Shown here: piece after piece, positions 1 through 64,000 of the stretch | Position numbering within the stretch: the first letter of the stretch is position 1 | Layout of the letters: each line of letters opens with the position of its first letter | Virus genome (UHGV): UHGV-0286546 | From: a virus | Strand: one strand, 5' to 3' | Length of the DNA: 64,000 bases | Notes under the pieces: model-generated | The model's database searches: none | Told to the model about the DNA's origin: nothing | Seen by the model: only the letters and a program-made list of their open reading frames with translations | Made by a program: the position numbers and the translations under genes

Positions 1-208
1 CATTAACCAGAAAGATGATGCGAAATGTCGTGAATATTGCTTGAACTTCGTAAAGGCTACAGAAAAACTTAAGACTGCAGCATTCAAAGTTATCAATATT
101 ACACAGTTGATTAGATGTAAACGTGTTGAAGGTAATCTCAAAATCTTCAATTCGATGAGAGATGCACCTAACTTGATTCGTTTGATTTCAACAATCACTC
201 GCAGATAA
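1..208 (+). CDS. hypothetical protein, C-terminal fragment (5' end outside window)
   Basis: Open frame 2 from window edge to TAA at 206-208 with no internal stops (…NLKIFNSMRDAPNLIRLISTITRR*). Followed by a perfect 10-bp stem-loop at 221-254. Confidence 0.4.
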   Translation, partial: INQKDDAKCREYCLNFVKATEKLKTAAFKVINITQLIRCKRVEGNLKIFNSMRDAPNLIRLISTITRR

Positions 209-220
209 TCTTAAGTAAAA

Positions 221-254
221 ACAAAGGGTTAGGTTATTAAGTTAGTCTAACCCT
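221..254 (+). terminator. stem-loop (aaagggttag-N14-ctaacccttt) downstream of partial CDS; no clear U-tract
   Basis: Perfect 10-bp inverted repeat seen in sequence. A similar element is at 2256-2285. Could be a terminator or an RNA processing/stability hairpin. Confidence 0.35.
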
Positions 255-289
255 TTAACTTCTCAACCACAAAAAGAAAGGAAAGTAAA

Positions 290-694
290 ATGTCTTATGT
301 AGTAATGGATAAACAACGTAATGCCTTTGTTTTATTCGATAGGCATGTTAATAGTTCAACTCTAGAAATTATTACAACGGTTGAATTAGTCGGTTGTATA
401 GAGATTGCTTCAGAATTTAGTTCACAAACGATTGCAGAAAAAATGATTGAGCAAGCCAGTGTAGCGTATGACACAACTGGTTATGAAGTAATCGATGTCG
501 AAGCATATAAACAACAGAAAGAGGCTGAAGCGAAGGAGAATGCACAGAAATACCTAGCCGAAGAATGGAAGAAATTGTCACCTGAAGAAAAGAAAGAACA
601 GATGAAAAAAGCTATCGATAATGGTAATATTGATGAGCTTAAAAAGTTTCTTGAATATGTTGGTGACGATGAATCTAAAGTCGACAACGATTAA
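290..694 (+). CDS. hypothetical acidic protein
   Basis: ORF with RBS gaaaggaaagtaaaATG. Lys/Glu-rich C-terminal half. Confidence 0.6.
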   Translation: MSYVVMDKQRNAFVLFDRHVNSSTLEIITTVELVGCIEIASEFSSQTIAEKMIEQASVAYDTTGYEVIDVEAYKQQKEAEAKENAQKYLAEEWKKLSPEEKKEQMKKAIDNGNIDELKKFLEYVGDDESKVDND

Positions 695-740
695 TCTAAA
701 GTTGAAGAAGACTAAGTTATTGATTTGAAAGGATTTTAAT

Positions 741-2117
741 ATGACAGTTGATGTTAAAGAAATCTGGGAAGCTGCGATGGTTGAATTGGTCATTGAGTTT
801 CCTATTTATGCACAACTTCTAACGAGAATAGGTACGACCTTTGTAAATGAACCTAATCGTAAGTTTGTAGCATGGACAGATGGTAGAACAATTTACGTTA
901 ATGAGTCTATGATAAAAATGTTTAATGAAGATCCTATTGTTAAAGGTGATTCAGGAACACAGTATAACAGAGCCATTACAAAAAGAGAAATGATGTTCCT
1001 TCTGTGTCATGAGTTACTGCATCTTATTGGTTTAACTTACGATAGAGGTTCACAAAAAGGATTGTATCGTGGTGCAGTAAATGCTAACGATAGACACATG
1101 TGGGAATTATGGAATAAAGCCACTGACTATGAAATCAACAGCTTACTACATAATAATGAAAAGACTACAGACCGTGGCGATGTTGTACATAATGCTATCG
1201 GTAAAATGCCAGATTGGGTACTGTATGAAAGCGACTACCGTGACAAAACAGCAGAAGAAATCTTTGAAATCCTTAAGAAAGAGGATGAAAAGAATAATCA
1301 CGGCGGTGGTTCTGGTGGCTGTTCCGGTAAAGGTCAGTCAGCAGATGGAGGTCAAAGCTGTGGTAATAATGTAGATGGTCTTGATTTTAGTATTGATGAT
1401 CATATGCCAATACAGGATGATGCTACTAGAAACGAAGTACTTACTAAGATGTCAGAAGTATTCGGTTCAAGGACTAATGGTTTAGGTATGTCTTCAATCG
1501 ACAGAATGATTAATAACGTATATAAACCTCAACCCTTTAACTGGAGACGTGCACTTACTAGATATATTCGTGGCTGGATGAAAGATAACTATACTTGGAA
1601 CAGACCTTCTCGTGCTGGTATAGCGAATAACCTTATCCTTCCATCATCTGGTCGTACTCCTAAAATGCATATCGGAGTTGCAGTGGATACTTCTGGTTCA
1701 ATTCACGATACTGAGTTACATACTATGATGGATCACTTGTTTACCATTCTATCACAGTTTAAAGACTTTACTGTAGATGTTTGGTGTTGTGGTTCAAAAG
1801 TATATCCCGAAACGTTCCGAACATATACTGCATCGAATAAACGCGAACTACATAATTTCAAGTTTGCTTCTGATGGTGGTAATGATATGCGAGAGAATTT
1901 CAAGTTTATCAAAGAGAAATATAAACAGGATAAATTGGATGTCTTCATCTGTATGTCTGACTTCTATGATCCATTAGACGGTGATACAGAAACAGTAAGT
2001 CCTTGTCCTTGTATTTGGATGGTTCTTGATCACCCTTCATTCACACCACCGTCATTAATTAAAGCGGAAACCTATCCGTTTGTTGTTGAAGATAGTAAGA
2101 ACAATGCTGACTACTAA
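741..2117 (+). CDS. HExxH metallopeptidase-like N-domain + von Willebrand factor A domain protein (DUF2201-type architecture)
   Basis: CHELLHL (HExxH) motif around aa 88-94. MIDAS-like VAVDTSGS (DxSxS) motif around aa 314-321. Gly/Ser-rich linker between the two halves. RBS aaaggattttaatATG. Confidence 0.6.
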   Translation: MTVDVKEIWEAAMVELVIEFPIYAQLLTRIGTTFVNEPNRKFVAWTDGRTIYVNESMIKMFNEDPIVKGDSGTQYNRAITKREMMFLLCHELLHLIGLTYDRGSQKGLYRGAVNANDRHMWELWNKATDYEINSLLHNNEKTTDRGDVVHNAIGKMPDWVLYESDYRDKTAEEIFEILKKEDEKNNHGGGSGGCSGKGQSADGGQSCGNNVDGLDFSIDDHMPIQDDATRNEVLTKMSEVFGSRTNGLGMSSIDRMINNVYKPQPFNWRRALTRYIRGWMKDNYTWNRPSRAGIANNLILPSSGRTPKMHIGVAVDTSGSIHDTELHTMMDHLFTILSQFKDFTVDVWCCGSKVYPETFRTYTASNKRELHNFKFASDGGNDMRENFKFIKEKYKQDKLDVFICMSDFYDPLDGDTETVSPCPCIWMVLDHPSFTPPSLIKAETYPFVVEDSKNNADY

Positions 2118-2309
2118 TTGAAAGGAAAGTAAAATGGTATCTAAGAAAATAACCGTTCCTAAATGGAAATATTTACTTAATGTTTTAAAAGATAAGTTGA
2201 AGAAATATCTTGTCAAATTAAAGCAGAAGTAAGTAATATGTAACAAAAACAAGGGGTTATCTGAAATACGGTAATCCCTTACTACTAACCCAACCAAGGA
2301 GAATGAAGT

Positions 2310-2522
2310 ATGTGGTTAATTGTATTTCTTGTATTTTTATTTAGTGATAGTCGTAAAGTGTTTGTTGTTGTCTTTGCGCTTGCTTGTTTAACGCAGTGTT
2401 ATAGTGAATATTTAAATCATAATCTTAGAGTAAGAAACCAAGAGACTATCGAAAAAATAACCACTCAAATAGGAGAAATTGCAAATGTCAAATCAGAAGA
2501 TATTACAAGCCTTACAGAATAG
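2310..2522 (+). CDS. hypothetical small hydrophobic protein
   Basis: RBS aaggagaatgaagtATG. N-terminal hydrophobic segment. Overlaps the next gene by 44 nt. Confidence 0.4.
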   Translation: MWLIVFLVFLFSDSRKVFVVVFALACLTQCYSEYLNHNLRVRNQETIEKITTQIGEIANVKSEDITSLTE

Positions 2523-2877
2523 TGAATATAGTGATAATGCCAAAACGTTCACTAGTCAAATAAGCAACTGGGATAAGTCTGAAACATTTCCATATGAAGA
2601 CCTTAAACAATATCTTAAGTTACATCAATGGGAATATAACGACTTTAACTTTGAAAATGAGTTACTGATACAAGAATTCTTACCTGCATTTGTATTAGAT
2701 ATATTCTTTGCGATGAAGGAATTCCGAGATAATAGTAGAATGGAATTAACATCAGTACAGGAAACATATGCACGAATCTATGGTTATCCTCATAAGACCC
2801 AAGATGAAAAAGCATTTTGTTTGTATGAGTACTTGTTTAATCGCTACTATGAAAATAGTGAAATTAAAGGAGAATGA
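2479..2877 (+). CDS. hypothetical protein
   Basis: ORF with RBS aggagaaattgcaaATG. Confidence 0.6.
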   Translation: MQMSNQKILQALQNSEYSDNAKTFTSQISNWDKSETFPYEDLKQYLKLHQWEYNDFNFENELLIQEFLPAFVLDIFFAMKEFRDNSRMELTSVQETYARIYGYPHKTQDEKAFCLYEYLFNRYYENSEIKGE

Positions 2878-2880
2878 AAG

Positions 2881-4071
2881 ATGGATACCAAAGTAATAGA
2901 ATTTTTTCGTAAGTTAGATGAATACTACGATAGAGCAGCTGCTAAATATAACTTGCCCTATAACAAAAACCGTCTTAGTGGAATTGCAGGTATATTAACA
3001 ACTGCTAAAGATAATGGTGATTCTTATAAAATCTTATTAAAAGGAAACTATCTTAAAAACTGGAGTTCAGATTTACTCGGCACAGTTCTCGATGTTTTAC
3101 CGGAACTTACACAAGAAGATAAAGATAAGATTTTATCACATCCCAAATTCGCAGAATACATTTTAATTTCAGAAGACGGTGAAATCAGTCATTTGTTTGA
3201 ATCATCTGTTGTTAGAAAGATGATTAAAAGCTGTGAACAAACACTCGAAAAAAATGATTATAGTCGTAAATACCTTTATACCTATGATACTATTTTATCT
3301 AGTATGTCAGATCCTTTTAATCCTACAGATGAAGAAATCTATAATATATTCTTACATCATGATTTAGATTTCTTAGAAGTCTTTAGAGAAGTTTGGGGTG
3401 ATAGAGTATTAGATATTGCTATCAAAGCAATTGACTACAAGGTTAATGTTAAAAAAGACTTAGCAATGAAGAGTTCAGTACTCATAAGCGGTGATATTTT
3501 TAATGAATTAGCTGTGCGATGGAAAGGAGATATTAATGCTTTTAGCTTCGCATGGCTTGATTGTGTAAAAGTTGAATCTTTCTATAAACTGTGTACAAAA
3601 GATAAAAGATACTATAAAGCAATCCCTAAGTTTATTTCACATGATGAACATAAAGCTGTTCCAAATAATGTATTTAATGAAAAAGATACATTTGATGAAA
3701 CATTTAGACTTCTTATGCTTATTGCTAAGGTATGTCAAAACAGAGAGATACCTAAATATCAAGCTGCTAAATTAAAACAGTATGTAGCATTGATTAAGAT
3801 TCATGATTATAAATTTGAAACGATTGTCGATACATTGCTTGACTGTAAAGATAATCCTCCAGCTGAACTTCCTAAAGAACAGAAACCAGCTAAAACTAAA
3901 ATGTATATGCTTATTGGTTCAGATGGATCAGCAAGAGCATTTAATACACAGAGTGAAAGATTAAAGGCTCTAAACGAATTAACTGAAGAAAATCCAACAG
4001 TTAAATACTTTAAGTCAGTCGCTACACTTAAACCTGAAGACGAAGGAGAATTACAGAATGAGAACAACTGA
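2881..4071 (+). CDS. hypothetical protein (396 aa)
   Basis: Long ORF tightly coupled to the upstream gene (ggagaATGaaagATGG). Confidence 0.7.
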   Translation: MDTKVIEFFRKLDEYYDRAAAKYNLPYNKNRLSGIAGILTTAKDNGDSYKILLKGNYLKNWSSDLLGTVLDVLPELTQEDKDKILSHPKFAEYILISEDGEISHLFESSVVRKMIKSCEQTLEKNDYSRKYLYTYDTILSSMSDPFNPTDEEIYNIFLHHDLDFLEVFREVWGDRVLDIAIKAIDYKVNVKKDLAMKSSVLISGDIFNELAVRWKGDINAFSFAWLDCVKVESFYKLCTKDKRYYKAIPKFISHDEHKAVPNNVFNEKDTFDETFRLLMLIAKVCQNREIPKYQAAKLKQYVALIKIHDYKFETIVDTLLDCKDNPPAELPKEQKPAKTKMYMLIGSDGSARAFNTQSERLKALNELTEENPTVKYFKSVATLKPEDEGELQNENN

Positions 4072-4360
4072 AGAACTTAAAACCATATTTCTGAAAAGTC
4101 ACAATCAGTTATTACAGAATATGCAGAGACAAGCTACCGAATTTGCTGAAGCTATGCTTAATAAAGATGAGTCAGTAGCTAAAGCAAGGTATGTTGAAGT
4201 TAAAAATGCTGCAGATAAAATATTAAAAGAAAATAATGTGACTGCAGAAGAATTAGAAATCATTAAAGCACATCAAAAAGAATGGGTAAAAGATGCCATG
4301 CAAGATGTACTTAGTGTATTAACCAACCAGATGAAAGGAAAAGACAATGAAAGCATATAA
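4058..4360 (+). CDS. hypothetical protein
   Basis: ORF overlapping the upstream stop. RBS gaaggagaattacagaATG. Confidence 0.6.
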   Translation: MRTTEELKTIFLKSHNQLLQNMQRQATEFAEAMLNKDESVAKARYVEVKNAADKILKENNVTAEELEIIKAHQKEWVKDAMQDVLSVLTNQMKGKDNESI

Positions 4361-4820
4361 AGTAGATACGATGCTAGTACGCGAAGAAGCACTTAAAGAA
4401 CTCGATGCTTTTGCTTGGCGTAATGGTTACGGTCGTATCAATAAAGAGGATATGAGTAGCTGGTGTCCTGAAGTTAAAAAAGAATGGAAGAATTGTTACT
4501 CACTTGTATATAGTAAATACAGAGGTATAGCGGCAAGGAAAGCAGCAAATCTCTGGACATCAGTACTTAATAACGGTAACTTAGAAAAGATATTTGCTAG
4601 TTATGGTTTTGTCTTAGCTGACGGTAGGGTATACGTTCATGACAATGCTTCAACTATCATTAAGGCTGTACTTAAAGCTGCAATTAACGAGATTGAAAAA
4701 GAGATTGGTATTAAAGGTATCAAGATAAGACCAAGAATTACAGCCGGTAGTCATAATCTACTTGATTGGTCAGATGCACATATCGAAGAAGAAGAGGAAC
4801 AAGAAGAAAAAGAAATTTAA
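4347..4820 (+). CDS. hypothetical protein with acidic C-terminal tail
   Basis: ORF with RBS aaaggaaaagacaATG. Ends EEEEEQEEKEI. Confidence 0.6.
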   Translation: MKAYKVDTMLVREEALKELDAFAWRNGYGRINKEDMSSWCPEVKKEWKNCYSLVYSKYRGIAARKAANLWTSVLNNGNLEKIFASYGFVLADGRVYVHDNASTIIKAVLKAAINEIEKEIGIKGIKIRPRITAGSHNLLDWSDAHIEEEEEQEEKEI

Positions 4821-4826
4821 TTCAGT

Positions 4827-4858
4827 AGAAATAACGGCTTTACATATTTATTATTTTG
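4827..4858 (+). promoter_or_regulatory. sigma70-like promoter (ggcTTTACA-N17-TAATAA)
   Basis: Instance of the recurrent TG(T/C)TTTACA motif. About 70 nt upstream of the 4928 start. Confidence 0.45.
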
Positions 4859-4927
4859 TAGTAATAATAAACCAATAATTAAATGTAATGGTGCATTTAA
4901 TAATTTTTTAATGAAAGGAAATCAACT

Positions 4928-5395
4928 ATGTTTACTGTATATCCAACTAAAATGAAATCTATGACCAACATGCATAAATCTTTTGAAACCGAAATGGAAG
5001 CAAAAGAATATGTAGCAAGCAGAAAAAACCCGGATAACTATACAATCGAGTTTAATGGTACAAAAACTGACCATACAGCAACAAATTCAGAAATTGCTAC
5101 TACGAATACTGAAAATAAACAGAATGCATCCACGGGTCAAAAAAAGGCTCCTAAAATTGAAATTAACTTTGAAGATGCAGTAAGAATCACGAGGGAGAAT
5201 GTACGCCACTTCTATGGTAAAGCTGGTTATATCCAAGTTGTCAATGAATCCGGTGAAGTATTACATATCGGAAAGACTAAGAATATGGGTAAAGTATTTA
5301 GTAACTATGTAAACTGTGCTCGATATAATCAGTCTTACGATTTTAACCTAGATGGTACTGACCAATTGTTCTTCAAAGAATGTTTAATTGACTAA
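4928..5395 (+). CDS. hypothetical protein
   Basis: ORF with RBS gaaaggaaatcaactATG. Confidence 0.6.
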   Translation: MFTVYPTKMKSMTNMHKSFETEMEAKEYVASRKNPDNYTIEFNGTKTDHTATNSEIATTNTENKQNASTGQKKAPKIEINFEDAVRITRENVRHFYGKAGYIQVVNESGEVLHIGKTKNMGKVFSNYVNCARYNQSYDFNLDGTDQLFFKECLID

Positions 5396-5485
5396 GTAAT
5401 CCGTAATATTAATAAAAAAGGATGGTATAGAATAAACAATATATCATCCTTTCTTTTTCTTCAATCACAAAAAAGGAACAGACCA

Positions 5486-6223
5486 ATGAATATTACAGAA
5501 CAGCAATGTAAATACTTCATACGTCATAAAAGAAGTATGATTGTAAAGGAAGATAGCGATTATAATAAAGGCTACTACGTAAGTTGGACAAAGAATAGAC
5601 CGGTATGTACTCCTGATGAAGTATTATATGTTATAAACAAATGTTATATTGTAGCTTTTACCAAACAGGAAGCTCTTAACATAATCGGTAAAAATGAAAA
5701 TGAGTATAGAGATGACAGATATCGGTATTGTCAATATATAGAAATCATAAACTATGTAAAAGCACAGACCGGAAAAGCTCTTATAAGTATGGAAGGTAAA
5801 TATAAAACTGCTTTTTATGCATATAATGTATCCGAAGATGGTATTGCTGTCATACTGTTTGATGTAAAAGATATGATTAAGATTGTTACTAGAACCAAAA
5901 AAGAAGAAAAACTACAGCAAGAACTTGACGATAGGATGTCTAAGCGTAAACTTATTGATACTATCTTTAAAGCGGCTATCGATAACATTGCTGAAAAATA
6001 TGGTTTAGAATATCAATCTGAGTTTAATTGTTTAACTTTAAGCAACCCGAATAAATTGTACGATCTAATTGATTTAGTACTTAAAGAAGTAATTGCTAAA
6101 GACTTCGCACAAATTGGTTTACAGATTAATCCTAGAATGGAAAGATCTAAAAGTATTACTACAATGTCAAAAATAATTGATCTTGATGATGCAGAAATAG
6201 TGGAGGTAACAAATGAAGAATAA
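5486..6223 (+). CDS. hypothetical protein
   Basis: ORF with RBS aaaaggaacagaccaATG. Confidence 0.6.
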   Translation: MNITEQQCKYFIRHKRSMIVKEDSDYNKGYYVSWTKNRPVCTPDEVLYVINKCYIVAFTKQEALNIIGKNENEYRDDRYRYCQYIEIINYVKAQTGKALISMEGKYKTAFYAYNVSEDGIAVILFDVKDMIKIVTRTKKEEKLQQELDDRMSKRKLIDTIFKAAIDNIAEKYGLEYQSEFNCLTLSNPNKLYDLIDLVLKEVIAKDFAQIGLQINPRMERSKSITTMSKIIDLDDAEIVEVTNEE

Positions 6224-6238
6224 AAAAGTTATATTATT

Positions 6239-6270
6239 GGCTTTACATGTGGAATAGCTTATTGTATGAT
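6239..6270 (+). promoter_or_regulatory. sigma70-like promoter (ggcTTTACA-N17-TATGAT)
   Basis: TTTACA at 6242-6247 and TATGAT at 6265-6270. Confidence 0.4.
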
Positions 6271-6412
6271 GTATATATAAGATGCAATGAAGCATGTTAT
6301 ATTTTTATGAAAGGATAAATCATGACTAAATCTGGACTGCTACGTAAAATGGCTTCTAAGATTATTAAAAAGAAATAACTCTAAATAATCAATTAACCAT
6401 AGAGAAATAGGA

Positions 6413-6598
6413 TTGTTATGTATATTAGCAGTCCTATTACTTTTTATAAATGAAAGGAATAAAACAATGTGGTACGTAAAACTCAATGGAACAATCCTTC
6501 CTACTCCTTACTTGCATTACAGTGATTGTTTTGATGCTTGTAATAGACTTAAAGAAGAAATGATTGCGGTATGTACAGAACCTGTTTTTATAGAATAA
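6413..6598 (+). CDS. hypothetical small protein
   Basis: Short ORF. A better internal start may be MWYVKLNG after RBS gaaaggaataaaacaATG at about 6467. Confidence 0.35.
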   Translation: MLCILAVLLLFINERNKTMWYVKLNGTILPTPYLHYSDCFDACNRLKEEMIAVCTEPVFIE

Positions 6599-6611
6599 AG
6601 GAGAATATCTG

Positions 6612-6896
6612 ATGTTAGAGTTAATGCCAACTGTAATTAAACCGGCTAAAGACATACAAGATTACTTAGAAAGAAAGCTTACAGTTGCTCTTACAGTTGA
6701 ATTTGAAGATAAGAGAGTATGTTATAAAACTCTTTCATCCACAAGTAGCTTCAGTTGTCAAATAGCAGGTTATATACAGGACTTCTTTCAAGAAACTTTA
6801 AGGATAGGTATTTTTAAAGCCTACAGTAGAGTTTATATAAATAACGATGATGTAGAATTATTACATACGATTTTAAGACTAGAAGGAAAACTGTAA
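6612..6896 (+). CDS. small protein, LxRIxGYL-box paralog family member
   Basis: Ends …ELLHTILRLEGKL. RBS aaaggagaatatctgATG. Confidence 0.65.
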   Translation: MLELMPTVIKPAKDIQDYLERKLTVALTVEFEDKRVCYKTLSSTSSFSCQIAGYIQDFFQETLRIGIFKAYSRVYINNDDVELLHTILRLEGKL

Positions 6897-6912
6897 TGAA
6901 AGGAGGTTTAGA

Positions 6913-7212
6913 ATGATAGAATGTAATATATTATGGGAATTGCTTGCAAAAGGATGTAACTACCCCTATATTACAATTACTATACCAGAAGAAAATAAAA
7001 CACGCATCTACATTACTAAACCTTATGATAGATATAGACCTATATCTAATAACATAGTAAACCAAGTAGTTGATACTATAGTAAATACATTTAAACAAGA
7101 AGGCATAAACGTAATCAAAACAAATCTTTCCACTGATTTTCATGAATATATAGTGGATGCTGATATAAACTTTCTTATTGGATTAATTAAAGTAAAAGGA
7201 GTATGTTCATGA
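6913..7212 (+). CDS. small protein, LxRIxGYL-box family (divergent: …FLIGLIKVKGVCS)
   Basis: RBS gaaaggaggtttagaATG. C-terminal variant of the family box. Confidence 0.6.
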   Translation: MIECNILWELLAKGCNYPYITITIPEENKTRIYITKPYDRYRPISNNIVNQVVDTIVNTFKQEGINVIKTNLSTDFHEYIVDADINFLIGLIKVKGVCS

Positions 7213-7499
7213 GGATAACTAGAGCATTTCAAAAGGAATTAAGACGCTTACTCCGAAGACATAACCTAGAAGCTTTCAGACTAAATGTAACAGACATAAC
7301 TGAAAACAATAAACCTAAAGTATATATCTACTTACTTATAGGTGATCTTCCTCACATTAGAATAAGTGATTATCTTTTATTACTAAGTGGAGTCTTTGAT
7401 AAATCAGGAGTTGAATACCAATATCTAAAGAATGTTTGTACCTTTAGTTTTAATCCAGAAGATATAGAAGTATTAACCGGATTTATTAGACTATATTAA
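7203..7499 (+). CDS. small protein, LxRIxGYL-box family (…VLTGFIRLY)
   Basis: RBS taaaggagtatgttcATG. Confidence 0.6.
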   Translation: MFMRITRAFQKELRRLLRRHNLEAFRLNVTDITENNKPKVYIYLLIGDLPHIRISDYLLLLSGVFDKSGVEYQYLKNVCTFSFNPEDIEVLTGFIRLY

Positions 7500-7514
7500 A
7501 AGGAGATAAATACT

Positions 7515-7880
7515 ATGTCAGACTTTAAATTGGAATTAATTAAACAAGGAGTTGTACTGGATAATATACCCGAAGAAATGTATTGGGCTTATGAAACTGT
7601 ACGTCAATCTGGTATATACAATATGTTAGTATTTCATCCTATTATGGGAAGATATGCAGAATCTAATAAAGATGAAGTATTAAAAGTTATGGATGATATA
7701 TATGTAAAGTACTGTGCTTATACAAATGCTAACATAGAAGAAAGTAAATACGTACATATGACTGTAGACCATGTACGAGCTATCCAAGAATGTTATAACT
7801 TATGTAAAGATTACTTTAAACCTGTACCAGAAGGAGTTATTAATCTTAAACGTAAAGTAAGTATAGATATTGAGTTTTGA
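7515..7880 (+). CDS. hypothetical protein
   Basis: RBS aaggagataaatactATG. Confidence 0.6.
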   Translation: MSDFKLELIKQGVVLDNIPEEMYWAYETVRQSGIYNMLVFHPIMGRYAESNKDEVLKVMDDIYVKYCAYTNANIEESKYVHMTVDHVRAIQECYNLCKDYFKPVPEGVINLKRKVSIDIEF

Positions 7881-8131
7881 TTAAAGGAGAATACAATATG
7901 CTTGTTAAATGTGAAATTATAGACAAAAGAATTAAAGACGGTTTCTTTTCTACTAAATATATTGTTACTGTTAGACCTATAGAAAAACTTAAACCAAAAG
8001 CTATAGAAGTAAAATTCAGTATGGAAAGTTATCATTACTGTCATATAGGAGATATCATTACTTTAACATTTAATGAAGAAGACGATGGTTTATACTATAT
8101 AGATCATGATGCAGGATTCTCAAAAAACTAA
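7877..8131 (+). CDS. hypothetical protein
   Basis: RBS aaaggagaatacaatATG. Overlaps the upstream stop (translational coupling). Confidence 0.55.
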   Translation: MIKGEYNMLVKCEIIDKRIKDGFFSTKYIVTVRPIEKLKPKAIEVKFSMESYHYCHIGDIITLTFNEEDDGLYYIDHDAGFSKN

Positions 8132-8141
8132 GGAGGTTAAC

Positions 8142-8414
8142 ATGAATACTAATTACTTAGATGAATTAGTTAAAATGCTATACCGTTACACAAATAACAT
8201 TTTTAGATATAAAGTAAGTATTGAAATAGATCAGGTATATATTTATCCTCGAAGTATTAATTATAGTAAACATACACTAGAAGCTCTATCTAATGTTAAA
8301 GACTTATTTGAAAAAACATTAAATAAAGAAATTAAAAAAGTACAAAACCAACTAATACTTAATCTACAGGATGTTATAGATTTATATACTATACTTAGAA
8401 TACAAGGAGTATAA
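8142..8414 (+). CDS. small protein, LxRIxGYL-box family (…DLYTILRIQGV)
   Basis: Start chosen at ATG 8142, after RBS ctaaggaggttaacATG. The ORF-track start at 8106 lacks an RBS. Confidence 0.6.
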   Translation: MNTNYLDELVKMLYRYTNNIFRYKVSIEIDQVYIYPRSINYSKHTLEALSNVKDLFEKTLNKEIKKVQNQLILNLQDVIDLYTILRIQGV

Positions 8415-8448
8415 ACATTATGACCAACCACAGTAAGGAGTACTACAT

Positions 8449-8757
8449 ATGGATAAAGAAATAATAGAAAACATATTAGACTTTGAAGTTATCACTATGA
8501 ACATATTTCAAAGTCATTTGTTTGTTTCAAATATAGAAAAACATGAAGGTATAGATCATGTATGTCTTGTTATTGACTATACCAAAGATAATGCTAAAGA
8601 AAAAATAGAAGGATTATTACAGAATGCAGGAGTACAGTATACCTATATAAAATCTGATTACTCTAATTTCTGCGGTAAAATACTATTTAAAGTATCTGAC
8701 CTAGAACTTTTAAATACTTATCTACGAATTAAATATGCAGACAGTTTAATATACTAA
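8449..8757 (+). CDS. small protein, LxRIxGYL-box family (…LLNTYLRIKYADSLIY)
   Basis: RBS agtaaggagtactacatATG. Confidence 0.6.
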   Translation: MDKEIIENILDFEVITMNIFQSHLFVSNIEKHEGIDHVCLVIDYTKDNAKEKIEGLLQNAGVQYTYIKSDYSNFCGKILFKVSDLELLNTYLRIKYADSLIY

Positions 8758-8776
8758 TATAAAGGAGGAATATACT

Positions 8777-9064
8777 ATGGCTATTTTACCACTATCAAAT
8801 TATATTAGAAGGTACTTAACACAAGGATCTCAATTGGCTTTTCATACTACTAAAGGAACTAAAATAATTGCTCCAGGTATGATATTTGGTTTACGTTTAT
8901 CTCATGATCGTAGAAAAATAAGATGTATTATAGAAGATGAAATCAATAAAGTCTTTACACTTACTAGAGAAGATTATCAATACTTATTAGATAATTCAAT
9001 TTCTATTCCTGAAGCAATCAAAGAAGGATACCTAACAGAAGATAAACTAACTATTTATGACTAA
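8777..9064 (+). CDS. hypothetical protein
   Basis: RBS taaaggaggaatatactATG. Confidence 0.6.
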   Translation: MAILPLSNYIRRYLTQGSQLAFHTTKGTKIIAPGMIFGLRLSHDRRKIRCIIEDEINKVFTLTREDYQYLLDNSISIPEAIKEGYLTEDKLTIYD

Positions 9065-9245
9065 CCCTTTCTTTTCTTCTGTTTTTCGTTTTTCTTTTTA
9101 TATATTTTTTCTTTTAACTTTTATTATTCTTTTCTTTAATATTTATTATTATTAATTTTAAATTTTATTATTTTTTTATTTTAACTTTAAATTTTTATTT
9201 TCATTTAACATTTAATATTTTTTATTATTACTTTTTTTAATACCC
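9064..9245. repeat. T/A low-complexity tract (poly-T / TTTTA-type microsatellite-like)
   Basis: About 180 bp with almost no G or C, made of ttttc/tttta/ttatt units. Followed by a purine-only tract at 9250-9300. Confidence 0.7.
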
Positions 9246-9350
9246 TTACTTTATTTAAGAGAAGTGAAAGAAGAAAACAAAGAAGAAAGCGAGAGAAGAT
9301 GCAAACACAGTTTAGAACCAGGTACTACGTAAAACCCAAATTATAAATAC

Positions 9351-9391
9351 CAAGTTACGCACAGCTTTTTGCAAGTTACGCACAGTTTTTT
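9351..9391 (+). repeat. direct repeat caagttacgcacag ×2, each followed by a T-run
   Basis: Exact 14-nt repeat at 9351-9364 and 9372-9385. Confidence 0.8.
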
Positions 9392-9429
9392 AATCTACTA
9401 ATAAAAAATATAAAAAATACTTAAAAAAT

Positions 9430-9461
9430 TGCTTTACATTATCCATTTATTATGACATAGT
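9430..9461 (+). promoter_or_regulatory. promoter-like element (aaaaattGCTTTACA … ATGACATAGTAT)
   Basis: TGCTTTACA core with an upstream A-tract. Also matches the T4 MotA-box-like TGCTTTA with TATTAT 11 nt downstream. Confidence 0.4.
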
Positions 9462-9719
9462 ATATTTGTTAGCTTGAGTGAATCATGTTAATTACATTTA
9501 AGTTTAAATTTGATCTTTATATTCCGAATTAATAAAGAATTGGTAAACATGTAGCCAGTTGTTTTGTTGATTTGTTAGTTGCTCCTCCTTGTTGGTTACC
9601 TCTTATTAGCCAACGCAAAGAATGTTATAATGCTTCTTATATGGAAGTTAACCATCTGCAACTGTGGAATGATTAGATGGAATTATAACGATAAGAGTTT
9701 TGTCATCTTTGGAAGTGTG

Positions 9720-9774
9720 TATTCGCATAATCTATCCTTTTATCCTTTTTTGGGCGCAAATAGATCTCAGAATA
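9720..9774. repeat. motif pair tattcgcataatct … agatctcagaata (copy 1)
   Basis: The same two motifs recur at 10248-10319, each copy followed by a T-run. Confidence 0.6.
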
Positions 9775-9928
9775 CACACTTCTTTTTTATTTATCTCTCG
9801 TTTATTCTCCCTCGTCTTGTTTAAAGCTCATACAGTAGCATTTCCTATAAAAGATATACAAACTACCAGTAAAATAAATTAGACTATCCAGAAGTCAAAA
9901 AACAAGGTATTTAAAAAGGTATAAAAAA

Positions 9929-9960
9929 TGCTTTACAAATAAAATAAATCATGACATATA
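9929..9960 (+). promoter_or_regulatory. promoter-like element (aaaaaTGCTTTACA-N17-CATATA, with ATGACATA box)
   Basis: Near-duplicate of the 9430 element. Confidence 0.4.
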
Positions 9961-10247
9961 TATAATTGTTATTTTTCAGATAAATGAGCTCTTTGTATTC
10001 ATTAACTCGAAATAACAGCTTTCTTCAAGCATCGGCTACCGGTGTAATATATAATATCGATGAGTTATATATTATATCAGGAGGGGTTGCATAACCTTTC
10101 TTTGGTCGTTTATTTGTTTTAGGCCAAATAAAATAACGTTGTAATGCTCTAAATATAAAGAGTTAACAGTTCGCAACCTGAAATGTAAGGAACTGAATTA
10201 CAATAAAAACGAATAATTTACAATGTGTTATAATAACTATAGGTATA

Positions 10248-10319
10248 TATTCGCATAATCTTCTTAAACATGTTCGTTGGCCCGTTCTGTACTAGAAGAT
10301 CTCAGAATATATACCTTTT
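10248..10319. repeat. motif pair tattcgcataatct … agatctcagaata (copy 2)
   Basis: Lies immediately 3' of the minus-strand MTase-like gene (stop at 10323). Confidence 0.6.
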
Positions 10320-10322
10320 TTC

Positions 10323-11300
10323 TTATCCTTTATAATACTGAATTCCATACTTCTTTATAAATAACCCACATCTATTAACATCTGTATTAACTTCTGGTCC
10401 TACAAATATATAATCAGGAGCTTTAACATGTTCTTTAATAAGCCCTACCCATTCTATAAAGTTATAATACATATTTTCTGGTGTACCTTTCCATCTTTCT
10501 GTATTAGGACCAAAGGGAGGACATACAAATACTGTCTTATCTGTTTCTACTACTTGTGCTAATACATCTCTCTGTACCCATCCATAATATTTACAAAAGA
10601 TTGGATTAATGTCATAAGCTTCTATTTCTGCATCTATATTGTTTTTCTTATAATACTTTCTTGCTCCTTCTATTATACCACCAAATCCTGCCATAGGACA
10701 ATATATGCCTTTAGAAATATCTTTACCACTTTCTTCTAATATCCTTTCAAAAGCAGAAGGCATAAGAGCAGTTACCTTTGGAGCAATCTTAGCGATAGTA
10801 AACCTATGTAATACTTCTTGTAATAAACCTATATCATTATCCTTAAATACTTTTTCAACCCTATTACAAAACTCTTCATACTTATTACCTTTTATACTAT
10901 CATTAATTATCTTAAATAAGTTGTTGATAGCTTTTATTAAATATTCCGGTTTATTCCACGCTTCTTTAGGTGATAACTTACCAGATACATAACAGTCCCA
11001 AATAGGATGATCTGCTGGCCATTTTTTAGTACCCGGAAAAGCACTTCTTAAACACTTATTTAGTATATATTCATCAGTTAATCCAAATAAACTATTAACC
11101 TTTTCTAATTTTATTCCTTTTGTTTTACCGGTATGACTATCTCTCATCTTTTGCTTTGTTAATTCAGATACTACATACTTACCTTGTTGTTTCCTATAAG
11201 CACTGACACACCGACATGAACAAAACTGTCTACCTTTTCTAGCAGGATGAAATAACTTACCACAATACTTACATTCTATATCTTCTTTCTTATTCATCAT
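10323..11300 (-). CDS. Zn-ribbon + NUMOD-like DNA-binding N-domain fused to SAM-dependent DNA methyltransferase-like domain
   Basis: N-terminal CKYCGK…CSCRC zinc ribbon. NUMOD3-like TKQKMRDSHTGKTKG segment. Motif I-like IYCPMAGFGGIIEGA (FxGxG). Motif IV-like VFVCPPFGP ((S/D/C)PP(F/Y)), typical of N6A/N4C MTases. Confidence 0.55.
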   Translation of the reverse strand: MMNKKEDIECKYCGKLFHPARKGRQFCSCRCVSAYRKQQGKYVVSELTKQKMRDSHTGKTKGIKLEKVNSLFGLTDEYILNKCLRSAFPGTKKWPADHPIWDCYVSGKLSPKEAWNKPEYLIKAINNLFKIINDSIKGNKYEEFCNRVEKVFKDNDIGLLQEVLHRFTIAKIAPKVTALMPSAFERILEESGKDISKGIYCPMAGFGGIIEGARKYYKKNNIDAEIEAYDINPIFCKYYGWVQRDVLAQVVETDKTVFVCPPFGPNTERWKGTPENMYYNFIEWVGLIKEHVKAPDYIFVGPEVNTDVNRCGLFIKKYGIQYYKG

Positions 11301-11985
11301 TGTCTCCTTTCATGTCAGATCCATCCCAAGGTCTACTTGCATTTATATATGAATCTAATGGTCTAAGATTTTCTAATGCCCAACACTTTTTAAAATCTTC
11401 ACAATATATGTCTGTAATATTAAAAGTATTTACTGGTCTAATATGATCTATTTGCCAAGTTTCTCTTAGTCCTTTAGCTGTTAAACCAAGATTATCCCAA
11501 CTCATCCAATCTTCAAACTGACTCTCTAAATGCTTTTCTAAATCTTGTATACTATATCCTAATATATTACGTATACTATCATCTTTTTTATTTATAAGCG
11601 ATCTTCGTACTGCCGTCGATATAATGCATCTTAATTTATATCCAATATCACTAGCATACCTTTCATTTTTCCATTTACGATTATACTCGGCTTTTATCTT
11701 TCTTTGCTCTTCAGTCCTATTCTTATGCCATTTTGAAGCTTCTTTCTTATGTGTTTGGTAATATTCCTTTTTATAATCAGGGTTATTCGTTCTAAACCTT
11801 TCATTTTCTTTTTTAATTTTTTCAGGATACTTCATACAATACCTTTTACGTGCAGCTAATACCTTTTCCCTATTTGCTCTCTTCCATCTACGATTCCTTT
11901 CATTCTTTATTAATCTAGCTCTTTCTAAAGGATCTTCTACACTAATAAACATCTCTTCTATACCTTTATATAAATCATCAGTCAT
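11290..11985 (-). CDS. HNH homing-endonuclease-like protein
   Basis: C-terminal HNH core WQIDHIRPVNTF…CWALENLRPL. Highly basic Lys/Arg-rich N-half. Confidence 0.65.
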   Translation of the reverse strand: MTDDLYKGIEEMFISVEDPLERARLIKNERNRRWKRANREKVLAARKRYCMKYPEKIKKENERFRTNNPDYKKEYYQTHKKEASKWHKNRTEEQRKIKAEYNRKWKNERYASDIGYKLRCIISTAVRRSLINKKDDSIRNILGYSIQDLEKHLESQFEDWMSWDNLGLTAKGLRETWQIDHIRPVNTFNITDIYCEDFKKCWALENLRPLDSYINASRPWDGSDMKGDNDE

Positions 11986-12013
11986 TACAGCATCAATCCT
12001 TTAATCACTTCGT

Positions 12014-12041
12014 TAGTATATTAACATTATCTAGAATTACA
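12014..12041 (-). promoter_or_regulatory. candidate promoter for the HNH gene (TTGTAA-N16-TATACT on minus strand)
   Basis: Reverse complement of 12014-12041. The motif agtatattaaca is duplicated at 12050-12061. Confidence 0.3.
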
Positions 12042-12100
12042 ACTTTGTCAGTATATTAACAAAAGAAATTTCAAAAGTAAATACCTAACTTTCCAAAAGT

Positions 12101-12151
12101 ATTAAAAAGATAAATATAAAAGAAATCCCCCAGATTTTACTCCAGGGGATT
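12101..12151 (-). terminator. rho-independent terminator downstream of MCP gene
   Basis: Stem atcccc/ggggat (12125-12130 / 12145-12150) followed on the minus strand by a T-rich run. Confidence 0.5.
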
Positions 12152-12187
12152 CTTGATTCTACAATAATATCTTGCTAAATCAACAAC

Positions 12188-13771
12188 TTAGGCGTGAGCT
12201 TGGTTGAAGTTAGCAATAGCACCACGTACCAAGTACTCAGGCTTATTGATGAACAAATCATAGAAAGACATAGCGCCTTTGTGATTCTTCAAATTAGGAG
12301 CTTGGAAAGTAGGTGTGAAATAGAGCGGGATCCACTCAGCTAAAACAATTGCCGAATCACCTAACTGGAATCCTTTGAAACCGAAGACAACCTGATCAAC
12401 CGGTAATGTCTTAGTATAAGGAACAGCGATAACAGCAATAGTACCGTCACGCAATGTACCAGCTAAGTAAGGTCCAATCGGTTTCTTAGCTTCAGGAGCT
12501 GCTTTGAAACCTTCGATTTGTTCTACGATTGTTAAACCTTGACGAGCAGAAACAATCATGAATTCAACTGTACCACGACCAGCAACTTCTTGGATAATAC
12601 CACGAGCACTAGAAATAGTAGTTGTATAAGCAGAATATCTCTGTTGTAAGGTTAAGTTAGCACCGTTTGCAGCACAATCAAATGTCAAATCAGCGTTCGG
12701 AGTAGCAGCAGCATATACACTGTGGATCAATGACAAATCACGTTCCCAACGAATAGTACCAGCAATTTGGTTAGCAATCAATTCATCAGTGTCAATTGCT
12801 AAGTGAGCGTTCATTACCAAACCAGCTGCAACACTGTAAGAACTCATTAACGGGTGCTGCTTAGCTAAAATAGGCTGATTAGGAATATCGAACTGAATCT
12901 TACGAATCAAATCAACATCTGTTTCAACATCAACAGCAGCTTCGAAACTCAGCATAGCATTCTCAGCAATAGCATCAGCATACATAGTAGCATCCAATTT
13001 CAATGTAGCTACACCAGTCTGAGCATTAACTGTACCAGAAACACCACGACCAATTACATTGTATGCACCACTGTTAACACCATCCAACTGCGCAGAACCA
13101 TTACCATAGTCACGTGCAATCTCTTTACCTGCTAAACGAACGATGAACGAACCAGCACGTACTTTAACTGTAGCATCAGAAGGCAATGCAGCAGACGGAT
13201 TAGCAGTTACATCAGCAGTAGCCTGAACATCTGTATACCCAATGAACTCAGAAGAATACGTACCATCTGTCGGATTCTCAAATACAATGTCACCAGCTTC
13301 AACACCAGCAGCGTCTTGAGAATAACGTGTTTTGATGATGAAGATTTGGCCAGACTGACGATCTAAAGCTTGAATATCAGCAATGTAGTTTGCTACCATT
13401 TGCGGATAAAATACATTAACGATATCAACGACTTTAGGAGTCAAGCTTGCAACACCAGGGCTGAGCAAAGAAACAGCAGAAGTAGAAGCGTTACCGCCAA
13501 AATCTTCGTGCAGGATATTGCGACCTGTGTAAGGAGTATCTGGCTGTTGAGCGATGTATTCAGCAGTATTTTCTAAGAGCTGAACCATAGTAGCGGCTTG
13601 GTATTTAGCTTCTTTAGAGTCAGATTCCAGAGCTTTTACGAGAGCCGGGCAGCGTTTGCCGAGAGTAGATTCACTGAGAACTTCTGCAGCGTGAGCGATA
13701 CCTTTATTGATTCTTTCGCTACGGGCTTTAGCAACCAGTGACTTATTTTCAACTTTGGTTAAGATAGACAT
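12188..13771 (-). CDS. gp23: major capsid protein, T4 gp23-like
   Basis: 527 aa. Recognisable gp23-family segments (…PKVVDIVNVFYPQMVANYIADIQALDRQSGQIFIIKTRYS…, …GRGTVEFMIVSARQGLTIVEQ…, …AIVLAEWIPLYFTPT…). GC content clearly higher than surrounding genes, consistent with high expression. Confidence 0.85.
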   Translation of the reverse strand: MSILTKVENKSLVAKARSERINKGIAHAAEVLSESTLGKRCPALVKALESDSKEAKYQAATMVQLLENTAEYIAQQPDTPYTGRNILHEDFGGNASTSAVSLLSPGVASLTPKVVDIVNVFYPQMVANYIADIQALDRQSGQIFIIKTRYSQDAAGVEAGDIVFENPTDGTYSSEFIGYTDVQATADVTANPSAALPSDATVKVRAGSFIVRLAGKEIARDYGNGSAQLDGVNSGAYNVIGRGVSGTVNAQTGVATLKLDATMYADAIAENAMLSFEAAVDVETDVDLIRKIQFDIPNQPILAKQHPLMSSYSVAAGLVMNAHLAIDTDELIANQIAGTIRWERDLSLIHSVYAAATPNADLTFDCAANGANLTLQQRYSAYTTTISSARGIIQEVAGRGTVEFMIVSARQGLTIVEQIEGFKAAPEAKKPIGPYLAGTLRDGTIAVIAVPYTKTLPVDQVVFGFKGFQLGDSAIVLAEWIPLYFTPTFQAPNLKNHKGAMSFYDLFINKPEYLVRGAIANFNQAHA

Positions 13772-14269
13772 AGTAGTTTAATTTCCTATATTAAGTTTTA
13801 AGTTAAACGTTTATATATTTTTAGTTTTTTGTATAGATAGTATGTATTTATATCTATGTCCAGAGTAGTGTAAAGATCCCGTAGGATGGGAAACTTAGTA
13901 TTAGTTATTTAATTAGAACAGTATATTTATGATAAAGTAGTGATTTGGAAGAATTTTTTTGTAAATTTTTTTATTTTAGTTGTATATGTAGGTATATATG
14001 TGGAGTATTTGGGTTAATGTAAGTATGTTATCGTATATATGAGTAGTGTAGTATATAGTAGATAAAAGGTAACGTGATGAGATTGTATGTAGTTATATGG
14101 TGTATGTGTATATATAGGTTGTAGGAATTTTTAGGAAATGTGTCGGCGTAGGTAGATTGTGATATATAGTGGGTATGTATGATTGTAGATAATTGGTTTT
14201 ACGTTTACTGTATTACATGGTATAGTAATGGTAATAATGAAATGAATGATATGAGAGGATGAGCTACGT

Positions 14270-14605
14270 ATGCTGAAAAGAGAATATAGAGAGGTATTAG
14301 GTACAGTATTAAGGAATGATATAGCGGAAGCACTTGACTTATTTACTGGTATTTGGTCAAGTGGTATATATAGAGTTGGTGTAGATAAAGGTGTTGAAAA
14401 AAGATATAATATAGATATAGTATGTAGTAAAGACCAGTATAAAAGAGTTAGAGAGTATGTAGAAGAGGCATATAATTTTAATGAAGAGAAGTTAGTATTC
14501 GATGAAAGTTATTTTGATAGTGCGCATTATTGTTATTCAGTTAGTGAAGAGAAGTTAATGCAGATTTATAGTTTACTTAGAATTAAAGGATATACGATGA
14601 ATTAA
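14270..14605 (+). CDS. small protein, LxRIxGYL-box family (…IYSLLRIKGYTMN)
   Basis: Very C-poor coding sequence with the family C-terminal box. Confidence 0.6.
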   Translation: MLKREYREVLGTVLRNDIAEALDLFTGIWSSGIYRVGVDKGVEKRYNIDIVCSKDQYKRVREYVEEAYNFNEEKLVFDESYFDSAHYCYSVSEEKLMQIYSLLRIKGYTMN

Positions 14606-14782
14606 TCCTAATGTATGGTATATATTGTTTATTATAGATTCCTTTGATACTTAGTTGTATTGAAGGAATTTTTTTTACTATTTTGTTGTAATGGTAATAT
14701 TTGTTTTACATTTGAATAGTATTTTGGTATAATATATATAAAATGTAATGTTATAATGAAATAAAGAATTAGGAATGTATAT

Positions 14783-15526
14783 ATGAAAACAAGCATGTCA
14801 GTTTTTAGGCGTTTTGAAGTACTAGATAAATATTATACTGGTTATTCTACTTCTAAACAAATTATGAAGCACAAGGTTGAATTAGAAAGATTTAAGGGCT
14901 TATCTTTAGAAGAAAAATTGGGTAGTAAAATAAATGATTTGTTGTTACCTACTTGTGTATTAACTATTTTAGATTCCATTGGAGTATATTTATATTTAGA
15001 TCTTTATACAATTAATTTTGAAGTAAATGAATATAACTATCATAGATTAAAAACAAAAAAGATGGCATTGGGTATATTAAAAGCACATTTAGAAGCAATT
15101 GGATTAGGATTTGATATAGATGAAATAGATGATGAGATGATTAAGCGTATTCGTAATAAATATAATGATATGTATTCGAGTTTAAAGATATTAGAAAACT
15201 TTGGATTTGAAATTATTAAAAGTTGTAGATATGATGAATATGTTAATGCAGGATATAATACTAACTTATATAATTCTGTTGCAGCAGTTTTATTAAGTTA
15301 CCCTGCATTATTAGACTTTGTTGACTTAAAAGAAAGACAAGGAAAAAACGATAGTATATTTCCAGAATTAGTGGTTAAAAATACAGACGTTGATATGTTT
15401 ACTACTTTATGCAGGATTATGGATGTTAATTTCAAAGTTTGGTATGGCAGCAGAGGTAATAGAAAGTATCCACATAATACATATTTTGATGTGTTTTTAC
15501 CTAAGCGCTTAAAAAATGACATTTGA
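14783..15526 (+). CDS. hypothetical protein (247 aa)
   Basis: ORF with RBS ttaggaatgtatatATG. Confidence 0.55.
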   Translation: MKTSMSVFRRFEVLDKYYTGYSTSKQIMKHKVELERFKGLSLEEKLGSKINDLLLPTCVLTILDSIGVYLYLDLYTINFEVNEYNYHRLKTKKMALGILKAHLEAIGLGFDIDEIDDEMIKRIRNKYNDMYSSLKILENFGFEIIKSCRYDEYVNAGYNTNLYNSVAAVLLSYPALLDFVDLKERQGKNDSIFPELVVKNTDVDMFTTLCRIMDVNFKVWYGSRGNRKYPHNTYFDVFLPKRLKNDI

Positions 15527-15717
15527 GTAAAGATATATAAGATTAATTAATGTTATAACAATAGAAGGTATTTGAGTAGGTTATAGTAGATATCAGTAAT
15601 TGTAGCCCTTTACCTTTAGTAGAATAGAGGGTTATTTTTATATCTGGATAAAAACTATTTTGGTATATAAAAAGAAGGGAAGGATATATTATAATAACAC
15701 CGGTACTTTGGGATTTA

Positions 15718-16302
15718 TTAGGCAACATTTACTGATAATCCGGTTTTTCTTAACCAAGTATTAAAATCGTCTTTTTCATGAGGCGGTTTGTCATCGTAAC
15801 AGTATTTATCAGCTTGTTCTTTTGTTAAACCGTAATTTTTTATAGTCCATTCTCTAGGTTGATATTCACTACTACAACTCTGATATGCGTCATAAAAGTT
15901 TTGTATATCGAAGAAAGATAAATTATTTTGTGGAATCATTTCTTTATGTGCGTCTATTATTTCTTGTAAGCGTGCATTTGGTGTTCCTCTTACTTGTAGA
16001 TTTCCATTATTATCTTCATCAAACATTGTATGTACTTCACTATCGGTTAATTCACCATATTCTTCCAATGCACTTATCAAATTATCATGTAACCAAACAT
16101 CAGCATCAACAACATATATATTTTTATCAGTAGCAATTCCTCGTATTGAATTAAATCTTGTATTACTTTTAAATGAAAAATATTCATAAGGACTAGGATT
16201 TTTTAGTACAGTTAATATTTCATTTTCATCAAACCAAGTAGGTACTCTTAATATTTTAGTTTCTAACAATATACCTTCTACTATCTTTCTAAACTTTGAC
16301 AT
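15718..16302 (-). CDS. hypothetical protein (194 aa), opposite orientation to neighbours
   Basis: Minus-strand ORF inside an otherwise plus-strand block. RBS agaaggcgtgtattATG (reverse complement). Confidence 0.55.
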   Translation of the reverse strand: MSKFRKIVEGILLETKILRVPTWFDENEILTVLKNPSPYEYFSFKSNTRFNSIRGIATDKNIYVVDADVWLHDNLISALEEYGELTDSEVHTMFDEDNNGNLQVRGTPNARLQEIIDAHKEMIPQNNLSFFDIQNFYDAYQSCSSEYQPREWTIKNYGLTKEQADKYCYDDKPPHEKDDFNTWLRKTGLSVNVA

Positions 16303-16375
16303 AATACACGCCTTCTAGTAATAATTTTCACAATATTTATTAGAACCTATGTTAATATTTATCGAATAGACAATC

Positions 16376-16406
16376 TGTTTTACTTTATTTGTATTTGTGG
16401 TATAGT
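16376..16406 (+). promoter_or_regulatory. sigma70-like promoter (tgTTTTACT-N16-TATAGT)
   Basis: Upstream of the 16458 start. Confidence 0.4.
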
Positions 16407-16457
16407 AAATAAAAATAAATACTTGTTTTGATATGTAAAAAAAAAGGAATGTGTATA

Positions 16458-17285
16458 ATGATGAATAAGATTTATAAAGTAGGTGATGTTATTAATGATT
16501 GGGTATTAATTGAAAAGAGTAATAAGACATATGCAAATGGTAATATTATTTATAAAGCAGTACACAATAAAACAGGTAAAATAACATTGGGAACACCTTA
16601 TTTATTTCGTACCAATAAAGTTAGTTCCGGAGCAGTAAGGAAAGGTAAGCATGATGGAGAAACAGTCAACGGGTGGTTATTAGAAGATACTGGTAAGCGA
16701 TATGGAAAAGGATACATTCGACAATATAAAGGTACTAATAAAATAAGTGGCAAAGTAGTATATGGTCCTTATGATTGTTTTAAAAATGGAAATCTTAAAG
16801 AAACTAATAAAGCCCTATATGATGGTCGTATAGTTAATGGATGGTTATTAGAAGACACAGGTGAAAAGACGAATATAAACCAGCATATTTATAAAGGAAT
16901 AGAAAAAGATACAGGTAGAATTGCATATGGAATAAGTACAAATTTTAAGAATAATACATTTAATAAGGTAAAGAAAAAGAATAAACATCATGGCGAAATT
17001 GTTAACGGATGGTTGTTAGAAGACATTGGTTTAAAAGTAGGTAATAGTCGTAATACTAAATATAAAGGCATACATCAAGAAACAGGTAAAGTTGGTTTCG
17101 GTGCATATAGAGAATTTAAATTAGGTAACGTATCCAATAAAGTTAAAGTAAAGGAACAACCTAAAAAGAAAAAGATTAACGTAAGTGATATAGTTGATAT
17201 TAAACAGACTTTAGAAGCACAATTGAATAAAATTGTTAATGTTGCTAAAACTAAAGGATATACAATTACATATATGATTGAATAA
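16458..17285 (+). CDS. protein with three tandem ~57-aa repeats (GE(T/I)VNGWLLED(T/I)G…YKG…TGK…YG)
   Basis: Start chosen at ATG 16458 (RBS aaaaaggaatgtgtataATGATG). Repeat units at about 16660, 16830 and 17000 at both DNA and protein level. Confidence 0.6.
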   Translation: MMNKIYKVGDVINDWVLIEKSNKTYANGNIIYKAVHNKTGKITLGTPYLFRTNKVSSGAVRKGKHDGETVNGWLLEDTGKRYGKGYIRQYKGTNKISGKVVYGPYDCFKNGNLKETNKALYDGRIVNGWLLEDTGEKTNINQHIYKGIEKDTGRIAYGISTNFKNNTFNKVKKKNKHHGEIVNGWLLEDIGLKVGNSRNTKYKGIHQETGKVGFGAYREFKLGNVSNKVKVKEQPKKKKINVSDIVDIKQTLEAQLNKIVNVAKTKGYTITYMIE

Positions 17286-17309
17286 GACTCGTCGATAAAT
17301 GATTATATG

Positions 17310-17348
17310 AAGGTCCTTGGAGAAAAATCTTTGGACCTTTTATTTTAT
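17310..17348 (+). terminator. rho-independent terminator (aaggtcc-N16-ggacctt + TTATTTTA)
   Basis: Perfect 7-bp stem plus a T-tract immediately after the stop codon of the repeat-protein gene. Confidence 0.7.
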
Positions 17349-17388
17349 TGGTTTTACTTTATTTATAGTATAGTGTATATTATATATA

Positions 17389-17982
17389 ATGTTTAAAGAA
17401 ATAGAGGATTATACCATGCTTAGTAATGAAGAATATGATGAACGTTATCCAGATAGAGAGGATAAAAATCTTATTGTTAAATTAGCTGCTAATATCGTAC
17501 ATGAATTAGAGGTGCATTTAAATCCAAAATTAGAAGAATATGCAAACTGGAGGATAACATCAGATCCAAAAAACCATCGATTATACGCATTGAGTACTTA
17601 TTACCTTAAAAATAAAGATAAATTACTCATAATAAGTGAACCTTTTTGTTGGTTAAGTCTTGAAGGTATGGTATCACATCAAATGAAAGCAGTTAAGATG
17701 CGTATTGCTGAAATAAAGTTAGCTTTAGCGATAACAGGATTAGATAAAGCAGTAAAATTTGTTCCTGACGTTGTTCAGCATCCTAATGCCAAAATTCAAA
17801 AAAATAAATATTATGATGAAGTTAGCTTACCTTATAAATACTTTTCTAATAAATCAATTGAATTAAGATTTACTGTTGATTTGGAGTTATTGGATCCTTT
17901 ACGATATGGTTATTTTAAGACATTAGGCTTTCCTTTAACAAGATCAGAACTTTTACAAGATAATGACTATGTAATTGACTAA
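17389..17982 (+). CDS. hypothetical protein (197 aa)
   Basis: ORF preceded by a TTTACT…TATATT promoter-like sequence at about 17352-17385. Confidence 0.55.
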   Translation: MFKEIEDYTMLSNEEYDERYPDREDKNLIVKLAANIVHELEVHLNPKLEEYANWRITSDPKNHRLYALSTYYLKNKDKLLIISEPFCWLSLEGMVSHQMKAVKMRIAEIKLALAITGLDKAVKFVPDVVQHPNAKIQKNKYYDEVSLPYKYFSNKSIELRFTVDLELLDPLRYGYFKTLGFPLTRSELLQDNDYVID

Positions 17983-17997
17983 TAAAGGATATATGTA

Positions 17998-18303
17998 ATG
18001 AGCACAGATACATTTAGACTTAAGGATATTGCAGCAGGATTTGTAATGGATATTGGTATACAGTTTGAAACAAAAATTTATGCGTCAATATTTACAGAAG
18101 TACGAGATGCTCGTTATAGGTTAGAGATAATGATGCCGGTAGAATTAGAAAAAGAACTTGACAGGTTTTTAATAGAGAAGTATGAGTTAACATCGACATT
18201 ACGAATACATTGGAATGCCTTTTGGGTTAAAAAAGAGTATCGTATAAAAAAAGATATGTTAGACAACATTAAGGTTTTGATTAGATTGTTAGGATATATG
18301 TAA
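17998..18303 (+). CDS. small protein, LxRIxGYL-box family (…IKVLIRLLGYM)
   Basis: RBS taaaggatatatgtaATG. Confidence 0.6.
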   Translation: MSTDTFRLKDIAAGFVMDIGIQFETKIYASIFTEVRDARYRLEIMMPVELEKELDRFLIEKYELTSTLRIHWNAFWVKKEYRIKKDMLDNIKVLIRLLGYM

Positions 18304-18304
18304 A

Positions 18305-18607
18305 ATGAATGAGATACATTATAACATTTGTAGGATGTTAGAAAAAGAGTTATATAATAAATTTGGAGATACTTATATATTTGCCTATATAGATTATTTT
18401 AATAAAGATAAATCAGTACTTAATATAACTTGTGAAGATAAAAAAGTGAATGAGATAAAAGCATATATAGATGAGATATATATGTTTAAATCTTTTCCTG
18501 AGGGTGTTAAAGTTTGGGATTCATTTAAAGACCGTATTTCATATTTAGTTAATGATGAAGATTTAGAAAAAATGGAAGTTATACTTATGATAAAGGGTTA
18601 CTTATAA
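18305..18607 (+). CDS. small protein, LxRIxGYL-box family (…MEVILMIKGYL)
   Basis: Tightly coupled to the neighbouring genes. Confidence 0.6.
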   Translation: MNEIHYNICRMLEKELYNKFGDTYIFAYIDYFNKDKSVLNITCEDKKVNEIKAYIDEIYMFKSFPEGVKVWDSFKDRISYLVNDEDLEKMEVILMIKGYL

Positions 18608-19050
18608 TGACTAATGTATCAGATAAGCATAGTAAAATAATATGTATAGCTTGCGATTATGATTGGGGCGAAGGTGTAACGGTAAATCAAGAAATGGTAC
18701 GATTACAACTTTATATGTATATTGTTAATAAAGTCATAAAAAGCAAAGATGTTAGGATAGAAAGTCTTCCCAGTTTTTCTGAGCATGAGGTACACTATGA
18801 AATCAAGTTATATGAAGACGATTTAACACCGGATTACAATACATTATACAGAATTGATGAACGAGCTTTTACAAACGATATACTTGTAAATTGTATTGAA
18901 GAAAAGATGACTTTGTTTAGAAAAATAAAACTTAATCTATGGTATATGTATGTAACTACTCATGGAATGGTTTATGTATTTATACTTATCGCAATTGTTA
19001 TTTTATTGATATTTGGGTTAAGACTAAATTATTTGTGTAATTGTGGATAA
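18607..19050 (+). CDS. family variant (…DYNTLYRIDERAF…) with C-terminal transmembrane segment
   Basis: TLYRID box followed by a hydrophobic tail (VYVFILIAIVILLIFGL). Confidence 0.55.
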   Translation: MTNVSDKHSKIICIACDYDWGEGVTVNQEMVRLQLYMYIVNKVIKSKDVRIESLPSFSEHEVHYEIKLYEDDLTPDYNTLYRIDERAFTNDILVNCIEEKMTLFRKIKLNLWYMYVTTHGMVYVFILIAIVILLIFGLRLNYLCNCG

Positions 19051-19092
19051 TATATCAGTCATAGATGTAAATATTGAAAGGTTGTAGTTAAT

Positions 19093-19407
19093 ATGCTGTC
19101 TGTTGATCTAAACGAGTTAAAGAGTGTAATAGAATCTGACATTGGTGCATTTTTCAAAAGTAATAACTTAGAAGCACCTTTACTTGTATTTTTAAATCAT
19201 GCTGATTCTGAAGATGTCTTATATTTTTCAGTGCTAATTGGAATAGCTGCCCGCAAACAACTCGATGAATATATACAAACTACTTACAGAGCATCTAAAA
19301 TATCAGACTTTAAAGGTGAACAAAATGTTCATTATGGTTCCTACGTTTTAACTAAAGATACAATAGAAGATATGATAACTATATTTAGGATAAAAGGTTA
19401 TTTGTAA
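19093..19407 (+). CDS. small protein, LxRIxGYL-box family (…MITIFRIKGYL)
   Basis: RBS gaaaggttgtagttaatATG. Confidence 0.6.
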   Translation: MLSVDLNELKSVIESDIGAFFKSNNLEAPLLVFLNHADSEDVLYFSVLIGIAARKQLDEYIQTTYRASKISDFKGEQNVHYGSYVLTKDTIEDMITIFRIKGYL

Positions 19408-19477
19408 TACATAGAGAATTATAACTCTTATCGCTTAAAATAGGCTCGGTTATTATTCCAGACCTTTATTTATATCT

Positions 19478-19508
19478 GTTTTACACTATTTTATTTACAT
19501 AGTACAAT
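19478..19508 (+). promoter_or_regulatory. sigma70-like promoter (cTGTTTTACA-N17-TACAAT)
   Basis: TTTACA at 19480-19485 and TACAAT at 19503-19508. Confidence 0.5.
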
Positions 19509-19539
19509 AAATATATAAAATGAAAAAGGTAGTATGTAA

Positions 19540-19917
19540 ATGAATGAGAATGTTTTTGCGTATATTAATATTGATGATTATCGTTTAGATTTGTCTAGTA
19601 TTGAATTAGACAATGAAATAATAAGTATACCCGAATCAATAATAACTAGTAGTACATTTATTAATACTCTTCACAATAAGTTAAAGAGTTGTTTTAAGAA
19701 TGTTTATGCAGTGCGTGCGCTTCGAACTTTTCCTATACCACAAGGCCATGAACTGGCAATATATCCTAAGTTTCAATATGTGATAAATGTAAACTTTGAG
19801 TATAAGGATTTAAACGATGAATTGTTTACTTTATATAAGATTGATCGCAAATCTGCTTTAATTTTTTTACTTAATGAGGTAAAAAAGATTATTGAAGAGT
19901 TTGAAAATATTATATAA
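19540..19917 (+). CDS. family variant (…ELFTLYKIDRKSAL…)
   Basis: TLY(K/R)ID box subfamily. Confidence 0.6.
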   Translation: MNENVFAYINIDDYRLDLSSIELDNEIISIPESIITSSTFINTLHNKLKSCFKNVYAVRALRTFPIPQGHELAIYPKFQYVINVNFEYKDLNDELFTLYKIDRKSALIFLLNEVKKIIEEFENII

Positions 19918-19920
19918 AGG

Positions 19921-20274
19921 TTGGCAATGCTAGAAAAGTTAAAAATTGGTATTCATGTATATCCTGCAGCTGATTTTGAAGTGTATAGTACTAAAATAAC
20001 TGTATATTTAGATTCTTTTTTGTCAAATTCAGAAGAACTAATAAAAGATAGCTTGATTGCTCAACTTGCAAAATATTATATAGGTGATGATTTTTCCGAT
20101 AATATAATTAGTTATATTTGGTTTAAAGGAAGTACATTTGATGTATCTTTTGACATAAAAGTAGTTGAGCATCAATTACTTGAAGAGTACAGAACCTTAT
20201 ATAGAATAAATAAAAAGACAGTCTGTGATTATTTTATTGACAGTATTAAAAAATTGGACAAGTGTACGTTATGA
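19921..20274 (+). CDS. family variant (…EYRTLYRINKKTV…)
   Basis: TLYRI box subfamily. Confidence 0.6.
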   Translation: MAMLEKLKIGIHVYPAADFEVYSTKITVYLDSFLSNSEELIKDSLIAQLAKYYIGDDFSDNIISYIWFKGSTFDVSFDIKVVEHQLLEEYRTLYRINKKTVCDYFIDSIKKLDKCTL

Positions 20275-20621
20275 GTTTAATAATAAATGTAAAACTCTTT
20301 GATCGTGATACTGAAGCTGATTCGATATCTTCAAAACAGATATACGAAAACTCTTTTGTTGCTCCAGAAGAATTAATTTCAGATAGAAGTTTGGATACTA
20401 TTCGAGAGATAGTCAAAATCAAATTACAAGAATATTTCAAAGACTTTTGTTTTTCGTGGGTATATTGGATAAAAGATAAATATTGTGAAGACAATAGATA
20501 CAAGTATGAAGATCAAGTAATCTCAATTAGTCTTTCGATATATGGTGAACTTATTAAAGGTGATTATAATACATTATATAGGATTGACAAAAAAAAGTAT
20601 GTGTATCTATATAATGAATAA
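20262..20621 (+). CDS. family variant (…DYNTLYRIDKKKY…)
   Basis: TLYRID box subfamily. Confidence 0.6.
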   Translation: MYVMSLIINVKLFDRDTEADSISSKQIYENSFVAPEELISDRSLDTIREIVKIKLQEYFKDFCFSWVYWIKDKYCEDNRYKYEDQVISISLSIYGELIKGDYNTLYRIDKKKYVYLYNE

Positions 20622-20659
20622 ATTAAAAGAATTAGAATTAGTAAAAGGATGACAACGTA

Positions 20660-20998
20660 ATGTATACTCATACTACTAATATCTTTTTTAACCTTGTGAC
20701 AGAGCAGAATGAAATTATTAAATATAATGTCGTTTTATCTTTGCATAGTCGAACTCCAAAAATAAAATCTCAAAAGGTATTTGATTTGATTAAAAATAAA
20801 TTAAAGGCGTTTTTTATTAATATTCCTAATATGACAATTTATCATAAAAATGAATATTTAACGATTTCGGCTTTGGAACAAGAATGTGATATTTTAGTTA
20901 TAATTAAAGTCATTGCGATAGATTTAAAAGAACATTATAGGACTTTGTTGAGAATCAGTCCTAGATCTCTAACAGAATGTTTCGTAGCGGCGTTATAA
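20660..20998 (+). CDS. family variant (…HYRTLLRISPRSL…)
   Basis: TLxRI box. Confidence 0.55.
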   Translation: MYTHTTNIFFNLVTEQNEIIKYNVVLSLHSRTPKIKSQKVFDLIKNKLKAFFINIPNMTIYHKNEYLTISALEQECDILVIIKVIAIDLKEHYRTLLRISPRSLTECFVAAL

Positions 20999-21043
20999 CA
21001 GAATGCAGTGAAAAATTTAGTACAATAAAGTGAAAGTAAAACA

Positions 21044-21388
21044 ATGAATCCTGAATACAAACTTTTTATCCAGTTAAATATGTATTGCACAAACACAGTC
21101 GAAGCAGTCATGAAAAATATAACAATGATTATACCTTATATGAATACGCGTACTTTAGCTATCAAAATTGAATCTATTATAAATAAATATTTTATAAGCC
21201 AAAGATTGAGTCAAATAAAATACACATATCATCCTTTTAAAACAGATATTGGAAATGAGATTATCGTTTATGTAAATATGCGTGAAAAAGATTTGTTAAA
21301 TGATTATAAAACTTTGCAGCGAATCAAAGAGGATTATGTATTATGTAACATTAAATCAGAAATAGAAGCGTGTTTAACTCTGTTTTAG
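21044..21388 (+). CDS. family variant (…DYKTLQRIKEDYV…)
   Basis: TLxRI box. Confidence 0.55.
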   Translation: MNPEYKLFIQLNMYCTNTVEAVMKNITMIIPYMNTRTLAIKIESIINKYFISQRLSQIKYTYHPFKTDIGNEIIVYVNMREKDLLNDYKTLQRIKEDYVLCNIKSEIEACLTLF

Positions 21389-21470
21389 TATTTTATTAAC
21401 TATTTCTGTTTTACTTTTCTTATAAAATAGCATATACTTATAATATATAAAGAAGAAAAGGACAAAAACA

Positions 21471-21812
21471 ATGAATATGCTAAAACATTTTACAGATGCA
21501 ACAGCTCATGCAAAGGCGCTGAAGATTATATTGGGATTAGATTCGCCGGTACATATCTTTGGACAATACGATAGACAAGAGAAAAAAGAAATTTCTTATA
21601 TTATTTGTTTTGATTTGCCTTGTAATAAGTCTGAAGCACCTTATTTTAAGAATTATGTGTTGTCTAATTTAGTTCAATTCGGAATGACAGCGAAACGAGT
21701 ATTTTTTACAAAGAATAAATTAGTTTTAACTGTTCCTTTTGAAGCTTTACTTGAATTATCACAACACATAAAAATGATGGTAAATTCTACAAGCAATAGG
21801 GAATTTAAATGA
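21471..21812 (+). CDS. hypothetical protein
   Basis: ORF after a promoter-like ctgTTTTACT…TTATAAT at about 21401-21440. Confidence 0.55.
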   Translation: MNMLKHFTDATAHAKALKIILGLDSPVHIFGQYDRQEKKEISYIICFDLPCNKSEAPYFKNYVLSNLVQFGMTAKRVFFTKNKLVLTVPFEALLELSQHIKMMVNSTSNREFK

Positions 21813-22129
21813 TAGAAACTTGTGAAACGATTTCTGCCCTTTTACTCAAATACTTTTTAAACAATAATAGAGAATTGTATTTATTTAAGCCGGTATTTGA
21901 AATAAACCCAAAGGAGCTTTTGAATCACGCTAAAAAATTAATAAAAGAGTTGGGGCTAAATAATTATATAGATGTTTGCTTACACGAAGTTATTATTGAA
22001 CTATCTGGAATACAAATGGAAAAACAATCTACTGAAATGGTACATTTTAGTGTGAAAAAAGATAAGGAACATATGGCAGATACTATTTTAGGTTTACTCT
22101 ATATTAAATTAGGAAAACAGTATGATTGA
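21809..22129 (+). CDS. hypothetical protein (C-terminus …ILGLLYIKLGKQYD, loose family resemblance)
   Basis: ORF overlapping the upstream stop. Confidence 0.5.
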   Translation: MIETCETISALLLKYFLNNNRELYLFKPVFEINPKELLNHAKKLIKELGLNNYIDVCLHEVIIELSGIQMEKQSTEMVHFSVKKDKEHMADTILGLLYIKLGKQYD

Positions 22130-22433
22130 CGAACGAGACATATTGGATTTTTGTCGGCTATATAACGAAAAACTTCATGACAATACTGGATTGAAGGTAA
22201 TGTGTTTTTGTGAAGAATCAGATGTTGTTCATGTTGGTTATTTTTTAGGTCATATCTTTAGTGATACTCCTATTGCAAAAGCTTTTTATAAAGAAATAGT
22301 AGAAGCAATGACAGTCAAATTAAAAGAATTGAATATTAATTATAAAATTGCTTTAGATGGTAAATTAATTGGTGTAATAATAAATGAAAATGCGTTTTAT
22401 GATTTTTTGACGTATCTTAAAATTCTTAACTGA
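22122..22433 (+). CDS. hypothetical protein (C-terminus …FYDFLTYLKILN, loose family resemblance)
   Basis: ORF overlapping the upstream stop. Confidence 0.5.
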   Translation: MIDERDILDFCRLYNEKLHDNTGLKVMCFCEESDVVHVGYFLGHIFSDTPIAKAFYKEIVEAMTVKLKELNINYKIALDGKLIGVIINENAFYDFLTYLKILN

Positions 22434-22443
22434 AGAGGTTTAA

Positions 22444-23022
22444 ATGTACAATTCACACCTAATCACATTTTGTGTTTATAGACGTAATTCTGTTGTTTTT
22501 AAATACACAACATCAGATCGTTTTATACTACCGATTGCTGATTTATTTGATAATAAGGGGATTGTACTTTACGATGATATTTATTTTAAATTGAGTGATT
22601 TAAATAAATGTTTTAAATTAAGCAGTGATAAAACAAATAACCAAACTATAAAAAATGAATTACTTTCACTATTTAAATCACGAATTAGACATGCAAAACA
22701 ATTTAGTAAGCAAGTTCAAGTACACCCAATAATCGATATTTGTTATGCGGACGATAAGGATATTATTTCATTTATACGTTATATCAAAAAATGTGATTTG
22801 AGAAAGTTTATAGCATACCTTGCATCTACGTTTAAACTAAATAAATATCAATCCTTTTCATTATACAAAGCAGGTTTAAATAAAAAACAAGTTACTTTGA
22901 GTTTACGTACATTATTTGATGATGATACTACGGAATTATATCGAGTGATTAATGAAAAAGATATTTATAAAATGATATATGACTCGGTAAAAGGATATAC
23001 AAAGGAAGAAAATGAATCGTAA
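22444..23022 (+). CDS. hypothetical protein (192 aa)
   Basis: ORF with RBS gaagaggtttaaATG. Confidence 0.55.
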   Translation: MYNSHLITFCVYRRNSVVFKYTTSDRFILPIADLFDNKGIVLYDDIYFKLSDLNKCFKLSSDKTNNQTIKNELLSLFKSRIRHAKQFSKQVQVHPIIDICYADDKDIISFIRYIKKCDLRKFIAYLASTFKLNKYQSFSLYKAGLNKKQVTLSLRTLFDDDTTELYRVINEKDIYKMIYDSVKGYTKEENES

Positions 23023-23281
23023 TATACCTGAATATATAAAAGATATATTTGTAAAAACAATACATTATGAAAAGTCACAGTGTATATTTAAATACCGTCA
23101 TAAGCAAAAATTATTTTCTGTTGAATTTCCCGGTACCTTGTATACATTTGAATGGTTTTCTATTAAGCAGATGTTAGCGCTGACTGGGTATAAAGTAATG
23201 TATAGGTATAACACTGTTTATATTTATGACGTTGATGATTTTGAATTATTGCACGGAGTATTGAAATTACATGTTAGTTAG
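23012..23281 (+). CDS. small protein, LxRIxGYL-box family (divergent: …ELLHGVLKLHVS)
   Basis: C-terminal box variant. Confidence 0.5.
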   Translation: MNRNIPEYIKDIFVKTIHYEKSQCIFKYRHKQKLFSVEFPGTLYTFEWFSIKQMLALTGYKVMYRYNTVYIYDVDDFELLHGVLKLHVS

Positions 23282-23576
23282 TTATAAAGAAAAAGTAGCT
23301 TATTACAATTATATAAAAGATAAATTATGCAAAGACCTCAACTTGGAGATAATAGAGTTTACATGTGTTCGGGGTGAAGTTTTAATATCTTCTCTTGATC
23401 CTAGTACTTATACTAATTATGAGATCAAAGACACAATTAGAAATAATATATATGAATTAAATCTTATTGGTTATATTGTGGTTTCTATGGGTTATGACAA
23501 TAGATATATTAGTGTTAAAGTTTATGATCCTGCTCCAGAATTTATCACACTTCTAAGAATAGAAGGATATTTGTGA
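23271..23576 (+). CDS. small protein, LxRIxGYL-box family (…FITLLRIEGYL)
   Basis: Canonical C-terminal box. Confidence 0.6.
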   Translation: MLVSYKEKVAYYNYIKDKLCKDLNLEIIEFTCVRGEVLISSLDPSTYTNYEIKDTIRNNIYELNLIGYIVVSMGYDNRYISVKVYDPAPEFITLLRIEGYL

Positions 23577-24065
23577 ATGTATAAGTTCAATGAAAAAATA
23601 TATCTTGCAGTTAGTGGAAATCATAGAAATAAGGTTTTACATTATTTAAAAAATAGAGCAGAAATGTATAAAATCTATGTTCACAGGGATTATTTTAAAG
23701 ATGAAGAAATAATTACAATTAAACCGTGGGGTAAATCTGGTAGTGGAATGCGTTATGGTTTATATCAGGATTTAGATAGATATTCATTTTTAGCTTTAAA
23801 GAAAATGATGAAGTATCAAGGAAAAAGAATCATAGAGATAGTTCTAAAACCAGAGATAGTAGTAGCTTTATATTTAAATTACGGGGTAAAAATACACACA
23901 GTAGAAGGAGCGTTAATTGAATATATAAAGCAGATTTTTAAAAAAGATGTTTATGTAACTCATTCTTGGGAAGTTTGTACGTATTCGATTCATGAAACAA
24001 AGTATATATGTACAGAAACAAACACATTAGAAAAAGTTGAAAAACAATATATTGAAATTTTATAA
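23577..24065 (+). CDS. hypothetical protein (162 aa)
   Basis: ORF directly abutting the upstream stop. Confidence 0.55.
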   Translation: MYKFNEKIYLAVSGNHRNKVLHYLKNRAEMYKIYVHRDYFKDEEIITIKPWGKSGSGMRYGLYQDLDRYSFLALKKMMKYQGKRIIEIVLKPEIVVALYLNYGVKIHTVEGALIEYIKQIFKKDVYVTHSWEVCTYSIHETKYICTETNTLEKVEKQYIEIL

Positions 24066-24078
24066 AGGAAAAAGAAAA

Positions 24079-24432
24079 ATGATCTTAAATAAAGGAAAAT
24101 ATACAAACATTAAAGTTGCTTTGGCAAATACTAGTATTATTAATAAAGATCCTCAGATTACTCTTTATTCAGATGATGCAAAGACCATTATTGGTAAAGC
24201 TAAAGTCGTAGATGAAAATCCTTTAACCTTAGATATTGAAATCGAAAAGAATTTAGAATTTTCTACTCCATATTTTAGAATTGTACCTATGAATTATACT
24301 CAACAAAATGGCTATATTATTTCTATACAATCTCTTAAATTAGTAGCTGACATTTCAGAATATACTCCTTTTGTTTTGTCTATTGAAGATAGCTTTAAAG
24401 CAAAGAGAACTACTAGAAAAGCTAGCAAATAA
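24079..24432 (+). CDS. hypothetical protein
   Basis: Start chosen at ATG 24079 after RBS taaaggaaaaagaaaaATG. The ORF-track start at 24037 overlaps the previous gene. Confidence 0.55.
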   Translation: MILNKGKYTNIKVALANTSIINKDPQITLYSDDAKTIIGKAKVVDENPLTLDIEIEKNLEFSTPYFRIVPMNYTQQNGYIISIQSLKLVADISEYTPFVLSIEDSFKAKRTTRKASK

Positions 24433-24434
24433 CT

Positions 24435-24465
24435 GTTTTACAAAATAGACAAAATATTGTAAATT
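24435..24465 (+). promoter_or_regulatory. promoter-like (cTGTTTTACA-N17-TAAATT)
   Basis: Recurrent -35 motif with a weak -10. Confidence 0.35.
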
Positions 24466-24520
24466 ATAAATATAAAGTTAATTGACCCCAGATATTATTA
24501 TTTAGTATTTGGGGTATTTT

Positions 24521-25147
24521 ATGCAAAGGAATCAAGAAATGAAAAAATTACCCAGCGAATATTTATTTGTTGCAAAAGATGGTAAAACATATTATAAAGC
24601 ATATCAAAAACATAAAAAAGAAATTGAACTTAATGGATATATATTAGCTTCGATTCCGGTTGTATTTGATAAAGAGGCTACTACAGAAGTATTGTTTAAA
24701 ATCATAGAAGATAATCCGCACCTAAAAGATTCTATGTTTTATTTTGATGAGTTTAATAAAGAATTTAATCAAGAAAGCGAAGATACTTATAAAGGTAAAT
24801 TAAACTTTTATTGGTGGGGCATTGAAGTTGAAGATAAAGTTATTGATACAATGATTCCTAAAATGGAAGTAGATATGATTGACGAAACAGGCGAGCGTTA
24901 TAGTATTGAATTTTTATCTGTAAATAAATTGAAAAATCTTAAAATCAACGTTGATCCTACTTTCAATATTTATGACAAAGAAAATAAACCGGTATATACT
25001 CTTGTTAGTTATCCGACGCTGTTCCATATTTTGTATGGATTTTTCTGGGAAGTAAGTTTTTTCGGTAATCCAGAAGATAGAGAAAATAAATCAAATGAAT
25101 TACAAGAAGCGTTAAAAGGTATTAAGAAGGAATTCGACATTGAATAA
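24521..25147 (+). CDS. hypothetical protein (about 209 aa)
   Basis: ATG at 24521. The track start at 24509 is a TTG. Preceded by the stem-loop accccagat/atttggggt at 24485-24515. Confidence 0.55.
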   Translation: MQRNQEMKKLPSEYLFVAKDGKTYYKAYQKHKKEIELNGYILASIPVVFDKEATTEVLFKIIEDNPHLKDSMFYFDEFNKEFNQESEDTYKGKLNFYWWGIEVEDKVIDTMIPKMEVDMIDETGERYSIEFLSVNKLKNLKINVDPTFNIYDKENKPVYTLVSYPTLFHILYGFFWEVSFFGNPEDRENKSNELQEALKGIKKEFDIE

Positions 25148-25526
25148 AAATAATGTATTATTAGTTGAAGATAATTTAAGTGTTGCAGCAATTTTTAAAA
25201 TATTAGCAAAAAGAATGGGTATTAACTTAGTCCATCAAACTTCGGCAGAGCGTACTTTAGAATTAGAAGATACTCCACATGCACCTATTTCTTTGGCAAA
25301 TCTTATTATATTGGATTTTGATTTAGTAGGTGAAAATACTCTACCTATTTTACAATATATTAAAGATAATAATATAAATACTCCTGTTATTATGAATAGT
25401 GCAAACCCTAGTATAAAGGATACTATTGATAAAAACGGTTTTACAGATATAATAAAAGAATATAAAGATAAAAATTGTTCATTACAAGAAACACAGGATA
25501 TAATTTTAAAATACCTCGAGGCATAA
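25140..25526 (+). CDS. stand-alone CheY-like receiver (REC) domain protein
   Basis: VLLVEDN (acidic pocket), IILDFDL (candidate phospho-acceptor Asp), TPVIMNSA and a later Lys: the pattern of a response-regulator receiver. Apparent TTG start overlapping the upstream stop. Confidence 0.5.
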   Translation: MNKNNVLLVEDNLSVAAIFKILAKRMGINLVHQTSAERTLELEDTPHAPISLANLIILDFDLVGENTLPILQYIKDNNINTPVIMNSANPSIKDTIDKNGFTDIIKEYKDKNCSLQETQDIILKYLEA

Positions 25527-25532
25527 GTTTAA

Positions 25533-25718
25533 ATGATTAGTAAAGAAATTGATGAGAGACAAGAAGCACAACAGCTTAATGACTTTTATAATCAAGATGC
25601 AGATTTTATTTTGACAAAAGAAGAAAAGATTGCTAGAATAAAAAAGAACAAAGAGAATTACTATAAAGAACGATTAGCTAAGATGGTATTTGATTCGAAA
25701 GGTAGACAAGGTAAATGA
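25533..25718 (+). CDS. hypothetical small protein
   Basis: ORF with RBS gaggcataagtttaaATG. Confidence 0.45.
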   Translation: MISKEIDERQEAQQLNDFYNQDADFILTKEEKIARIKKNKENYYKERLAKMVFDSKGRQGK

Positions 25719-25871
25719 CTACGGAATTAGAAGCTAAGTTAATAGACCAAAACGAAAAGTTAACTAAAACTTTATTACAAATCAAAACTATAATTCAAAA
25801 CGGTAATAGAATTGATTTGGAAATGCTTAAAAAAGAAATAACATTAATAATCGATCAAGAGTTGAAACTAG

Positions 25872-26177
25872 ATGGTAAATAATTTTGTAATCGAAATCGA
25901 AAAAGAATTAAAAAAACAAATAATATCTGAATTGATATTTAATACAGATAGACTTTTGGATAATGAACCTTTTTTTATGAAAGGTACTGATATCGAATTT
26001 GTAGATAATTCCTGCGTTTTTACTTTCTTTACGTTTTCTACAATAAAAAATATTGTCTTAGAGCTTTTTAAAAATAGACTTAAAAATGTAGAGATCAAAG
26101 ATAGTGCAAATACAATTACTCTTTGCGGTGTTTCTTCTTATGATGATTTAATAGGATTATTAACTATATGCAAATAA
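25872..26177 (+). CDS. hypothetical protein (C-terminus …DDLIGLLTICK, loose family resemblance)
   Basis: ORF only. Confidence 0.5.
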   Translation: MVNNFVIEIEKELKKQIISELIFNTDRLLDNEPFFMKGTDIEFVDNSCVFTFFTFSTIKNIVLELFKNRLKNVEIKDSANTITLCGVSSYDDLIGLLTICK

Positions 26178-26437
26178 GCAATAAACTTATTATGGAATTA
26201 TCTAAAACCGCTTTGAAATATGCCATACTCTTAGATATTTCATACAATAATAATATCTTAAGTTTTAAAATCAATTCAAAAAGTTATGATTGGGGAATAG
26301 GTAAGTTTTTATCTAGTTGTTTTACAGTTTTATCAAAATATTATAATATTACATATAATAAAGGTTGTTTTACAGTTAACGATCTTACAAATGAAACTCT
26401 ATTTATTAAAAGGCTGAAAAAAATTGACAATCGATGA
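26168..26437 (+). CDS. hypothetical protein
   Basis: ORF overlapping the upstream gene. Confidence 0.5.
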   Translation: MQISNKLIMELSKTALKYAILLDISYNNNILSFKINSKSYDWGIGKFLSSCFTVLSKYYNITYNKGCFTVNDLTNETLFIKRLKKIDNR

Positions 26438-26750
26438 AGAAACATTTGAAACTGTGTTTAGAAAGTTTTGGTATCCTTTTTCACTCTATTTGTTGACTCT
26501 CACATTTAAAGAAACAACAAAAGCACTATTTATTATTTGTAAATTCGAAGATGAGCGTATTGAATCTTCTAGTATAAATACAATTCAAAAGGCTTTTCAT
26601 GTTGCAGTTTTAAAAGACCATTTAAATAAATATCCAGAATTAAAAGATCAAATAAGAATAATAAATGAGTATGTAAACAAGAATAGTAAAATTACATTTG
26701 AAATTAAAGATCCTGACTTATTTTATGCATATATGAGATTGAAAGTATAA
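26424..26750 (+). CDS. small protein, family-like C-terminus (…LFYAYMRLKV)
   Basis: ORF only. Confidence 0.5.
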   Translation: MTIDEETFETVFRKFWYPFSLYLLTLTFKETTKALFIICKFEDERIESSSINTIQKAFHVAVLKDHLNKYPELKDQIRIINEYVNKNSKITFEIKDPDLFYAYMRLKV

Positions 26751-26752
26751 AT

Positions 26753-27145
26753 ATGATTTTTATAGCAGATGTTATCAGAGATAATAAGAAAGTTGAAGTA
26801 ACCGGTCCCTTTGAAAAAGTTATCAAACAATGCATGCCAGATGTAGATCCTAAAGAATATGTACGTGGATTTTTTATATTTTTAAATTACTTTAATATTA
26901 CGGAAAATTCGTCTGGGCATGCTTATTGGTATTGTAATGATTCAGGCAGAAGATATGTTACTTTAGATTTCAGTGACATTTATCATAATGCTTTATATGA
27001 AATTGCTAGTTTTAAATATTTTAAAGATGCCGGAATAAAACCACAGTATACTACAATCTATAATAAAACACGTTATAGTTTAACCATTCCGGTACAAGAA
27101 GATTGGGAAGTTTTTCTTGGATATATAAAGATTACAAACTATTAA
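26753..27145 (+). CDS. small protein, family-like C-terminus (…FLGYIKITNY)
   Basis: ORF only. Confidence 0.5.
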   Translation: MIFIADVIRDNKKVEVTGPFEKVIKQCMPDVDPKEYVRGFFIFLNYFNITENSSGHAYWYCNDSGRRYVTLDFSDIYHNALYEIASFKYFKDAGIKPQYTTIYNKTRYSLTIPVQEDWEVFLGYIKITNY

Positions 27146-27150
27146 ATAAA

Positions 27151-27181
27151 CTGTTTTACAAAAAATGTTATCGACGTTATA
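27151..27181 (+). promoter_or_regulatory. sigma70-like promoter (cTGTTTTACA-N17-TATACT)
   Basis: TTTACA at 27153-27158 and TATACT at 27176-27181. Confidence 0.5.
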
Positions 27182-27215
27182 CTATATTTAATAACAATGA
27201 TTGAAAGGAAAATAA

Positions 27216-27836
27216 ATGAACAAACTAGTTAAAATAAAAGTAGACGGAATGATTTTTGATTCTTTAGTAAAAGCTGCGAAGTTTATTAAATGTAATGCTT
27301 ATTCGATTAGTAATAAGTTTACATCTGCTAAAAGCAATAAAATTGAATTTAAAGGTCATTCTGTTGAAAAAATCGAAGCAAATGATTTGATGATTAAATC
27401 GAATCGTGGTAGAAAAAGAGTTAAAGTAAAATGTGTTACTACCGGTGAAATTTTCAATTCTATTTCAGATGCAGCTAAAGCACTTGGTATCAACGCATGG
27501 ACTTTTGGTCTTAAAATGGAAACGAACGGTAAGTATGTTGATGCTCAAGGCAAAGAATATGTTCGTGAAACACCGATTAATAGAAGTAGTAATACTGAAT
27601 ATAAAAAGACTAAAAACGACACGATTATATCTAAGCCACGTCATGAAATGATTAAAGATACAATTATTGAAACTGTAGAAAATCTCGATGTAGAAAAAAC
27701 AGTTGAAAAAATGGTTGCATCAAAAACCGAAGAAATTCGTGATCTTGAAAAAGTTGCTACTAAATTGGCGGCAAAGAGCAAGTACAGTGAAGCAGCTATG
27801 ATTTATGAATTGCTGAATACTCTCACTACAAAATAA
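27216..27836 (+). CDS. DNA-binding protein with two NUMOD1-like helix-turn-helix repeats
   Basis: FDSLVKAAKFIKCNAYSIS and FNSISDAAKALGINAWTFG resemble the NUMOD1/IENR-type HTH modules of homing endonucleases. No nuclease motif seen. Confidence 0.45.
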   Translation: MNKLVKIKVDGMIFDSLVKAAKFIKCNAYSISNKFTSAKSNKIEFKGHSVEKIEANDLMIKSNRGRKRVKVKCVTTGEIFNSISDAAKALGINAWTFGLKMETNGKYVDAQGKEYVRETPINRSSNTEYKKTKNDTIISKPRHEMIKDTIIETVENLDVEKTVEKMVASKTEEIRDLEKVATKLAAKSKYSEAAMIYELLNTLTTK

Positions 27837-27856
27837 TAAAGTTTATCCTTCAAATT

Positions 27857-27893
27857 GGACTCGGTTTTTAATGAATCGGGTCCTTTTTGTTTT
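27857..27893 (+). terminator. terminator-like hairpin (ggactcgg-N11-tcgggtcc with G·U pairs) + T-run
   Basis: Downstream of the 27216-27836 gene. Overlaps the next promoter. Confidence 0.45.
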
Positions 27894-27919
27894 ACATATC
27901 AAATTAATTATGATAAATA
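27889..27919 (+). promoter_or_regulatory. promoter-like (tTGTTTTACA-N17-TAAATA)
   Basis: Recurrent motif upstream of the peptidase gene. Confidence 0.4.
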
Positions 27920-27954
27920 TTAAATAATGTTAAACAAATGAAAGAGTTAGAAAA

Positions 27955-29184
27955 ATGACAAAAATTACAGTACTTGATAATGGTTTTAAGATTATTACCG
28001 AAAAAAGAAATTTCAACAATGTTTCTATGGGTGTTTTTGTAAAGGTCGGGCTTTTTAATGAAACAGATGAAATGAATGGTATATCTCACTTTCTTGAACA
28101 CATGGCATTTAAAGGTACCAAAACCAAAACAGCTCAAGAATTAGTAGATAGTATTGAAAAACTCGGTGGTAATTGTAATGCATTCACCAGTACTACACAT
28201 ACAGCATATTTAGTTAACCTTCTTCCTGAGCATTGGAAAGCAGGTGTAGATTTCCTTTCTGATATTATTAAAAACTCTACTTTCCCAAAAGAAGAAATCG
28301 AAAGAGAACGAAATGTAATCCTTCAAGAAATTGCTATGTATGAAGATAATATCAGTAGTGTTAGTTGGAATGAAATCATTAGTAATGCCTTTAAAGGACA
28401 AGCTCTAGGTAGAAAAGTAATCGGTACAGAAGAAAACGTAAAACGATTTACTAGAAATGATTTAATTAAATATATGACAGATGGATATGTTGCCAATAAA
28501 ATGACTTTTTCTATTTGTGGTAATGTTAAACACGAAGAAGTTGTAAAATACGTAAAAGCTGCTTTTTCTAATTTAAATACAGAATTTAAGTTACAGGAAT
28601 TTTCTTCTAAATACAAATCACCTAAAAAGAGAAAAGAAATTGAAACCAAGTTTGATCAGGCACATGTTTGTTTGACTGTTCCTGGACGTAAAATGTTCGA
28701 AAGAAGTAATTATGTTCATTCCATTTTTAATAATATTCTTGATGGTGGTATGTCAACACGGTTGTTTCAAGAAGTACGTGAACGTAATGGATTAGGATAT
28801 GCAACTTCTACTATTGCAGAAAGTGAACCTAATACCGGTATTTATGGCGTTTGGGCAGCAGTTGATAAAGAAGACATTGAAAAAACAGTAGAAGTCTTAG
28901 GAGCCACATTTAAATCAATGATGCAAAATATTGGTGACGATGAGTTTGAAAAAGCCAAGAATATCACTTTATATAATCTTACAAGTAAAGAAGATGATTG
29001 TTATTCAGTAATGGATGCTAATGCAGTTTGTGGTATATTTGATAAGAAACGTAAATCATTAAAGACTAAAAAAGCAATCATTAATAAAATTACAAAGCAA
29101 GATGTTATTGAATATGCTAAATCTTTGTGTGATAAAAAAATGGATATTGTAATTGTTAAACCTAAAGTCGAAGAAAGGATTTAA
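27955..29184 (+). CDS. M16-family (pitrilysin/insulinase-like) zinc peptidase
   Basis: Inverted zinc motif HFLEHMAFKGT (HxxEH) near the N-terminus. Downstream conserved Glu in ERNVILQEI. About 410 aa, typical for a single M16 unit. Confidence 0.7.
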   Translation: MTKITVLDNGFKIITEKRNFNNVSMGVFVKVGLFNETDEMNGISHFLEHMAFKGTKTKTAQELVDSIEKLGGNCNAFTSTTHTAYLVNLLPEHWKAGVDFLSDIIKNSTFPKEEIERERNVILQEIAMYEDNISSVSWNEIISNAFKGQALGRKVIGTEENVKRFTRNDLIKYMTDGYVANKMTFSICGNVKHEEVVKYVKAAFSNLNTEFKLQEFSSKYKSPKKRKEIETKFDQAHVCLTVPGRKMFERSNYVHSIFNNILDGGMSTRLFQEVRERNGLGYATSTIAESEPNTGIYGVWAAVDKEDIEKTVEVLGATFKSMMQNIGDDEFEKAKNITLYNLTSKEDDCYSVMDANAVCGIFDKKRKSLKTKKAIINKITKQDVIEYAKSLCDKKMDIVIVKPKVEERI

Positions 29185-29186
29185 AA

Positions 29187-29903
29187 ATGAAAAAGGAAAA
29201 AACTTTGGAACCTAATGAATATTTTCATGGATTAAAAGATAAGATTCAAAAGACTGATTTGGCTACAATTGAAGAAGATATTAAGATGGTAACAAATCTC
29301 ATCGAAGAAGCTAAAGAAATTGGTCAAAATGCTCTTGCTAAAAACTATGAAGATCTAGCAATTACTTATTTTAAAGAAAGAGTCATTTTTAAGCATGGAT
29401 ATTCTAAATATGTTAAAAAAGATGATATTGAAAAATATATTAGAAATGTTAAAGATCAAGTAGTTAAAATTTGTGAATTGGAATTGTTTCCGAGGACTTT
29501 GCCTAAAGAAGTATCGGATAAGATTAAAGAGTTGAAAAAACTTAAAATCTTTGATGATATGTGGGTTGTTTTTATTGACTATGAACAAAAAGAAAACCTT
29601 ACAAAAGAAGAAAAGGAAATGAGATCAAAGAATAGAGACCCTATCCTTTTTGCTACTTTTGAAGAATGTATGGATCGCTTTTATTTCATTGCAGATTGGG
29701 ATGACGATATTTGTGATTTAAGATTTGAAGATATGGTTACAGAATTAAAGAAACTTGATAAAAAATACGCTGTTAAAGAGATCATTAAAGACGGCGAAAA
29801 ATATATGCAAGAATTAATTAAAGAGCGTAATCATAAACCGGTGAAACTTTCAGATAAGATTAAAGCAACATGGAAAAGTCTGTTAGATATTTGGAAGGAA
29901 TAA
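29187..29903 (+). CDS. hypothetical protein (238 aa)
   Basis: ORF coupled to the upstream gene. Confidence 0.55.
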   Translation: MKKEKTLEPNEYFHGLKDKIQKTDLATIEEDIKMVTNLIEEAKEIGQNALAKNYEDLAITYFKERVIFKHGYSKYVKKDDIEKYIRNVKDQVVKICELELFPRTLPKEVSDKIKELKKLKIFDDMWVVFIDYEQKENLTKEEKEMRSKNRDPILFATFEECMDRFYFIADWDDDICDLRFEDMVTELKKLDKKYAVKEIIKDGEKYMQELIKERNHKPVKLSDKIKATWKSLLDIWKE

Positions 29904-30835
29904 GCTTTGCGCGTGTAAAGGAGCGTTTTAATGATTATCTTCGGTGCAAAGAAGAATTGAAAGACAACACTAGAATGCTCCATTGTCTTGTTAAGAATAC
30001 TGGACAAATCGATGCGTTACTTGTACCTCATAATAAAGAATTTGCATCTCTCACTAAACACTGGGAACGCCTACCAGTAAACATTGATCGTACTATCGAT
30101 AATGTTTTTAAGAAATTAATATATAAAAAGTCTAAAACAGATGATCTAACTGAGATAATACGCGCTAATATACAGTTTCATGAGGATCATATGGCGCAAC
30201 AACTATATAATAGGACTATAAACGATGCTAGAGAAGAACGTCGTCGAAATTTAGAAATACAATTAGAAAATCCTGGTACAGTTGGTGTTTACAATGACAA
30301 TGACGAATTAATAGACGTTGTTGACAGTGAAGAATATGCAGAATACTTAGAAGCACATAAGAATTTTCAACGCTTTGGTTATTCTCATATTGAATTATTA
30401 CGACGTAAACAACTAGAATATTCTATCGAAGAAGGATCAATGTATAGACCAGATTTTAGTTATGAACAAAATAAATATATAAATAAGGAATTGTCACGAG
30501 ATAGTAAATTTTGGCATAAATTTCTAAAGAAGACAAGCCTGAATCAAATGTATTGCAAAGAATGTGGTATGCCAATAGACGATTGTGAAAGACACGTTTG
30601 TGATACATATGATATACCAACAAAAGTAGAACAAATCTTTACTAGACTGTCTATAAAACATTTTGTACAACCTAAGATGTTTGGGGTAAAGCGTTACGAA
30701 CTTTTAAGAAAGAAAGTAACTAAAATCACAATACCAGAAAATTATGAAATACCAGAATATAAAAAAGAAATATTAGCAATGAATGACATAAGACGTGATA
30801 ATTATAATCCAGAAGAAAATTTTAATATAGTATAA
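29870..30835 (+). CDS. hypothetical protein (321 aa)
   Basis: ORF. Contains a CKECGMPIDDCERHVC Cys cluster. Confidence 0.55.
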   Translation: MEKSVRYLEGISFARVKERFNDYLRCKEELKDNTRMLHCLVKNTGQIDALLVPHNKEFASLTKHWERLPVNIDRTIDNVFKKLIYKKSKTDDLTEIIRANIQFHEDHMAQQLYNRTINDAREERRRNLEIQLENPGTVGVYNDNDELIDVVDSEEYAEYLEAHKNFQRFGYSHIELLRRKQLEYSIEEGSMYRPDFSYEQNKYINKELSRDSKFWHKFLKKTSLNQMYCKECGMPIDDCERHVCDTYDIPTKVEQIFTRLSIKHFVQPKMFGVKRYELLRKKVTKITIPENYEIPEYKKEILAMNDIRRDNYNPEENFNIV

Positions 30836-30903
30836 AATCGGTTTTATTTATTGATAATATAAGTTATAATAAAGATGTTTTAAAAATTAAGAAAGGGAAT
30901 AAA

Positions 30904-31470
30904 ATGTTCAAATCCAAGACTAGCGTTTTGCTTACAACAATTTTTGGGGTTTTGTTTATCGCAGGATTTTGGCTTGTAAGCACTTATGTTTCAACTGTAA
31001 ATAAAGAAGTTGATTTGTTTTCGATGATTACAGAAAAACAGAAAAGTAATCAACAGATTCATGATAAGATGTGGAAGATTATTCAGCAGAGTGGTAATAT
31101 TGCGGAAAAGGAAAAAGAGGCTTTTATGTCTGTAGTAACTGCATATATGGCACCACGTGAAGGAAATACACTTGATGGTCGTGGCTCTTTCATGAGTATG
31201 CTTAAGGAAGCTTATCCTAATACTTTGCCAGAATTAAACTATACAAATGTACTTAATGTAATGGAAGCAGGAAGAGCAGAATTTCAACGTAATATGACTG
31301 AGTTGTTTGATATTTGTAGAGAATATACTCGTTTGACCGAACGTATTCCTACCAAATGGTTTGTAAATGCTCGTCCAGAAAAAGCAGAACTTTGTAAAAC
31401 AGTTACATCTACTCGTACCGTTAAATCCTTTGATACGGGTGTAGACGATAACGTAGGTATTGATTGGTAA
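30904..31470 (+). CDS. LemA-like membrane protein
   Basis: N-terminal TM helix followed by a soluble domain of LemA-like length. Family resemblance only. Confidence 0.4.
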   Translation: MFKSKTSVLLTTIFGVLFIAGFWLVSTYVSTVNKEVDLFSMITEKQKSNQQIHDKMWKIIQQSGNIAEKEKEAFMSVVTAYMAPREGNTLDGRGSFMSMLKEAYPNTLPELNYTNVLNVMEAGRAEFQRNMTELFDICREYTRLTERIPTKWFVNARPEKAELCKTVTSTRTVKSFDTGVDDNVGIDW

Positions 31471-31535
31471 TTTAATTTTTCCATCAGGTTTGGCGGAACC
31501 TTAAAAACCGCCTTTTCTTTTCAGAAAGGGATAGC

Positions 31536-32651
31536 ATGCAGTTTATTTGTTTATTAGCTTTTGCAAACTTAATTTTCGGGTTTGTATTCGCATATCGTTC
31601 AAGAAGAATTACATACGGCGAATTTTTTCTAGTTTCTGTTGTAGTATGGCTTTTGATGTCTTTAGTATATGGCATTTATTATAAGATTCGCATTAGTGAT
31701 AATAAATTCATAAACGATAGAGTGATTTCTATGAGATATGAAGGTCCGTGGGTATCACATTATACTTGTTGTAAACGTCATGCTACACGCTGTCATGGAT
31801 CGGGTAAACATAGAACGTGTACTACATATTGCGCATGGTGGGGAACTTGTTATAAATCAGAAGGTGATTATAGCGAATATACATTAGAAAAATACGGTAC
31901 ACATCGATTGCCTAATGAAAAATTACACGAGCTAAAAGATTTATACTTTAGTGGTCCAGAAGTAGTCAAAGGGTCTAGACCAAGTTATACGAGCGGTGAT
32001 AAAAACGATTATATTTGGAAAATCAGACCAGGTAAAATTGCACCTTGGACTGGAACAGTATCTTATAAAAACTATGTTGGACCGAGTGAAAATATAATTA
32101 AAGGTAATTCAAATATAGGCGAAGAGGTAGAGAAACATCCGGCTAAATATTTCTTTGAGGGTTTTACATTCAATAAAGTTATCGGTGTAAATTTAGATCA
32201 AACAAAATTGGCTATTCTCAATTCGTCTCTGGAATCTGATGCAAATATTATTGTTTATGGATTTAAAGATGGAACCTTATCTCAATGCGAAAATTTGAGA
32301 GCCAAATGGATTGGAGGCAAAATAAATGATTTGGTATTTTGTATTATTCATGATGATGTTACAATTACAAGAGCAAAAGTATTTGGTTGGACAGAAAGTG
32401 AAATTGTTAAAACCAAATTACAGTCCGAATTAGTTAATTTAAAGTTAAAGGATTTCTATAATAAAGCTAATAAATTTAAAGAAATAATTGATAAAGAATA
32501 TATCTCAAATACAATGGAAAAGTATAATTACCTCTCCGTTAAAATTAGAGGTTGGGATTATGTATTGTTTATATTCTTTTTCTTGGCTTTTGCGACTGTC
32601 GGTTGGATTTTAATGTATATTAATGATATATGGGATGATAGAAGATTCTAG
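31536..32651 (+). CDS. membrane protein with N- and C-terminal TM segments and Cys/His-rich ectodomain
   Basis: Two N-terminal TM helices and one C-terminal TM. CCKRHATRCHGSGKHRTCTTYCAWWGTC cluster. Confidence 0.55.
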   Translation: MQFICLLAFANLIFGFVFAYRSRRITYGEFFLVSVVVWLLMSLVYGIYYKIRISDNKFINDRVISMRYEGPWVSHYTCCKRHATRCHGSGKHRTCTTYCAWWGTCYKSEGDYSEYTLEKYGTHRLPNEKLHELKDLYFSGPEVVKGSRPSYTSGDKNDYIWKIRPGKIAPWTGTVSYKNYVGPSENIIKGNSNIGEEVEKHPAKYFFEGFTFNKVIGVNLDQTKLAILNSSLESDANIIVYGFKDGTLSQCENLRAKWIGGKINDLVFCIIHDDVTITRAKVFGWTESEIVKTKLQSELVNLKLKDFYNKANKFKEIIDKEYISNTMEKYNYLSVKIRGWDYVLFIFFFLAFATVGWILMYINDIWDDRRF

Positions 32652-32661
32652 TAAGTTATCT

Positions 32662-32692
32662 GTTTTACATATATAGCTAATTGTGTCATAAT
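32662..32692 (+). promoter_or_regulatory. sigma70-like promoter (cTGTTTTACA-N17-CATAAT)
   Basis: TTTACA at 32664-32669 and CATAAT at 32687-32692. Confidence 0.5.
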
Positions 32693-32724
32693 ATATAATA
32701 TAAGGTTATGATGGAGAGTTTGTT

Positions 32725-33408
32725 ATGACTAATGTATTTAAATATGGCATTTTAATTCTGTTATCAGTATTTTCATTTGATGTATTGGCAGAAGAACCGA
32801 CACCTAAAAAGAAAGATACCTTTTTGTTGCTGCAATGTGAAAATCATCACAAGCGAGTACACAATAGGTTAAGAAATATTAATAATGATTTAGTAGGTGC
32901 TGATTATTGGACAATTACTAATAACGATGGATTCTATTATGTTCCTTTCGGTGTTAATTGGGAAGATGTAGAAGAAGCTTGTTATGCTTATCCTGTATAT
33001 ATTGAAATCGCTACATATAATCGATCGGTTTCTTATGCTGATGCCAGAGAATGTAAAGAAGGTATATATGGAAGAGGTAAAAAATATAAACGAGATAGCC
33101 ACGGTGGTTTTTTTGAAGGTGTGTTTACAAATAGCTTTATTCCAGCAACTGAAACTTGTAATATTCAGGTAAAATATCGGTATGTTGATGGAACAGCTCT
33201 AAAGTTGCAAGCTACCGAAAAAAGAACTTGTGCATTAGCGAAATTGCATTTTTATAACCTTATTACAGATTCAGGTTATGGAAAAGAAGGTTGGCATAGG
33301 AATTGGCAAGACTTGAAATGTAAAGAAATTACTATAGAAACCTTTGAATTAAAAACTGGAATTTCTGTAAGAGAATTAAGACAAACTGTTGCAAAGGAAA
33401 TATTATAA
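32725..33408 (+). CDS. secreted protein (signal peptide)
   Basis: N-terminal MTNVFKYGILILLSVFSFDVLA|EEP is a signal-peptide-like sequence. Confidence 0.55.
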   Translation: MTNVFKYGILILLSVFSFDVLAEEPTPKKKDTFLLLQCENHHKRVHNRLRNINNDLVGADYWTITNNDGFYYVPFGVNWEDVEEACYAYPVYIEIATYNRSVSYADARECKEGIYGRGKKYKRDSHGGFFEGVFTNSFIPATETCNIQVKYRYVDGTALKLQATEKRTCALAKLHFYNLITDSGYGKEGWHRNWQDLKCKEITIETFELKTGISVRELRQTVAKEIL

Positions 33409-33971
33409 TGGTAGATATGCCAGAATATTTATATCTTAGACCGAATTGTCATATTGAAAAGGGTCCAGGTAATCTTAAAGTAATTCCAGCTATACTTAAA
33501 ATTAATAAAGAAATTGAAAGTGTAGAAGAATTTGAAGACATTTGTACATATTATCGTATACAAGGTGCAAATTTATATCTGCACGATTACAATCTTAGAA
33601 TCGATAATATTATGAGGGATTTATCTAAAACGAAAATGGCTCTCATTACAAATTATTCTAGTCCTAACAACTTTGCATTTAGTAGAAAAACTTTTATTAA
33701 AAATCAACACGACAGAGTTTATTTGTATGAAGTTGTTGGAATTGGAATGGATAACCCGAATTTAGAAAAAATAAATAAAAAGAGAAAGGAAAGAAGTGAT
33801 AATTTAAAAGAAATAATTAAAGCATCTAAATATTTAAAACAAGTCACAAATGACACTATAACATTAGATGAAAACAAATTATATGAACTTATAGTAGAAG
33901 AACAAAAAGACAATAAAATAATATCAGATATTTTAAAGAAAAGATATAAGATAATATTTAATATTAGATGA
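33408..33971 (+). CDS. hypothetical protein
   Basis: ORF whose ATG overlaps the upstream stop. Confidence 0.55.
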   Translation: MVDMPEYLYLRPNCHIEKGPGNLKVIPAILKINKEIESVEEFEDICTYYRIQGANLYLHDYNLRIDNIMRDLSKTKMALITNYSSPNNFAFSRKTFIKNQHDRVYLYEVVGIGMDNPNLEKINKKRKERSDNLKEIIKASKYLKQVTNDTITLDENKLYELIVEEQKDNKIISDILKKRYKIIFNIR

Positions 33972-33978
33972 GAATAAA

Positions 33979-34197
33979 ATGAAGAAGAATATTGAATATA
34001 ACGAAGACGGTGCTGCTCCTTGTAAACATTGTAAACGTAATAAAATTAAAAGCTATCCATATATAAGTCAAGTAGACGATTTATATTATGCAAAATGTCC
34101 GCATTGTAATCATTTCGATCCTTATGAATTTTTAGGAATATCCAAGAAACGCGCAATCGAACATTGGAATGAAACTATGGAAGCAGGGGTAAAATAA
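33979..34197 (+). CDS. small zinc-ribbon protein, Lar-like (restriction-alleviation family resemblance)
   Basis: CKHC…CPHC double CxxC in about 70 aa. Confidence 0.4.
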   Translation: MKKNIEYNEDGAAPCKHCKRNKIKSYPYISQVDDLYYAKCPHCNHFDPYEFLGISKKRAIEHWNETMEAGVK

Positions 34198-34230
34198 AAG
34201 GGGGATTGTTTATTTCCCCCTTCTTTTATA
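34197..34230. terminator. bidirectional terminator (aaggggga-N8-tccccctt) between convergent genes
   Basis: Perfect 8-bp stem flanked by A/T runs on both strands. Confidence 0.65.
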
Positions 34231-34681
34231 TATCAATAACTGCAACACTTGCTTCTTCTGCTAATTTTAATGATAACTCTAAATTGTCTTTCCAAAATTG
34301 TGATACAGCATTAAGATCACTTGAATTTCTATAGTAAACTAGTTTTATGCCAGATTGAATAATAAGTGACATACAATGCACGCACGGAGGATAACCATAA
34401 ACGAAAATAGAACAATCTGTCAAATCTTGTTTTGCATGTAATATCGCATTTTCTTCAGCGTGTAACATTAGCATACGTTTCATTTCTTTATCTTGTAAAC
34501 GCTCTTCCGAATCAACAATACCTTTTGCAAAACCATTAAAGCCGGTACTTATAATTCTTTTGTTTTTATCTACGATTACAGCGCCAATTTTACGACTTGG
34601 ATCTTTAGACATAGTAGAAACAGTCTTAGCAATAGTCATAAAGTGCTCAAGCCACTGTAATTCTCTTTTATATTTTTCCAT
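34226..34681 (-). CDS. dCMP deaminase (deoxycytidylate deaminase)
   Basis: Zinc-binding HAEENAI and PCVHC motifs of the cytidine/dCMP deaminase family. Size about 150 aa. Confidence 0.8.
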   Translation of the reverse strand: MEKYKRELQWLEHFMTIAKTVSTMSKDPSRKIGAVIVDKNKRIISTGFNGFAKGIVDSEERLQDKEMKRMLMLHAEENAILHAKQDLTDCSIFVYGYPPCVHCMSLIIQSGIKLVYYRNSSDLNAVSQFWKDNLELSLKLAEEASVAVIDI

Positions 34682-34698
34682 AGTTACCTCTTATTTTT

Positions 34699-34729
34699 GT
34701 TTTACATCATTTATTTTATATGACATACT
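34699..34729 (+). promoter_or_regulatory. promoter-like (tTGTTTTACA-N17-CATACT, with ATGACATA box)
   Basis: Shares the tgacata element with the 9430 and 9929 elements. Confidence 0.4.
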
Positions 34730-34759
34730 TTACATAAAGTAAAGCAAAAAGGTAATCAA

Positions 34760-35056
34760 ATGGTTAAATGGTATATAAATACAGTTTATGACGGTCAGGA
34801 AAAAATAAGCGAATGTGGTTATTTTTTATGTAATTCGTTTCATAATTCAATTAAAAAGACTAATGGTATTTATTTTTCCTTTGCTGATTTGGATTACTGT
34901 GTTATTAAAGATTCACTTATAGCCGGAAGCTTAGGTAAAACTAAAGACATTTTACGGGTATTGAAATGGATTGTTGATAATAAATTTGATTGCTCACAAA
35001 AAGTAATAGATAAGTTTCTTAAGAAGACTTTAGATTATACGGAGAAACATCAATGA
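34760..35056 (+). CDS. hypothetical protein
   Basis: ORF only. Confidence 0.5.
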   Translation: MVKWYINTVYDGQEKISECGYFLCNSFHNSIKKTNGIYFSFADLDYCVIKDSLIAGSLGKTKDILRVLKWIVDNKFDCSQKVIDKFLKKTLDYTEKHQ

Positions 35057-37002
35057 ATGAAAACATTAAAAAAATTTTAGAAAAATGTAATGAACAATAT
35101 TCTAATGGTCTTCTTTATAAGTTAACTAAAGAAGATGTTTTAGTCATTTCAGAAGATTTGTTGCTAGATTTAGAAGAAGATGAAGTAACAGATGAAATCT
35201 ATGATATTCTGTACTACACTGCTAAATCAAAATACCCAACAGATCTTTTCTTTACAAAACTGACATCTAATAATACGGGTTACGGTGAAGAGATTGTTCA
35301 CGAAATACCAATGGGAAGTATGGATGAGTTAAAAGCAGGCGATTGGGAAAAATGGAGTAAAGGTCATAAGAAGTTTGTACTTTCTGATAAATTAGATGGA
35401 TGCTCAATTATCCTTACCTATGAAAACGGTGAATTAAAAACCGCTGCAACAAGAGGTAGAGGTTTAAAAGGTAAAGATATTATGCGTCATGTAAAATTAA
35501 TTGGAAGTATTAAAAAAACAATTCCTTATAAAGATAAAGTTATTGTTCGTGGCGAATTACTTTTTAAAAAGTCTATGATCGATTGGTTAATAGGCGAAGT
35601 TAAAGAAACTACTGGCAAAGTTTATAAAAATGGTCGTAATATGATTGCCGGCTTATTAAATAGTAAAGAAGCTTCTTATGATCTTGCTAATGCGAATTTT
35701 ATTGCATATTGGACTTCTTTGCATTTTGGTAATTCTTTTAAATTTTTAAATGAACAAGGTTTCGAGGTTGCTTATAATCATGAAATCTATAGAAATTGGG
35801 AAGAAAAAGATTCAGAAGGTAAGGTTATTCAAAAAGAACTTACTGATGCTGATTTAATTTCTATGGTAAAGACTAGACTTGCAAATTCAAACTATGAATT
35901 AGACGGTATTATTCTTACTCAGTTAGATAATGTCGAAGAAGGTTTTGAAACCGGTACCATTAATCCAAAAGCAAGTCGTAAATTTAAGATCGGTATTTAT
36001 AATAATATTGCAGAATCTGTAGTTACAAATATTAAATGGCAAGTCTCTAAATTTGGTATCTTTACTCCTGTAATTGAAATTGAACCAAAAGAAGTAAGTG
36101 GTTGTACTGTCACAAATATCACTGCTCATAACTATAAAAATCTTATAACTAAAAAATGTGGTGTTGGTTCAAAGATTAAATTCTGTAGAGCAGGTTTAGT
36201 TATTCCATATTTGATGCAAGTACTTACTCCTTCAGAAAATTACAATTTACCGAATGTTAAAACGAGAACGGAAGGTGTTGATCTTATTCTCGACGATTAT
36301 GATCTAAATGAATACTCTTGTGAAACATTTATTCAATCTATGGTTTATTTTGGTAGAAAATTGGATATTGATCAGATGGGGTATGGTAATTGCTCAACCC
36401 TATTTTGGGAATGTATGAAGGATAATTTAGTACTCGATGCATTTGAGTTTTTAGGACTTCCAGAAGGTTTAATTTCTGATATATTAGGGAAGAATGGTGA
36501 AAAGCTTGAAGCTAGCTTAAAAGCCAAAAAAACAACCTCTACGGAAGCTCAGGTTTGTGCTGCGTTGAGTGTATTTGGAAAAGGTATTGGAGAAGCTGTT
36601 TTAAATAAAGTTTATTCCAAATATAATACATTGTTTGTAACAGAAGAACAACTTAATGCTCTGGAAGATTTTGGCGATGTAAGAATAGCGCAGTATTTAA
36701 ATGGAATTGAATCCTGGAAAACCATTCGTGAATTATTAATTAAAATAGGCTGGGTATTCAAAGAACCAAAAAATAAAGATGTAAGTGGACCAGTTGTATG
36801 TTTTTCTGGAATTCGTGATAAACAATTTGCAGCTTACCTAGAAGAAAACGGCGGAACTACTACCGATAGCTGGAAAAGCAGTGTAACACATTTAGTAGTA
36901 AAGGATAAAAACGGTAATTCTAGTAAAATTAAAAAGGCATTAGAAAAAAATATACCAATTTTAACCCTGGACGAAGCAAAAACATTATTTGGAGAAAAAT
37001 AA
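35053..37002 (+). CDS. ligA: NAD+-dependent DNA ligase (LigA-type)
   Basis: Adenylation motif KLDGCSI followed by AATRGRGLKGKDI (compare LigA KLDGLA…ATRGDGxxGEDIT). C-terminal BRCT-like VVCFSGIRD. About 650 aa. Confidence 0.75.
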   Translation: MNENIKKILEKCNEQYSNGLLYKLTKEDVLVISEDLLLDLEEDEVTDEIYDILYYTAKSKYPTDLFFTKLTSNNTGYGEEIVHEIPMGSMDELKAGDWEKWSKGHKKFVLSDKLDGCSIILTYENGELKTAATRGRGLKGKDIMRHVKLIGSIKKTIPYKDKVIVRGELLFKKSMIDWLIGEVKETTGKVYKNGRNMIAGLLNSKEASYDLANANFIAYWTSLHFGNSFKFLNEQGFEVAYNHEIYRNWEEKDSEGKVIQKELTDADLISMVKTRLANSNYELDGIILTQLDNVEEGFETGTINPKASRKFKIGIYNNIAESVVTNIKWQVSKFGIFTPVIEIEPKEVSGCTVTNITAHNYKNLITKKCGVGSKIKFCRAGLVIPYLMQVLTPSENYNLPNVKTRTEGVDLILDDYDLNEYSCETFIQSMVYFGRKLDIDQMGYGNCSTLFWECMKDNLVLDAFEFLGLPEGLISDILGKNGEKLEASLKAKKTTSTEAQVCAALSVFGKGIGEAVLNKVYSKYNTLFVTEEQLNALEDFGDVRIAQYLNGIESWKTIRELLIKIGWVFKEPKNKDVSGPVVCFSGIRDKQFAAYLEENGGTTTDSWKSSVTHLVVKDKNGNSSKIKKALEKNIPILTLDEAKTLFGEK

Positions 37003-37008
37003 ACGAAA

Positions 37009-37335
37009 ATGCAAAAACCTGATTTTTTATCTTTTCGACATAATGATGCTGTAACAATACAAGATCTTCCCATAACTACCAGCGAAGTTGTCTTAAACGA
37101 ATGGAGGGATATAACGCTTTCGAATCAAGTTGTTACTTTTGATGATTTGACATCAGGAGAAAAAGTATATAAAGCTTTATTTATACATCTTTGTCGAATT
37201 CATCCAGAAAAAGAAGAAGACTATAAGACGTTACTGAAAATTTATAATGAAGATTACAGATTAACAGCCATAACTATTGAAAATGAAAATATGAAACAAA
37301 CATTAAATAAATTGAAAGAGACATTCGATGAATAA
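37009..37335 (+). CDS. family variant (…YKTLLKIYNEDYRLTAITIEN…)
   Basis: TLLxxYNxDYR box. Paralogous to the 37328 gene. Confidence 0.55.
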   Translation: MQKPDFLSFRHNDAVTIQDLPITTSEVVLNEWRDITLSNQVVTFDDLTSGEKVYKALFIHLCRIHPEKEEDYKTLLKIYNEDYRLTAITIENENMKQTLNKLKETFDE

Positions 37336-37612
37336 TCATTTTGGAACAATGCCATATAATCCAAATTTTGCTTGTGACACAACTCCTGGCGCTAACGAAT
37401 CTTATGAAATATCACCGTTAGACATACAAATCTGCTATAAAAAGTTATTTGATATTTATAAAGGAGCTTTTCCGAATCAGGAAGGTGAATTTATAACGTT
37501 ACTTCGTTTATATAATGGAGATTATAGACGTGCAGTAATTACTATTGAAACTAAGTTACTAGAAAAAGAAGCAACTGAGATGAACGAATTGTTTGGAGCC
37601 AAGTTACCATAA
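37328..37612 (+). CDS. family variant (…FITLLRLYNGDYRRAVITIETK…)
   Basis: Paralogous to the 37009 gene. Confidence 0.55.
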   Translation: MNNHFGTMPYNPNFACDTTPGANESYEISPLDIQICYKKLFDIYKGAFPNQEGEFITLLRLYNGDYRRAVITIETKLLEKEATEMNELFGAKLP

Positions 37613-37615
37613 ATT

Positions 37616-37646
37616 TGCTTTACAAAACACTTTCCTTATGTTATTA
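37616..37646 (+). promoter_or_regulatory. sigma70-like promoter (tTGCTTTACA-N17-TATTAT)
   Basis: TTTACA at 37618-37623 and TATTAT at 37641-37646. Confidence 0.5.
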
Positions 37647-37711
37647 TAAAAGTATGATAAAAATAAATTTATCATATTTTAGAAAAGGAAATAAAATAAG
37701 GAATAAAAATC

Positions 37712-38413
37712 ATGGTTTGCAAAGCATTAGATCGTAAATTAATTCGTGTATCAAAAGAACGAACAAAAAAAGTAGGTGTACGTAGTATAAATGACATTAT
37801 TAACAATACACCTAATCTTACTTTCGCTGAAAAAATCGCATACATTCGTCATCATTATACCTATTATGAGGGAAATTATCCTATGTTCCATCATAAAAAC
37901 GGTAAACCAAACGAAGTCAAAGCAGAACTCAATAATTTAATTGTAGATGTATTAAATAAAAAAGTACAGCCGGATGTTTTATCTGCATTTAATAAACGTA
38001 TTTTAGAATGGCGCAAAGAAAATAACATAGCAAATGAAAATATTGTTGACTCTTATATGCCAGTTGTTAATAAGCCTACTCCCGCTTGGAAACTTTCTGT
38101 TGAAACAGTTGAATCTGCTAAACCGTATATTTGTATAATTGATAAATACTTAAAGTCTTCTTTTAATGATTTAACAGATAAAGAAGAAGAAACTATTTCA
38201 TACAAAGAAATTAAGAAAAAAGCATTAGATTGGGTATATAATCTTTCCGAAGAAGAATTAGATAATTTAATTGCTTCTAATCGTATTTTAACTGATATTA
38301 AAGATAAATTGTTAAAAGCTAGAAATTATGAATACTCTTTAATTAAAGAAAAAATGAGACAATATGCAAAAGATTTAGGTTATTTAAATTCAGATCGAGC
38401 CTGTGCTGAATAA
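37712..38413 (+). CDS. hypothetical protein (233 aa)
   Basis: ORF only. Confidence 0.55.
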   Translation: MVCKALDRKLIRVSKERTKKVGVRSINDIINNTPNLTFAEKIAYIRHHYTYYEGNYPMFHHKNGKPNEVKAELNNLIVDVLNKKVQPDVLSAFNKRILEWRKENNIANENIVDSYMPVVNKPTPAWKLSVETVESAKPYICIIDKYLKSSFNDLTDKEEETISYKEIKKKALDWVYNLSEEELDNLIASNRILTDIKDKLLKARNYEYSLIKEKMRQYAKDLGYLNSDRACAE

Positions 38414-38417
38414 AATT

Positions 38418-38448
38418 GTTTTACATATTTAAAAAACAGGATATTTTA
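38418..38448 (+). promoter_or_regulatory. promoter-like (tTGTTTTACA-N17-ATTTTA)
   Basis: Recurrent motif with a weak -10. Confidence 0.3.
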
Positions 38449-38477
38449 AAATAGCTTGAATCAATAAGGAATACGTT

Positions 38478-38960
38478 ATGCTTAATTTCTATAAAAACTC
38501 AATCACAGTACCGTTTGTGGGTGGATTAGCTAGTTACGAGAAATTTGAACATGTACACGTGTATATTTATTATGATTGGTTAACTACTTATAAAACATTA
38601 GGATTAGTTTATAATTCAATTAAAAATTTATTCCTTGATAAAGAAAATATTGAGGTACCGGATAGTATTGGTTATGAAATTAAATTTTTAGACAAAGGAG
38701 CTGAAAATACCAAATTCGATCCTATTTTTAAGATTACTCGTAAAGATGGTGATACTGTTGCTCGTCATCAAGAAATATTAGCGGCAGTGGTATTAATTGA
38801 ATCATTAAACGAAATAAATAAAAAAAATTTAAATTTCAAAAGTACACCAGATCTTGATTTGTTATTAGCAACAATTCGCTTACAATACGCTTCTCCTTAT
38901 GATATGGGAAAGATATTAGCAATATTTTTTGATTCGGAGTTTGAAAAATGTTTTTCGTAG
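38478..38960 (+). CDS. family-like protein (…LLLATIRLQYASPY…)
   Basis: LxRI box variant near the C-terminus. Confidence 0.5.
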   Translation: MLNFYKNSITVPFVGGLASYEKFEHVHVYIYYDWLTTYKTLGLVYNSIKNLFLDKENIEVPDSIGYEIKFLDKGAENTKFDPIFKITRKDGDTVARHQEILAAVVLIESLNEINKKNLNFKSTPDLDLLLATIRLQYASPYDMGKILAIFFDSEFEKCFS

Positions 38961-39280
38961 CTGATTTTCAATATAATTCTATTTATAATAGAAGGTGTAA
39001 AACGAGAGTAAGATTTATTTCTTATAATATAACTGATTTTTCGATAAAGAATGCACAGTATAATTATTTATGTGATCAGGAATTTCTCGAGTATTTAGGG
39101 AAAATTAGTAATACGATTCAAAATGTGAATAAAGCCGAATCTATACATAGAAATTATACTTTTATAATCGAAAGTTTTCCAGAAGAAATACAAACGTTAC
39201 TTTCTATATCAAAAGATGTTGTAGGAACTTTTAAAACTTACTTAAATGATGAAAAATTGGATAAATTAGCAAAGGAATAA
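38948..39280 (+). CDS. hypothetical protein
   Basis: ORF only. Confidence 0.5.
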   Translation: MFFVADFQYNSIYNRRCKTRVRFISYNITDFSIKNAQYNYLCDQEFLEYLGKISNTIQNVNKAESIHRNYTFIIESFPEEIQTLLSISKDVVGTFKTYLNDEKLDKLAKE

Positions 39281-39283
39281 AAA

Positions 39284-39697
39284 ATGTTTGGTTTAGAAAA
39301 GTTATTTAAAAGAAAAACAGATCGTTTTGTTTATGAATTAGGAAATTTATTAGATAATCCTGATAAAACTTTAGTATGTTATAGTGACTTGTACAAAAAG
39401 TTAGGTCTTTTTTCAAAATTAGAAGAGTTAAAAGTTTCTAATAATGAATCCAAATACCACTATAAGAATGTAAGAGCTAATGAAAAAACAATTACAAAGA
39501 TTGGACTAGCTTTAAAAGATAATTTAATAAACACAAAAAACAAATGGTCCAGAATCTATAAAAAAACTAAGCTTGGTAGTATGGCAGCTTGGGATTCGTT
39601 AATGTTTGCTCCTTTCAGTGACGAAAAAATAAAAGATGATACTATTGTTATTTTAGCTCCAACAGATAAAGATTATACTAAGTTTTCAGAGGAATAA
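39284..39697 (+). CDS. hypothetical protein
   Basis: ORF only. Confidence 0.5.
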   Translation: MFGLEKLFKRKTDRFVYELGNLLDNPDKTLVCYSDLYKKLGLFSKLEELKVSNNESKYHYKNVRANEKTITKIGLALKDNLINTKNKWSRIYKKTKLGSMAAWDSLMFAPFSDEKIKDDTIVILAPTDKDYTKFSEE

Positions 39698-39702
39698 TAA
39701 TT

Positions 39703-39924
39703 ATGCAAGATAACAATGAAATTGAAAATAAAGAGCCTTCTTTAGCTGATATGCTCGGTATGAGTTTTAATGAAGACGGATCGATGGCAAGTATTTCAGA
39801 TATCGGCGAAAGTAAAATGTTTAGAAAGCTAAATCATAAAGAGCGTAGAATACGAGCTGCTATTGAAAGACGCAGAAAGAAACATGAAAGGAAAATCGAT
39901 GGGTTATTACGAAATAGAAGTTAA
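39703..39924 (+). CDS. hypothetical small basic protein
   Basis: ORF with an Arg/Lys-rich C-terminus. Confidence 0.45.
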   Translation: MQDNNEIENKEPSLADMLGMSFNEDGSMASISDIGESKMFRKLNHKERRIRAAIERRRKKHERKIDGLLRNRS

Positions 39925-40321
39925 TGATAATGATTGTGTAAGAATCGATATCGAAGACGAATTCATAGAAGATATGAAAGACTTATTCATAGATGAAAAG
40001 GATAAAGAAACTTTCATTAATTTGATGAAAAAGTATAAAGGTAAAAAAGTATATGATGTAACAGCTCATATCGGCTCAGTTCAAGTTTGTGATAGTGATT
40101 TGAAAGATACCGTAATTGAATACTTAGAAGATAACGATGATTTATTAGAAAGTAGACAGCCTATTGTTAAAGCTGCTCCACTTAAAAAAACTACAATAGA
40201 AAAGTTAAATGATATTATATATAGATTTGATAATATTATTTATAAAGACAAAGCACAATTAGATAAAAAAGAACTACTAGAAATAAGAGAGTTTTTGAAG
40301 GACACACTGCTAGATGGTTAA
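39899..40321 (+). CDS. hypothetical acidic protein
   Basis: Start chosen at ATG 39899 after RBS gaaaggaaaatcgATG. Confidence 0.5.
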   Translation: MGYYEIEVNDNDCVRIDIEDEFIEDMKDLFIDEKDKETFINLMKKYKGKKVYDVTAHIGSVQVCDSDLKDTVIEYLEDNDDLLESRQPIVKAAPLKKTTIEKLNDIIYRFDNIIYKDKAQLDKKELLEIREFLKDTLLDG

Positions 40322-41309
40322 AATAAGGTTAATTAGTGATATACATTTTGATGCTGGATTAAACGGATTAGAAGAGCATTCGACTAAAGATTCAAATCAT
40401 AGTCCTTTTGGCTCATATTTTGCTAAAGAATTAAAAAAAGAAAAAGCTGACGTTACTATAATTGCCGGTGATTTATCTGCAACTCTTAATGGTCATGATC
40501 TTTTCTTAAATACATTTTTTAATAATCAGAATGTTATATTTATAGGTGGAAATCACGAAGTTTATCGAGAAACTGGTCAGACTATCTATGAAATAAAAGA
40601 AGAGATGCGTCAAGCTTTTCCAGAAACTCATTTATTTTGGCACTATTTAGAAAATAATTGGATGTGGTTACCTGGCGCTAATCGGTCTGTAGCTGTTATC
40701 GGTAGTACTTTCTATACTGATTATGAATATACTAATTTTACAGTAGATTCATATAACGATTACAAAAAAGCTTGGAATGATGCACTTAAATTGTGGGGTT
40801 TGGGTAATTATACATATAAACCTGTAAAAAGACTCACGAAGAAAATGATTATAGCAGAAAACAAATTACTTGCATCTGAGAACTTAAACGATTTTAGATG
40901 GGGATTAGAAACACATATTACAAATATTACTCCAGAAACGTATTTAAAGCTCAACAGACAAGCAAAAGACGAAGTTATAAGGTGTCATAAGGAGATTGTT
41001 GAATGTAATCCAGAGGCTAAAATAATACTCGTTACACATCATTGCTTATCACCACAGTGTATAGATACTTCTTATGTAAGAGATAAATCTAATGCAAGTT
41101 ATGTATCTAATCTTGAAAAATGGATTTGTAAAGAATTACCGAATGTTCGTTTAGTTAATTCAGGACATGTACATTGTAGAAAAGATTTTACATTCGGCAA
41201 AGATAAAAAGAGATATATTGTAAATGCTTGCGGATATATTAGACGGCGTGAACCTTGGTTAAATGATAAGTTCAAACCTAATCTAATAATTAACACAGAA
41301 GAATTGTAA
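40314..41309 (+). CDS. calcineurin-like metallophosphoesterase
   Basis: Motifs SDIHFD, GDLS, GGNHE, VTHH and GHVH. Confidence 0.65.
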   Translation: MVKIRLISDIHFDAGLNGLEEHSTKDSNHSPFGSYFAKELKKEKADVTIIAGDLSATLNGHDLFLNTFFNNQNVIFIGGNHEVYRETGQTIYEIKEEMRQAFPETHLFWHYLENNWMWLPGANRSVAVIGSTFYTDYEYTNFTVDSYNDYKKAWNDALKLWGLGNYTYKPVKRLTKKMIIAENKLLASENLNDFRWGLETHITNITPETYLKLNRQAKDEVIRCHKEIVECNPEAKIILVTHHCLSPQCIDTSYVRDKSNASYVSNLEKWICKELPNVRLVNSGHVHCRKDFTFGKDKKRYIVNACGYIRRREPWLNDKFKPNLIINTEEL

Positions 41310-41563
41310 AAATATTTTTTGTAGACAATCTCCCATTTAGTATTCTATATTATATACTTTTTGGGAGATTTTTTAATGCAATTTAACTTTTATAAATGTA
41401 ATGGTACTTGGAATATGAAAACAATAAATGAAGCATGTGACACCGAAACCATTACTTGTTTTGATAATACAGTAACAAACGAACAAATTATTGACATCGC
41501 ACTGATATTGGGTAAAGGTGATAATGTCGAAATAAATGTAAACTTTACAGAAAGGAACTAACA

Positions 41564-42199
41564 ATGGATGAAGTTGAACAGTTCGACGCTATGATGAATG
41601 ATGAACTCAAAGGAGCAGTAAACGATGTACTTAAAGCATTAGAAAGTTACACTTCGGAAAAATTAAATAGCTTAAGTAATTTACCAATGGATCTTGTCGA
41701 AGGGTTTTTATATGCAAATTCGATTAGTGTTCCTGAATCATTAAAAAAGCAAATGACAACTCCATACTCAATCGCAAAATACTTGTTACTTAAAGAACAA
41801 GAACGTGAAATGATTGAAAAAGTTGAAACTGAGTTAGAAAACGCTATTGACGCAGAAAAAGTAAATTGGCTTATTTATAAAGATTTAACAAACCGCATTA
41901 GCTTTTCTAAAAAAATTCCTATCAACAGTGATGAAGTACCACAGAGTTTGTCTGTAAAATATAAATACGATTCAGATAACGATAAACTCATATATAGTAT
42001 TTCAGACGGTAGTTGGGGTTGGGAAATATCATTAGCTCAGTTAAAAAGTATTTTAGAAAATAAAACAATCAGTCCAATTTCTGAATCTATTTCTAAGCAC
42101 TCTAAAGCTCCAGCAGATGTTAAATTTTCAACCAGTATGACAGATAATGAAATAGTTATTAACAGCGGACAAATAAAAATTATTGTTCAAAAGTGTTGA
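41564..42199 (+). CDS. hypothetical protein
   Basis: ORF with RBS acagaaaggaactaacaATG. Confidence 0.55.
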   Translation: MDEVEQFDAMMNDELKGAVNDVLKALESYTSEKLNSLSNLPMDLVEGFLYANSISVPESLKKQMTTPYSIAKYLLLKEQEREMIEKVETELENAIDAEKVNWLIYKDLTNRISFSKKIPINSDEVPQSLSVKYKYDSDNDKLIYSISDGSWGWEISLAQLKSILENKTISPISESISKHSKAPADVKFSTSMTDNEIVINSGQIKIIVQKC

Positions 42200-42329
42200 T
42201 ATACAAGGCTTTGATTACTATTTGGAAATTTATAAGGCTCATTTGTTATAAATGGGCTTTATTTTTTGTATAAACAGATATAATTTATTTATTGTTTGAA
42301 ACACAATATTTTTATACGGAGGAAAACTG

Positions 42330-42731
42330 ATGGGCGTAGTAAAAATACGATTGAATACGTGGCAAAGATGCGGTAATCGTGATACTAAATTTAAACGTGG
42401 TATTGCTCCGCGTGAAGGCTTTGTTGACGTATGTCCTGAAACCAACACCGTATTCGTCAAGAATGGCGAATATAAATGTAAACCTTGGGATACAGAAGTA
42501 TCTCGTAAAACAGACAAAGAGTATATTTCTAATCGAAAAGAGTTTTATTCTGGTTTATGCTTTGAATCAAAAGAAGATGCTCAAAGTTTTATGAATAAAC
42601 ATAAAGCGGAATTAGACAAACTCGCTGCTGAAAATCCACTCTTTGATCATTGGTCAATCATGAATGTTATTGAACGCTTTGAACCTAATCGTAAATTGGT
42701 ATATGGGAAGGACATCAAAGATGAAAAATAA
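42330..42731 (+). CDS. hypothetical protein
   Basis: ORF with RBS tacggaggaaaactgATG. Confidence 0.55.
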   Translation: MGVVKIRLNTWQRCGNRDTKFKRGIAPREGFVDVCPETNTVFVKNGEYKCKPWDTEVSRKTDKEYISNRKEFYSGLCFESKEDAQSFMNKHKAELDKLAAENPLFDHWSIMNVIERFEPNRKLVYGKDIKDEK

Positions 42732-42969
42732 CCTCGATATATTGCTGAAGGTAATGAAAAGATATTCTGATCGCGCAGAACACTGTTTTAACGCAGGTAT
42801 AGTAATTAGTTTTCTGTTGTTTATCTTACCTTCGTTTTATCGTTTAATTGCACTAGTTGTTTGGTCTGTAGTAACACTTTTTGGTCTATATTTTATGGCC
42901 AAATCTAAGTATTATGGAAAACGATTTGATGGCATAATGAGTGCAGAAGAGAAAGCGTATAAAGAATAG
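42721..42969 (+). CDS. small two-TM membrane protein (holin-like topology, speculative)
   Basis: Start at ATG 42721 (RBS gggaaggacatcaaagATG). Two hydrophobic helices and a charged C-terminus. Confidence 0.4.
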   Translation: MKNNLDILLKVMKRYSDRAEHCFNAGIVISFLLFILPSFYRLIALVVWSVVTLFGLYFMAKSKYYGKRFDGIMSAEEKAYKE

Positions 42970-42998
42970 AAGTAATTTATTGTTCATGAGGGAAAAAT

Positions 42999-43400
42999 AT
43001 GACCAAAGTAGTTGGATATAAACAAAATCAAGAGCACTTTAATTGTTCACCTGAAATTAAAACAAAGATAAGTGAATTGTCATCAATATCAACTTGTCGC
43101 TATGATCCCACAGCCAAAAAAACAGGCGATATTGACGAATTTTTAAAAAGACCAATTAAATATACTTATGATATTACTGTAAAAAGTGAAGATGCATTAA
43201 GTGTATTTAAACATTCTTGTTATTTTGATAACAGAGAGGATGCTGAAAAAAATCATAAAAATTTAAGAGTTAAATATTATGATCAATTGACAGCTCCTTA
43301 TCTCGACAAAATAAAAAGAAAAGGTAAACTTTCGACTTATGATCAAGATGAAATTTTAGGAATTATTAAAAAATTCGATAATCTTAAGCTCGCTTCTTAG
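42999..43400 (+). CDS. hypothetical protein
   Basis: ORF with RBS tgagggaaaaatATG. Confidence 0.55.
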   Translation: MTKVVGYKQNQEHFNCSPEIKTKISELSSISTCRYDPTAKKTGDIDEFLKRPIKYTYDITVKSEDALSVFKHSCYFDNREDAEKNHKNLRVKYYDQLTAPYLDKIKRKGKLSTYDQDEILGIIKKFDNLKLAS

Positions 43401-43704
43401 TTGATTTCTTATCGCGCCGCTTAATAGCTTCCATAAACTTTTTCTTGTTTTCTGGATTCTTATACCAATCAGCTCTTGTTTTGGCGGCGCGAGCATTTAT
43501 TTCTTCTATATTCTTTTTGTTTCTGTGTGCTTTTTTTGCTGCCTCCGAATTACCAATCTGTCCTTTATACATATCACTTCTTAAAAATATTTCATCTTCA
43601 GATTTTGAGTTCTGAAATCTAGACTTTTGTAAATCACCAAAATTTTTAAATTCAGGATGCTGCAATAAATCTAACGTTTCATCTAGTATTTGTTCTATTC
43701 TCAT
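43384..43704 (-). CDS. NUMOD3-like DNA-binding module protein (possible C-terminal half of a split homing endonuclease)
   Basis: GQIGNSEAAKKAHRNKKN resembles NUMOD3 repeats. Overlaps the upstream ORF by ATGA. Confidence 0.4.
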   Translation of the reverse strand: MRIEQILDETLDLLQHPEFKNFGDLQKSRFQNSKSEDEIFLRSDMYKGQIGNSEAAKKAHRNKKNIEEINARAAKTRADWYKNPENKKKFMEAIKRRDKKSTKKRA

Positions 43705-44183
43705 ATTAATTCTTTCCCCGGTGAATATATACGTTGTGCAAATTTATTCTTTTTATAATCAGATTCCCAACAATATATTATTTTAAAGCCTAGTGAATGA
43801 AATAACGCAAATCTAGCTTTTGTTCCTTCATATAATTGTCGGTATGTTGTTTTTGTTAATGGATTTAATGTATCGAAGACTTTTTTATATTTAATAGGAT
43901 TAGCATGATAAAAATCTCCTAAAAATTCATATATTGTACGAGTCGCTAAATTATATCCATCTACAATATATACTTTACCATTAAATCCGTATATAACTTT
44001 ACTTCTTTCTGGTACTTGTAAATTGTTCAACCAAATATCTTCAGTTTTTGATTGTCCATGCCGTAAATTAGTATTACCTACTTTTACAAATCCAATTTTA
44101 GGTTTTTTCGGTCTACAAAACTTTTTAATTGCTTTTCTTGTTGCTATTCTTGATTTTGCAGTTTTTGTCTTACTTGTTCTCAT
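43701..44183 (-). CDS. endonuclease-like protein (DGY…YEFxGxFYH restriction-endonuclease-like core)
   Basis: YIVDGYNLATRTIYEFLGDFYHANP resembles PD-(D/E)xK / DUF559-type nuclease cores. Basic N-terminus. Confidence 0.4.
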   Translation of the reverse strand: MRTSKTKTAKSRIATRKAIKKFCRPKKPKIGFVKVGNTNLRHGQSKTEDIWLNNLQVPERSKVIYGFNGKVYIVDGYNLATRTIYEFLGDFYHANPIKYKKVFDTLNPLTKTTYRQLYEGTKARFALFHSLGFKIIYCWESDYKKNKFAQRIYSPGKELI

Positions 44184-45013
44184 CCTTCCCAGTTTCTCTT
44201 TGTTCTAGGTTTCTTATATTTTTGTACATATTTTTTGTTATTAAACCGATCATATTCGTATTCAATAATTTCAGCCAAACGTTTCATTAATTTAACATAT
44301 CGATCGGAATCCAAAGAATACACGTAATTGATTAAATCATCAGATAACATACAATCTTTTCCATCTTTTGCTTTTTTTATTTCTTTTATAATTGTATTTA
44401 TTACGTTTTGTTTTAATGCTTTGTCGTGCTCATCGTTTAAATTTATTTTATCGAATTGATCTTTTATGTATTTTCTAAAGTAATGTTGAACTTCTATAAA
44501 ATGTGCATTAAACTCCAAAGGTTGATTATAATATTCACGATTCGTTTTTATTTCATTTGTATCTGTGTTATATCGTTTTAAATCTTGTCTATGTATTAAT
44601 TCGTGAATGATAGAGCTTTTTATGTTTGTCTTCATAATTATTTTGACAATATCTGGTAGTGTTATTTTATTTGGAGTATTTAATATAGAAACATAAACAA
44701 TATCTTCTTTGTCTTCAGTATCTATAAATACAGTTGCGTCAGATATGTCTTTTGATAAAAATATGTACTTTATATCGTCCACTTCTATACAAGGTCCAAA
44801 AAATGCTTTATTATGTCCATTGTATTTATAAAAATCAGAAAAATCTCCAGTATCTAAAATGGTTTTAATTTTTGTTATAAATTTTCTAGCTTTCATATGA
44901 GCGAGAGTTTCAGCACGTAAATCATCTTCTGCGTTTTCTAATAAAAATCTTTCGAATGTTTCTTCTGTTTGTTCACTCAAATCCGATTTAAGTGCATACC
45001 ATAAAATTGTCAT
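44180..45013 (-). CDS. hypothetical protein with HExxH motif (HELIH)
   Basis: IIHELIHRQD motif. Otherwise unknown. Confidence 0.45.
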   Translation of the reverse strand: MTILWYALKSDLSEQTEETFERFLLENAEDDLRAETLAHMKARKFITKIKTILDTGDFSDFYKYNGHNKAFFGPCIEVDDIKYIFLSKDISDATVFIDTEDKEDIVYVSILNTPNKITLPDIVKIIMKTNIKSSIIHELIHRQDLKRYNTDTNEIKTNREYYNQPLEFNAHFIEVQHYFRKYIKDQFDKINLNDEHDKALKQNVINTIIKEIKKAKDGKDCMLSDDLINYVYSLDSDRYVKLMKRLAEIIEYEYDRFNNKKYVQKYKKPRTKRNWEG

Positions 45014-45160
45014 TCTTATTAATCCTTTGCTTTGTATTATTATCTAGAACTTTAAAATAATTTAGTAGAATTTTAAAAGAAAAACGTTCTATATTATGTA
45101 AGTGCTTAATTGTGAGGCTTACAAATTTGAATCTTGCTTAACTATTAGGAGATTTTAAAA

Positions 45161-45619
45161 ATGAATAAACAATTATCACCACTTGGACGTGGTTCTCTTT
45201 CTCGTATTATCGATTCACCTTTTTCTTCATTTATTGACGCATTTTTTTCAGAGGCTCTTCCTTTAAGCCTTGTTGATCGTCAAGAATCGTATCCGAAATA
45301 TAATATTCTCAGAAAAAACAAAGATGTAACTGATCAATTTACTATTGAACTCAGTTTGGCAGGTTTTTCTAAAGACACAATTAGTGTTTCAACAAAAAAT
45401 GATATTCTATATGTTGAAAATACTAATGCTGGCTGGAAAGAATGTGCAGAATGCGATTATCTTTATAAGGGTATTGCAGAACGTGATTTTAAATGGAAAC
45501 TTAAACTTCCTAAATTCTCAGTAATTGATAAAGTTACTTTTATTAATGGTATTCTTTCAATCGATATTTCTATTAAAATTCCTGAAAGTGAAAAACCTAA
45601 AATTTATACAATAGACTAA
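45161..45619 (+). CDS. small heat-shock protein (Hsp20/alpha-crystallin family)
   Basis: ACD pattern: YPKYNI…FTIELSLAGFSKDTISVSTKNDILYVE…GIAERDFKWKLKLP…INGILSIDI. Confidence 0.7.
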   Translation: MNKQLSPLGRGSLSRIIDSPFSSFIDAFFSEALPLSLVDRQESYPKYNILRKNKDVTDQFTIELSLAGFSKDTISVSTKNDILYVENTNAGWKECAECDYLYKGIAERDFKWKLKLPKFSVIDKVTFINGILSIDISIKIPESEKPKIYTID

Positions 45620-45632
45620 TAAAAAGGAGAAA

Positions 45633-45673
45633 AGCGCTCTGCATATAATAACAACAGGGCGCTTATTTTTTGT
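45633..45673 (+). terminator. rho-independent terminator (agcgctctg-N13-cagggcgct + T-run)
   Basis: Directly after the Hsp20 stop. Confidence 0.65.
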
Positions 45674-45702
45674 TTTACATAATATTCCAAATAGTTTATT
45701 TT
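45672..45702 (+). promoter_or_regulatory. promoter-like (tTGTTTTACA-N17-TATTTT)
   Basis: Recurrent motif overlapping the terminator T-run. Confidence 0.3.
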
Positions 45703-45740
45703 ATCCTTATATCAACTAAATAAGAAAGGATATAACTCGA

Positions 45741-46163
45741 ATGTCATTCTTTGATATATTTAAAAATTTACTAAAGAAGAAAGAAGAAAATCCAATTACA
45801 GTAGAATGGTTTATTAAAAATTTGCCAGCTGAAATTTGTAATAAAGAAGATGAAGAAAGACTGCTCAACACATTGATTTGTGATGAAATATCTGAACATA
45901 ATGAAAATGTAGCAAATTTTATAATCCAAACTTCGAAAGCAGAGCGTCGAAAACTATTAGATCGATTTGATGCTATATTAAAATCATATGCCCAGTACAT
46001 TGAAGAAACCTCTGCTGTTACTTTACATTTTTTATTTGCTAATAAAGAAAAGTTATCTCCAGATACTGCTTTGGCTGTTGCAGAATGCGCTAGAAAAAAA
46101 TTGGAATATTCTAGTAAAATTTTAATTGAATTTGCTAAATTTTGTGATACTATTTTATCTTAA
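45741..46163 (+). CDS. hypothetical protein
   Basis: ORF with RBS ataagaaaggatataactcgaATG. Confidence 0.55.
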   Translation: MSFFDIFKNLLKKKEENPITVEWFIKNLPAEICNKEDEERLLNTLICDEISEHNENVANFIIQTSKAERRKLLDRFDAILKSYAQYIEETSAVTLHFLFANKEKLSPDTALAVAECARKKLEYSSKILIEFAKFCDTILS

Positions 46164-46175
46164 AGGGAATCAAAT

Positions 46176-47066
46176 ATGACAAAAAACGCTAATAATCCAA
46201 ATAATCCGTTTACTACATACGAATGGAGACATACTGTAATTCCAGTAGATCAATTGGATCCAAGAATTATTGATTTGCTTCCACCCGAGTTAAGAAAAGC
46301 TGTGGAAAAAGAAGTTGGTATAGGAAATCAACAAACTACTGAAGAAGAACCTGTACAAAAAGAAAAAATTAAATTCGATTATAAAATGGTTAATTGTAAT
46401 CAGGATTTAAAAGAACTTACTACCAAACTTAAGAAATCAAAAATTAAACAATATGGTATTCTTTTGTACGGAGTGTCCGGTGCAGGTAAATCTTTCTACG
46501 GTCAATGGTTGGCACAAGAACTCAAAATGCCTGTAATTAAAAAACGTGCTTCTGATCTCAATGATAAATTTGTGGGACAAACAGAACAGAATATCAAAAA
46601 GGCGTTTCAGGAAGCAAAAGAAAAGAAAGCTATTCTGATCATTGATGAGGCAGATTCAATGCTTTATGATAGACGTTCTTCGACTCAAATGTATCAGGCT
46701 ACTGCAGTAAATGAAGTATTAACTCAAATGGAAGATCATCCCTATCCGTTTATCATGACTTCTAACCTCAAAGACAAAATTGATACTGCTGCATTACGTC
46801 GCTTTATCTTCAAAATTAAATACGATTATATGAAACCTGAAAATGTACAAGCCGGAGTAAAAACATACTTTGGTAAAGAGTTTAAACTGAGTAAAGAACA
46901 ACTTGATCAGCTTAAATATATCTGTTCTGGTGATTTTAAAGTTGCTAAAGCTAAAGTTGATATTCTTGAAAATGGTGAATGCACTAATGATATGATTTTC
47001 AAATATCTTCTAAAAGAACAGGAAGAAAAAGAAATTAAACAAGGCAGTAATAAAATTAATTTCTAA
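46176..47066 (+). CDS. AAA+ ATPase
   Basis: Walker A GVSGAGKS, Walker B ILIIDEAD, followed by a sensor-1-like TSN. Confidence 0.7.
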   Translation: MTKNANNPNNPFTTYEWRHTVIPVDQLDPRIIDLLPPELRKAVEKEVGIGNQQTTEEEPVQKEKIKFDYKMVNCNQDLKELTTKLKKSKIKQYGILLYGVSGAGKSFYGQWLAQELKMPVIKKRASDLNDKFVGQTEQNIKKAFQEAKEKKAILIIDEADSMLYDRRSSTQMYQATAVNEVLTQMEDHPYPFIMTSNLKDKIDTAALRRFIFKIKYDYMKPENVQAGVKTYFGKEFKLSKEQLDQLKYICSGDFKVAKAKVDILENGECTNDMIFKYLLKEQEEKEIKQGSNKINF

Positions 47067-47088
47067 ACAATAAACAAGAAAGCAATCA

Positions 47089-47127
47089 AACCGGTAATTA
47101 ATACAAAAATTGCCGGTTTTTTATTTT
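47089..47127 (+). terminator. rho-independent terminator (aaccggtaa-N12-ttgccggtt + T-run)
   Basis: End of the plus-strand block. Confidence 0.65.
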
Positions 47128-47130
47128 AAA

Positions 47131-47176
47131 CAATTATAATAAAAAGCAGGCACCTGTAGAAAAAGGGTACCTGCTT
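47131..47176 (-). terminator. rho-independent terminator for minus-strand block (agcaggcacc/ggtacctgct)
   Basis: Hairpin followed on the minus strand by a T-run. Convergent with the 47089 terminator. Confidence 0.6.
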
Positions 47177-47181
47177 GTTGC

Positions 47182-47769
47182 TTATACGATTCTTACAAAT
47201 TTTTGTGTATCTGTATCGTATTCAATTACATTAAACGTTCCATGCTCATAATTAAGCCCGTGAAGCTCCCATCCGATATCTAGAGCATTCATCACTCCTC
47301 CGTGAGAAACAATCAATGCACAGTCAAAAAATGAGTCCCAAAGGCCATTAATACAGGCATTTACCCGTTTAAAGGTTTCATGCTTACTTTCACCACCAGG
47401 AAAGCTTAATTCCCAAGTATTTTTTGTTCCCCAATACATTTTATCGATTAACAAAGAATACTTTTTACGAACGTCTTCCATTTTTTGTCCTTCTGCAATA
47501 CCAAAATCACATTCTCGTAATTCGTTTTTAGTAATTACAGAGATAGGCTTAGAGTAGGCTTCGACAATGTGTTTTGCAGTTTCTTGTGCACGTAATAACG
47601 GCGAACAATAAATCACTTCAATATTAAATTTTCGTAAAGCTTGTCCGACTTTCCATGCCTCTTCTTTACCTTCTTGTAATAACGGTAAATCTGCATAAAC
47701 ACCATTCCAAATTTTAAACTTGTTAGCCAAAGTTAAACCATGACGAACAATAATCAGTTTTTTCTTCAT
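47182..47769 (-). CDS. histidine phosphatase superfamily protein (phosphoglycerate-mutase-like)
   Basis: IIVRHGLTLANK (RHG catalytic motif), later SPLLRAQETA and a C-terminal SHGG. Confidence 0.65.
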   Translation of the reverse strand: MKKKLIIVRHGLTLANKFKIWNGVYADLPLLQEGKEEAWKVGQALRKFNIEVIYCSPLLRAQETAKHIVEAYSKPISVITKNELRECDFGIAEGQKMEDVRKKYSLLIDKMYWGTKNTWELSFPGGESKHETFKRVNACINGLWDSFFDCALIVSHGGVMNALDIGWELHGLNYEHGTFNVIEYDTDTQKFVRIV

Positions 47770-47857
47770 ACAATAATATTTTTAAGTTAGACATAATAAT
47801 TTATTTAAACTTTTTTAATATTATTTAATTATTTGAACTTTGTAAAATCGATTGTTA

Positions 47858-47913
47858 TATAAAAAATCTCCAGTGTTTTTAATAGTTAACACCGGAGATC
47901 TTTGGTTTTTTTT
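47858..47913. terminator. hairpin (atctccagtg/caccggagat) flanked by A/T runs; terminator for nrdD
   Basis: Lies between the nrdD stop (47920) and the start of the 47769 gene. Confidence 0.55.
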
Positions 47914-47919
47914 ATTAGA

Positions 47920-50070
47920 TTATTTACCCAATTGTTCTTGAATCTGTGAATAACTCATGAACTTACGATTTTTCCAATCGTGCTCACGTCTGGCTTTATT
48001 CCAACCTTCAACTTTAGAAAAGTAACCAATAACACGAGTATAGTGATTAACATTCTTAGATTGACATTTAGGACATTCATCTACTTTACCTTTATGAACA
48101 TGACCACAATCTTGACATTCTACATATGTACTATTAATCGCAAAATGAGCCATTCCATATTTAACAGCATCTGAAATTAAAGTTTTAGCTTGAGAAGATG
48201 TAATCTCGGAATCGACGTTAATATGAACAATTGAACCACCTGTCATAAGCTCATTAATTTCACCGTCACGTTTCATCTTTTCGTAAATAGTATGATCTTC
48301 CCACAAACTACACCACTGATTAGCATAGATATTATATTCACCCTTGACTAAGATCTTATCTGCTTTTGCTAATTTAGGTGCCATACCTTCTGCTGGAATA
48401 GCTTCAATATTCCAAATGATATTTTCTTTTTCTGCGGCGACTTTACATTCGTTATTAAAGTAAACAAGAAAATCTTTCATATAATCATAGTCTGAATGAT
48501 TAAACTTCTTCTTTAAAATTTCATCTGCTTCAACATAGCCAACACAACCAAATGTAGAGAACATGTGTGACATATTAATCCAACCGTTAGTAATCCAAGG
48601 TTGAGTACCGCATTTTTCTAACTTATGAATTAATACACGGTGTGCTTTAAGAATTTTAGACATTTCTTCAACACGTTCACTAATAATAGCTTTGAAATCA
48701 TCATAGCTATCGGCTTCATAAGCAGCACGTGCAAAGTTAAGAGTAACAACGCGGTGAGAACCTAATGAAACTTGTGAACCTCCGAAAGAGTTAACACCAT
48801 CAGCCATAGCAATCATATCAGAATCTGATAACAGCCTACAACAGGACGCTACCTTCGTACCTTCTGAACAATACACATTGAATTTAGAAATATCTTTCTT
48901 AGTAACATAACCATATAATTTGTCGCTTTGAGATACTAATTCACGTTTACCAGTTTCTTTATCTACATCAATAGCTAAATTAATAGTAGTTACTGGAAAA
49001 GGAAATTGAAGACCATTACGAAGAGGATCACCAGCATCAAAAATATCGATATAAATTTCTTGTAATTCTTCGATGTAATCCAATACAAAATCAGTAAAGG
49101 CTTCTTTAGTATTTGGCAGTTCATTATCTTCTACGATTGCAGCTTTCTTTTCAAAATACCAAGCATAATTATCTTCATTAATCAAGTTTCTAAGTTTTTC
49201 TCTATCGAAGCAAGAAACATTTGTAAATGGAGATTCTACTGCAGATCTACTATAATGATTAACTGTATGAATAAACTGCTGAAAACAATTTACAATATAT
49301 TTACGTAATTTTTTATCTGTACGCAATTCATCTAATGTAATTCTTTCACGATAAATAGCCAAGTGTGCTGTATCTAAGAAGAAAGTACCGACTGCAACCG
49401 CACCTGCTACGTTATATGAAAGTTCACGAATTGTATCACCTAAAATGGATACATATGTTGAAACTCTTTTTGCTTGACTGGAATGTACTTGACCAAATTT
49501 ACGACCTTCCATTACTAATTTAGAAGCATCAATACAATAGCAATACGGCATAAGAATTTTTGTACTATCGTTCAAAGCTAAGGAATAATCAAACATAGAA
49601 GCCATACATTTTTTAGCTGTTTCTTTACCATATAATTCTTTAATTGTTTGATAAAGATAATCATAACCTGCTAATTTTTTATATGCTAAAATGGCTTCTG
49701 TACAAATACCTTCCATATTAATAGATGTTTTATTAGCATTTGGATCTACTGAAATATCATTAGCAGTTTGAAGATCACCAAATGTTAAAAGTGAAATAAT
49801 TGATAATGGATCGAAGTATTTTTTAGATAACCCGTGTATTTCAAGGATTTCTTCAACTTTTGTATTGAGTTCTTCTTTATCTTTTACACCATATTTAGAT
49901 TTAATGGATTTTGCTAAACATTCTGAAATATTTTTAATAGTGCGTGTAGTATTTGCTTCTGAAAGACTAATATCAATAAGCTTATTCATTTCTTCTTGAT
50001 ATGGATTTTCTTCAAGATAGTTAAACTTAGGATATTTTAAAGAAATTGCTCTTTTATTATTCGGGCTCAT
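47920..50070 (-). CDS. nrdD: anaerobic ribonucleoside-triphosphate reductase (class III RNR) NrdD
   Basis: 716 aa. C-terminal Zn-ribbon CQDCGH…CPKC. Glycyl-radical motif TRVIGYFSKV. Confidence 0.8.
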   Translation of the reverse strand: MSPNNKRAISLKYPKFNYLEENPYQEEMNKLIDISLSEANTTRTIKNISECLAKSIKSKYGVKDKEELNTKVEEILEIHGLSKKYFDPLSIISLLTFGDLQTANDISVDPNANKTSINMEGICTEAILAYKKLAGYDYLYQTIKELYGKETAKKCMASMFDYSLALNDSTKILMPYCYCIDASKLVMEGRKFGQVHSSQAKRVSTYVSILGDTIRELSYNVAGAVAVGTFFLDTAHLAIYRERITLDELRTDKKLRKYIVNCFQQFIHTVNHYSRSAVESPFTNVSCFDREKLRNLINEDNYAWYFEKKAAIVEDNELPNTKEAFTDFVLDYIEELQEIYIDIFDAGDPLRNGLQFPFPVTTINLAIDVDKETGKRELVSQSDKLYGYVTKKDISKFNVYCSEGTKVASCCRLLSDSDMIAMADGVNSFGGSQVSLGSHRVVTLNFARAAYEADSYDDFKAIISERVEEMSKILKAHRVLIHKLEKCGTQPWITNGWINMSHMFSTFGCVGYVEADEILKKKFNHSDYDYMKDFLVYFNNECKVAAEKENIIWNIEAIPAEGMAPKLAKADKILVKGEYNIYANQWCSLWEDHTIYEKMKRDGEINELMTGGSIVHINVDSEITSSQAKTLISDAVKYGMAHFAINSTYVECQDCGHVHKGKVDECPKCQSKNVNHYTRVIGYFSKVEGWNKARREHDWKNRKFMSYSQIQEQLGK

Positions 50071-50082
50071 TTTTATTCCTCG

Positions 50083-50586
50083 TTATTTTTTAAAAGTTAA
50101 TATACCATCGTTAGAAAGTAGGTTATAGTCACCATCATAAAAATTTTGATTAGGACTTGCCAATATAAAGTTTGAATCTGTTTTTTCTGATTTTCTACAA
50201 GAATTTTTATCAAAAGTGCCACATTTAAAGAATTTAGCTCCTTTTAGGTTTAAACTTTTAACAACTTCTATTGAATATCCAGTATAGATACAAACATCAA
50301 AATCATCTTTGAGATTGTTTAAAAGATATTTCGTATACTCTAGATTTGATTTGTAAAGGGGATCTCCTCCGATTAAAATTACTTTATTTGTCATAGCTCT
50401 TTCGCAGTAATCCTTTACTCTATTTAATATCTCTTCTTTTGTTTCAGAATAGGTATCTTCGTATTGTAAATTCATGCTATGACAACCTGGACAATGATGT
50501 TCGCAACCTGTCATTATTACGGCTATCGCATTGCCATCCGGAGTAGGATAATCAAGCCAAGTTTCTTCTAAAGCTATTGTAAACAT
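50083..50586 (-). CDS. nrdG: anaerobic RNR activating protein NrdG (radical SAM)
   Basis: CEHHCPGC (CxxxCxxC) cluster. Start chosen at ATG 50586 (RBS aaggaaaaagttaATG). About 167 aa. Confidence 0.75.
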   Translation of the reverse strand: MFTIALEETWLDYPTPDGNAIAVIMTGCEHHCPGCHSMNLQYEDTYSETKEEILNRVKDYCERAMTNKVILIGGDPLYKSNLEYTKYLLNNLKDDFDVCIYTGYSIEVVKSLNLKGAKFFKCGTFDKNSCRKSEKTDSNFILASPNQNFYDGDYNLLSNDGILTFKK

Positions 50587-50727
50587 TAACTTTTTCCTTA
50601 AATACTGTTTATAATGAATAGCCAAGGAAACCAAGGCTTTTGATATTATGAATGTATATTATAGAACACGAAGTGAACTATAATTCTACTTGGGAATATT
50701 TCACTTTTATTAATTCTTACGGAGATA

Positions 50728-50772
50728 TTTTTTAGAAAAGAAATGCTCCGTAATTTTGACTTTTCGGAGCAC
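50728..50772 (-). terminator. rho-independent terminator (tgctccg/cggagca) downstream of membrane-protein gene
   Basis: Hairpin followed on the minus strand by a T-run. Confidence 0.55.
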
Positions 50773-50781
50773 TTCATTGAA

Positions 50782-51777
50782 TTATAATGATTTTTTATGA
50801 TAAACTTTCGAAACAGAAATTCCACCTGATTTTTTGACCACAGGAACAGGTTTTTCCGTTTCTATAGGAGTATCAGGCAGGAGTGAAATATCGTTATCCA
50901 CGGCCTCAAAAACAGGCTTTATTTGTGTTTTATTTTCTTCCTTTTTAACATCCGATTTTAATCTTATTTTAGACAGATTTGGTACATTTTTATTTTTCTC
51001 TTGATTTTTATTTTTTCTAGTATTAACAGCAAGAATAATTGCTATTTGAAGATAGTCTGTACCTATTATGACCAAAAAAATAAGAATCGTAATTGAATTT
51101 TGAAGACTATCGTATGTTGTACAATTTTTTTGAGTTATTTTACAGATTGTTGTTAATACACTTGCTATTTCACTTTTATTTTTTGAATTTTGTTGAGTTG
51201 TTTGCTCAGTTAAGGTTAAAGTCGAGTCTGCTTTTGCTAAAGATTCTTCTAATTTTTGTAATGCAGCTTTATCTAATCTTCTTTTGGTATTATTACAATT
51301 ATTTTCAGCTGCATTCATATTTTTTGAAGTTTTAGCGCGTTTTAAGCAGTTTTCATAATCTAATTTATTCCAATCTATACTATTCTGATATTCAGTTTGA
51401 GCAATCTTTGCAAGGTCCTCTGAACGAGTTTGTTTTAATTCTGCATTTTCAGCCGCCTTATTATAAGCTGCTGCATTTACCATTGCTTGTTTAGTTTCAG
51501 TTGATACAAGAGAATCTAGTTTAGCAAATATACCGACAGCAGAATAAACAAACAGTAAAGCAAGGATAAGAGTAATTACATATTTTACTTTACGCAGATT
51601 CTGCCATTCATCAACAATAAAATTAAATAATAAAAAGCGTCCTAAGTCAATTATAATAAATAGGATCAAAATAAACATACCAGCAGTTGCGAATAATTCA
51701 GTCATACCAAGAGCTGTCATTATAGATGATATAACAGCAAGACACAGTGCAACCCCTAACATAAAAATGTATTTCAT
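50782..51777 (-). CDS. membrane protein with 3-4 N-terminal TM helices and coiled-coil/Asn-Lys-rich domain
   Basis: Hydrophobic N-terminal 90 aa followed by a low-complexity charged region. Confidence 0.55.
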   Translation of the reverse strand: MKYIFMLGVALCLAVISSIMTALGMTELFATAGMFILILFIIIDLGRFLLFNFIVDEWQNLRKVKYVITLILALLFVYSAVGIFAKLDSLVSTETKQAMVNAAAYNKAAENAELKQTRSEDLAKIAQTEYQNSIDWNKLDYENCLKRAKTSKNMNAAENNCNNTKRRLDKAALQKLEESLAKADSTLTLTEQTTQQNSKNKSEIASVLTTICKITQKNCTTYDSLQNSITILIFLVIIGTDYLQIAIILAVNTRKNKNQEKNKNVPNLSKIRLKSDVKKEENKTQIKPVFEAVDNDISLLPDTPIETEKPVPVVKKSGGISVSKVYHKKSL

Positions 51778-51869
51778 TATTCTATTCTCTTTATATTTGT
51801 TTATATAAAAGAAAAAGCTCTAATAAAAGCTTAACTCTTATTAGAACTTGGATAGAAATTTTATTATGA

Positions 51870-52211
51870 TTAACCCCAGGATATAACAATTTTAGTATCT
51901 AATGGAAGGATTTTAGGCAAGATTGAGAAAACAGTTTTAATCATTTGTTTATTCCAAGAAGTTAATGTACCATCTTGTTTTTCATATTCTTGAATTAACT
52001 GATCTTCTTTACGTATAATTTCACCAACAGTATATTCTTCTTCTCCACATACTGTATTAGTGCCTTCTCTTGCAAACACTGCACTAAATTTATTACCAGA
52101 AGTATTTGAATTACCCAAATATCCGAATAAATGCTGTGCTTCATTAAGTGTAAAACCAGGTATTTCAAAATAAGTATTAATAGACATGTTTATTCCAATC
52201 GTGTAATACAA
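51870..52211 (-). CDS. hypothetical protein
   Basis: ORF only. Confidence 0.5.
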   Translation of the reverse strand: MYYTIGINMSINTYFEIPGFTLNEAQHLFGYLGNSNTSGNKFSAVFAREGTNTVCGEEEYTVGEIIRKEDQLIQEYEKQDGTLTSWNKQMIKTVFSILPKILPLDTKIVISWG

Positions 52212-52423
52212 ATGATTTTTTTAAAGTCTTTTAATGAAGTAAAAGTAGGTCCTTCATGAGTATAAACACTTAACTGAGTATATCTACGACCCGGAAATCT
52301 ACGTTTAATGGTATTTAAATTGTCACTGATATATCCATTTGATTTATCTGTAAATATTTCATCACCAATTTGCATATTTTCTATTCTTGTTAGCATACTA
52401 TTAGGTGAACGTGGTTTGGACAT
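52190..52423 (-). CDS. hypothetical protein
   Basis: ORF only. Confidence 0.45.
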   Translation of the reverse strand: MSKPRSPNSMLTRIENMQIGDEIFTDKSNGYISDNLNTIKRRFPGRRYTQLSVYTHEGPTFTSLKDFKKIICITRLE

Positions 52424-52509
52424 TTATTTCTCCATTTTGTGTAACTCTTTAATTATATTCATCATATAGCGTAAAATAACTGTTGTAAAACATAAAATAT
52501 ACGTTATAC

Positions 52510-52701
52510 TTATTTTTTAATATAAAGTCTTTCACTATATTTATTTAAAATTTTACAACATTCTCGAATGTCTTTGTTATTAAAATCCAATTTTTCAAAA
52601 CCGAATTTCTTTGCATATAAATCTTTACCCTGTGCCAACATAGTTATTGCGCAAACTAATGACACTTTTGAATAATACCGATATTCCATTAAGTATCCCA
52701 T
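52510..52701 (-). CDS. hypothetical small protein
   Basis: ORF only. Confidence 0.4.
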   Translation of the reverse strand: MGYLMEYRYYSKVSLVCAITMLAQGKDLYAKKFGFEKLDFNNKDIRECCKILNKYSERLYIKK

Positions 52702-52773
52702 CTTTCCTCACATAAAAAAATTGACCTAACATGTTTTATTTATTAGGCCAATTCGTTGAAATAGTAAAACAAA

Positions 52774-52974
52774 TTATTCTTTTACTTCAACTTTTTTGTA
52801 CCGTTTACAATGACAAAAACCCGGTTCTGTTTGATTACGAAAATCTAAGCACATACATTTAGTAGAATCATCTTTATATGCAAGACAAGGACAATATCCA
52901 TCATTGTTTTTTACTTTTTCTGAAATCTCTTTAAAAAATTTCTCGTCTGGGTTTTTTTCAATTTTAAGTTTCAT
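52774..52974 (-). CDS. ferredoxin-thioredoxin-reductase catalytic-subunit-like mini-protein (CPC…CxC…CHC)
   Basis: Cys spacing CPC-x11-CMC-x13-CHC matches the FTR catalytic-chain signature. Confidence 0.5.
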   Translation of the reverse strand: MKLKIEKNPDEKFFKEISEKVKNNDGYCPCLAYKDDSTKCMCLDFRNQTEPGFCHCKRYKKVEVKE

Positions 52975-53558
52975 TAGTTATCTCCATTTAAATGTTCCCA
53001 AATATCCTCAATATTAATTGGTGAATATTTAGCTGTGTTTTTAAAATTCGAACTCGTATCAACACCTATATGTGCAGCTTTGAATCCTAATTTGTTATAA
53101 ATATCGTCATAATTATTTATATCATGAATATGACCATATAAATGTATCGAATCTTTTCTAAATGCACCATCAAATTCTAAAATAGGAAAATGCTTTAAAA
53201 TAATAGTAATTTCTTTACCATTATACAAAGTCCATTTTAATTTATGATAATCTCTTACACTTTGCCACAAATTATTGTTAAGAAATTTATATTGGATTTT
53301 TGTTCTATCGTGATTTCCAAGAATTAGGTGCTTTTGACCATTCAACTGTTTTAATGTATTTTCAATTTTTTCTTGATCATAATTCATCGAAAAATCACCG
53401 AGATGAAAGACTATATCACCTTTACCAACGACTTTATTCCAATTATTAATAAGAGTTTGATCATGTTCTTCAATGGTATTAAAAGGTCTTTTATTACCTA
53501 GTTTTAAAATATTATTATGACCAAAATGTGTATCTGATGTAAAGAATAAATTAGGCAT
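52974..53558 (-). CDS. calcineurin-like metallophosphoesterase
   Basis: Motifs SDTHFGH, GDF, GNHD, HGH. Confidence 0.7.
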   Translation of the reverse strand: MPNLFFTSDTHFGHNNILKLGNKRPFNTIEEHDQTLINNWNKVVGKGDIVFHLGDFSMNYDQEKIENTLKQLNGQKHLILGNHDRTKIQYKFLNNNLWQSVRDYHKLKWTLYNGKEITIILKHFPILEFDGAFRKDSIHLYGHIHDINNYDDIYNKLGFKAAHIGVDTSSNFKNTAKYSPINIEDIWEHLNGDN

Positions 53559-53561
53559 ATA

Positions 53562-53747
53562 TTAACCCCACATTACATAGTGCTTAATAAAGTGTTTTAT
53601 ATAATACCAGTATCCATCTTCGTCAATAAACAATTGATAATCTTTGCCATCAAGAACATCTATTACACGATCTGGTATTTCTGACCAACGGGCTACTGTT
53701 TTTATTCCGTTTTTAAATCTTTCAAATATATACTTATTTGTCATCAA
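53562..53747 (-). CDS. hypothetical small protein
   Basis: ORF only. Confidence 0.4.
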   Translation of the reverse strand: MMTNKYIFERFKNGIKTVARWSEIPDRVIDVLDGKDYQLFIDEDGYWYYIKHFIKHYVMWG

Positions 53748-54465
53748 AATCTACCTTGATATCTGTTAGCCTAAATAATGTACTAGACGATTTAATATTT
53801 TGTATTCTACCGTTTAATTTTAATTTTAAATTATTATCTTTAAAATCTTTTATAACAGTCTCTTCGAATACCTTTTTAAAGAATTCATACATACATTTAT
53901 TGTCTTTAAAGGTAATTCTATCGGCATAATCGATTTTTAATCCCCATTTGTCACATAAAGCTTTAACTAATCCACCTAATACTTCTTTAACAATGGTATA
54001 GTTGGCTTTTTTTTCTTCAGCCTGTTTTTGTCTTCGTTTATCTGCACTACTTAAATTTACAACTTCTTTAAATTCAGCTGTATCAAAAATTTCAATAGAA
54101 AATTCTTCATCTTCTGTCATAACATCATAATGAATATTTGCATATGAGCTATTCTCAAATTTAATTGTATATGTATTTGGAAGTGTACCGCTCGTAACTA
54201 AGGTATATAATAAATCGGAACCAGAAAAATAATTGTTGCTTCCCGGATTTAACTTTTTATACTCTGAGTGTGCAGCAAATAGATCACGCTTTGTAAAAAA
54301 ATATCTAAAATGGGAAAGAGATTGCATAACAGATGTATTTTCTAATCTAGCCGGTCTGGTTTTAAAAGATGTATAACGCCAACGAAGCGCTCCTTGTCGC
54401 TCATTGTCCCTTCTCCACCAAGCTTTTTCTTGTATTACTTCACTACGCATTCTCTTTCCTTTCAA
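53734..54465 (-). CDS. hypothetical protein (243 aa) inside the nucleotide-modification cluster
   Basis: ORF with no recognised motif. Confidence 0.5.
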   Translation of the reverse strand: MKGKRMRSEVIQEKAWWRRDNERQGALRWRYTSFKTRPARLENTSVMQSLSHFRYFFTKRDLFAAHSEYKKLNPGSNNYFSGSDLLYTLVTSGTLPNTYTIKFENSSYANIHYDVMTEDEEFSIEIFDTAEFKEVVNLSSADKRRQKQAEEKKANYTIVKEVLGGLVKALCDKWGLKIDYADRITFKDNKCMYEFFKKVFEETVIKDFKDNNLKLKLNGRIQNIKSSSTLFRLTDIKVDFDDK

Positions 54466-54474
54466 TTGTTTATT

Positions 54475-55365
54475 TTATACCGCAATATCAAATTTTACTC
54501 TTTCGCCGTGTTGATATCCTTCAAGACTAGCCATACCCGGCATAAAATTAAATACTGTCGCAGAAGGATCTAATACCAACTTAGGTAATTCATATTGTTC
54601 TTTTCGCCATGTCGGTAACATCTCTTTTACTTTTTCTACATGATTATCATAAATGTGACAATTACACAAATTTAAAGTTACTGTACCGGGTTTCATATTT
54701 ACAGTTTGACACATAAGATGCAAAAGTAAAGCATAAAATGACAAATCAGTCGGAACTCCAAGTATTGTATCAGCAGATCGTTGATTGACTGTAATATGTA
54801 ATCTACCACCTAAATAATTAAACTGAAATACATAAACACAAGGCGGAAGTCCCATAGTATCTGCGTTTGCTGGATCCAAAGCAGTAATTAACAAACGCCT
54901 ATCGTATGGATTTTTCTTTAACGTATCAACAACATGTTGTAATTGATCAAAACCTTGTCCTGTATAATCGGTATTTTCATCTATATATTTGGCGCCAAAA
55001 TGTCTATAATTGAAGCCATAAATATTTCCTAAATCATTTTCTTGTAATTGAAATGCTTTACGCTCTTCATCTGATAAGCCAGCAGGTACTTTTTTAGGAT
55101 TACACCATTCTTTCCAATATCCACATTCACGCTCAACAAAAACCTTCTTAGATGTTATGCCTTCGAGAAAACAGCTTACTTCACCTTTCATGCTTTTAAA
55201 AAACTGCTGACGAAAGGTAAGCATAGGAAAACCGTCTTTTAAATCCCAAGTAAGAACTTTATTTAATCTTACTAAAGTGTTATTACCTGTACGACACGGA
55301 TTAATTTCTCCGTTATTTAAAATATCTTCTACAATATCTAAATATTGATTATCATATGCACTCAT
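54475..55365 (-). CDS. ThyA-family pyrimidine hydroxymethylase/methylase; predicted deoxycytidylate hydroxymethylase rather than thymidylate synthase
   Basis: ThyA-fold signatures LPPC(V)YVFQF, NQRSADTILGVP and CHIYDNH. Asp (GVPTDLSF) sits at the position of ThyA Asn177, as in T4 gp42 (GFRNDYAW). No His after the catalytic Cys. Confidence 0.6.
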   Translation of the reverse strand: MSAYDNQYLDIVEDILNNGEINPCRTGNNTLVRLNKVLTWDLKDGFPMLTFRQQFFKSMKGEVSCFLEGITSKKVFVERECGYWKEWCNPKKVPAGLSDEERKAFQLQENDLGNIYGFNYRHFGAKYIDENTDYTGQGFDQLQHVVDTLKKNPYDRRLLITALDPANADTMGLPPCVYVFQFNYLGGRLHITVNQRSADTILGVPTDLSFYALLLHLMCQTVNMKPGTVTLNLCNCHIYDNHVEKVKEMLPTWRKEQYELPKLVLDPSATVFNFMPGMASLEGYQHGERVKFDIAV

Positions 55366-55384
55366 TTACATTTTCCTTGTTTTG

Positions 55385-55993
55385 TTATTTAATCCATCGA
55401 ATAATAGGTTCACTTGTACAGTCTTTTTGCCATACATACCAACAATACGCTGCAGCTCCAGAATTTTTAAATGTACCACCACCTTTACCACAGCCTTGTC
55501 TATCTACATGAACATAAACATATTTTGGTGGATATTGTTTAAATAAAGAATAACGTTTAGCTGATTCAAGAAAAGTTAATTTCATAAACATTACTACTAA
55601 ACCATTATCTTTTACTGCTTCTATACTTCTTTCAACAAATTCACGAGCTTTCGAATACGGAGGATTTGTAATTATACAATCAAATTTATTATCATACTTT
55701 TTATTAGTTAAAAAATCTAAACCTGATTCTTCACCATATCCTCTGTCAACTAAATCTGTAGAAAAAACTGTATATCCATTATCTTTGAGAACTTTACTTA
55801 TTGCACCGTCACCACATGCGTTTTCCCATATAGTATTAGGTAAAGTTAGGTTTGTTTCTTTTGCTACATTAAGAAATAATTTTACAGAATCAGGATGAGT
55901 AGCATAAAAATCGTTTTCTTCTACTTCTTCTTCCTTTTTCCTGTGATTAGTAGTATAAAAGCCTTTATTTCCACCAGTCCAATCTTTACTCAT
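55385..55993 (-). CDS. DNA N6-adenine methyltransferase (Dam-like)
   Basis: Motif IV IITNPPYS. SAM-binding-like region. Start chosen at ATG 55993 (RBS ggaaggattttattacATG). Confidence 0.65.
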   Translation of the reverse strand: MSKDWTGGNKGFYTTNHRKKEEEVEENDFYATHPDSVKLFLNVAKETNLTLPNTIWENACGDGAISKVLKDNGYTVFSTDLVDRGYGEESGLDFLTNKKYDNKFDCIITNPPYSKAREFVERSIEAVKDNGLVVMFMKLTFLESAKRYSLFKQYPPKYVYVHVDRQGCGKGGGTFKNSGAAAYCWYVWQKDCTSEPIIRWIK

Positions 55994-56648
55994 GTAATAA
56001 AATCCTTCCAAAATCATATTTAAACTGATCAATTAAAAAATCCGAGCCGTTAACCTGTTTAAATAGCATATATGTATTCTTTTTATTGTAAGGTTGTATA
56101 AAACGAGCTTCAATATATTTTTTAGCTTCTGTAATACTATGAAAAGAATGTAAGGATTTATCATAGTATTCAGTTGACCATTTTTTATATTTAGGTGTTA
56201 CAATACAATATTCCATTTTACCGTCTGGATATTTTACCATTACATATAAATCATCATTAGAATAGGTATGACGACTATATACTTTAATACACTCGGCAAG
56301 ATTACGTGTTTCATCTGTTATTTCTAAAGCATTACCAGCTAAAGAAAGAATTTGTACTGTACATTGTCCTAAATCAATAGGTACATTTAAATCTATTTCT
56401 TGAGTATGTGTTGCGTAAATAAAAAGAATATCTGATCTATTAGCAGTCAAATTTCTTAAAATAGAGTATTGAGATGTATTTGAAAAATTATGAGCGGAAT
56501 GTGAAGGTGTTTCTTTTTTAATTTCTAAGACTACTGTCAAACCATTATTTAATTGCAATATACCATCAATATCACTAGCACTTACACAAAATGGCATTAT
56601 TGTATTAAAATCTAAAGGTTGTTCAATAGCTTTTATATTACGAATCAT
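55986..56648 (-). CDS. hypothetical protein (220 aa) inside the nucleotide-modification cluster
   Basis: ORF with no recognised motif. Confidence 0.5.
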   Translation of the reverse strand: MIRNIKAIEQPLDFNTIMPFCVSASDIDGILQLNNGLTVVLEIKKETPSHSAHNFSNTSQYSILRNLTANRSDILFIYATHTQEIDLNVPIDLGQCTVQILSLAGNALEITDETRNLAECIKVYSRHTYSNDDLYVMVKYPDGKMEYCIVTPKYKKWSTEYYDKSLHSFHSITEAKKYIEARFIQPYNKKNTYMLFKQVNGSDFLIDQFKYDFGRILLHE

Positions 56649-56665
56649 CTCTTTACTTTCATATC

Positions 56666-57301
56666 TTACATATTTTCAAGATACCATAATACATTTTCTT
56701 GTAAAGCAGAAATCGTACTATTATTAAAAAATACACAATCTGGATTATCTACTTCAATCCAATCTCTTTCTGAAGGATGAACAGCATCGAGCATGACTTT
56801 TTCTTTTTCCGTAAGATCCATACCTTTATTATACTTTTCCGCAGCTTCCCAATATTCCGGTCTATCTCCACGTTCTACTCTTACAATTGTTCCACCTATA
56901 CTTCTAAGCATTTCTAGTTCATTTGGAAATCTAACATCTGTAATAACAAAATTATGCTCGTTATCGTCTAAAATTTTCTTTTTTACATTTAAATCCCAAA
57001 TATGTTTAAGAAAAGTAGGTCTAACTATATCTGTACCAATAGTAGTTAAAGCTCGACGCGGCGTAAATTCAAAACCAAATGCGTTAGACCAATATATGTC
57101 AGGTTGCTCTCTCCATTCTCTACTTTCTACTGTACGACCACTTAACATTTCTCGGGACCAACCAAACATTACACTAGCAACATCTTTTACACAATCCGCA
57201 AAAGCTAACGTAACAAAACTAGGGTCGTTCTCACAAATAATCTTTGCAATGGTATCTTTTCCTGAACCTTTTAAACCAGTAATTCCAATGATTTTTCTCA
57301 T
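56666..57301 (-). CDS. deoxynucleoside monophosphate kinase (T4 gp1-like)
   Basis: P-loop GLKGSGKDT. Overall collinearity with T4 dNMP kinase blocks (GxKxSGKDT, (P/C)(I/V)KD(A/V), LxxIGTDI, VITDVRFPNE). Confidence 0.7.
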   Translation of the reverse strand: MRKIIGITGLKGSGKDTIAKIICENDPSFVTLAFADCVKDVASVMFGWSREMLSGRTVESREWREQPDIYWSNAFGFEFTPRRALTTIGTDIVRPTFLKHIWDLNVKKKILDDNEHNFVITDVRFPNELEMLRSIGGTIVRVERGDRPEYWEAAEKYNKGMDLTEKEKVMLDAVHPSERDWIEVDNPDCVFFNNSTISALQENVLWYLENM

Positions 57302-57303
57302 TT

Positions 57304-57522
57304 TTATTTTCCTTCATATACAGTAGAAATAGTACAACCACCTCTTTGTTCCATAGCTTCTCTAAGGGCAGATGCAACGCATTGAGTTTTATCTGCAGGG
57401 ATAGGTAAGCCGATCTTATAACCACTAGCATCTTCAAAAACTAAATATGTTTCACTTTTACCATTATTAGTCGGTATATTAACGATCTGAATTTTTTTAG
57501 CATTTTCCATATTATAAAACAT
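57304..57522 (-). CDS. hypothetical small protein
   Basis: ORF coupled to the dNMP kinase gene. Confidence 0.45.
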   Translation of the reverse strand: MFYNMENAKKIQIVNIPTNNGKSETYLVFEDASGYKIGLPIPADKTQCVASALREAMEQRGGCTISTVYEGK

Positions 57523-57547
57523 GACTTACTTTTCCCTTCAAAATCAA

Positions 57548-58069
57548 TTACTTAGTACCTGTCGATCCGAATGACCCAGACTGTCTCTTTGTCTTTGGGC
57601 CTTTTTCATATTGTTCAGGCTTTACATACTTGAGAGCTTCACTAGATACATTTTCAATAATACCCTGTGTAATTTTTTCACCTGGATTGATTACTGTTGC
57701 GTAAGTCTTAATACCAAATAACATTCCAATAAAACCTAAAATTCCAGGATAACGTACTTTAATATCTTGACTGCCTTTAACTACTTTAAACAAATTTAAA
57801 TGGATTTCGCCTCTGTAACCCGGATCAATTACGCAAGCTCCTCTTACCAAACCTTTTTTAACTGAAACTCCGGATTTATTTTCGATTCTAAAAGTTTTAT
57901 TTTTTTCAACTTTAACTTTAATACCAGAAGGAATGTTAACTTGTTCATTCATTCTAAGAATATAAGGTTTTCCATTATTCCAATCGTTAGGTACATAAAA
58001 ATCCAATCCATTATCTTCATCTCGATTACCAGTAGGATCTTTAACGTCTCTTACTTTTGTATATATCAT
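57548..58069 (-). CDS. dut: dUTPase (trimeric dUTP diphosphatase / dCTP deaminase superfamily)
   Basis: VIDPGYRGEI motif 3 and C-terminal RQSGSFGSTG motif 5. Confidence 0.75.
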   Translation of the reverse strand: MIYTKVRDVKDPTGNRDEDNGLDFYVPNDWNNGKPYILRMNEQVNIPSGIKVKVEKNKTFRIENKSGVSVKKGLVRGACVIDPGYRGEIHLNLFKVVKGSQDIKVRYPGILGFIGMLFGIKTYATVINPGEKITQGIIENVSSEALKYVKPEQYEKGPKTKRQSGSFGSTGTK

Positions 58070-58153
58070 TTTTCACTTCCTTTTTTAATTAAGTACAAAT
58101 ATCATATTATAGAATTTATTGTCAACAGCGTTCTACAAAAGTATTTTTTCCAA

Positions 58154-61100
58154 TTATTCATTACTCTCGTCACTTTCAATCAAATTTTCTTTGTTTCTTT
58201 CAAAGTAATGATATTTGGAGCGTAAAACGTATTTGTGATCTTTGTCTAATTGAATAGGTATCAAAGTAAGTAGTTCATCATACTTCACTGTTGACATTAA
58301 GACAGGGCTTAATTTTTGAACAGCAGCGAATCTACCCCCTTCTGACCAATCCTGTTTGTTTATATGCTTAATTAATGCTTCTTTGGTTATATTCTTACCT
58401 GTAAACTTCTTCGGTAAAACAACTTGCTCTTTAAGTTTAGGTAATTGTTCGATTAACTCGTCTACATTCCAAACATACTTAGATTCACAATATAATGTTT
58501 GCATCTCACCTGTTTTTGGATTAATTTGATTAGGTGTTCGTGTATACCTATTTGCTGTACTACACATTTCATCTGCACCTGTTAAATGTAACTTATACAT
58601 CAAATAATACCAGATAATTTTATATTCATTTACTTTAACTGGTCTACTTAAACGTACAACAATATGATATGATCTATGCCCTGACCAAACAACGCGATAC
58701 AGCTTATCTTTTATTGGTTCGATTAGCTCTTCTTGTTCTTCTTTGGTTAAATAATCACATTCAAATAACAGATTTTGATTATAAACACCTGCCCTGGTTG
58801 GATATTCGTCTAAGTTGTCTTTAAAAGAATTTAAGGCCTGTAAATAAGCAGGAGTTTCACTTTTGACATAATCTTCGGCATAGTATGGACCAAATACTGA
58901 TTCTGCATCTAATAAGTTCTTAGCGAAGTTAATATATACATCTGTGTTTATCTCTTCCATTGTTAAAGAGTTTACATCATCAACCAGTAACATATTTTGA
59001 GTAAAACCTGTAATTTTACTTTCTGTGTTTACAATCTCTGTCACTGGATCACCGAACTCATCTAAAATAGGTTTGCCCTTTTCATCCTTTTTAACAACTT
59101 TTCTAGCATTTCTACTTCTACTATAATATTCTTGTGTGCGCGGATCGTTTTCAAAACCTACAACAAAAGCTAAACTACGACCATCTAACTTTTCTCTTGT
59201 TATTCCGTCATAAATTTCGCCAATACTGTGTTTTTTATAAATGACAAAATCACGAGGAGAGATACCTTCTAATGGTGGGCGTTCAGTTACAAGGTTACAT
59301 AAAATTTTAGAAGTAGCTTTACCAAATTTTTCATTAGACAGATAAAAGCCTTTTGATTTGATTTTTCCATTACTAAATTGACAATAGTAATTATTAACAT
59401 TGTTCTGTTGTAAAATAGCAATATCATCAAATTCGAGGACTAACCCTGTTTCTTCCATCCATTTTTCAGCAATAGGCATAAAATCTACGTCTGCTTGCTT
59501 TTCAATCATAATACCATCAGTGTTTGTCTGTATGATATTAAAACCAGCCTCATATAATCTTTTTGCCAAGATGAATAGTAACAACTGTCCATAAGTACAA
59601 ATCGTACTATTCGACCAAGAATCAAACAACGCATTATACTGACTTAGCATTGCCCCAATTGATCCATTAAGAATAAGTTTAAGACCCAAGTTGAGTAATG
59701 TATTTCCTTCTTTTTTTGCTTTTAATCTTGTATGATAAACGTCTTTATATGCATCTGGATTTGAAGCACCTCTTGACATTAAATTATATACCACTAACAA
59801 AGATGGATATAGAGAAGCAACGTCCATATTAACTAAATTCTTACTTCCGTATTTAATTAAAGCTTGATGTAATCCACCGAATCCAAATTGATATAAATGT
59901 CCTTCATCATTACCACCCATGTAATATTCAAATTTTTCTGTAATATAATGAGGATTCGTCTGGTTTTTAATATAGAAATCTAACAATGGAGTACCAGCTA
60001 ATTCTTTATAAGCTAATTCTGGAATACTATAATAAACTTTTTTACCATTGATTTCTTTGTAGGTATTGTCTGGATTTGGTTTAGCATCTTCACCACACAA
60101 AACTTTACTTGCAAATGACGCTGCTTTGTTAATAAGAGTTTTTGCGCCCATTCCAAATTCAATAATGAGGTTCCAACGAATATCATAAGAATCTCTTGCA
60201 AACTCTCTAAACTTGTGTTTAGGATTTTCTTTTGCCTTTTCAATATCTTCTGGATCTGGTAAAAAGAGATCTCTAGTGTTATCCACGTCCATTTCACAAT
60301 ATTGTTCTACTTCTTTACGCTGTTTCATAGAAAGTGAAGTACCAATATTAAATGGAACAGAAGAATCGTAATTTCGTCTATTAAGTACTGACATTGTTAA
60401 TTTTTTCAGAGAATTTCGTCTAATATCAAAAGGCAGATGAAAAGTTAAGTCCCAAGATAAAAACGTTGGAGCTATTTCATATCTTTTTTTAGTTTTAAAT
60501 TCTGGTCGTAAAGGATAACGCTTTGCTAATTCGTGATCTTCAATAATTAAGTCAGAATATTCTTTAACTGTTGGAGCAGAATCATCTAAATATGGATATA
60601 ACATGGCATGCTTAATTACTACATCGTCATATGCAGCATTATTAAATCCAATTAAAATTTTATCTTTTATCCATTTACTTAATGCTTGGCCATCATTCCA
60701 ACATACTACTTTGTTTTTACCATCAACCGTTTTAGCAATAAATAACCAATCGTATTTAAAGACTTCGATATCGTAAATCCATTCATATTTTTTAGTAAAA
60801 TTATATCCCTGCTCAATAATTTCTTTTTCGGAGAGTATATTTTTTAATTTTGCTTTAAATACATCTTTATACCACTTTGTATACCATTCTGATGGCTCAC
60901 CTTTTTCATCACCGTAGACTTTAAAGGTTTTATCTTCGCTTGCGCTACCCTCTTGTTCTGAGATAACAGTTATTTGATCTTTATAACCAAACAAGGATAC
61001 AATTTTATTTAAGTTTTCTTCATCTGAACTATAAACAGGTACAGTGGTTAATAACTCTTTTAATGTACTAACCCATTCTCTTTTTAATTTGTCTGAGTCT

Positions 61101-61825
61101 AATAAACAAATCTCATCATTTCTGCAATAGAGTAATTTATCATTTGTATAACAATCGTATATTTTAAAGTACTCTATTTTTTTACCTTCTTTGCATAACT
61201 TAGCTTCGAAATTAAAACCTTTTATTAATTCCTTTTGGTATAATTCAATCAATTCTTTAAATTTACTGATAATTTCTACTGTACTGCAATACGGGGATTT
61301 TTCAATAGTTTTACCTACAGAACTCGAATTTAAGATACTAGGAATTCTGTGTAGGTTGTCATCGATTTCTGGCAATACAACGTAAGGTATCTCAAAGCTT
61401 TTTGTTTTACTTATACGGTCATCAGAATAAACAATGAGATTGTCTTTTTCTCTCAGCATAACGCGAATAGTAGGTTCAACAAAGAAACCTTTTTCATAAT
61501 CTTCGAAAAATGCTTTATATGCACTATATCCAACAAATGCAAAAACGAGAGTATTGAAATCTAAAGTACCCTTAATGAAATAATTATAAAGAAAATCGGC
61601 CATTACATTTTTAGTAAATAAACCGTCATAATTATTATCCTTGACGTATGTAACGTGTGTGTCTGCTGACTTAAATTTACTTTTAAAGCAATTAGATAAA
61701 TATGTCATACCAGAAGGAGAATCGAATATTTCTTCTTTGTCCTTGGGTAAATACGATTCTGAAATTAATACCAATTTTGGACCTAATGTACTTTGATATT
61801 CCTTCTTACTACGTACGTTTGTCAT
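58154..61825 (-). CDS. family-B DNA polymerase with N- and C-terminal extensions
   Basis: Exo I YDIEV, Exo II FNNAAYDD, Exo III YCEMDVDN. Motif A DVASLYPSL, motif B KLILNGSIGAM, motif C IQTNTDGIMI. About 350-aa N-terminal and about 250-aa C-terminal extensions. Confidence 0.8.
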   Translation of the reverse strand: MTNVRSKKEYQSTLGPKLVLISESYLPKDKEEIFDSPSGMTYLSNCFKSKFKSADTHVTYVKDNNYDGLFTKNVMADFLYNYFIKGTLDFNTLVFAFVGYSAYKAFFEDYEKGFFVEPTIRVMLREKDNLIVYSDDRISKTKSFEIPYVVLPEIDDNLHRIPSILNSSSVGKTIEKSPYCSTVEIISKFKELIELYQKELIKGFNFEAKLCKEGKKIEYFKIYDCYTNDKLLYCRNDEICLLDSDKLKREWVSTLKELLTTVPVYSSDEENLNKIVSLFGYKDQITVISEQEGSASEDKTFKVYGDEKGEPSEWYTKWYKDVFKAKLKNILSEKEIIEQGYNFTKKYEWIYDIEVFKYDWLFIAKTVDGKNKVVCWNDGQALSKWIKDKILIGFNNAAYDDVVIKHAMLYPYLDDSAPTVKEYSDLIIEDHELAKRYPLRPEFKTKKRYEIAPTFLSWDLTFHLPFDIRRNSLKKLTMSVLNRRNYDSSVPFNIGTSLSMKQRKEVEQYCEMDVDNTRDLFLPDPEDIEKAKENPKHKFREFARDSYDIRWNLIIEFGMGAKTLINKAASFASKVLCGEDAKPNPDNTYKEINGKKVYYSIPELAYKELAGTPLLDFYIKNQTNPHYITEKFEYYMGGNDEGHLYQFGFGGLHQALIKYGSKNLVNMDVASLYPSLLVVYNLMSRGASNPDAYKDVYHTRLKAKKEGNTLLNLGLKLILNGSIGAMLSQYNALFDSWSNSTICTYGQLLLFILAKRLYEAGFNIIQTNTDGIMIEKQADVDFMPIAEKWMEETGLVLEFDDIAILQQNNVNNYYCQFSNGKIKSKGFYLSNEKFGKATSKILCNLVTERPPLEGISPRDFVIYKKHSIGEIYDGITREKLDGRSLAFVVGFENDPRTQEYYSRSRNARKVVKKDEKGKPILDEFGDPVTEIVNTESKITGFTQNMLLVDDVNSLTMEEINTDVYINFAKNLLDAESVFGPYYAEDYVKSETPAYLQALNSFKDNLDEYPTRAGVYNQNLLFECDYLTKEEQEELIEPIKDKLYRVVWSGHRSYHIVVRLSRPVKVNEYKIIWYYLMYKLHLTGADEMCSTANRYTRTPNQINPKTGEMQTLYCESKYVWNVDELIEQLPKLKEQVVLPKKFTGKNITKEALIKHINKQDWSEGGRFAAVQKLSPVLMSTVKYDELLTLIPIQLDKDHKYVLRSKYHYFERNKENLIESDESNE

Positions 61826-61926
61826 ATTTATTCCTATCAGTAAAAATTAAAAAACGTTATATAAAAATAGAATACGAGGAAGCCCCGTATTCTACTTCAT
61901 TATTTTTCAAAATTGTGAAATTATTT

Positions 61927-62172
61927 TTAATCGAGACCTGCAGCTGCTTCATACAAGGCATATATGTGCTTCTCTTCATCACGTTCTGATTTTGCTTTAG
62001 CTCTTTGTTTTACAACGTGACGCAAAGCTTTAACATCAAATCCTGCACTTTTTGCTTCTGCGTAAATGTCACGAATATCACCAGAGACGGCTTTTTTCTC
62101 TTCTTCTAAATGCTCAATACGTTCAATCAAAGATTTCAAACGTGCATTATCAATTCCACCGATTTCAGTCAT
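61927..62172 (-). CDS. GapR/DUF2312-like small DNA-binding protein
   Basis: LKSLIERIEHLEEEKKAVSGDIRDIYAEAKSAGFDVKALRHVVKQR matches the DUF2312 (GapR) signature. GC content higher than neighbours. Confidence 0.6.
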   Translation of the reverse strand: MTEIGGIDNARLKSLIERIEHLEEEKKAVSGDIRDIYAEAKSAGFDVKALRHVVKQRAKAKSERDEEKHIYALYEAAAGLD

Positions 62173-62179
62173 TTTAAAA

Positions 62180-62503
62180 TTACTCCTTTGTTAAGTTTTT
62201 TGGATCAAAATTACAAACATTTCTATCTTTAAAAGATTTAACTTCTAACCAATCTTTTAGAGTAGCAACGTAAGAGGTTTTTTTAGTTTCTTTATTACGA
62301 TATTTTAACTGAACACAAGAAGGCTGTCCTTTATAAGTCGTAATACTTACACTATAACCATTACTTTTAAGAAATTCATATACTTTTTTTTCTAATGTAA
62401 TCTGAAAACCTCGTCTTTCTATTGTAATAAGTTCTGGTTCTTCAATCTTACAACAAGTACATTTACATTCTTTTTTAAATAAATTTGTTAACCATTTAAG
62501 CAT
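62180..62503 (-). CDS. hypothetical protein with N-terminal Cys cluster (CKCTCC)
   Basis: ORF only. Confidence 0.5.
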   Translation of the reverse strand: MLKWLTNLFKKECKCTCCKIEEPELITIERRGFQITLEKKVYEFLKSNGYSVSITTYKGQPSCVQLKYRNKETKKTSYVATLKDWLEVKSFKDRNVCNFDPKNLTKE

Positions 62504-62508
62504 TAGTA

Positions 62509-63606
62509 TTAATCCTCTAAAATTTCACCAGTTTCGGGATCGAATTTAATGTTTTCGTTATCTTCTATTTCCGGTATATCTTCCATCTGTTCAAAAGAAG
62601 CTTTTACAAATTCTTTAACTTTTTTCGTAAACTCTTCCATCAAATCAGTATTAGACTTTAACCAACTCAAAGCTTTTTCTTTACCTTGTGCTACGTTTTC
62701 ACCATTGTATTTGAACCAAGCACCAGATTTTTCTAATAAACCGAATTTAACGGCATAATCTAAAACTTCTTCTGCTTTATCAATACCTTTACCAAAACGA
62801 ATTACAAAGTTAGCAGTCGTAAACGGAGGAGCAACTTTGTTTTTAATAATTTTAACTTCAGTGTCTCTAGCTGTAATAATGTCGCCTTCTTTTACTTGAC
62901 CTTTGCCTGCGATTCTCATACGAATAGAAGCATAAAACTGCATAGCTAATCCTCCCGGTGTGGTTTCTGGATTGCCAAACATTACTCCGATTTTCATACG
63001 AATCTGATTTGTAAATAAGCACAAACAATTGGCTTCATTTGCAATAGGTGCAAGTTTTTTAAGCGCTTGTGAGATAATTCTAGCTTGAGTACCAATAAAG
63101 TTATCTCCAATTTCACCATTCAATTCAGCTTTTGTTCTACCAGATGCAATACTATCGAAAATAATGACATCAACTAACTTATTTGTCATTAACATTTCCA
63201 TCATCTGAAAAGCTTCTTCCATAGAGCTTGGTTGGCTGAACAGGAGCTTGTTTAAATCAATACCAAGAGCTTTGGCATATTTTGCATCAAAAGCGTTTTC
63301 TAGGTCCAAAAAAGCAGCCGTATAACCAGCCTTTTGAGCCTCTGCACATACCTGTAAACAAATAGTTGATTTACCTGATGATTCTGGTCCAAAAATTTCA
63401 ACGAATCGACCAAGAGGTAATCCTGAAACACCTGTAGCTAAATCCAATGAAATACTACCTGTAGAAATAGCATCACATTGTTTAACTTCTGCAGAATTAA
63501 ATGTCATCATAGCACCCGGACCAAATTGTTTGTTAATTAGTTTGAGTGCTTTATCTACATTTGAATCACCTGCAGATACTTCTACTTCTTCTTTCTTTTT
63601 TACCAT
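62509..63606 (-). CDS. recA: RecA recombinase (bacterial type)
   Basis: Walker A GPESSGKST. Near-identical core NQIRMKIGVMFGNPETTPGG…FYASIRM compared with bacterial RecA. Confidence 0.85.
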   Translation of the reverse strand: MVKKKEEVEVSAGDSNVDKALKLINKQFGPGAMMTFNSAEVKQCDAISTGSISLDLATGVSGLPLGRFVEIFGPESSGKSTICLQVCAEAQKAGYTAAFLDLENAFDAKYAKALGIDLNKLLFSQPSSMEEAFQMMEMLMTNKLVDVIIFDSIASGRTKAELNGEIGDNFIGTQARIISQALKKLAPIANEANCLCLFTNQIRMKIGVMFGNPETTPGGLAMQFYASIRMRIAGKGQVKEGDIITARDTEVKIIKNKVAPPFTTANFVIRFGKGIDKAEEVLDYAVKFGLLEKSGAWFKYNGENVAQGKEKALSWLKSNTDLMEEFTKKVKEFVKASFEQMEDIPEIEDNENIKFDPETGEILED

Positions 63607-63792
63607 TATATTCTTTTCCTTCTCATAAAATATAGGTATTATTTAGAATATTAAATCAATTCTTTTTCTACAAAGTTATTTTAAAGAAATTTCTGTTTTT
63701 TATATAAAAGAAAGAGACACCAAAATTAATCAGTGTCTCTTCTACCTATTTTGAAAGGAAAAGAAATAGGATTTATATATAGAACTGTTGTT

Positions 63793-64000
63793 TTTAGAAA
63801 TTATTTACGTTTTTTTACAATTTCATCACAACAGCCATAATCAATCGCTTCTTGAGCATTTAACCACAAATCACGTTGACTATCTGATTTAATGGTTTCG
63901 ACGTCTTTACCACAGCATTTAGCCAATCTTTCCATAGCTACGTCATTGATTCGTTCCATTTCTTTATAGTTTACTCTGGCATCCTGTACATTACCACTAT
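63793..64000 (-). CDS. ClpP-like serine protease, C-terminal fragment (5' end outside window)
   Basis: Reverse-complement translation …NDVAMERLAKCCGKDVETIKSDSQRDLWLNAQEAIDYGCCDEIVKKRK* resembles the ClpP C-terminus (…ERDxxLSAxEAxEYGLxDxIL). Confidence 0.45.

Follow-up and report, generated by a model that had tools for sequence, protein, structure and literature searches.

What occupies the long gene-free stretch at positions 9065–10322 of the DNA analysed here (UHGV virus genome UHGV-0286546, 64,000 nucleotides, hereafter the window), and why does it carry so many repeats? An earlier note on the sequence had described an unwinding-prone, repeat-laden region and proposed a replication origin, a packaging site or a small-RNA locus. 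The window is part of the genome (about 230 kb) of an uncultivated jumbo phage with low GC content, which stems from rumen or gut, and it encodes a T4 Gp23-type capsid protein, NrdD and a DNA polymerase. The relatives of this phage are viral contigs of 150–230 kb; no cultured phage has a capsid protein at least 40% identical (best match below 40%), and BLAST searches against 50,697 phage records gave no match for the region, its 11.7-kb flank or the homologous RNA of the related contig L031. The closest relative, contig L018, has a neighbouring protein that is 96% identical, and a 9.6-kb region compared between the two shows 93.9% identity. The region separates a rightward cluster of small genes from the convergent leftward capsid module (10323–13771). 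Its 1258 bp make it the window's longest non-coding stretch, as had been claimed, only if an 81-aa ORF with a TTG start (9579–9824), which overlaps the structured RNA of unit A described below, is discounted. A tRNA/tmRNA scan of the 64-kb window found none, and a Pfam search of the neighbouring small proteins gave no match; the ribosome-binding sites of the phage genes are AAAGGAG(G). The region consists of two parts: a spacer (9065–9429), which makes up the left third, and two tandem paralogous RNA genes on the + strand (9430–10322), units A and B, which fill the right two thirds.

The spacer opens with about 180 bp of T/A low complexity, which the earlier note had placed at 9064–9245 and which is indeed 88% A+T and 66% T on the + strand. 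This tract (9065–9245, not assigned to a strand) immediately follows the stop codon closing the last small gene of the rightward cluster, and it is length-polymorphic, as the alignment shows that L018 lacks 44 bp of it. The adjacent tract had been reported as purine-only between 9250 and 9300; its purine content there is 80%, rising to 89% in the purine-rich tract proper (9256–9300, strand unassigned), which is also present in L018 and loosely complements the pyrimidine-rich opening part of the spacer (9065–9100). The fold of 9055–9425 is no better than that of shuffled sequences (z = −0.78). The 14-mer CAAGTTACGCACAG does occur twice (9351–9364 and 9372–9385, strand unassigned), the copies lying 21 bp apart; L018 has a single copy, seen as a 20-bp alignment gap, and the pair is a recent tandem duplication and not an iteron array. 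The motif TATAAATA at 9342, which we take to be the T4 late-promoter consensus, was discarded as a late promoter, since its 33 copies in the A+T-rich window make it too common to be interpreted. In the comparison with relatives, which had been proposed as a check for hypervariability, the spacer is indel-variable with respect to L018; 315 of 315 aligned nucleotides of unit A (no substitution) and 345 of 353 aligned positions of unit B are identical, against the 93.9% of the 9.6-kb region. The spacer also shows few substitutions, its differences from L018 being mainly indels; therefore, low divergence is not specific to the RNA units. Overall, the spacer is real low complexity, indel-prone and without sign of function.

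The alignment of units A and B runs over their full length, and its conserved blocks correspond to promoter, core and terminator. The two near-identical promoter-like elements noticed earlier at 9430 and 9929 are the predicted promoters of these units, sharing the arrangement TGCTTTACA-N13-ATGACATA (9430–9459 and 9929–9958). The promoter of unit A (9424–9461, + strand) comprises an A-tract, a −35 element TTTACA (9433–9438), a 17-nt spacer, TG (9453–9454) and a −10 element CATAGT (9456–9461); that of unit B (9923–9960, + strand) comprises an A-tract, TTTACA (9932–9937), TG (9952–9953) and CATATA (9955–9960). A sigma-70 promoter is recognised by a −35 element near TTGACA, a spacer of 16–18 nt, TGn and a −10 element near TATAAT, upstream of transcribed units, and by these features each unit has its own predicted strong promoter of the extended −10 type. 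Within the window the motif has six matches at three or fewer mismatches (0.5 expected). The same promoter class is found upstream of + strand genes at 14198, 14705, 16379, 32664, 34701 and 37619, and a TGCTTTACA-type promoter also precedes the homologous RNAs in other phage contigs. The transcripts, whose ends are inferred, would span 9468–9793 (unit A, + strand, about 325 nt) and 9967–10322 (unit B, + strand, about 355 nt), the 3′ end of unit B abutting the stop codon at 10323 that closes the convergent gene.

The paired motifs pointed out in the earlier note recur because the two units are paralogous. Both couples are present, TATTCGCATAATCT at 9720–9733 and 10248–10261 and AGATCTCAGAATA at 9762–9774 and 10297–10309, so that the second one ends at 10309 and not at 10319 as had been stated; they are the two strands of each terminator hairpin, the conserved internal loop included. 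In unit A the terminator (9711–9793, + strand) consists of a hairpin at 9711–9783 (−25.5 kcal/mol) followed by the U-run UUCUUUUUU, while in unit B a hairpin at 10241–10316 (+ strand, −24.7 kcal/mol) is followed by UUUUUUC. With a stable hairpin and a U-run immediately 3′ of it, as defines an intrinsic terminator, both units are predicted to end in one. A simple terminator scanner found none, because these hairpins are longer and their loops larger than it accepts. The apical loop of the unit A terminator differs from that of L018 by an 8-nt indel.

The minimum free energies of the two RNAs are −84.3 kcal/mol (unit A, z = −4.9 versus shuffles) and −82.9 kcal/mol (unit B, z = −3.8). On the + strand, to which all the following coordinates refer, a 5′ hairpin (approximately 9526–9573 in unit A) or a 5′ domain including a hairpin at 10041–10078 (unit B) precedes the core; the palindrome noted earlier, with arms at 10045–10055 and 10065–10074, is this 5′ hairpin of unit B. 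The conserved core, about 125–170 nt long (9575–9697 in unit A, 10083–10216 in unit B), combines a hairpin (Pa) with a three-way junction (P1/P2/P3), and two pseudoknots tie these together. Pseudoknot 1 joins the stretch immediately upstream of Pa to the first nucleotides of the P3 loop: GUUGC (9578–9582) pairs with GCAAC (9658–9662), which opens the P3 loop, in unit A, and GUUGC (10086–10090) with GCAAC (10173–10177) in unit B. Pseudoknot 2 is formed by the Pa loop and the sequence that directly follows P1: CUCUUAU (9600–9606) pairs with AUAAGAG (9691–9697) in unit A, and UUAUUUGUUUU (10110–10120) with AAAACGAAUAA (10206–10216) in unit B. Pa lies at 9591–9614 in unit A, with the arms GUUGGUUA and UAGCCAAC, and at 10101–10128 in unit B. 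The junction extends over 9624–9689 in unit A (P1, 9624–9631/9682–9689; P2, 9632–9636/9644–9648; P3, 9652–9657/9675–9680) and over 10138–10204 in unit B (P1, 10138–10145/10197–10204; P2, 10146–10150/10159–10163; P3, 10167–10172/10190–10195).

The family put together here is small, with eight distinct sequences; covariance models found homologues in related phage contigs only (L031, L011, which is the same contig as L085, L033, L101/L102, L003 and L013), with E-values from 1e-12 to about 0.01–0.04. Unit A scored 78 bits (R1) and 57 bits (R2), and unit B 86 and 73 bits. Searches of the units against related loci with blastn and nhmmer matched only promoters or the near-identical L018, and neither the terminator couple nor the junction motif had an exact match when viral contigs were scanned for these patterns. 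Pattern scans with CACCTCCTT and GTTATAATGC returned mostly false positives, namely the reverse complement of a ribosome-binding site beside a −10 box; the pattern-scan candidates L083, L084, L086–L089 and L090–L093 failed on covariance-model score and on inspection. Since MAFFT failed to align the divergent homologues, alignments were built manually at equal length with N padding, the N positions being skipped by the pair counter. In the manual alignment of seven sequences 99.3% of 267 cells pair, a percentage inflated by the fact that this alignment was fitted by hand to the structure, and compensatory changes occur in 30 of 45 pairs; none of 500 shuffles was as good, and slid controls pair at 34–46%. 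Both pseudoknots are 100% paired across the seven hand-fitted sequences, with compensatory changes in 6 of the 7 pairs of pseudoknot 1 and 6 of the 11 pairs of pseudoknot 2. The alignment made by the model gives 96.8% of cells paired and compensatory changes in 19 of 27 pairs. Helices are thus maintained through compensatory changes in independent homologues, as in a comparatively defined structured ncRNA, here over only seven sequences in a structure-fitted alignment. Small ORFs of 15 aa in unit A and 36 aa in unit B were rejected as genes, being absent from the respective paralogue and devoid of ribosome-binding sites.

Units A and B are therefore very probably genes for structured RNA, and the proposal of a small-RNA locus was right in kind: the right-hand 0.9 kb consists of two ncRNA genes with a covariation-supported fold. 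A search of the whole window with Rfam 15 (4227 models, including OLE, ROOL, GOLLD, C4, 6S, tmRNA, RNase P, SRP, riboswitches and ribozymes) gave no hit at the gathering threshold; permissive thresholds over 9000–10400 yielded noise only (E > 4, scores below half of gathering), and nothing was found at the loci of the four best homologues. The RNA family is previously undescribed and absent from Rfam 15. Of seven genomic contexts, six have the RNA closed by a terminator of its own and facing a convergent gene, while the L013 member is a 5′ leader directly before a gene, with no terminator.

Which part of this RNA might act? Between the 5′ strand of pseudoknot 1 and Pa sits a stretch resembling the 3′ end of 16S rRNA, (C)ACCUCCUU(UC), and no other unpaired sequence of the family is as well conserved: CCUCCUU is found in six of the eight distinct sequences, while every flanking helix varies in sequence. 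The stretch is not invariant, reading CAUCCUU in L101/L102 and the degenerate AACCUUUC in unit B. In unit A this anti-Shine-Dalgarno (anti-SD)-like strand, (G)CUCCUCCUU(G) at 9583–9590 (+ strand), has a predicted mean unpaired probability of 0.81, compared with 0.37 for the whole RNA. In unit B its degenerate counterpart, AUAACCUUUC at 10091–10100 (+ strand), is predicted to pair with an upstream GGAGGGG (unpaired probability 0.08). The predicted GGAGGGG:CCUUUCU duplex resembles an SD–antiSD helix, and the hairpin that contains it and pseudoknot 1 would be mutually exclusive, competing structures.

These features suggest a possible mechanism, in which the rigid fold would present an anti-SD mimic in trans. 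An abundant RNA of this kind would pair with the SD regions of mRNAs, for example AAAGGAGG sites belonging to the small genes next to it, which we assume to be early genes, or those of host messages, and this pairing would damp translation, making the RNA a counterpart of a translational repressor. What the sequences show is the promoter and terminator signals, the paralogy of the units, the covarying fold, the conserved motif and the lack of an Rfam match; expression of the RNA, its action in trans and its target are all inferred here, and the likeliest function would be that of a trans-acting RNA engaging SD sequences or the proteins that bind the 16S tail. The reading as a whole, two structured-RNA genes including an anti-SD mechanism in trans, falls a little short of an even chance; the anti-SD mechanism specifically is a tentative proposal against which the balance leans. 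Duplex predictions against the translation-initiation regions of the window revealed no clear outlier target, and messages of the phage itself would likewise be bound by a generic anti-SD; both points count against the mechanism.

Several other explanations have to be weighed. A replication origin or DNA packaging site, as suggested for an unwinding-prone, repeat-laden sequence, could draw on the very A+T-rich tract, the purine/pyrimidine asymmetry and the direct repeat within the longest gene-free stretch of the window, but it is highly improbable. An iteron-type origin would show at least three regularly spaced initiator-binding repeats, conserved in relatives, beside an A+T-rich unwinding element; here the 14-mer has two copies and only one in L018, the A+T tract carries the 44-bp indel, all the other "repeats" belong to the two RNA genes, and in more distant relatives the junction lacks a spacer of this kind. 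Nor does strand composition define an origin, as the local GC-skew change at 9–13 kb coincides with the leftward capsid module and follows gene orientation. An origin-like region rich in A+T, repeats and palindromes can thus be fully explained by RNA genes plus a junk spacer, and the earlier note is partly confirmed in what it observed and partly supported in how it interpreted it. It is also unlikely, though with some weight, that the RNA has nothing to do with translation and serves as an anti-defence decoy, a scaffold or a processing substrate, CCUCCUU being kept for a tertiary contact. The motif is not invariant, function is unreadable from sequence, and no role has been assigned to many of the large RNAs that phages carry, ROOL and GOLLD among them. 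On the other hand, the stretch stays constant while pseudoknot 1, Pa and P3 change freely, so that a tertiary partner inside the core is hard to find. Moreover, in the same genomic slot the contigs L019, L020, L029 and L049 carry unrelated RNAs that share CCUCCUUUC-like runs (21 pyrimidine versus 4 purine motifs in 6.3 kb).

Alternatively, the RNA could be a protein decoy, its 16S-tail mimic titrating a factor that binds the tail or the SD–antiSD helix, with no pairing to mRNA; bS21, Era, IF3, S1, a nuclease acting on the 16S tail or a host defence toxin would be candidates. The mimic of OLE RNA binds bS21 (PMC12054373), the internal duplex of unit B offers a similar helix, and a double-pseudoknot scaffold is more typical of RNAs that bind proteins or ligands than of base-pairing sRNAs. 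We nevertheless regard a decoy as distinctly unlikely, given that no partner protein conserved beside the RNA was found across the related loci, that the window and the related phage loci examined contain no bS21 gene, and that the internal SD-like partner exists in unit B only. Slightly less probable still is a riboswitch-like or cis-regulatory sensor, whose folding would free the anti-SD to sequester a downstream ribosome-binding site or to disturb the terminator, stand-alone copies then controlling read-through antisense to the convergent late genes. The L013 member fits cis-regulation better than action in trans: as a leader with no terminator in between, it lies 30–40 nt before an SD and start codon, and its anti-SD pairs with that SD at −12.5 kcal/mol, a value reached by 1.7% of shuffles. 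A three-way junction framed by two pseudoknots resembles an aptamer, and in unit B pseudoknot 1 and the SD-like:antiSD hairpin exclude each other. However, a riboswitch would occupy a constant 5′ UTR position with a coupled expression platform, and only L013 is a leader; in the six terminated contexts a convergent gene comes next and there is nothing to regulate in cis. An antiterminator, in which the anti-SD would pair with the 5′ strand of the terminator, was rejected, since complementarity was no better than in shuffles for units A and B, L011 and L031 (four of six terminated members). No gene is consistently associated that would point to a ligand.

Returning to an anti-SD mimic acting in trans, its broadest form would be that a clade of uncultivated rumen or gut jumbo phages carries, where the presumably early small-gene cluster meets the capsid module, an island of strongly promoted ncRNA genes whose main family, a compact double-pseudoknot scaffold, displays a 16S-tail mimic and steers translation initiation by RNA alone; such RNAs may act by sequestering SD sequences or by binding a factor that recognises the 16S tail. 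We consider this doubtful, but if true it would be the first phage-encoded "ribosome-tail mimic" RNA. The one conserved single strand of the RNA is identical to the mRNA-selecting part of 16S rRNA. To our knowledge, phages encode few structured RNAs, and hardly any of these has an assigned role. The promoter-to-terminator structure and the two covarying pseudoknots define the fold well enough for it to be modelled or solved, the new family is available for Rfam-type annotation, and the proposal can be tested directly as a way in which large phages of anaerobic gut and rumen bacteria might take over translation, or time it, by means of RNA.

How does this RNA compare with known systems? The c4 RNA of P1/P7, the CI RNA of P4 and DicF are likewise phage-encoded, end at terminators and expose short stretches complementary to ribosome-binding sites. 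They are simple stem-loops of 50–80 nt with specific targets encoded nearby, whereas the phage RNA described here is far larger, double-pseudoknotted and endowed with a generic anti-SD, and their Rfam models give no match. The Gram-positive sRNAs RsaE/RoxS and RNAIII use unpaired C/U-rich motifs to pair with SD sequences and have an intrinsic terminator at the 3′ side; there is no homology to them, and their motifs lie in hairpin loops, usually in several copies, unlike the single C/U stretch between pseudoknot and hairpin found here. ROOL, which was first seen in rumen metagenomes, and GOLLD are also phage-borne, highly structured ncRNAs from similar environments and without assigned function, but they are two to three times longer, differ in architecture, typically lie near tRNA genes, and their models do not match. 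A pRNA of the phi29 type, that is, an RNA of ~120–170 nt with intermolecular loop–loop pairing in a phi29-like podovirus with a protein-primed genome, was rejected: the Rfam pRNA model has no match, and this phage has a T4-type capsid gene and the genome size given above. With T4 RegA, a translational repressor of early mRNAs, the proposed mechanism has only a functional analogy, as an early phage factor that would shut translation down by occupying ribosome-binding sites, but RegA is a protein. Finally, OLE RNA differs in fold, is about 600 nt long and is encoded in the chromosomes of Bacillota together with oapA/B/C; the phage RNA, at 320–360 nt, has no sequence or structural homology to it, and the OLE model of Rfam does not match. 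The likeness lies elsewhere: OLE carries an ASD/SD–ASD mimic in its bS21-binding P6 region, a functional 16S-tail mimic within a large ncRNA (PMC12054373), and the phage RNA is likewise a large structured ncRNA with a copy of the 16S 3′ tail, CCUCC(U), a resemblance that is strongest for unit B, where alone this copy is predicted to be paired with an SD-like strand.

No gene-free stretch in the window is longer than the region at 9065–10322, as an earlier note had observed, and the proposal that it is a small-RNA locus is borne out: its right part consists of two tandem, paralogous promoter-to-terminator RNA genes, unit A (predicted transcript 9468..9793, + strand) and unit B (9967..10322, + strand). 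The feature is real and had largely been described correctly. All motifs described for it were found in the sequence with small corrections: the tract called purine-only is purine-rich (80–89%), the second couple of paired motifs ends at 10309, and the palindrome has its arms at 10045–10055 and 10065–10074. The couples are the two strands of each unit's terminator hairpin, the palindrome corresponds to unit B's 5′ hairpin, and the promoter-like elements are the predicted promoters of the two units. The sole ORF inside the region (81 aa, TTG start) overlaps structured RNA and is not credible; short ORFs within the units are not common to both paralogues.

Units A and B align along their entire length, and the blocks conserved between them are promoter, core and terminator strands. 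Each starts with an A-tract, TGCTTTACA, 13 nt and aTGaCATAnn, interpreted as the −35 hexamer TTTACA, a TG-containing 17-nt spacer and a −10, and each finishes in a long hairpin (about −25 kcal/mol) with a U-run behind it. Shuffled sequences fold much less well than either predicted transcript (z = −4.9 for unit A, −3.8 for unit B). The promoter motif occurs 6 times in the window, where 0.5 matches would be expected; the remaining and related matches lie immediately upstream of + strand genes, and a TGCTTTACA-type promoter also precedes the homologous RNAs on other contigs. A recurrent consensus, (A-tract) TG(C/T)TTTACA–N14–TGnTATAnT, occurs upstream of + strand genes (27888, 32661, 34698 and 37616, also 14198, 14705 and 16379, all +) and resembles T4 early promoters (GTTTAC −35, A-rich upstream element). 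The octamer TATAAATA, the T4 late-promoter consensus, is found at 13845–13852 (−), ~80 nt ahead of the start of the capsid gene, and at 9342–9349 (+), just 5′ of a duplicated 14-mer; it occurs 33 times in the window and on its own cannot be interpreted.

The core is built, in order, of the 5′ strand of pseudoknot 1, an anti-Shine-Dalgarno (anti-SD)-like strand, hairpin Pa, a linker, and a three-way junction composed of the P1 5′ strand, P2, a short junction (UAA or similar), P3, 1–3 junction nt and the P1 3′ strand, followed after 1 nt by the 3′ strand of pseudoknot 2. The Pa loop provides the 5′ strand of pseudoknot 2, the P3 loop starts with the 3′ strand of pseudoknot 1, and P2 always has G-U and C-G closing pairs. 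Pseudoknot 1 joins GUUGC to GCAAC in units A and B and, at loci on related phage contigs, GUUUGC to GCAAAC (L031), UUCUGC to GCAGGA (L011), GUUCUGC to GCAGAAC (L033), AAGUCA to UGACUU (L003) and GAGAU to AUCUC (L013). Pseudoknot 2 joins CUCUUAU to AUAAGAG in unit A, UUAUUUGUUUU to AAAACGAAUAA in unit B, GACAUAU to AUAUGUC in L031, UUAUAUAU to AUAUAUAA in L011, UAUGUAC to GUACAUA in L033, UUAUACUUUUG to CAAAAGUAUAA in L003 and UGGCAUAU to AUAUGCCA in L013. In a manual alignment of seven sequences, few in number and fitted to the structure, standard pairs fill 99.3% of 267 cells, compensatory changes occur at 30 of 45 pairs and both pseudoknots are 100% paired. None of 500 shuffles was as good, and sliding the partners by 1–3 columns lowers pairing to 34–46%. 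A model-made alignment, likewise fitted and restricted to nested helices, gives 96.8% pairing (19/27 compensatory).

Sequence searches for homologues (blastn, nhmmer) returned only L018, the closest relative; the RNA of L031, in the same slot, was recognised by eye from the same junction. Covariance models, built at first from units A, B and L031 and later from six sequences, found further members in related phage contigs only: L033 and L101/L102 (60 bits each), L011 (57 bits; same contig as L085), L003 (54 bits) and L013 (24 bits, E about 0.01–0.04). The L101:5546–5688 and L102:5480–5622 RNAs are near-identical variants of that of L033 (139/143 nt). The family comprises eight distinct sequences; one exact pattern retrieved no member from the genomes of 185,579 species, and Rfam gave no match to the RNA. 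Units A and B are members of a new structured RNA family.

While the helices vary freely in sequence, the strand between pseudoknot 1 and Pa is conserved, reading GCUCCUCCUUG in unit A, AUAACCUUUC in unit B, GCACCUCCUUUC in L031 and L011, GCACCUCCUUGC in L033, UCACCUCCUUCA in L003, UACCUCCUUUCG in L013 and GCACAUCCUUGC in L101/L102. The 16S rRNA 3′ tail carries CACCUCCUU as its anti-SD region; the ribosome-binding sites of the phage genes read AAAGGAG(G). The stretch is predicted to be unpaired in unit A (0.81 vs 0.37 overall) and paired with an upstream GGAGGGG in unit B (unpaired 0.08), a pairing that competes with pseudoknot 1. In L101/L102 a C-to-A change within this stretch relative to L033 (CACCUCC to CACAUCC) fits AAGGAU-type ribosome-binding sites, common in the window, and CAUCCUUUC also appears in a second-family RNA of L020.

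The left part (9065–9429) folds no better than shuffled sequence (z = −0.78) and is spacer, with no comparable spacer at the same junction in more distant relatives. L018, the closest relative (96% identity in a neighbouring protein), differs in the T/A tract by an indel of 44 bp and has CAAGTTACGCACAG just once, with a 20-bp gap in place of the other copy. The tandem 14-mer is therefore a genuine direct repeat that arose by recent, strain-specific duplication, not an iteron array. A replication origin, also proposed in the earlier note, is unsupported: the only true direct repeat is strain-specific, the A+T tract is polymorphic, the other repeats are accounted for and GC skew tracks gene orientation.

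The window (G+C ~29%) carries short, densely packed genes, including those for anaerobic ribonucleotide reductase, DNA polymerase and a T4 Gp23-type major capsid protein (12188–13771, −). Since none of 50,697 deposited phage genomes matches it at the DNA level, the capsid protein shares <40% identity with its counterpart in any cultured phage, and the relatives are viral contigs of 150–230 kb from metagenomes of rumen, pig gut and other guts, the source is an uncultivated jumbo phage whose host is an anaerobe of the gut or rumen. No tRNA or tmRNA gene was found in the whole 64-kb window (1–64000). A rightward series of small genes, which ends at 9064, flanks the region on the left; on the right is a leftward module (10323–13771) encoding a 325-aa NinG-like protein, a protein of 231 aa and the capsid protein. 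The NinG-like protein (10323–11300, −) has only a weak, N-terminal NinG match in Pfam; the MAGFGG and CPPFGP motifs, invariant in the alignment of its C-terminal two thirds, resemble those numbered I and IV in N6-adenine/N4-cytosine DNA methyltransferases. Between the capsid and NinG-like genes, L022–L024 (about 3982–4986) carry a GIY-YIG (SegE-like) homing endonuclease gene in place of the 231-aa gene, and L094/L095 a NUMOD3 protein. The second-longest gene-free stretch (13772–14269, 498 bp), between the capsid gene and divergent rightward genes, has promoter-like sites on both strands and lacks any RNA of the family.

At the same junction, 3′ of the NinG-like gene, relatives carry other promoter-plus-terminator ncRNAs unrelated in sequence to the family (L019:3294–3695, L020:2485–2824, the L029/L025 slot, L101:5042–5400, L096:3196–4298 and L100:1298–2129). 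They include at least two further families, one with a terminator common to L019 and L020, another with one common to L101 and L096; CCUCCUUUC-like runs recur in the unrelated same-slot RNAs of L019, L020, L029 and L049. Judged from sequence, the slot resembles an island of ncRNA genes. Against L018, identity across the whole 9.6-kb neighbourhood is 93.9%; no substitution occurs among the 315 aligned nt of unit A (indels in loops only), and 8 occur among the 353 of unit B. The spacer shows few substitutions too, which argues that constraint or recent origin may apply to the whole intergenic block and not to the RNAs alone.

Because the promoter-to-terminator genes face a convergent gene in 6 of 7 contexts, the most straightforward interpretation is action in trans. 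In the hypothesis with the best support, a rigid scaffold would present an anti-SD mimic pairing with Shine-Dalgarno regions of mRNAs; target prediction gave no outlier among mRNAs, and the link of the family to translation is putative but testable. A riboswitch-like element is kept alive by the L013 RNA, a leader directly before a ribosome-binding site, although complementarity between anti-SD and terminator is not significant in most members. This L013 member (16640–16880, −) is a 5′ leader, not a stand-alone gene, and continues, with no terminator in between, to the ribosome-binding site of an ORF of 115 aa; a local U-rich hairpin also sequesters the SD of this site. As for how the anti-SD mimic would act, neither a conserved protein neighbouring the RNA nor, in the window and the related phage loci, a bS21 gene was found. 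The main rival to mRNA pairing is that the mimic would capture a protein recognising the 3′ tail of 16S rRNA, as in OLE RNA, whose mimic of this tail captures bS21 (PMC12054373).
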